Shown here one piece after another: positions 1 through 25,100 of a stretch of DNA of 25,100 nt. The notes beneath the pieces are model-generated. The model made no database searches. It saw only the letters and a program-made list of their open reading frames with translations, and was not told the DNA's origin. Both the position numbers and the translations under genes were made by a program. Position 1 is the stretch's first letter. Every line of letters begins with the position of its first letter. Origin of the DNA: a virus (lineage: Duplodnaviria; Caudoviricetes); the IMG/VR virus record IMGVR_UViG_3300029891_000071, positions 1-25,100 of that record. The stretch is one strand, 5' to 3'.

Positions 1-162
1 TTACTCTTTTTCTAATCGTTCAAGTACCTTGTCTATGTTTAGATTTTTTAACGCTAATCGGCAGATATTCTGATGGACTGTTCCTGATGCTTCGTTACCA
101 AATAATATGGTTGCTACTGCGAATATGATTTCGTTAAATGCTTCTTCGTATTTTTTTCCCAT
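1..162 (-). CDS. hypothetical protein, 53 aa (MGKKYEEAFNEIIF...LERLEKE)
   Basis: Translated by hand (below ORF-track cutoff). AGGAG RBS upstream of ATG at 162; TAA at 1-3. Confidence 0.6.
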   Translation of the reverse strand: MGKKYEEAFNEIIFAVATILFGNEASGTVHQNICRLALKNLNIDKVLERLEKE

Positions 163-218
163 TTAGATTGTCTCCTGTGGCTTAGCAACTGAAAGCTAAA
201 GATTTTTTTGGTATTTCT

Positions 219-569
219 CTATAAATTTGTTTTTACCATTTCCATCTGCAAGTCTTCACTCTGAGCTTTTCTGGTTTTCAATATTTTACCGGTTTCAGGA
301 TCAAGATAGTTGACTACTTTAGCTACCGGGTCTATCTCAATTTCACATTTAGTATTCCTCATCTCATATCCGGTTGTGATATTGTTTGCTGCGATGTTTA
401 TTTGGGCTTGGACTTCATCAATTTTTGATTTAAAGCTTGATGTGACGGCTTTCTTGTCGTCTTCTAACTGCTTTAATTCTGTGACTTTGGTAGCCATAGT
501 AGAAGCAATCTCTTTTTTCTCCTCCTCAGTGAAGTGATATTTTACATACTCATACGAATACTTTGGCAT
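219..569 (-). CDS. hypothetical phage protein, coiled-coil-rich, 116 aa
   Basis: GGAGG RBS before ATG; follows the HTH gene in the same unit; no recognisable catalytic motif. Confidence 0.75.
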   Translation of the reverse strand: MPKYSYEYVKYHFTEEEKKEIASTMATKVTELKQLEDDKKAVTSSFKSKIDEVQAQINIAANNITTGYEMRNTKCEIEIDPVAKVVNYLDPETGKILKTRKAQSEDLQMEMVKTNL

Positions 570-607
570 TTTGTTTCCTCCTTCTTTTTATTTGGTTATG
601 TAATTCT

Positions 608-799
608 CTATTTATTTTCATCTAACAAAGTCCTTAGTTTTTCGGCAAAAGTATTATGCGCTTTGTTTTTTCCACGAAACCAACGCCAGATAGTTGAGTA
701 TGATTTATTTATGGAAACAGCTATTTTTTCAAGTGAATATCCGTTTTTTAATAGTTGTCGGATAGTTCTTGTAACATCAACTGAATTGTTTTGTGTCAT
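608..799 (-). CDS. small Cro/XRE-like HTH protein (paralogue 1)
   Basis: SLEKIAVSINKSYSTIWRWFRGKNKAH HTH pattern; AAGGA RBS; own promoter upstream. Confidence 0.8.
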   Translation of the reverse strand: MTQNNSVDVTRTIRQLLKNGYSLEKIAVSINKSYSTIWRWFRGKNKAHNTFAEKLRTLLDENK

Positions 800-812
800 T
801 GTGTTTTCCTTT

Positions 813-851
813 TGATATTATTATAATATCATAACGAAAAATATTTGTCAA
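813..851 (-). promoter_or_regulatory. sigma70 promoter with overlapping palindromic operator candidate
   Basis: TTGACA (851-846), 17 nt, TGn-TATTAT (828-823). Inverted repeat TGATATTA-tta-TAATATCA at 813-831 covers the -10 and start region. Confidence 0.75.
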
Positions 852-864
852 GCCCTTTTTTCAC

Positions 865-2082
865 TTAAAACGAAATAATTTTTGAAGCTACTTTATTAAA
901 GGCTTTGGAAGATTGAGGAATCTTAAAACAGGAGAGCTTTAATTTTGCTTGGATTTTCTTGAGATAGATAAGCCATTGTGGAATAATTACTTCATTCCAG
1001 TCCCATAGTTTCTTAGCTTCTTCTGCCATCGATGTTCTCATCTGTTCCTTTGAGTCTGAATGGCGTTTTTTGTATAGGACTTCAAGGTGATGGACTATTA
1101 TGTCCCTGTCTGGAATGGCTTTATGTAAGGGTGGGTTTGGGGCGTAGAACCAGTCGATTGGTGGAACAAGTAATTGTTGCAGGTTTGTTTCTGTTGTAGC
1201 AGTTGCGTCAATGGTAATTGCTGGGGTACCACAGCATTCGCTTTCAATTACGGGAAGCCCAAATCCCTCAGAATTAGTAGCATACAGAAGGACATCTGCT
1301 GCATTATAGATAGTGGCCATTTCTTCTTCTGAAAATCCTAAAAGGAAATGATAGTCTTCAGCTAACCGAGTAATTTTTTCGAGTTCGAGTTCCCTGATCA
1401 GATTGTCAAGATTGTATCCATCACCGATGTTTGGTAAACAGTGAATATAAAGTGCAACGTCTTTTTTATCTTCTGCGAATCTTTTAACGGCTTGGAGCTG
1501 TTCTGACCAGGCTTTTCTCCAGAGTTGATTTGCTTGAACCATCGTGATTAAAAAAACATCCTCAGAGAAGCCTAATTGCCGTTTTAAGGCATTTTTTTCC
1601 GGTAGAGGTCTAAACGTATTGGTATCTACTCCATGATGGATTGTAGTGCTCTGTAGGCCCTTTTTTGATAGCTTCCTTTGTGCCCAATTGGACATAGTAA
1701 TGATGTCGAATGCCGGCTTTATTTTCTCTATGATCCAGTCCGGGATCGGATCGAAATCAATTGGAATGTAAGGTATCCAGGGAATCATAGAAGCAACTTG
1801 ATTGGGAAGCCTATTGAAAGGCCAGATATCCATTTGTGTGATGAGAATATCTGCATTGAAATGGGCAAAATGCTTTTCAACAATGTCCTCGCCCATTAAA
1901 TTATCAGTCCCCGGGTAAGTTGTAATTCCATGAACTTTATGAATATGTGTGGCTTTATTTCCAACGGTGGAGAACGATGCAACTTTATGGTGTTTTTGGA
2001 GGCGGGTTAGAATCTCTCTGACGCATTTTCCATAGCCAGAGTTTACGGCTGGTGAATCTTTGGCAAAATAAAGAATTCGCAT
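865..2082 (-). CDS. GT4-family (GT-B) glycosyltransferase
   Basis: N-terminal MRILYFAKDSP..SGYG; IHHGVDTNTFRP; YNAADVLLYATNSEGFGLPVIES (EX7E motif). Confidence 0.9.
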   Translation of the reverse strand: MRILYFAKDSPAVNSGYGKCVREILTRLQKHHKVASFSTVGNKATHIHKVHGITTYPGTDNLMGEDIVEKHFAHFNADILITQMDIWPFNRLPNQVASMIPWIPYIPIDFDPIPDWIIEKIKPAFDIITMSNWAQRKLSKKGLQSTTIHHGVDTNTFRPLPEKNALKRQLGFSEDVFLITMVQANQLWRKAWSEQLQAVKRFAEDKKDVALYIHCLPNIGDGYNLDNLIRELELEKITRLAEDYHFLLGFSEEEMATIYNAADVLLYATNSEGFGLPVIESECCGTPAITIDATATTETNLQQLLVPPIDWFYAPNPPLHKAIPDRDIIVHHLEVLYKKRHSDSKEQMRTSMAEEAKKLWDWNEVIIPQWLIYLKKIQAKLKLSCFKIPQSSKAFNKVASKIISF

Positions 2083-2108
2083 AATGTCTCCTTGCAGGCA
2101 TTATTGCA

Positions 2109-2172
2109 GGCGGGTAAAAGTCTCAAGGAAGACTTTCAGGCGTATAGCCATAATCGCAATGATTATCCCGCC
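2109..2172 (-). ncRNA. candidate four-way-junction structured RNA in the glycosyltransferase leader
   Basis: Outer stem GGCGGG/CCCGCC encloses three hairpins (ATAATC/GATTAT, GGC/GCC, AAAGTCT/AGACTTT) in a 103-nt intergenic gap. Confidence 0.5.
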
Positions 2173-2185
2173 ATCTTTTGTGGAT

Positions 2186-2479
2186 TTAGAGGTTGGTTCG
2201 TCCTTCGAAAGCGTTCCACATGACTGTGGGTGTGCCTGAATCTGGAGTGATTTTCATCGAACCGGATGAAATCCTATCAGCTTTGATGATCCCGGAAGTA
2301 GTAACCGTTCCAGCTTGAGCTGTCATCCCGCCAGTCATCCGTGTAATTGTAACTCCTGGTGATCCTTTGAAACTTCCAGCAAAGGAGACATATCTGCCGG
2401 TAGTTCCAAGAGCTACAGTGCCGAACTGAATCATCGGGCCAACCTCTGATAAATATGCTTCTCTTGTTTTGATAGCCAT
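2186..2479 (-). CDS. small beta-rich virion protein (capsid accessory; lectin-like fold possible)
   Basis: Directly after the major capsid gene; IQFGTV..VSFAGSFKGSPGVTIT pattern; Gly/Thr-rich. Confidence 0.6.
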   Translation of the reverse strand: MAIKTREAYLSEVGPMIQFGTVALGTTGRYVSFAGSFKGSPGVTITRMTGGMTAQAGTVTTSGIIKADRISSGSMKITPDSGTPTVMWNAFEGRTNL

Positions 2480-2488
2480 TTTTTTGAG

Positions 2489-2540
2489 AACATCACTGTC
2501 TAACCGTAATAATAAATGAAAATGATTAGACAGTGATGTT
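2489..2540. repeat. perfect 15-bp inverted repeat downstream of the major capsid gene
   Basis: AACATCACTGTCTAA (2489-2503) and TTAGACAGTGATGTT (2526-2540) with a 22-nt AT-rich loop. Confidence 0.85.
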
Positions 2541-2556
2541 TGGTTGAGGAGGTTGG

Positions 2557-3474
2557 TTATGCGATGGTTCCGGCAATCAGGTATCCGGCAACATCAGCAA
2601 TCAGCTTACAGGTGAATAAGTCTGAAACTTCGATCATGTCGCCTTTTCGGGCTTCCTCTCGCCATCTTCTGACTTGTCTCTTGTTGACTCTAATTGTAGT
2701 CCCCAGGCTGAGTGTTCTACGGCCTAAGCTTGGCGCAACGTAGCAGATGACCGTGTTCTTGCCAAAAATGTAATTCATGCTTTCGGTAAGTCCGGCGTAG
2801 GCTGTATTTTCTACTGCCTTTGCCTCAACTACTTTCAGGCCCAGTATCTTTGGTGGTAACCCCGCATCAGTCAGAAGGGAAGGATCAACATGCTTTCTTA
2901 AATCCTTGATCTCCGGATGCAGGGATAGTGTCTCTGCAACGTCTCCACCCAGGATGATTGTGTTGGCTTCTCTGCCAATGTTTTGACGAACGGAAGCCTT
3001 GGCTGTCTTAATATTGCTGAGTGGCACTGAGTTTGTATAATCAGACCACTGAGAAGTTCCCGACAAAGTAGTATTCTTTGTCATTTTTGTGGTCGAGGTA
3101 AGTAAGTCAGCCATTGACTTTTCAAGCCGAAGCATGATGATGTCCGTTAGAAATTCGGTAATGTCAATGTCCAGCTGTAGTGCCGGGTCTGCGTTTTCCC
3201 GGGCTCTGTCAGTGACAATGTCCTTCAAAGCATGCTCTTCAACTATGTAAGAGTCAGTTGATAGTGTAAGCGACGCTTCATTGGCTTCTGCTCCGTCCGC
3301 TCTTATGGTCTCAGGAAGCTTGAAGGCTTCCTTTCCATAAACGAAATGTTTATCGCTTTCCTTGGTTACCCGAAGGACAGGTAAGACCTGTTCAGCGACA
3401 AGCGCAGCATTCTTATACATTATTGAAATGTTTGACAACGCTGCGTCAACATGAACTTCACTTTTGCTTAACAT
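2557..3474 (-). CDS. major capsid protein (HK97 fold; Mu gpT / lambda gpE-like class)
   Basis: HVDAALSNISIMYKN..VAEQVLPVLRV N-terminus, LSGTSQWSDY, ANTIILG; position after protease and decoration genes; AGGAGG RBS. Confidence 0.85.
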   Translation of the reverse strand: MLSKSEVHVDAALSNISIMYKNAALVAEQVLPVLRVTKESDKHFVYGKEAFKLPETIRADGAEANEASLTLSTDSYIVEEHALKDIVTDRARENADPALQLDIDITEFLTDIIMLRLEKSMADLLTSTTKMTKNTTLSGTSQWSDYTNSVPLSNIKTAKASVRQNIGREANTIILGGDVAETLSLHPEIKDLRKHVDPSLLTDAGLPPKILGLKVVEAKAVENTAYAGLTESMNYIFGKNTVICYVAPSLGRRTLSLGTTIRVNKRQVRRWREEARKGDMIEVSDLFTCKLIADVAGYLIAGTIA

Positions 3475-3489
3475 AATGTCTTACCTCCT

Positions 3490-3906
3490 TTAGATAAAAT
3501 GTGGGGCGATGAGTATATCAGCTTGTGCTCCGGCTGAGCCTGTGCCCTCTGCCCCTATGCAAAATCCCGGGCTAAAGATTGGAGTTCCCTGCGGAACCTT
3601 TGGATATGCGACTCCAATTTTTCCTGCAGCGTCTCTGCCGTAGACCGGACGTCCCATAGGAATTGAACCCTGTTGAACTGCCCAAATAGCTTTGGTGACT
3701 CCAGCTATCCGGACATTTATTGCGACACCGCTCTGACTGGCTCCGGTTTGTGTAAAACCGATCCCAGGGAGGGTTCCGGCAGCTAATGTGCCGGCATATA
3801 GCTTGCAATATCCTGAAGTTCCTACGTCACAGGATACCAGCCTATAGGTTCCGATGGAACCATAAGACTTAAAGGTTTTATCTAAAACTGATGTTGCACC
3901 TGGCAT
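3490..3906 (-). CDS. capsid decoration/cement protein
   Basis: Gly/Ala-rich 138 aa between scaffold and capsid; VAINVRIAGVTK and IPMGRPVYGRDAAGK patterns. Confidence 0.7.
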   Translation of the reverse strand: MPGATSVLDKTFKSYGSIGTYRLVSCDVGTSGYCKLYAGTLAAGTLPGIGFTQTGASQSGVAINVRIAGVTKAIWAVQQGSIPMGRPVYGRDAAGKIGVAYPKVPQGTPIFSPGFCIGAEGTGSAGAQADILIAPHFI

Positions 3907-3929
3907 GGTGCTGTCTCCTTAAACGAGTT

Positions 3930-4751
3930 TTAGAGAAGGCCTATTTTGGCCATCTCAATCATGGCTGTCCGATAGGACAGGTCCGGGTGCTCTGTCAAGT
4001 AGAGCGAAATTTTCGTGTGGTTGTCGGCGTCTTTTTCAATTGGTTTGGTGCTAACTAATGTTTCAAACAGATTGATTGTGGGAGAAGCGGCCAACTCTTC
4101 GAGCAACGATAATGTTGCTGTGCGAATTGACTTTTTTTCCTCACCTAACTGGATTTCTGTTGATTTATCCTCAAGAAATCCTGATAGGATGGTCTTGACG
4201 GCTGGTGTCAGTTTGGGATAACTGGCCAGTATTCTTTGTGTTTCTGCTTTGTCCATCTTTTCCTTGAAGTTCTTAAGCTCTGCGAGTTTTAACTCGACAG
4301 CTTCCTGGTCTTTCTTGGCTTGGTCTTTGAAGATTCTAAGCTCTGCTAATTCCAGTTTGATAGCTTCTGCTGGATTTTTTCCTTTGGGTGTAGCATCATC
4401 TCCGAAGATGCTTGCTAACTTAGCAAGCAATCCTTTTTCAGAAGCAGAAATGGGAGGTTGCTCAGAAAACTTCATCGGCGCTTTTGCTTGGCTTTTAACT
4501 GGCGAGCCTGGGGCCTCCGCCATGTCCGGATAGAACGCCCACTTGCCTTTTTCTCCTCCGTCTTTAAGTTCAACTTCTTTTGAGAGGAATGTGTGACCCT
4601 TGGGGACTTTTCCTATGTAGAATGCCCAGCAACCTTTAATATCTGCAGGTGGAGCATAGCCGTATCCGACTTTGTCAGCTAAATCAGTTGAGTCGTCTTC
4701 TGTGGCTTCAAAGTTGAAGGTTTCTAATTCATCTAAAATTTTTTCTGGCAT
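3930..4751 (-). CDS. putative nested scaffold protein (internal in-frame start, Mu gpZ-like)
   Basis: AAGGAG-aacaca-ATG at 4751 (MPEKILDELE), in frame and just after the protease domain. Confidence 0.6.
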   Translation of the reverse strand: MPEKILDELETFNFEATEDDSTDLADKVGYGYAPPADIKGCWAFYIGKVPKGHTFLSKEVELKDGGEKGKWAFYPDMAEAPGSPVKSQAKAPMKFSEQPPISASEKGLLAKLASIFGDDATPKGKNPAEAIKLELAELRIFKDQAKKDQEAVELKLAELKNFKEKMDKAETQRILASYPKLTPAVKTILSGFLEDKSTEIQLGEEKKSIRTATLSLLEELAASPTINLFETLVSTKPIEKDADNHTKISLYLTEHPDLSYRTAMIEMAKIGLL

Positions 4752-5297
4752 TGTGTTCTCCTTTATTGAAATATCCTCTTCTTCAGGATTGATAATTTCG
4801 GATAGGTTTACCGAAATTGGTTGCAGCCCTTTTAGGTGCGGATAGTTAGTTAAAGCAGCGTTTCTAATGACGTCATATCTTTTGCCAGTGCTTGTGTCCG
4901 GATACGAAGGAATTATTCTGGCAGAGATAAAACGTAATGAACCGTTTTTTATCTTTTCTGCTGTTTCTGGATCGGTGAATCTGAGAGAAGCCCATAAGCT
5001 ACAGACTCCATTTTTTCTCTTTTTGAGGTCTGATATCCATCCTGGAGTTTCTTTGGAATCTAATTTGTGGTCAAAGTCTAAGGGTAATTCGCTTCCGCAG
5101 ATTGCTTGCTGGAAGTTTCTAATCCAGTCATCAATTCTTTTCTCTGTAACATGGATTTCCCCATTTGGGGCATCTGGATGCTTCCAAACGCCTTCTTTGA
5201 TAAGTTCCACTTCTCCTGTCAGGGCTTCTGAAAAGTTTACCGGAAGTAGGGATGTCCAGGAAAATGATTCTTCTTTTTCTAATTGCTCTTCTGTCAT
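3930..5297 (-). CDS. Mu gpI-like prohead protease fused to scaffold
   Basis: LPLDFDH..PGWI..LWASLRFT..IKNGSLRFIS..AALTNYPHLKGLQPI protease signature, followed by a charged helical region. Confidence 0.85.
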   Translation of the reverse strand: MTEEQLEKEESFSWTSLLPVNFSEALTGEVELIKEGVWKHPDAPNGEIHVTEKRIDDWIRNFQQAICGSELPLDFDHKLDSKETPGWISDLKKRKNGVCSLWASLRFTDPETAEKIKNGSLRFISARIIPSYPDTSTGKRYDVIRNAALTNYPHLKGLQPISVNLSEIINPEEEDISIKENTMPEKILDELETFNFEATEDDSTDLADKVGYGYAPPADIKGCWAFYIGKVPKGHTFLSKEVELKDGGEKGKWAFYPDMAEAPGSPVKSQAKAPMKFSEQPPISASEKGLLAKLASIFGDDATPKGKNPAEAIKLELAELRIFKDQAKKDQEAVELKLAELKNFKEKMDKAETQRILASYPKLTPAVKTILSGFLEDKSTEIQLGEEKKSIRTATLSLLEELAASPTINLFETLVSTKPIEKDADNHTKISLYLTEHPDLSYRTAMIEMAKIGLL

Positions 5298-5305
5298 AGT
5301 TTTCC

Positions 5306-5683
5306 TCAGTATTCGATTTGCCTTGTAGCAATCACTTTGGCGTTAATGATCGGTGTCCCCACGGCTAAATTTTCCATCTTAGTCTTCATATAGGCTGGTT
5401 GCGCATCAATGGTCTTTGTTCTCTGTTTGAGTGCTGGAGGTATTCCCAGTGCATTGTCAAGAGAGCCAAAGGCGATGGTGTCCCAGTTGATATTATCTGG
5501 TGAAGTCATTAAGTGTGCTCTTAAAACTGAGCCTGCTGTATTGTAGGAACCGGTGATGGTAACTGCTAATCTGGTTGCCCTTGCGAGACCGACTATAGTT
5601 CCTCCTTCTGCAAGACTTGAAAGTGATCCTGGCCCGAGCCTGGCTAAATATGCCATTGTGATTGTGCCTTTTTCTGTGCTCAT
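5306..5683 (-). CDS. putative virion structural protein (beta-sandwich), 125 aa
   Basis: Start revised to ATG 5683 (AAGGAG RBS; the track start lies inside the promoter); HLMTSPDNINWDT motif; G[ST]-rich. Confidence 0.6.
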   Translation of the reverse strand: MSTEKGTITMAYLARLGPGSLSSLAEGGTIVGLARATRLAVTITGSYNTAGSVLRAHLMTSPDNINWDTIAFGSLDNALGIPPALKQRTKTIDAQPAYMKTKMENLAVGTPIINAKVIATRQIEY

Positions 5684-5700
5684 AATATTCTCCTTTTTCA

Positions 5701-5729
5701 ATAATACACGCAAACCTTTAATTTGTCAA
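5701..5729 (-). promoter_or_regulatory. sigma70 promoter for the protease-capsid unit
   Basis: TTGACA (5729-5724), 17 nt, TATTAT (5706-5701). The -35 contains the TGA stop of the upstream gene. Confidence 0.7.
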
Positions 5730-7225
5730 GCTTTGAAGTTAAAATATTTCTGAACTGAGCTATCTGGATGTTGCCAGAGCATTTCTATATTCTCTTTTTC
5801 AGCTTTTTCCGCTTCTTTTTCAAGATTGTGAGTTTCTGTATAGGGTCTTTGTTCATTGGGTTTAAACATAGCCCACATCATTTCTTCTTCTCCTGCTCTT
5901 GTATATTTAGTAGGTCGGGGGATGTTAGTAATTATCCATCTGCCGGCGACGGTTTTTTCTTGTTTCCATTTAGGATCAGGAGTAAGAAAAATTTCATTAA
6001 AATCTGATTTGGATGTTCCCCACCGGGCAGTGCCTGAAGAAATTATTTTAAACTCTGCGGGTTGATGGACTGTGGCGCCTATACCGCCGGGTGGAATTTT
6101 GCCTTCAACCTTAAGCCAAGCAGAAGGCTGTTTCAGTTTTTGCTCTACGAGGATTTGAAAATCTTTTGTCTGGCTTGGATCTCGCGGATATAAAAACCGA
6201 TTGTATTTTGTCTCGGCGTATTTGGCTTGTGGCCCTTCAAGCTCTTCTGCCGTCAGTGATGGAGTGTCGAGCGTCCAGCCTACAAGATGGCCGTTTGCTT
6301 CGAGTCTGAGATCGACATGCAGGCTGTCGCCTCGAAAATGTAATTGTGCTACGTATTTAAAATTCGTATCCTTTGGTTGCCGGACGATAAACCAATTCCC
6401 TTTTTCCTTTTCTTGCTTTAAAACCTCTTGTCTTGTCGGCTCGTCTTCTGTTTGCTTTTCTGTAAATTCTTCTGATAGGAATTTAACGTTTCTGACAAAT
6501 ACTTGTGGCCCCTGTTTTTGCTCATACTTTTTTGGTGAGTCGTAAAGCCTTATTATTTTAACTTTATAGAGATAAAGTGTGTCATAGTCTCTCCACCATT
6601 TTAACTTCTCGGCTTCTGAGATTTTATGCTCCTCGTATCTGGCTTTAAATTCTTTGGTAGAAATCTTAACAGGTGGTTTCAGTTTGATTATTCCATAGCA
6701 CAAGTCGCCTGAGAGTAGATATAGTTGAGTGTCTAAATGTTGTTTGATGTCAAATGATTTGACAATTGCTGTTTTCTTGCCTTTCGCAATTAATTCTCCG
6801 TGTGGAGGAGTCAGGTATAACCCGACTTGGTGGAGAAGTGCCGGTTCACTTTCTGTGACTGGCTCAGTTTGTTTGATTACTTTGATGCTGCTTGGCACGT
6901 GGACAGCATCAGCCGTGAGCATACATTTAATCTCGGTTCCTTCCGGGTCAATGAAAGTCTGAGCGTTTGGATTGGATTTGAGATAATCAAGCAGTTCTAT
7001 TTCGTTTAGAATAATTATTGGTTTATTTGGGTCTGTATTCTCTGGTGGAATAATTGTCTCAAGTTCTTGGTGCTCTTGCAATTCTTGGCAAGTAACTGTT
7101 GTTTCTGGAACTGCTTTTTTGTCGCTGTAGATTTCTTGCAGGATTGATTGTGGTGCGAGCGTGTCTATTCTTTTTTTCAGCTCTGTTTTGATTGCCTGCT
7201 CTAAAAGTGATGGTGAATTAACCAT
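5726..7225 (-). CDS. multidomain protein: ASCH/PUA-like domain plus LigD-type 3'-phosphoesterase (PE) domain
   Basis: GLYLTPPHGELIAKGKKTAIVKS resembles the ASCH P..(L)I..GxK motif. YVAQLHFRGDSLHVDLRLEANGHLVGWTL resembles the LigD PE QxH...HxDxRLE...LxxW metal-binding motif. Confidence 0.7.
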   Translation of the reverse strand: MVNSPSLLEQAIKTELKKRIDTLAPQSILQEIYSDKKAVPETTVTCQELQEHQELETIIPPENTDPNKPIIILNEIELLDYLKSNPNAQTFIDPEGTEIKCMLTADAVHVPSSIKVIKQTEPVTESEPALLHQVGLYLTPPHGELIAKGKKTAIVKSFDIKQHLDTQLYLLSGDLCYGIIKLKPPVKISTKEFKARYEEHKISEAEKLKWWRDYDTLYLYKVKIIRLYDSPKKYEQKQGPQVFVRNVKFLSEEFTEKQTEDEPTRQEVLKQEKEKGNWFIVRQPKDTNFKYVAQLHFRGDSLHVDLRLEANGHLVGWTLDTPSLTAEELEGPQAKYAETKYNRFLYPRDPSQTKDFQILVEQKLKQPSAWLKVEGKIPPGGIGATVHQPAEFKIISSGTARWGTSKSDFNEIFLTPDPKWKQEKTVAGRWIITNIPRPTKYTRAGEEEMMWAMFKPNEQRPYTETHNLEKEAEKAEKENIEMLWQHPDSSVQKYFNFKA

Positions 7226-8237
7226 TTTTTTCGCCTTCGGTTATAAATTGTTGTAGTTGTTTTGTTGGAATAGATTTTGCTATTGCCGCAAAAAGATATG
7301 AAAATTCTTTAGTTAGATTCTCTTGCAATTCTATTGCAAGATTCTTTTTTTCTTTCTCTAATAAGGCAATGTGGTCAGAAAACTTGTCGTTGGTAGAAAC
7401 ATGTAATTTCTCAATAGTTTTGTTTGTTTCTGCTTGATTGCTGTTTAAGGCTTGCTCAAGCAATTTCAGATGGTTGGTTAATTCTATTTGAGAAGTAATC
7501 TTCTCCTCAAATAGCAAGTTTGTAGTGGATTTAAATCTCTCGTTTAATGTTTTTGTCTGACTTGAAACTTCGGAGAATTTCTCGATTATTTTTTTGACGG
7601 TTTCATTTCCAGTTGCTTCGATTAGTTCATTTTCTTTGGTTAAATCGGTAATGATGTTATCAATTAAAGCCTGGCTAATTTTGCTTTTTTCGATTACATC
7701 TTGGATTGAGCTTTCAATAAGGTTGAGTTTGGTTGCTTGTTGCTCCATCAATTCCGGTAGTTTCTTAGAAGCGGTTGGTGAGGTTAAGAACTTATTGAGT
7801 AAGCTCAAGGTTTTCAGGATTTGATCTCTATCTTCTTTGGTGATGATAGAAGCAAAGGCTCCCCCGCCTGAGGTGAAGCCTGATGACAGGGCTTCTTTGT
7901 GTATTCTGTTCAGCCGTTGACCCATAGAGTTTGCTGTGGAGTGGTCAGCAGCGGCTTCATCCCAAATGGAATTAACAATTGTAGTATCTTGGTCTCTGTA
8001 TGAATCGACAGCATAAGCAGGCGTGCCCCCTCCGGTGTCCCAGAGAATTGTTCCTTGCCAGCCTGAGTCGAACGTAATGTAGCAGAAATAAATTCCAGTA
8101 TCGGCTTTAATTTCCGCTACTCCGGTGGTTGTCCTGGCTAATTTTTCAGTTCCGTCTGTGTTGTAAAGTGTGTAGCCTACTGTTGATAGTCCGGACTTCC
8201 TGCTGGTAAAATTGACTGTTTTTACAGTTTGTGCCAT
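7218..8237 (-). CDS. putative virion protein: N-terminal beta domain plus long coiled coil
   Basis: Thr/Gly-rich first ~90 aa, SIWDEAAADH..SMGQRL linker, heptad-rich C-terminal ~200 aa. Confidence 0.55.
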   Translation of the reverse strand: MAQTVKTVNFTSRKSGLSTVGYTLYNTDGTEKLARTTTGVAEIKADTGIYFCYITFDSGWQGTILWDTGGGTPAYAVDSYRDQDTTIVNSIWDEAAADHSTANSMGQRLNRIHKEALSSGFTSGGGAFASIITKEDRDQILKTLSLLNKFLTSPTASKKLPELMEQQATKLNLIESSIQDVIEKSKISQALIDNIITDLTKENELIEATGNETVKKIIEKFSEVSSQTKTLNERFKSTTNLLFEEKITSQIELTNHLKLLEQALNSNQAETNKTIEKLHVSTNDKFSDHIALLEKEKKNLAIELQENLTKEFSYLFAAIAKSIPTKQLQQFITEGEKNG

Positions 8238-8250
8238 TTTGGGAGGTTCC

Positions 8251-10545
8251 TCATTTGTCTATTGGAGAAATCAGATGTATCAGTTTGTCAATCATTTCCG
8301 GTGTAATTCTTCGTCCTTTATATTCGATGTATTCATCTGTGACGATGAATATCTCTTCGTTGGTTTTGACAGATTGGTCAGGATGAGTGGTTCTAAGGCT
8401 GACGTTTTTGGTAGTTCTGATAATAGTTGGTGTTCTATTTGTTTTTTTGCTGGCCATTCTGTCTTTTATCCATTGTGGCAGTTGTTTTTTATTGATTGGT
8501 TCTTTTTCTATGTCGTTAATATAAATAAACTTTTGCCCTGATAATTTTTCTATTGCTTGGATTGCTCCATACATATCTACATTTATCTCTTTACCTAAAT
8601 AAGCATTTTTTGAATGATACGACCAAGGCGATTCATACTCTTTTTTTGGTTGGAATAGAGTAAAATTGTGGGGCGATAAAGTTGTTATATTCCCTGCTTC
8701 GTCCCTGACTTTAAGTTCAGTACTTGCTGATACATCTTCGGCATAAAGCTGGATTGCGTTTGCTGGGCTGGTGCTTGGGATTGTGCCATTTTCAAGTAGT
8801 AAGGTTCTTGTAGCCGATATGCCTGCGGCTGTGTTGCCTACTGATACGTTACCTGATACTGCGAGTTTGTTTGCGGGGACGGTGTTGTCGATGCCGACAT
8901 TGCCACCCATAATACCCATACCACCCTGATAAATATTGTTTGTCGCAAGAGCGTTAAATTCTGTTTTTCCGGAAGTCATAACTCTGTTTCCTGCGCCAGA
9001 ATTAGCAACAGCAACAAATAAACCATTGCCATAAGTGACAGAAACCCAGCCATTATCAGCAGCGCTTGTTCTGATTGTCCAGTTAATACCATCAGGAGAA
9101 GTCATAACTCTGTTTCCTGTGCCAATATAAGCAACAGCTACGAATAGACCATTGCCATAAGTGACAGAAACCCAGCCATTATTAGCAGCGCTTGTTCTGA
9201 TTGTCCAGTTAATACCATTAGGAGAAGTCATTACTCTATTTCCTGTGCCAGAATTAGCAACAGCAACAAATAAACCATTGCCATAAGTGACAGAAAGCCA
9301 GTCATTATTAACAACGCTTGTTCTGATTGTCCAGTTAATACCATCAGGAGAAGTCATAACTCTGTTTCCTGTGCCAGAATAAGCAACAGCAACAAATAAA
9401 CCATTGCCATAAGTGACAGAACGCCAGTCATTATCAGCAGCGCTTGTTCTGATTGTCCAGTTAATACCATTAGGAGAAGTCATTACTCTGTTTCCTGTGC
9501 CAGAATAAGCAACAGCAACAAATAAACCATTGCCATAAGTGACAGAACGCCAGTCATTATCAATAGCGCTTGTTCTGATTGTCCAGTTAATACCATCAGG
9601 AGAAGTCATAACTCTGTTTCCTGCGCCAGAATTAGCAACAGCAACAAATAAACCATTGCCATAAGTGACAGAAACCCAGCCATTATCAGCAGCGCTTGTT
9701 CTGATTGTCCAGTCTGTTCCTTTTGATATGATATTTCCAACGACTTCTAATTTCTCCCCCGGCGCGGTCGTCCCAATGCCGACGTTGCCGTTAAGTAAAG
9801 TATATCCTGTTCCGCTCGGAGTAAGAGTAACATTTTGATTTGTTCCGCCCGCTGTATAAGTTAAGGCTCCTGTGCCTGTAATTGAGCCTGTGCTTGTTCC
9901 TGTTCCGCCGTTAGCTAAAGGCAGAACGCCAGTTACGCCTGTTGTCAAAGGTAAGCCTGTTAGGTTAGTCGCTATACCTGAGGCTGGCGTGCCCAAAGCT
10001 GGGGTTATTAAAGTAGGCGAGTTATTGAACACTACTAATCCGCTTCCCGTTTCATCGGTTATTATCCCAGCGAGCTTGGAAGATGAATCTATTTCTGTGC
10101 TGATTATGAAATTGTCAGCGTCTGATACTTTTGTCTCAAATTCGGCTTCTGTAAAAGAATCAATATTATCGAGGATGTGATTGTGGCTGTCGTCTGCGAC
10201 GGTTGTAACGCCGATTGATGTGATTGTAACATCTCCGGTTATAGTTACTTGAGCGGCTATGTCAGAGGGGTTTCCTACTATTATACTGCCTGAGTCTAAT
10301 GAAATATCTGCGAAAGAATCCCAGGCATTGTTGTCTAAAGTATCTAATGCTTTTTGGATGTTGTCATCATCGGTTGTTAAAATTCCATCGAAGTTTGTAG
10401 TGTCTGTGCCGAAGTCGGCTGCCCATTCAGGGATGTATTCTGCCTGTGAAAAAACGAGGTCTGTTGAGCGAAAAAGTGTAAATAGTACCAGAAAAGCAAC
10501 GATGCCTATGCTGAAGAGAATGCTGAATCTTTTGTCTGATTTCAT
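8251..10545 (-). CDS. fibre/adhesin-like protein: N-terminal hydrophobic segment, six-repeat beta-propeller-like region, shared C-terminal domain
   Basis: Residues 8-25 hydrophobic; GNVGIG motifs; six 42-aa repeats with TSPDGINWT (Asp-box/BNR-like); C-terminus paralogous to 16887..18410. Confidence 0.75.
8972..9712 (-). repeat. six tandem 126-bp coding repeats
   Basis: Units begin at 8972, 9098, 9224, 9350, 9476, 9602; first and last are identical over their shared length. Confidence 0.95.
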
Positions 10546-10561
10546 TTGATTATCTCCTTTT

Positions 10562-11545
10562 TTAGCTGACTCTGAGAGGAAAGATAATTTCTGGCTTCCC
10601 CCCCATTCTTAATTCTGGTTTTATGAGTTTGCGAAGCCCAGTCACCGAAGCTGGTTTAGTTATGTCTGGCTCAATGTTTCTGAATCTTGGGAACATCCAA
10701 GCCCAATGATTTTTGTCGTCTCTGCCTTTGAATTCTAAAATATGGATGGGGGCAACGGTGATAAAATCTCCTATTTTTGCTTGATTGGAAGTTCCGTAGG
10801 TTTCTCCATATCCGTATTCGCTTGGCTTCCTTCTCGCAAAGCCCGCTCCCATATCCCATTCTGACTCTTCCTGCATATCTGCTGGTGCTAAAATGTGTTG
10901 TGATTCCATTGGTTGGAGTTTACCTTCCTCATTTAGGAAAGCTCCTCGATAGAGGAAGGTGTTTATTGGCTTACCTTTAAGACGCTTTTGCCTGATGCCG
11001 ATGACTTTCAAGGTTATTTCTAAAATTATTTTGAGTTTGCACCATTCTTTGGTGTAACCTGATAAAGAATAGATCGAGTTGGTTCTTTTTAACATGGACC
11101 CTTCAGATCCAATCTGCTTAGAAGTTTTCTGGATAGCAGTTCTTAACTCGCTATCTGTTTTAGCAATAATCGGCACGACTCTTTTAATGTGTGGTGTATC
11201 TTGCCCTAAAACTTTTCTAAGATAAGTCTGCCTCTCTGACCAGGGCATGTTGGCTAAAGAACCGATGCCTTTGTAGTAAAGAATGTCGAAGACGTTAGCC
11301 CGGATGTCCTCACCTGTCAATGGCTTCTTGCCGGCAATTATAGCCATCATCTTGTGTCTTGGTAATGGTATTCCGTTTTGATCGTGCCATACCGTTTCTG
11401 TGTCAAAAATAAGCTCATTTGGGTAGAGCTTTTTCATATCCTCAACAATACCTGGGAGATTTGAGGCGATGTCTCGGCGTTTGTCTTCGGTAAAGATTTT
11501 GACTTGATTGCCTTTACGATGGATGACGATGCGGAAGTCAACCAT
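10562..11545 (-). CDS. ATP-dependent DNA ligase core (adenylation + OB domain) lacking motif I in this frame
   Basis: Motifs III (IFDTE), IIIa (VFDILY), IV (EGSMLK), V (WCKLK) and VI (WMFPRFR) are present. It begins with FRIVIH; the KxDG lies upstream in another frame. Confidence 0.8.
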
Positions 11546-11588
11546 CGAATTTAGTTTCCACTGCGATAGTAGACTCTAAATTCGACAT
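11538..11588 (-). CDS. 16-aa mini-[19 protein letters not shown] carrying ligase motif I (catalytic Lys)
   Basis: Translated by hand. AGGAGGTG at 11604-11597 lies 8 nt before the ATG; TGA directly follows KFDG. The frame is also open back to ATG 11645. Confidence 0.7.
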   Translation of the reverse strand: MSNLESTIAVETKFDG

Positions 11589-11661
11589 TTGGGCATCACC
11601 TCCTAAGATTAATGCTGTCGCTGTGTAAATTAAGATAGTGTTCATTGAATTCAACCTTTTT

Positions 11662-11919
11662 TCATAAGAAGATAGCAATCGCTATTAGCGAAAGAACTAA
11701 AACCGCCAAAACTGTTAATGTGAATCCATCGAAAAACGAATTATTTTGGTGTGGGTTGATATTCTCTGGTGGTAATGTGTTTAACCGATTTTGTGTTTTT
11801 TTTGTGGCAGTTTTTTGTATATCCAATATATCTTTGAGTGTTTTAGTGATTTGAGAAATTACTATTTCATGTTGATTAAGTTTCACGTTGATTTGGTCGA
11901 TTTGCTCTTGTGTTGTCAT
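11662..11919 (-). CDS. small coiled-coil protein with C-terminal transmembrane helix
   Basis: Start revised to MTTQEQ (ATGA overlap with the upstream stop); FTLTVLAVLVLSLIAIAIFL tail. Confidence 0.65.
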   Translation of the reverse strand: MTTQEQIDQINVKLNQHEIVISQITKTLKDILDIQKTATKKTQNRLNTLPPENINPHQNNSFFDGFTLTVLAVLVLSLIAIAIFL

Positions 11920-12245
11920 TTTCGTGCCATTCCAACTAAGTTGATAATTAATGGGATGATAAATGACATAGTTCCTGCGATGCCAACTGTAGTCCATCTC
12001 CACTTTTCAAGATCTTCTACTCTTTTTTTAATGATTCTGGTGTAATCCCAAAGTTTAGAGGCTTCATTTTCAATGGCTTTTCTTGTTGCTTCACTATTTT
12101 CTGTTTTTGATTTTTCAATATCCAAAGCCAGTTTGTTTTGAACGGTTTGCAATGATTTTACGAGTTCACATAAACCATCAAGGCTTTTTTGCACGTTAGA
12201 TAACCGTTCTGAAATTACTTCAAATGATTTGAGTTCATCTATCAT
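11916..12245 (-). CDS. coiled-coil protein with C-terminal TM helix (XhlA/holin-like)
   Basis: RVEDLEKWRWTTVGIAGTMSFIIPLII pattern typical of small phage membrane proteins. Confidence 0.65.
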   Translation of the reverse strand: MIDELKSFEVISERLSNVQKSLDGLCELVKSLQTVQNKLALDIEKSKTENSEATRKAIENEASKLWDYTRIIKKRVEDLEKWRWTTVGIAGTMSFIIPLIINLVGMARK

Positions 12246-13200
12246 TTTTTAGCACCCAGTTTTCTATAAGTTTTTCAGGATCGTTGAATTCAAATTTACC
12301 ATAACCACTCCGAACTTTAAGCGGTCTAAAAGCTTTCATAAGCTCAATCTTACTGCTTTCCTCCGAAAGTTCAATATCAGGATGCCATCTAATCCCACAT
12401 TTGTCAAGAAAAAACTCTCTATCTGTCTTTGTTAGCGAGCTTTTGGTAAGCTCGGTAGTGTTCCATCTCCAGATGTCAAGGATTTCTAAAGTCTCGGATA
12501 GTTCGAGTATGGCAGGATCGGGTTTAAGTTTAGAGAAGTTGTCCTCTTCGAGTGTAAGATGCAGACTCCTGCCACACTCATCGAGTAATGCCTGTTTATT
12601 TCCCTCCCTGTGAAGGAAAATGTGGCTGTGATTTTGAAATTGTGACGGGGCTGGGCCAAAAAGAAGGAACTCATACTCAGGAGTTTGCTTGAATTGATTC
12701 TCTCTTTTGACTAAAACTAAGTCGAATAGCACAATATGCTCTCCCGTTGATCCTGCCGGATCGTAAAGGAAGTGCAGGTAGTTTTCGCTGGTCATTCTGT
12801 GCAGAGTTTTTTCAATCGCTGTACTTCTTGTCTTCTGCTTAATCAGGAGATCGATGTCGTTTGGTTTTTTGCCTTCTACTAAAGAGCCTACCAGTGAAAT
12901 AAAGCCTGGCACTAAAACTGTATTATGCAGATCGTCCAGGTTTAATTTTTTGGGAGAAAGTTTAATGGGAAGTTTAATTTTATCGAGGGATGGGTCTGCT
13001 ATGTTGTGATTTAATTTCCTGTGCTTCATTTCATCAACAATTAGCTGGTGAATGTTAAACAGGTCTTCCTTGTTCTTGCCTCCAATAATTGGTTTTCCTG
13101 TTTTTTCCATTATTGACCAGTAGGCATGAACAAGCCTGTGGTCGTTACTAAGTTGTTTTACTGTGAGATTTTTTAGATTGCTGAAATCGTTTGTTTTCAT
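12235..13200 (-). CDS. multidomain protein: His-rich helical domain, Pol-beta-type nucleotidyltransferase, degenerate ligase-like segment, ligase N-terminal segment
   Basis: ISLVGSLVEGKKPNDIDLLIK = hGS..DxD. N-terminal DHRLVH..H.LIVDEMKHRKLNH weakly recalls DenV-like helical domains. C-terminal FRPLK...ENW resembles the segment that precedes ligase motif I. Confidence 0.6.
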   Translation of the reverse strand: MKTNDFSNLKNLTVKQLSNDHRLVHAYWSIMEKTGKPIIGGKNKEDLFNIHQLIVDEMKHRKLNHNIADPSLDKIKLPIKLSPKKLNLDDLHNTVLVPGFISLVGSLVEGKKPNDIDLLIKQKTRSTAIEKTLHRMTSENYLHFLYDPAGSTGEHIVLFDLVLVKRENQFKQTPEYEFLLFGPAPSQFQNHSHIFLHREGNKQALLDECGRSLHLTLEEDNFSKLKPDPAILELSETLEILDIWRWNTTELTKSSLTKTDREFFLDKCGIRWHPDIELSEESSKIELMKAFRPLKVRSGYGKFEFNDPEKLIENWVLKNDR

Positions 13201-13201
13201 G

Positions 13202-13414
13202 TTATTTCTTGGGCAAATCGTTGTCCGGAATGTTGAATGTGTTTCTGATTAACTTACACAATGGTAAGACGGTGATGTTATCAATTTGTGTCTTTGATTC
13301 ATTTACTTTGTCTTCGATAACATCGAGTAAAGCGTCAACTGCTTTCTTTAGGGTGTCTTCGTCAATAAGGCGCAGAAGTATTTGCATTAGAACTAAAATA
13401 GTTTTATGGATCAT
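13202..13414 (-). CDS. small hypothetical phage protein, 70 aa
   Basis: AGGAGGTG RBS; coupled to the portal stop; amphipathic helices. Confidence 0.7.
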   Translation of the reverse strand: MIHKTILVLMQILLRLIDEDTLKKAVDALLDVIEDKVNESKTQIDNITVLPLCKLIRNTFNIPDNDLPKK

Positions 13415-14678
13415 GTTCGGTCACCTCCTTTTCTTTTTCTACCTGGATTGGAGCTTTTTTGAACTTCATTCCGAGTGTAGACTCTAACCATTCGACATCG
13501 ATTTCAATTTTGTCTTTACCCATCATCTGCATAACAATGCGAACGAGTTGGTCTTTTAAGTGTTTTGAGATAGTTTCAAATTCCCACTTTGGCATCGGAG
13601 CGTTTTTGCCAAAGTTCAGTTGAATAGCTTGCGGAATTATTTGTATATTGACAAAATTTTTAATATCCATCAGAATTGATTCTTCTGCGGCAATAAAAAC
13701 GTCTGCATGTTCTTTTGCTAAAGCATAAGATGCTCCGCTTTTTGGTGCAGAAAAGATTAAATCTGGAGCGAAAATCGCTCTGGCCTTCATTGTGTCTAAC
13801 TGGTCATGTCTTGCTAAGAAGTCGCCGCCTCGCCTCGTAGCTTCTAACATTTCCAAAGTCCATTTTGGGTCTTTTGTTTTTGGATCCGAATCGGAAGGAA
13901 TTACTGCTGCCGAAGAATTTTTTATTTGTTTAATGATGCCTGCCATTAGGCTGATATTATCTTCCGATGCTGTGGCTGACGTTGGCGTTCGACCTGTGGG
14001 AGCTTTGCCCAGAAGGATTGGCTGAGCGTAGCGTTCCAGGTAGATATTTTCAAAATCGTATGTGTATTGGTCGATAAACCAGTAAAAATATGCTGATCGC
14101 AGCCTGCTTCGTCCGTAGGGATTATTGAACCGCTGGTCGATATTGAAAAGTGCTGCTTTTTCTTTTGGCACTCTTACTATGCCTTTGCTGGTTGACTGTC
14201 CAAAACCATCGAAATCAAATTCTTTGGTGAGATGCAAATCGATTGTATCCGGATGGACATCAATAAATTTTTTAAATATCATGAAACCTTCATTATTGGT
14301 TTTATAGACTTTTTCAAAAGCCTGAAAGCCAAAATTAATGGCATTTAAGAGGGAAGTAATGAGGTCAAGCCAGATAGGTTCTAAAAGCTCTGTAGTGAAC
14401 TGTTGGATTTTTTTTGACTTTGGGCAAAGTATCTTCCATCGAGCATTTATGAGAGGGGCTTTGACTACGGTCAGTACTGCTTTTATCTGCCCGTCGTCTT
14501 CCATTTTCATGAAATCTCGATATGAGATTGTTTCCGGATTGTAAACCAGCCCTGCTGCCGTTCGCGGCATTAGGTTGCCGGCTGGTTCAGCAATTTGATT
14601 GAAATGCTCTTTTTTTGGCTTAGGCTTTACAGAATCGATTTTAAACTGTTTTTTTTCTTCAGTGGTCTTATCAGTCAT
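13404..14678 (-). CDS. portal protein (DUF935 / Mu gp29-like)
   Basis: MEDDGQIKAVL, AINFGFQAFEKVY, NPYGRSRLRSAY, YLERYAQPILLGK, GASYALAKEH, QLNFG; follows TerL. Confidence 0.9.
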   Translation of the reverse strand: MTDKTTEEKKQFKIDSVKPKPKKEHFNQIAEPAGNLMPRTAAGLVYNPETISYRDFMKMEDDGQIKAVLTVVKAPLINARWKILCPKSKKIQQFTTELLEPIWLDLITSLLNAINFGFQAFEKVYKTNNEGFMIFKKFIDVHPDTIDLHLTKEFDFDGFGQSTSKGIVRVPKEKAALFNIDQRFNNPYGRSRLRSAYFYWFIDQYTYDFENIYLERYAQPILLGKAPTGRTPTSATASEDNISLMAGIIKQIKNSSAAVIPSDSDPKTKDPKWTLEMLEATRRGGDFLARHDQLDTMKARAIFAPDLIFSAPKSGASYALAKEHADVFIAAEESILMDIKNFVNIQIIPQAIQLNFGKNAPMPKWEFETISKHLKDQLVRIVMQMMGKDKIEIDVEWLESTLGMKFKKAPIQVEKEKEVTEHDP

Positions 14679-14717
14679 TGGGCACCTTGAACGTGCTTAG
14701 GATTTAATTATGTAGCT

Positions 14718-16166
14718 TTACAATTGACGCAAAGCATCTAATCCTGTGTGCCGTTCTCTTAATCTTAATCTGCTCGCAATGCCGGCTGATTGCGAGGAAA
14801 TCAACTGTGGATCAAATTCTCTGTTATGCCCGGCAATTTGCCCTGTAGTAACAAAACCCTGTTCTTTGGCTGCCAGGAAGGCTAAGGCCAATGCAAATAG
14901 TGAGTCGGTTCTGAGCTTTGAGTCTTCCCATCGGTAAAATCTCAATTCCTCGAAAAGTGGTTTTATGTATGGCGAAACTATCAGGCCTTGTTCTAAGGCG
15001 CTGACCAGGTTGACTAAGATTTCAGATTTTCCGGTAGCTATAGGGCCTGTTTTGGTTGCAATCATTACTGGGTGTGGTTTGATGTCTGCAAGTTCTTCTT
15101 CAATATGCTGCGCCAGTCCGGTTGCGTCAAAATATGTCGCTATATCATGAAAATGATTGTACCGGTCGCGGATAGAGTCGTAGGTGACTTGCCATCCGCA
15201 TTTGGAAAGCCTTTGAAAAGCGACAAGTTTGAATGGTATACTTGTAACGTCCAGGGTTATTCCAACTGTAAAATCTTGCTTGATTCCGATGTCCCAGCCG
15301 GATAGATAAATATGATCTTCTTGGGCTCCTTCGAGCTGTAAAGAAGCTTCTAAAAAATTGCTTAATGCCTTGTCTGAAAAAACTGCTGATGAGAAATCAA
15401 TAAATTCGCCGTATAGATGCTGGCGAATTTGATCTTCAGTCATGTAATCTTCGTTAAAGAGCCGGTGCAAGGCAGCTTTCGATATATACGGGTTGTCTGA
15501 TGTTGCGCCCGCAATCGAGAAGCACTCTGGATTGTATGATTGGTGATTTTCGAGTCCCTTATTGAACTCGTCAAAATACCAGTTTTTTCCGTTTGGTGTT
15601 CCTGAAAAGTTTAGCTCGCCGTTTCTGTCAAGTAGCCTGGTTCTGATAAGTGGCAAAACTTCTTCCGGTCTTTTTTCAAAGGCCGGCTCATCGAAGTTTA
15701 CGAAATCAAATACATGTCCCCAGAGATTTTGAGGTCTTTCTGTTGATCTTGCCCACAGTTGTGCTCCATTTCCAAATTTTATCATTGGAAATGGCTTGCG
15801 AATTGGGTCTCCTTTCAGGCACCAGTTTAATTCTGCTCTTTTGCAGAACTCTTCGCAATGCGTGAAGATGATTCCTGCTTGATCTGATGTAATTGAAATA
15901 TTGCAAGCGATGTAATCCTCGATATTATCATATTCATCGTCTCTTATTTTGTAGATAGAATACCAAACGAGCTTTACAGCTTGAATGAGACTTTTGCCCC
16001 ACCTGTTTGCTGTAGCTAAGATTTTTTGTTTTTGTTTATAAGGCGCTGTTAGCCACTGTATTTGTTTAGGATGTGGTTTTGTTCTGCAAAAGAATTCTGA
16101 GAAAAAAACAGGATCGTACCGGCCTCTTTTCAGTGCTTCCTGAAATTGTTTTGGGATAGCTGCCAT
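14718..16166 (-). CDS. terL: terminase large subunit
   Basis: PHPKQ Q-motif, Walker A ANRWGKS, Walker B FVNFDE, SGTPNG coupling motif, nuclease GWDIG..D and YFDATG. Confidence 0.92.
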   Translation of the reverse strand: MAAIPKQFQEALKRGRYDPVFFSEFFCRTKPHPKQIQWLTAPYKQKQKILATANRWGKSLIQAVKLVWYSIYKIRDDEYDNIEDYIACNISITSDQAGIIFTHCEEFCKRAELNWCLKGDPIRKPFPMIKFGNGAQLWARSTERPQNLWGHVFDFVNFDEPAFEKRPEEVLPLIRTRLLDRNGELNFSGTPNGKNWYFDEFNKGLENHQSYNPECFSIAGATSDNPYISKAALHRLFNEDYMTEDQIRQHLYGEFIDFSSAVFSDKALSNFLEASLQLEGAQEDHIYLSGWDIGIKQDFTVGITLDVTSIPFKLVAFQRLSKCGWQVTYDSIRDRYNHFHDIATYFDATGLAQHIEEELADIKPHPVMIATKTGPIATGKSEILVNLVSALEQGLIVSPYIKPLFEELRFYRWEDSKLRTDSLFALALAFLAAKEQGFVTTGQIAGHNREFDPQLISSQSAGIASRLRLRERHTGLDALRQL

Positions 16167-16188
16167 TAGGTTGTGAGCTCCATTGTTA

Positions 16189-16812
16189 TCAACTATTCTG
16201 AAGCATTGCTTCTTTTTCCATTTCTTCTTGTTGCTCTCTGTTTTCTTTTTGTCTATCCCATTTCTCTATAATTCCACCTGGAGAGAATTGCCTTGTATAT
16301 TCTAATTCTCTACTCATCTCTTCTATTTCAAATTTTGATTTGATATTTGGTTCTGGCAGCTCTGCGTTTGTTCCTCTCATTTCTATTTGGTTGCCTTTGT
16401 CTAAGACAATTTTCCAGATTTGATCTATCCTATCATCTTCTCCGAGTCTGGCCAGGATTTTAGCAGCATCTAAACCATCTCCTACTGTGACTTTTCCGGC
16501 TTCTATCTTAGGAATAGCCGACTGCATAACTTTGGTACAAAAGTTTCTGATAGAAGTTCGTTGGGCCTGAACTTTTTCTGTATCAATTCCACTACGTTTT
16601 ATGTGTTCTTTTAGAGTTGCTACTGTATGGCATGTTTTTTGATGTTCGCAGAGAATGTCCCTGAGTAGCCAGCCTTCTACATATTTACGTTCAATCTCTT
16701 CGCGTTCATCGCTGGTGCAGATATCGCAAAGGTGCTTTGCCTTTGTGATAGGTGTGGTTGGTTTAAGCTTACGTTGTGAGGTTGATCCTGGAGCTTTCTT
16801 TGGGGCTGGCAT
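16189..16812 (-). CDS. putative terminase small subunit
   Basis: Directly upstream of TerL; CxxC followed by an HTH-like REEIERKYVEG..LRDI..LKEH segment. Confidence 0.55.
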   Translation of the reverse strand: MPAPKKAPGSTSQRKLKPTTPITKAKHLCDICTSDEREEIERKYVEGWLLRDILCEHQKTCHTVATLKEHIKRSGIDTEKVQAQRTSIRNFCTKVMQSAIPKIEAGKVTVGDGLDAAKILARLGEDDRIDQIWKIVLDKGNQIEMRGTNAELPEPNIKSKFEIEEMSRELEYTRQFSPGGIIEKWDRQKENREQQEEMEKEAMLQNS

Positions 16813-16818
16813 AATTTA

Positions 16819-16880
16819 AGAATAGCACATAAAATAAGATTTGTCAAGAGATTGACAAAGAAAAGTTTTAATGTTATACT
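16819..16880. promoter_or_regulatory. back-to-back divergent sigma70 promoters, both apparently leaderless
   Basis: - strand: TTGACA (16847-16842), 17 nt, TATTCT, 6 nt, ATG 16812. + strand: TTGACA (16852-16857), 17 nt, TATACT, 6 nt, ATG 16887. Confidence 0.8.
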
Positions 16881-16886
16881 TTGGCT

Positions 16887-18410
16887 ATGGCTGCGAAATT
16901 ATTTCCTTTAGACATTTACCCGGATGGGTTTCAGTTTGAAAAGCGTGGAAGACCGCGTGTAGGTGGTCTGGCTGGCAAGAAGAAAGTCTTCTTAGGCTAT
17001 GGGGCTGGTCAATCCGGAGCTGCTGGTCAGGAGAGTATTTACATTGGGTATCAGGCTGGGTATAAGAACGAAACTGGCGACTTAAATATTTTTATTGGAA
17101 ATGAAGCAGGATATTCAAATATATCTGGTTCAAACAATACTTTTTTTGGTTTTCGGGCTGGTTATTTGAATACTACTGGTTGCGGTAACACTTTTACCGG
17201 CCATTCTGCTGGTTATGCTAATACTGTTGGTTACAGTAATACTTTTACTGGCCATTCTGCTGGTTATGCTAATACTACTGGTAATAATAACGCTTTTACT
17301 GGCCATTACGCTGGTTATTCTAATACTATTGGTAATCATAATACTTTTACCGGCCATTATGCTGGTTATTCTAATACTACTGGTGATGATAACACTTTTA
17401 CCGGCCATTACGCTGGTTATTCTAATACTACTGGTACTCATAACACTTTTATTGGTTATTTTGCAGGTTTTTCTAATACTGAAAGTAGTAATAACACTTT
17501 TATTGGATATTACGCTGGTCGTGGTAATACTGCTGGTGAGGATAACACTTTTGTTGGATATTACGCTGGTCGTGCTAATACTGCTGGTAGTAATAACATT
17601 TTTATCGGATATTACGCTGGTCGTTGGAATACCGAAGGTTGTGCGAACACTTTTATCGGCCATTACGCTGGTACTAAGAATACTGAAGGTGAGGATAACA
17701 CTTTTATTGGATATTACGCTGGTTATTATAATGCTATAGGTAATCGCAACATTTTCATCGGATATTTTGCAGGTTTTTCTAATGCTACTGGCAGCTGTAA
17801 TACTTTTATCGGTTACAATGCTGGTCGTGCTAATACTGCTGGTAACAATAACACTTTCATTGGTTATTCTGCTGGTTATTTTGAGACTGGCAATAATAAA
17901 CTTTACATATCTAATTCTAATATTACAACACCTTTAATCTATGGTGAGTTTGACAATAATTTAGTTGAAATCCAAGGTTGTCTTGGTGTTGGCACCAGGG
18001 TGTTTGGAACAGATGCAGTCAACGTCTTGGCTGTCAAAAATGGAACTGTTCCCGGGTCGTCGCCGGCTGATTCAGTCCAGCTTTATGCTGAAGACGTTTC
18101 GGCAAGCTCTGAGCTGAAAGTAAGAGATGAAGCTGGAAACATTACTACTCTATCTCCTCATAATTTTAGCTTGTTCTCACCTGATGATGAAATTGAATTT
18201 CCCTGGTCGTATCATTCCATAAACGAATATTTGGGTGAAGAAATTAACGTTGATATGGCCGGTTTAGTTAAGGCTGTCGAGATTTTGACTGGCAAAAAGT
18301 TTATTTATTCCCGGAAATTGCCGAAAGCACAAATAATAGAAGAAGAAAAGGAGGTTCCACAGTGGCTGAGACAAAGAATCAAGAAAAACGAGTTACAGTT
18401 GAAGAATTAA
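16887..18410 (+). CDS. fibre-like protein with ~20 14-aa GxxNTFxGxxAGxx repeats (YadA-head-like beta-roll) and shared C-terminal domain
   Basis: Start revised to ATG 16887; 42-bp repeats; NNKLYISNS..PLIYGEF neck; C-terminus paralogous to 8251..10545. Confidence 0.8.
   Translation: MAAKLFPLDIYPDGFQFEKRGRPRVGGLAGKKKVFLGYGAGQSGAAGQESIYIGYQAGYKNETGDLNIFIGNEAGYSNISGSNNTFFGFRAGYLNTTGCGNTFTGHSAGYANTVGYSNTFTGHSAGYANTTGNNNAFTGHYAGYSNTIGNHNTFTGHYAGYSNTTGDDNTFTGHYAGYSNTTGTHNTFIGYFAGFSNTESSNNTFIGYYAGRGNTAGEDNTFVGYYAGRANTAGSNNIFIGYYAGRWNTEGCANTFIGHYAGTKNTEGEDNTFIGYYAGYYNAIGNRNIFIGYFAGFSNATGSCNTFIGYNAGRANTAGNNNTFIGYSAGYFETGNNKLYISNSNITTPLIYGEFDNNLVEIQGCLGVGTRVFGTDAVNVLAVKNGTVPGSSPADSVQLYAEDVSASSELKVRDEAGNITTLSPHNFSLFSPDDEIEFPWSYHSINEYLGEEINVDMAGLVKAVEILTGKKFIYSRKLPKAQIIEEEKEVPQWLRQRIKKNELQLKN
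17040..17895 (+). repeat. degenerate 42-bp tandem coding repeats
   Basis: aayacttttayyggmyattaygctggt core recurs every 42 nt. Confidence 0.9.
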
Positions 18411-18613
18411 AAGGATTGCAGTTTAGAAACGAGGTTCTGTCGAACAAGATTGATGAGATTGGTCGATTGTCTGCTGAAAGAAACTTACTAAATTCTGAGT
18501 TCCAGGAATATGTTCGGAACGTGTTGGATGCTCATGGGTTTTCTTTTGAGGAATGGGTTATTGATTTCGATGGGAATATTATCTTAAAGGAAAAAAAGGA
18601 AGGTGGAAAATAG
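18362..18613 (+). CDS. small helical protein, possible fibre assembly chaperone
   Basis: AAGGAGG RBS before GTG; overlaps the fibre 3' end; function inferred from position only. Confidence 0.6.
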   Translation: MAETKNQEKRVTVEELKGLQFRNEVLSNKIDEIGRLSAERNLLNSEFQEYVRNVLDAHGFSFEEWVIDFDGNIILKEKKEGGK

Positions 18614-19089
18614 TGGCCTATTCTACAGTAGCAGACATTAGGAGAATACTGAAAAGTCAATCTGGTAGTATAACAATAAGTCCCCAAGCTGCCTCTTATG
18701 GAAGTCCTGGGTCGATGTTTACTCTAAACCAGTGTGGCAGCTTTATCGCTGACGCTGATGCTGAAATAGATGGCCGGTGTTATCGATACTATGCTGACCA
18801 GATTCCTTTTTTAAATATTCCTCCTGAGATTAAACAAATAAGTGGTGTTCTTGCTTCTGCTTTTATTCTGCAGGCAGCAAGCCAGTATACTGCCAGTGAG
18901 ACTTCAGATTACCTGTTTGATAAGCAGTTGCTTTTGCTGCAGCAAGCAACCGACAAGCTGAATAGGCTGGCTTCTGGTAAAGATTTTCTGGTTGGAAGAT
19001 CACTTTCTTCTCCGGTGTGGCATGGTGTGGTTAGTGATGAGTCTGAGATTTTTGATGGAAGGGAACATGGCGGATTTAGAGAAATGTGA
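18613..19089 (+). CDS. head completion / head-tail adaptor, Mu gp36-like
   Basis: MAYSTVADIR..FIADADAEIDGR..Y..IPF..IPPEIKQIS..LA..A.DKLNRLASGK pattern. Confidence 0.75.
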   Translation: MAYSTVADIRRILKSQSGSITISPQAASYGSPGSMFTLNQCGSFIADADAEIDGRCYRYYADQIPFLNIPPEIKQISGVLASAFILQAASQYTASETSDYLFDKQLLLLQQATDKLNRLASGKDFLVGRSLSSPVWHGVVSDESEIFDGREHGGFREM

Positions 19090-19402
19090 AGCATTTTGGA
19101 TGCGCCTGTGCTAAATAGTTGACAAACTCTTCTCTTTTACAGGCATCATATTCTTTCTCCTGGTAAAGAATCGTTGCTTTTTCCATCCCTTTCGCCTCGT
19201 AAGCATAATATTCCAGGTCTTCCTTCAGCTCTGGCTGAAGGCTACAAACACCGTTAATGAATGCTTCAACATATCTTTCTTCAACTATCGGTGAATATGA
19301 TGCCGGAGCAATTATTTTGCAAAACTCGTCAACGGCTTTCTGCCACTTGTCTGACTCACTGATCCAAAAATCTAATCTGTCTAATAATTTATTAAAGTCC
19401 AT
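19076..19402 (-). CDS. hypothetical protein, 108 aa
   Basis: Start revised to MDFNKLL (GAGG RBS, overlapping the RusA stop). Confidence 0.65.
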   Translation of the reverse strand: MDFNKLLDRLDFWISESDKWQKAVDEFCKIIAPASYSPIVEERYVEAFINGVCSLQPELKEDLEYYAYEAKGMEKATILYQEKEYDACKREEFVNYLAQAHPKCFTFL

Positions 19403-19799
19403 TATATTCAACCTCTTTGACCCATACCTCAGTCCGAGCCTCACAAGCCTCATCCGCATATAGCTTAATGGTTTCACTCGATACGATAGCCGAATCATTA
19501 TCGTATAACAACCCTTCCATCGCATCCATAACCGCTTTACTGTAATTGTCCACGTCCGGCCTCGCTACCGGAAACTCTCGCTTGACTGACTTCGGCTTCC
19601 TAAGCCAGAAGATTACCTTCAATTTCAACGGCGTCCCTTTGTCAAACTTCTTGTTATGCAAACCCAGTCCACGGATCGTCCACCGGATACGCTCTTCGTA
19701 TTCTTTCGTTTTGGTAGGTGTGTATGCCCACCCACCCTTTGTGATCCTGGCTCTTAGCTTCGGGATTGGATCACCGTTAATTGTGAAATGGATTGCCAT
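19392..19799 (-). CDS. rusA: RusA-family Holliday junction resolvase
   Basis: GDPIPKLRAR..YTPTKTKEYE..RPDVDNYSKAVMDAM..YDNDSAIV with the three catalytic Asp. An alternative TTG start at 19889 adds a Cys-rich 30-aa leader. Confidence 0.9.
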   Translation of the reverse strand: MAIHFTINGDPIPKLRARITKGGWAYTPTKTKEYEERIRWTIRGLGLHNKKFDKGTPLKLKVIFWLRKPKSVKREFPVARPDVDNYSKAVMDAMEGLLYDNDSAIVSSETIKLYADEACEARTEVWVKEVEYNGL

Positions 19800-19922
19800 T
19801 TGTGGTATTCCCTCAAGAAAACAATCACAGAAGTCAGACCACATGCTTCTGCATTGCAACTCAGCACCGCATTTTTTGCATTTTTTCAATATTTACCTCT
19901 CGCATTTATCTGCCTACCCTTA

Positions 19923-20099
19923 TCATCTTAACCCATCATATTTGTAATCTTTATCTTCCTCTATATCCCACTTGTGCTTTGGGTCTGGCATGAACGTCAT
20001 GCAAAATGTTGGTTTACGTGGTTCACGCAAAACAAGAAGCCATCCACCAAACACCTTAGCCCTTTCGATATTATTACCGATATTTACCCACGTTAACAT
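19923..20099 (-). CDS. small conserved-looking phage protein, 58 aa (MLTWVNIG..RAKVFGGWLL..FMPDPKHKW)
   Basis: Translated by hand; AGGAG RBS. Confidence 0.7.
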   Translation of the reverse strand: MLTWVNIGNNIERAKVFGGWLLVLREPRKPTFCMTFMPDPKHKWDIEEDKDYKYDGLR

Positions 20100-20111
20100 T
20101 ATTCACTCCTA

Positions 20112-20381
20112 TCAACCTTCAGGTATTTCTTGAATAAGTTTTCCCGGCCAGATATTTTCCAAGTTACTCTTGAGAAATACTGGTATCTGGTTCTGCTTTG
20201 CTACCTCGACTATATTCTCGATCCAGGCCAACTTCGGTTCATACTTTCGCCCAAAGCGAGTTAATCTTCCTATGATGATCCAATCTATTCTTAACTTACT
20301 GAGAATATAGTTAAGATTTATCTCTTCTCTGTCAATAGTTATTCCTTTACATGCATCACATAAAATTGGGGTTTTAGTGCT
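20112..20381 (-). pseudogene. C-terminal fragment of a phage Gp37/Gp68 (DUF5131)-like protein
   Basis: Open frame with no upstream ATG: IDWIIIGRLT..PKLAWIENIV..IPVFLKSNL..W..LIQEIP; bounded by an in-frame TAG at 20382-20384. Confidence 0.65.
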
Positions 20382-20474
20382 CTAACCAACTGAGCTACAC
20401 TGACTTTCGCCAGCGACAGGACTCGAACCTGTGACCCCTTCGTTATAAGCGATAACCCAACTGCTTCGGCCCTC
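20364..20474 (-). ncRNA. YrlA-like bacterial Y RNA (circularly permuted tRNA mimic), 3' end apparently truncated
   Basis: 5' GGCCGAAGCAGTTGGG; T arm ACAGG-TTCGAGT-CCTGT; 7-bp acceptor-like stem CGCTGGC-GAAA-GTCAGTG; D arm GCTC-AGTTGGTTA-GAGC; CCCAATT closes the stem. Confidence 0.8.
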
Positions 20475-20478
20475 AAAA

Positions 20479-20673
20479 TTATCTTTTCAATTCAAAATCT
20501 TTCACCATCTTCCGCAATTCCTTCAAAAACAAATTATGCGGCTTATTTTTCCCCTTCTCCCATCGCCGAATAGTTATTTCTGTAACGCCTAACTTTGCGG
20601 CAATCTCGGTGTAGCTTAACCCATTATCCAACAGCCCTTTAATTATACTTGTGAGGTCATTTATCATAGTCAT
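20479..20673 (-). CDS. small Cro/XRE-like HTH protein (paralogue 2)
   Basis: LSYTEIAAKLGVTEITIRRWEKGKNKPH. Confidence 0.85.
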   Translation of the reverse strand: MTMINDLTSIIKGLLDNGLSYTEIAAKLGVTEITIRRWEKGKNKPHNLFLKELRKMVKDFELKR

Positions 20674-20699
20674 ATTCTATCTTTTCTTCTTATCTTCCC

Positions 20700-20728
20700 A
20701 ATATATCATAGTGTCCATCATTTGTTAA
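20700..20728 (-). promoter_or_regulatory. sigma70 promoter
   Basis: TTAACA (20728-20723), 17 nt, TGn-TATATT (20705-20700), upstream of HTH paralogue 2. Confidence 0.6.
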
Positions 20729-21013
20729 GCAATATTTTTTAATAAGAGAGAAATATTTTAGCTAACCCAGCGGTTGTTAGCCGCTAAAGCCCCATCCCGT
20801 TCCAGCCTGCACCGTCTTTACCGCCAGCCCACTAACCTGAGTAGGTTACGCCAGCGTCCTCGACCGCTCTATCTCTTTCAAGCCGAGTCAGCATATTTTT
20901 TTGCCATTTTAAGCCCCCATTTCCCGCTTCAGGTATCTAAAATCCTCTCCGCCCCAGAAAATCGAAATTTGACCTATCCTGGCTCTTCTGAGGGCATCTC
21001 AGCGACTGCCAAC

Positions 21014-21331
21014 TCACCGCTTTCGCATATTCTGCTTCCAGCATCCGCCCATCTGCTTCGGCTCTTGCTTCTGCCAGATTTCCATCGCTCTCCCCGCTAA
21101 CCATTCAGGCTCGATCCCAGTCAAAGCCCACCAAAGGTCATCGCCGAATCGCTCCGTACAGAACTCAAAGGCATCTTTTTTTAGCCGATTATTATTCGTC
21201 GTTTTGTAACTGTCCGGCTCACTCAGAGACAAATCTGAGGCCGCCTGCGCTATCACGGCCAAGCCAAGCAAGCCACAACCTTTAGGGTTTAGCATTGTCA
21301 TTAATCCATCTATTCCGTTCACGACACTCAA
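21014..21331 (-). CDS. hypothetical phage protein
   Basis: LLGLAVIAQAASDL..DAFEF..W.ALTGIEPEWL looks like real phage coding sequence; start uncertain. Confidence 0.55.
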   Translation of the reverse strand: MSVVNGIDGLMTMLNPKGCGLLGLAVIAQAASDLSLSEPDSYKTTNNNRLKKDAFEFCTERFGDDLWWALTGIEPEWLAGRAMEIWQKQEPKQMGGCWKQNMRKR

Positions 21332-21384
21332 CCATTAGATTTGCAGTCTTTTTATTCTGGCCCTGCTTTCGCTCATCACGGCTC

Positions 21385-21488
21385 TCACGTTCACCAAGTT
21401 AGCCCCACGTGATGGAGCTATCGGGAATCGAACCCGAAGGAGCAACACTATTCCTGATCACCCGTTGTCATTGGTGAATCTTTGCCCC
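21385..21488 (-). ncRNA. second tRNA-like element with Ala-type acceptor strands (permuted or degenerate)
   Basis: T arm TCGGG-TTCGATT-CCCGA, then TAGCTCC-A, a short loop and GGGGCTA; upstream GGGGCAA/TTGCTCC stem. Confidence 0.55.
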
Positions 21489-21491
21489 ATG

Positions 21492-21566
21492 TTAATTCAT
21501 CTTGGCTGGCGGGACTAAGTAGGTCGAAAATTGCTCGGCTTGAAGCTGGGTATCAAATTTGTTCAT
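21492..21566 (-). CDS. possible 24-aa peptide or gene remnant
   Basis: ATG 5 nt after the DnaB stop with GAGGG upstream; no other support. Confidence 0.3.
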   Translation of the reverse strand: MNKFDTQLQAEQFSTYLVPPAKMN

Positions 21567-21571
21567 AATAG

Positions 21572-22900
21572 TCATCCCTCTTCGCTAAATATTTCTTCCT
21601 GCTTGCCATGGTAGTTTGGCTCATAGAAAAACGTGCATTCAGGCACAAACCCCAGTTCGACAAAAATACCTGCCGGCCCATTCCTTTGCTTAGATATAAT
21701 CAACTCTGCTTTCTCCGGGTTTCTTTTTTTATCTCGATATAATAACCAGGTTACATCAGAGTCTTCGAGTAAAGCCCCGCTATTCTTTATGTCGCTCTCT
21801 GTGGGTCGCCGACCGATAGCTTCTTTAAGTAGTTGCGTTAAAACCAAGATTGTTAGATTAAGTTCTTTGGCTAATCTTTTTAACTTACCGGAAACATTCG
21901 CCGTCCTTTCTTCCCGGCTATCTCCTTTTTTTGATTCCACAAACTTTATCTGGTCAATTACTATAAAACAAATGTCAGGATGAGATAATTTGTATTCTTT
22001 AGCTTTTTGAACCATATCTTCAATATCTATCCCGCTGTCTTCATCAATAATTATTTTTGACTGACTTAATTCTTGTTCAGCGGTAGTTAATTTATCCCAA
22101 TCAGAATCCCTAATGTTACCGGACATTAACCCGTTCATTAAGTTTATTCTTGTCAGCATAGAAAAGAATCTCATCATTATACTTTCTTTTGACATTTCAC
22201 ATGAAAAGAAAAGGACATGTTTATCTTCAATTTTTGATATATTCCATAAAAGCGTCATTGCAAAAGCTGTTTTTCCTGTCGATGGTGCTCCACCAAGTGC
22301 AATCATATCTTTTGGCATTAGCGGACACCGCTTTGAGAGAAAAGGAAATCCAGCTTGAAGGCCCATGTGCTTGCCTTTATTTAAATGGAAAAATTCTATT
22401 TGCCCAATAGTATCACGGGCTAAAGTCTCCATATCCACCGCATGAGCATTATTCTTTTTTCTAAAGTCTTCAATTTGTTGTGCCATTTTATTGCACCATT
22501 TCCCAATTTCTTCGGAATTGGTAGTCTCAAGTTCCATTCCTGTTCTTCTTATATTTCTTTCTTTGTAGCAATCAAGAAGAACTTTATAATGATCTGGCAA
22601 TATTCTATGTGAGATAATAGTGTTATTGATTTCTGATATGTAATCAGCGCCACCACTGTCTTTCAATTTACCTGTGTTTGTCAGCTTTGCCACAAGAAGT
22701 GTGTAGTCAATATCTTCGCCTGCTTCCATCATTTCTTTAATGGTTGAAAAAATTATCCGGTGTTTTTCAGAATAAAAATACTCCGCTTTGAGCTTGCCAA
22801 TAGATTTTCTCGTTTCTTCATTAAAGATTAATGACCCAATAATTTGAATTTCTATCTTGGGTGAATGTTTAGGTGGCTTGCTTGTAAACTGGTTCATCAT
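21572..22900 (-). CDS. dnaB: DnaB-like replicative helicase
   Basis: N-terminal FYSEKHRIIF domain, Walker A GGAPSTGKT, FFSCEMS, IVIDQ, LKRLAKELN, KQRNGP. Confidence 0.93.
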   Translation of the reverse strand: MMNQFTSKPPKHSPKIEIQIIGSLIFNEETRKSIGKLKAEYFYSEKHRIIFSTIKEMMEAGEDIDYTLLVAKLTNTGKLKDSGGADYISEINNTIISHRILPDHYKVLLDCYKERNIRRTGMELETTNSEEIGKWCNKMAQQIEDFRKKNNAHAVDMETLARDTIGQIEFFHLNKGKHMGLQAGFPFLSKRCPLMPKDMIALGGAPSTGKTAFAMTLLWNISKIEDKHVLFFSCEMSKESIMMRFFSMLTRINLMNGLMSGNIRDSDWDKLTTAEQELSQSKIIIDEDSGIDIEDMVQKAKEYKLSHPDICFIVIDQIKFVESKKGDSREERTANVSGKLKRLAKELNLTILVLTQLLKEAIGRRPTESDIKNSGALLEDSDVTWLLYRDKKRNPEKAELIISKQRNGPAGIFVELGFVPECTFFYEPNYHGKQEEIFSEEG

Positions 22901-23375
22901 ATACTCCTATCCTGAGTTGGTTGCTACTGATGTCTATCGCCGTTGCCGGTGCCGATTGTTTAAGATAATGCTGATATTTTTCTCTAAAACTTTTTTCTTT
23001 GAGGTATAAGTCTTTAGCATTGTCTATCCGGCAAAATTCTTCCCAATCACCCATATCTGCTATGACAGCCATGATCCGGTTGTCTTCAAATTGCGGCGGC
23101 ACGTTATGTCCGCCAATGCTTCTTATCGCCTTTAGTGTCAGATTCCAAGCAGCCAGACTCTTATCTGAGGGACTGCCTTCAATTAGCTCAATAAGTTCTA
23201 CCGGCTTTGGGAAGAAAATGCATGTCTTCATCGCATAATTAATCGCTTGGTTTAAGGCGTCGTCAGGATAATTTTTAAATATCATCCAATAAGTTTCTGC
23301 CAATCTATCGTTGATGTCAGTTTTTAGTGTTTCAGCCAATATTAATAGCTTTTTTATTAGCTCTGCTTTCTTCAT
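22869..23375 (-). CDS. putative helicase loader-like protein (DUF6475-like)
   Basis: FFPKPVELIELIEG..AW..A IRSIG..FED..I..VI.DMGDW pattern; lies between initiator and helicase. Confidence 0.6.
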   Translation of the reverse strand: MKKAELIKKLLILAETLKTDINDRLAETYWMIFKNYPDDALNQAINYAMKTCIFFPKPVELIELIEGSPSDKSLAAWNLTLKAIRSIGGHNVPPQFEDNRIMAVIADMGDWEEFCRIDNAKDLYLKEKSFREKYQHYLKQSAPATAIDISSNQLRIGVYDEPVYKQAT

Positions 23376-24201
23376 CTCTTTCCTCCTTTTCCTCTTTTTC
23401 TATCTTTTCCCAGAGTTTAGCGTTTAATCTGGTATGTTTGGCTAACGTTGAACTAATGTCTATTTCTGGCGGCGGATCATTAAAATCTACCGCATTGAGA
23501 AATGATGCAGGATGTTTAATTTTATCCTTACTGCGTCCTTCTATTGACATCTGTTTTGCATATACTTCAGTATGATAAAATATTTGTTGAGGGTCAGTAC
23601 CCTCTTTTATTCGGCGTTTCCACATCATCCAAGCAGATTTCTTATCTACCAATCTTGGATATACTGACCAAAAATGAAGAAAATCCTCTGAATAGATTTT
23701 AACTTTATTTTTTTTTAAATTTTCATTTTCGGCAACACGCGTGCATGCATGCTTTTTTTTTTCCTTATCCTTATCCTTATCCTTATCCTTATCCTTATCC
23801 TTATCCTCAACCCTTAGGTAAGGGTTAACTAACCCTTCGGTAAGGGTTACAATACCCTTAGCTAACCCTTTGTCGTGATGAGCAGCTAATAAACGTATAA
23901 CCTGTTGATGTGGCTTGCAATTCTCATTCAACTGCCCATATTGAAATGTTATAAAATCTGTTATAACCCAGCTGTTATTGTTGATTTTGATCCGTTCTTT
24001 TTCTAAATTAAATAAATCTAAAACTTCATCTTTGAGTATTTCTTCCCCAATATAAAAAGATGCTAATTCAATGTCCTCTTTCCAATGCCCAGCGTTGTCA
24101 CATTTATCACAAAGATATGTCCAAAATAATTTATATTTGAGAGGAAGTTTTCTAAACCATGAATCTTCCCATTTACCAGTTTCTGTAAATCTTTTTGACA
24201 T
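23332..24201 (-). CDS. phage replication initiator (N-terminal wHTH, low-complexity linker, C-terminal helical domain)
   Basis: KRFTETGKWEDSWFRKL..YLCDKCDNAG; (DK)7 linker; FLHFWSVYPRLVDKKSA..IKHPASFLN. Confidence 0.8.
   Translation of the reverse strand: MSKRFTETGKWEDSWFRKLPLKYKLFWTYLCDKCDNAGHWKEDIELASFYIGEEILKDEVLDLFNLEKERIKINNNSWVITDFITFQYGQLNENCKPHQQVIRLLAAHHDKGLAKGIVTLTEGLVNPYLRVEDKDKDKDKDKDKDKEKKKHACTRVAENENLKKNKVKIYSEDFLHFWSVYPRLVDKKSAWMMWKRRIKEGTDPQQIFYHTEVYAKQMSIEGRSKDKIKHPASFLNAVDFNDPPPEIDISSTLAKHTRLNAKLWEKIEKEEKEERDEESRANKKAINIG
23763..23870. repeat. (CCTTAT)7 array plus iteron cluster: probable replication origin inside the initiator gene
   Basis: Seven CCTTAT at 23763-23804; AACCCTT-N4-AAGGGTT at 23809-23826 and 23831-23848; further ACCCTT at 23854 and 23865. 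Confidence 0.75.
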
Positions 24202-24203
24202 TA

Positions 24204-24410
24204 CTACCTCTTTTTAGTTGCCTTACTCTGGTTAGCCTCTTGTTGGTTAGTTAGCAATAAGTCATTTAACTTCTCGATAAGCATGCTGTGGGGTTTATTG
24301 AACCCCTTTTCCCAACGGCGTATTGTATTTTCGGAAACTGACACAATAGTAGCGAGTTCTGAATATTTGTAGGTTTTTCTGAGGGCTAAGATAATTTGAG
24401 GTAAGCTCAT
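24204..24410 (-). CDS. small Cro/XRE-like HTH protein (paralogue 3)
   Basis: YSELATIVSVSENTIRRWEKGFNKPH; first gene of the replication operon. Confidence 0.8.
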   Translation of the reverse strand: MSLPQIILALRKTYKYSELATIVSVSENTIRRWEKGFNKPHSMLIEKLNDLLLTNQQEANQSKATKKR

Positions 24411-24416
24411 AGAAGT

Positions 24417-24445
24417 ATATTAACATTTTATTAATAGTTTGTCAA
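24417..24445 (-). promoter_or_regulatory. sigma70 promoter, apparently leaderless
   Basis: TTGACA (24445-24440), 17 nt, TGn-TAATAT, 6 nt, ATG 24410; no SD. Confidence 0.7.
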
Positions 24446-24849
24446 GAGTTTTTTTTTAATTATTTTTCCTGTGAAGAAAATGAATCCCCATATCTGCTAA
24501 GTCACTATTGCATTTTGCAACACTTTCCCAATGTTATGTAAACCTGTGCGTAAATTTTAAAATCGTAACACGCTTGATAAAAATCCATTAACCCTTGCGA
24601 AATAATGACTTATCATAGTGTATAGAAAAACTATACACCCCTGAAAATGATAAAAAACGGAACCAAAATAATGCCGGAAATATAAAAAAAAAGTAGGCCC
24701 CTGTGCCTCCCTCAAAAAAAAATGTGATGTTGTTTTAGAGTAAGATTGTGCTAAAAAAAAAGGTATAGGATAGCATGTTAGAAATAAAAAAAAAGTGGAG
24801 AGTCCCTCTGTCTTCAAAAAACTTGGTTTGTTTTGGCTTGGTTTCATAC

Positions 24850-25100
24850 GAGACACCCGGAGAAGCGAAGCTGACCGGGACGAGCCGCAGGCTTGCTTTC
24901 ATCGAAGCGGAGCAGAGATGAACACGAGCCGACAGGCGAGATTCTTGACCGAAGTGGAGCGAGGTTGCCTTGGGCAAGCGGAGCCTTGCGCAAGCGGAGG
25001 ATCCTCTTTCCAGACGGCAACCAGCGAGGTCTGAACTTGCCGCCTTGCCGCTGCATTTTTTTGCAGCGAGCAAGAGCGGCAAGTTCAGGGCGAGCGGGCT
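24850..25100 (+). other. GC-rich multi-hairpin non-coding element
   Basis: CCCGG/CCGGG, TTCATC/GATGAA, GGTTGCC/GGCAACC stems and a 25-bp hairpin at 25031-25088; repeated AAGCGG and GCGAG motifs. Confidence 0.6.

Follow-up and report, generated by a model that had tools for sequence, protein, structure and literature searches.

A viral DNA ligase gene in three pieces, with the motif I lysine on a 16-residue mini-ORF and the same cut in related loci

The window, that is, the whole 25,100-nucleotide stretch of tailed-phage DNA that was analysed, carries on its minus strand a DNA ligase gene that is broken at two places, the second of which divides motif I and leaves the catalytic lysine on a 16-aa mini-ORF. 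On sequence comparison, the gene would probably encode an ATP-dependent DNA ligase made of three separately translated chains that assemble non-covalently, with the nucleophile on a micropeptide and, in the window, with coupled translation of the peptide and the core. Since a break at this same position is found in four related viral loci, an assembly of separately made chains is likely, rather than a dead gene. The original prediction had described a split into two pieces; the break at the lysine stands, while the number of pieces does not, because the ORF at 13200-12235 carries the N-terminal part of the ligase and therefore reveals a further break, about 650 nt upstream (break 1; the break in motif I is break 2). 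The features of the locus are, in the direction of transcription:

12235..13200, minus strand: piece A, with 321 aa, corresponding to the N-terminal half of the ancestral protein (alignment to the contiguous relative P0159)
11916..12245, minus strand: inserted gene 1, which lies in break 1 and overlaps the stop of piece A; its product of 109 aa has a hydrophobic C-terminus (ORF list)
11662..12003, minus strand: inserted gene 2, also in break 1; its product has a hydrophobic C-terminus and measures 113 aa if read from GTG or 85 aa if read from the ATG at 11919 (ORF list)
11595..11606, minus strand: very strong Shine-Dalgarno (SD) sequence of the mini-ORF, -17.6 kcal/mol with the anti-SD, 10 bases paired
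11538..11588, minus strand: piece B, the 16-aa mini-ORF bearing the motif I lysine (codon 11552-11550) (match to P0159; mini-ORFs of loci L001 and L112)
11544..11586, minus strand: predicted hairpin spanning the mini-ORF into the core AUG, -18.9 kcal/mol, z = -6.5, reached by 0 of 200 shuffles
11537..11540, minus strand: break 2, where TGAC, made up of the stop of piece B and one C, adds four bases to KFDG-FR after the Gly codon and before the Phe codon (sequence; Logan contig)
11517..11547, minus strand: predicted hairpin that is an alternative to the first, with TGAC and the region of the core AUG paired to bases downstream, -12.9 kcal/mol, z = -4.1
10562..11545, minus strand: piece C, 327-aa ligase core beginning MVDFR, with the motif I Arg, motifs III-VI and the OB domain (PF01068, E = 3e-19)

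Pieces A, B and C tile the 644-aa P0159 end to end, covering its residues 1-301, 308-316 and 317-634. Identities amount to 165 of 300 positions for piece A (residues 1-315), 8 of 9 for piece B (residues 8-16) and 221 of 318 for piece C (residues 4-326). Piece C alone matches PF01068 with 70 bits against a cut-off of 26.2, and also matches phrog_114; if TGAC is read as a single X step, an open 341-aa ligase is obtained, which matches the same Pfam family (DNA_ligase_A_M, PF01068) with E = 4e-23. Among named records, the ANMV-1 ligase, from an archaeal virus, is the nearest (25.6% identity), and the ligase family of the window is not described in the accessible part of PMC5512222.

At break 2 the minus strand reads directly AAA TTC GAT GGT TGAC TTC CGC ATC. 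KFDG and FR are thus in different frames, the residues of motif I (KxDGxR) being present and their continuity in one chain absent, and piece C starts at a stop/start overlap with piece B, ATGGTTGA. A Logan contig from sequencing run X1 (depth 41) contains the TGAC, spans 11200-12500 in one piece with no differences and no gaps, and is identical to the window over 9684-14800; it is a re-assembly, possibly of the same source as the window, rather than an independent sample, and a contig rather than raw reads, so that a slip of the assembly pipeline is excluded better than an artefact of the sample. Logan contigs of runs X2 and X3 included none over the junction. What had been predicted here from the letters was borne out: the 4-nt interruption isolating the lysine by the strand and the contig, the very strong SD of the mini-ORF by its pairing energy, and the intact downstream frame by its 327 open codons, in which the 17 core residues conserved in the family are all kept. 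Starting from another in-frame ATG, at 11645 (minus strand), translation could also yield a 35-aa form of the peptide (11542-11645) with a hydrophobic N-terminus and a weak SD (-4.7).

With the last approximately 35 residues of piece A (PLKVRSGYGKFEFNDPEKLIENW...) the ligase adenylation domain begins. Piece A ends with PLKVRSGYGKFEFNDPEKLIENWVLKNDR and a stop, and the same stretch runs directly into motif I in contiguous relatives. Break 1 falls in a linker, in which the distance from Trp to Lys ranges from 11 to 20 residues (measurable in 71 of 77), and its gap of about 650 nt is occupied by the two small genes with hydrophobic C-termini. The first of them, which is absent from P0159 between the corresponding residues, matches phrog_451 (no function assigned) with E = 3.5e-6; for the second, no Pfam or PHROG match was found, and neither matches a nuclease or an intein in Pfam/PHROGs. 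A test for split inteins gave no intein Pfam match on piece A or C, and the tiling leaves at most 5-7 extra residues. Piece A is 38-44% identical to P0009-P0011. Its N-terminal part, which has no Pfam match, shows by eye a GS..DxD pattern, which we take to resemble that of the pol-beta-type nucleotidyltransferases.

The AlphaFold2 model of the contiguous relative P0003 (44 sequences, pLDDT 95.6) has an adenylation and an OB fold with structural matches to DNA ligases (E down to 2e-19), the nearest being archaeal DNA ligases and human ligase I. In this model a strand at residues 28-34 (IAVEVKF) is followed by a turn at D35-G36 and a second strand at 37-44, and break 2 is therefore predicted to fall in a two-residue Asp-Gly beta-turn between two strands. 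The window core modelled alone (pLDDT 92.8) has the same structural elements, a result that has no bearing on binding. Gly follows KxD/N in all 70 intact KxDxxR motifs, and exactly 14 residues separate this Gly from the F/Y of TED in 71 of 77 intact relatives, the rest having 15-16. The motif I Lys is the adenylated residue and the motif I Arg contacts the ribose, as stated in the accessible part of PMC7470946; given these roles, the active site of the split ligase would be composite.

The surroundings of the ligase are a tailed-phage head module, with terminase, Mu-like portal, Mu-like protease and major head protein:

14718-16166: terminase (Pfam)
13404..14678, minus strand: Mu-like portal protein (PF06074, E = 4e-47)
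5726..7225, minus strand: ASCH-like and LigD 3'-phosphoesterase-like protein (ASCH E = 0.004, below cut-off; 33% identity to P0012 867-1063)
3930-5297: Mu-like protease (Pfam)
2557-3474: major head protein (PHROG search)

Ligases of this family are found in phage head modules, often fused to phosphoesterase-like, D12 methyltransferase, metallo-beta-lactamase or XkdF protease domains. The protein at 5726-7225, for which look-alikes of LigD_N were retrieved with a score of 0.88 (a lead only), is fused behind the ligase in some relatives, P0012 among them, and here a 764-aa repeat protein and a 339-aa gene lie between the two. Packaging into heads has been proposed for other enzymes in such neighbourhoods (accessible part of PMC9503650), and by analogy the window ligase may be packaged as well. 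Other observations were made in the window. A 70-aa ORF between the portal gene and piece A (13202-13414, minus strand) has an SD of -17.7, as strong as that of the peptide, and two repeat proteins (8251-10545, minus strand, and 16881-18410, plus strand) have a near-identical C-terminal segment in common. An element resembling Y RNA (YrlA), with the look of a permuted tRNA, lies at 20352-20453 (minus strand; 38.8 bits against a gathering score of 69, and not called by ARAGORN), and a fragment at 21393-21488 (minus strand) matches the tmRNA and permuted tmRNA models below threshold; ARAGORN found no tRNA.

The cut at motif I is not confined to the window. Among the best 150 representatives of the family, an intact form with a long N-terminus is seen in 125; another 7 begin shortly before motif I and 6 at the cut itself, and 12 were left unclassified; the six that begin at the cut are the window's own core, P0008 (MAFR), P0015 (MVEFSIR), P0022 and P0023 (both MGIR) and P0048 (MGVR), the start at the cut being known for P0008 and P0022 from protein sequence alone. 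DNA searches yielded 52 distinct ligase loci after removal of duplicates. Four of them are cut at motif I (L001, L112, L168 and L170), two only at break 1 (L004 and L114), and the others are unbroken at these two sites; since the metagenome and genome patterns excluded contiguous spacing, four of 52 is not a frequency. The original prediction had proposed aligning homologues to see whether the break is conserved, and it recurs in these four other loci at the DNA level and in the proteins P0008 and P0022. The insert at KxD(G)|xR measures 4 nt in the window, 10 nt in L001, 8 nt in L112, 21 nt in L168 and 18 nt in L170.

Locus L001 copies the whole layout of the window: an A-like ORF, two inserted genes, an SD, a mini-ORF (14 aa) ending in MPRIPVAIEPKFDG and a stop, 10 extra bases, and a core starting from ATGGTTGA. 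In L112 the first gap is 40 nt long and is followed by a 16-aa mini-ORF, which ends in MPKKTAIAIESKFDGI and a stop, and by 8 extra bases; the core frame has no start codon at the cut, where there is a perfect ATC-stop-ATC repeat, and the core has lost in frame about 35 residues including an OB-fold strand, which suggests damage or misassembly. The first break is absent from L168 and L170, whose long N-terminal chain ends in KFDC or KYDC and a stop, followed by an SD and by ATG-Gly-Ile/Val-Arg. Because these two cores have their own SD and ATG, they show true gene fission, and with their cut at the same turn they make a coupled split enzyme assembled in trans the best supported of the four options that the original prediction had offered. 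In every case known at the DNA level, the motif Gly is retained, at the end of the N-terminal piece in some and directly after the core Met in the others. Both chains of L168 (4968-4979) and L170 (4971-4982) end in KxDC, with Cys replacing the motif Gly, and their cores are just 47% identical.

The pattern [IV]A[IV]ExK[FY]D[GC]-stop occurs at three places in viral_contigs, all of them among these split ligase loci, and searches of viral_contigs with single proteins and with the piece A locus gave no further loci. A scan for the GAC-GG pattern retrieved 36 stretches with 14 ligase matches, none of them broken; the KxDG-x-stop pattern had no matches, and the genome_contigs pattern returned 12 stretches with one ligase, which is contiguous. 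Inteins were seen directly before motif I (L029), at the position of the motif I Arg (L193) and at motif V (P0008 and P0023). A 78-aa gene splits the upstream polyprotein of L168 (3455-3691), which is contiguous in L001, and interleaved small genes in this polyprotein are common across the family.

The number of origins was estimated from an LG+G4 tree of 22 rows, built on 166 columns of the adenylation-domain core. The group of cut forms was named before any tree was built, and the 22 rows were chosen after viewing a 53-row quick tree, which itself forces at least two changes. In the 22-row tree, whose bootstrap is not fully settled, the starred branches force at least three changes among the seven cut forms, and holding the cut forms as one group is rejected (p-AU 0.00055). 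The cut at motif I would thus have arisen in at least three separate lineages; it should be noted that the tree is unrooted, and that repeated fission and repeated fusion after fewer fissions look alike in it. P0008 groups as sister to the window core (86/90), the contiguous P0159 being next outside (82/90).

The cut cores are well conserved. In 60 contiguous references, 17 columns, which cover motifs III, IIIa, IV and V, show conservation of 90% or more; of these, all are kept in the window, L001, L112 and L170, 16 in P0022, and 15 in P0008 and L168, because the latter two sequences were trimmed at their intein. The window core agrees with P0008 at 45 of 54 conserved columns versus 66 of 112 other columns (p = 0.0016). 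Among L001, L112 and L168 dN/dS is 0.12-0.15, synonymous sites being saturated for every pair that includes the window; part of this purifying selection may be older than the cuts. Since inteins adjoin motif I in L029 and L193, our leading guess is that the recurrent cuts are scars of homing elements, or an escape from them.

The start signals differ between peptide and core. An SD at -12 or lower is found at 3 of the 434 minus-strand ATGs in the window, the peptide's among them, and the corresponding peptide SD reaches -12.0 in L001 and -15.2 in L112. At the core ATG the values are -3.3 in the window and -1.2 in L001, which amounts to none, versus -6.8 in L168 and -9.3 in L170; having no SD, the window core would depend on coupling. 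The enriched -8 overlap ATGGTTGA is common to the window and L001. In the accessible part of PMC12548453, this overlap type (NTGNNTGA) and the occlusion of the downstream start are described for translational coupling, and the -8 type is reported as enriched in coupled gene pairs. As for the predicted hairpins, none of 167 sampled stretches of the window reached z = -5. When a fixed 51-nt fold was compared, z was -5.9 in the window, -2.75 in L001, -1.3 in L112, -0.45 in L168, +1.6 in L170, +1.5 in L114 and 0 in L004, and 1 of 24 contiguous controls reached -2.55 (one further control was not located). A kink-turn reading of the UGAUG/UUGA words was dropped, as by eye these words are the extended SD and the stop.

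The following mechanism is proposed. Ribosomes would load on the strong SD, make the 16-residue peptide, stop at TGA and restart five bases back at the core AUG, so that synthesis of the core would be tied to that of the peptide. The peptide would form the beta-strand with the catalytic lysine and slot into the core sheet beside the strand FRIVIH, while the tail of piece A would complete the nucleotide pocket; Lys13 of the peptide would be adenylated, and Arg5 of the core together with motifs III-VI would carry out the remaining steps. There are arguments against a split enzyme: the hairpin at the peptide AUG could hinder initiation of the peptide itself, the new termini and the extra residues (VD) beside the active site might block nick binding, and L112 needs a one-base error, decay or another mechanism. 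We give about even chances to the fuller proposition, namely a working three-chain ligase with its lysine on a microprotein of 14-16 residues, arisen by independent fission at the same beta-turn in several lineages, in which the peptide would serve both as an AMP carrier that can detach and as an on-switch set by coupling. Searches of open full-text literature brought up no description of a DNA ligase split at motif I.

Peptide and core could instead be joined during translation by a stop-triggered ribosomal hop or +1 shift, the tRNA landing before the resume codon and restoring KxDG-xR. A stop is indeed present within one or two codons in all five DNA-level loci, the codon before the resume point has at most one mismatch to the codon before the stop (window GGT/GAC, L001 GGT/AGC, L112 ATC/ATC, L168 TGT/GGC, L170 TGC/GGC), L112, with its perfect codon match and no in-frame ATG, fits a hop better, and the upstream hairpin and the SD in the gap recall gene 60 bypassing (accessible part of bioRxiv 10.1101/2022.08.31.505936). 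However, bypass sites known from the same source have identical or third-base-wobble codons, as does one locus of the five, and near-matching codons are trivially expected from a duplicated codon. In L168 and L170, where SD and ATG are at canonical spacing, a hop would yield KxDC-xR, although Gly is present in all 70 intact motifs; an ATG is dispensable for a hop, yet the GAC-GG scan found no broken gene in its 14 ligase matches, and the break of about 650 nt cannot be bridged in this way. A simple +1 shift would add one residue in the window and three in L001 and is inapplicable to the in-frame inserts of 18 and 21 nt. The prfB-like shift that the original prediction had listed is weak, in that tRNA-Gly would have to re-pair from GGU to GUU and the product, KFDG-D-FR, would break the motif spacing. 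Joining by the ribosome is therefore doubtful. It is likewise unlikely that the ligase is catalytically dead, either as a recent pseudogene or as a core kept for a non-catalytic job with a dispensable lysine strand. In its favour, 125 of the best 150 relatives are contiguous, including P0159 (68%; the closest contiguous relative, known without its DNA), L112 looks damaged, and the ligase is probably accessory, so that its loss may be tolerated. Against it, at least three independent lineages are cut at one turn with a start signal at the cut in each, in the peptide 8 of 9 motif residues remain and its SD is of the strongest class in the window, and the core is open over 327 codons with none of its 17 conserved residues lost. 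A one-off recent inactivating insertion, also among the options originally listed, is contradicted by the four other DNA-level loci in at least three lineages.

Removal of the inserts from the RNA by a splicing-like reaction, possibly through phage end-healing and ligation proteins, appears very unlikely. Within one tight clade (L001, L112, L114 and L168) both inserts may be there or missing and differ in length, as in gain and loss of introns, L112 would be accounted for, the window has a phosphoesterase-like gene and a Y-RNA-like element, and the inserts of 18 and 21 nt follow U and end in G. To our knowledge, 4-10 nt is too short for any self-splicing or bulge-helix-bulge intron; moreover, the central 4-bp helix scored 2 of 4 pairs in L168 and in L170, with two marginal candidates at break 1, the sole common feature of the inserts is a stop, an SD and an ATG, and the fold is DNA-ligase-like with an OB domain. 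Rfam gave no intron match at E <= 1 and no intron or recoding family at the locus. Assembly or sequencing error, the remaining option of the original prediction, is hardly credible: the sequence is known from one sample, no RNA data set being listed as containing it, and the evidence comes from contigs, but a separately assembled contig of depth 41 is identical, and four other loci have the same cut with different inserts, which contradicts it. Four further ideas were dropped: quasi-palindrome repair as the origin of TGAC, which accounts for one locus only; an integron attC-like site, GTTRRRY being absent from the window; an intein remnant in KxDC, the downstream residue being Gly; and an acyl shift at the terminal Cys of L168 and L170 that would link Asp with the N-terminal Gly, an idea inapplicable to the window.

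Should the three-chain enzyme prove active, the nucleophile of a working covalent nucleotidyltransferase could sit on a peptide below the size recognized by gene callers. Cores without the motif I lysine would then not necessarily be pseudogenes, and some tiny phage ORFs would be catalytic subunits. Peptide-gated or split ligases could be built with the cut as a natural split point, and lysyl-AMP chemistry could be approached with a synthetic 16-mer, including modified lysines. Repeated fission beside a site occupied by inteins in relatives provides a testable link between homing elements and fission of active sites. If, on the other hand, ribosomes hop, the locus would contain a new short-range bypass signal.

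Compared with known ATP-dependent DNA ligases (PF01068), the adenylation and OB domains and motifs I and III-VI are all present, but two genes share motif I between them and the N-terminal segment of the domain is on a third. In the prfB +1 frameshift, an in-frame UGA is followed by C and translation continues in the +1 frame. The window likewise has an in-frame UGA and C with continuation in the +1 frame; unlike prfB, it has no slippery codon (GGU to GUU), its SD, 55 nt upstream, serves the start of the peptide, and the spacing of the motif would be broken in the product. With the T4 gene 60 bypass it shares a short stop-containing insert at an invariant Asp/Gly, a nearby hairpin and, in some loci, an SD in the gap. 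It differs in that the codons of take-off and of landing match in only one of five loci (L112; GGT/GAC in the window are unmatched), and in that the inserts, of 4-21 nt, have no shared sequence and have an in-frame ATG at the cut in four of five. Fractured genes with split inteins, in which inserted genes separate the gene pieces, are reportedly found in phage metagenomes. Inserted genes between pieces, and inteins beside motif I in L029 and L193, are points of likeness, whereas here no piece carries an intein half at either cut.

Aeromonas phage Aeh1 has a split NrdA (NrdA-a/NrdA-b around mobE; accessible part of PMC3045599) and a split gp43A/43B (accessible part of PMC2988022). There, as far as these parts of the two sources go, a phage enzyme gene is cut in a critical region and the pieces reassemble without splicing (PMC3045599; PMC2988022), as is proposed here. 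The Aeh1 pieces described there are large and have added tails, whereas here the piece with the nucleophile has 14-16 residues and the tails 0-5; in addition, the inserted ORFs have no homing endonuclease match in Pfam or PHROGs, and the cut recurs in several lineages. As in genes in pieces, the pieces are collinear with a contiguous homologue and each has its own start and stop, the core start being an overlap ATG without an SD.
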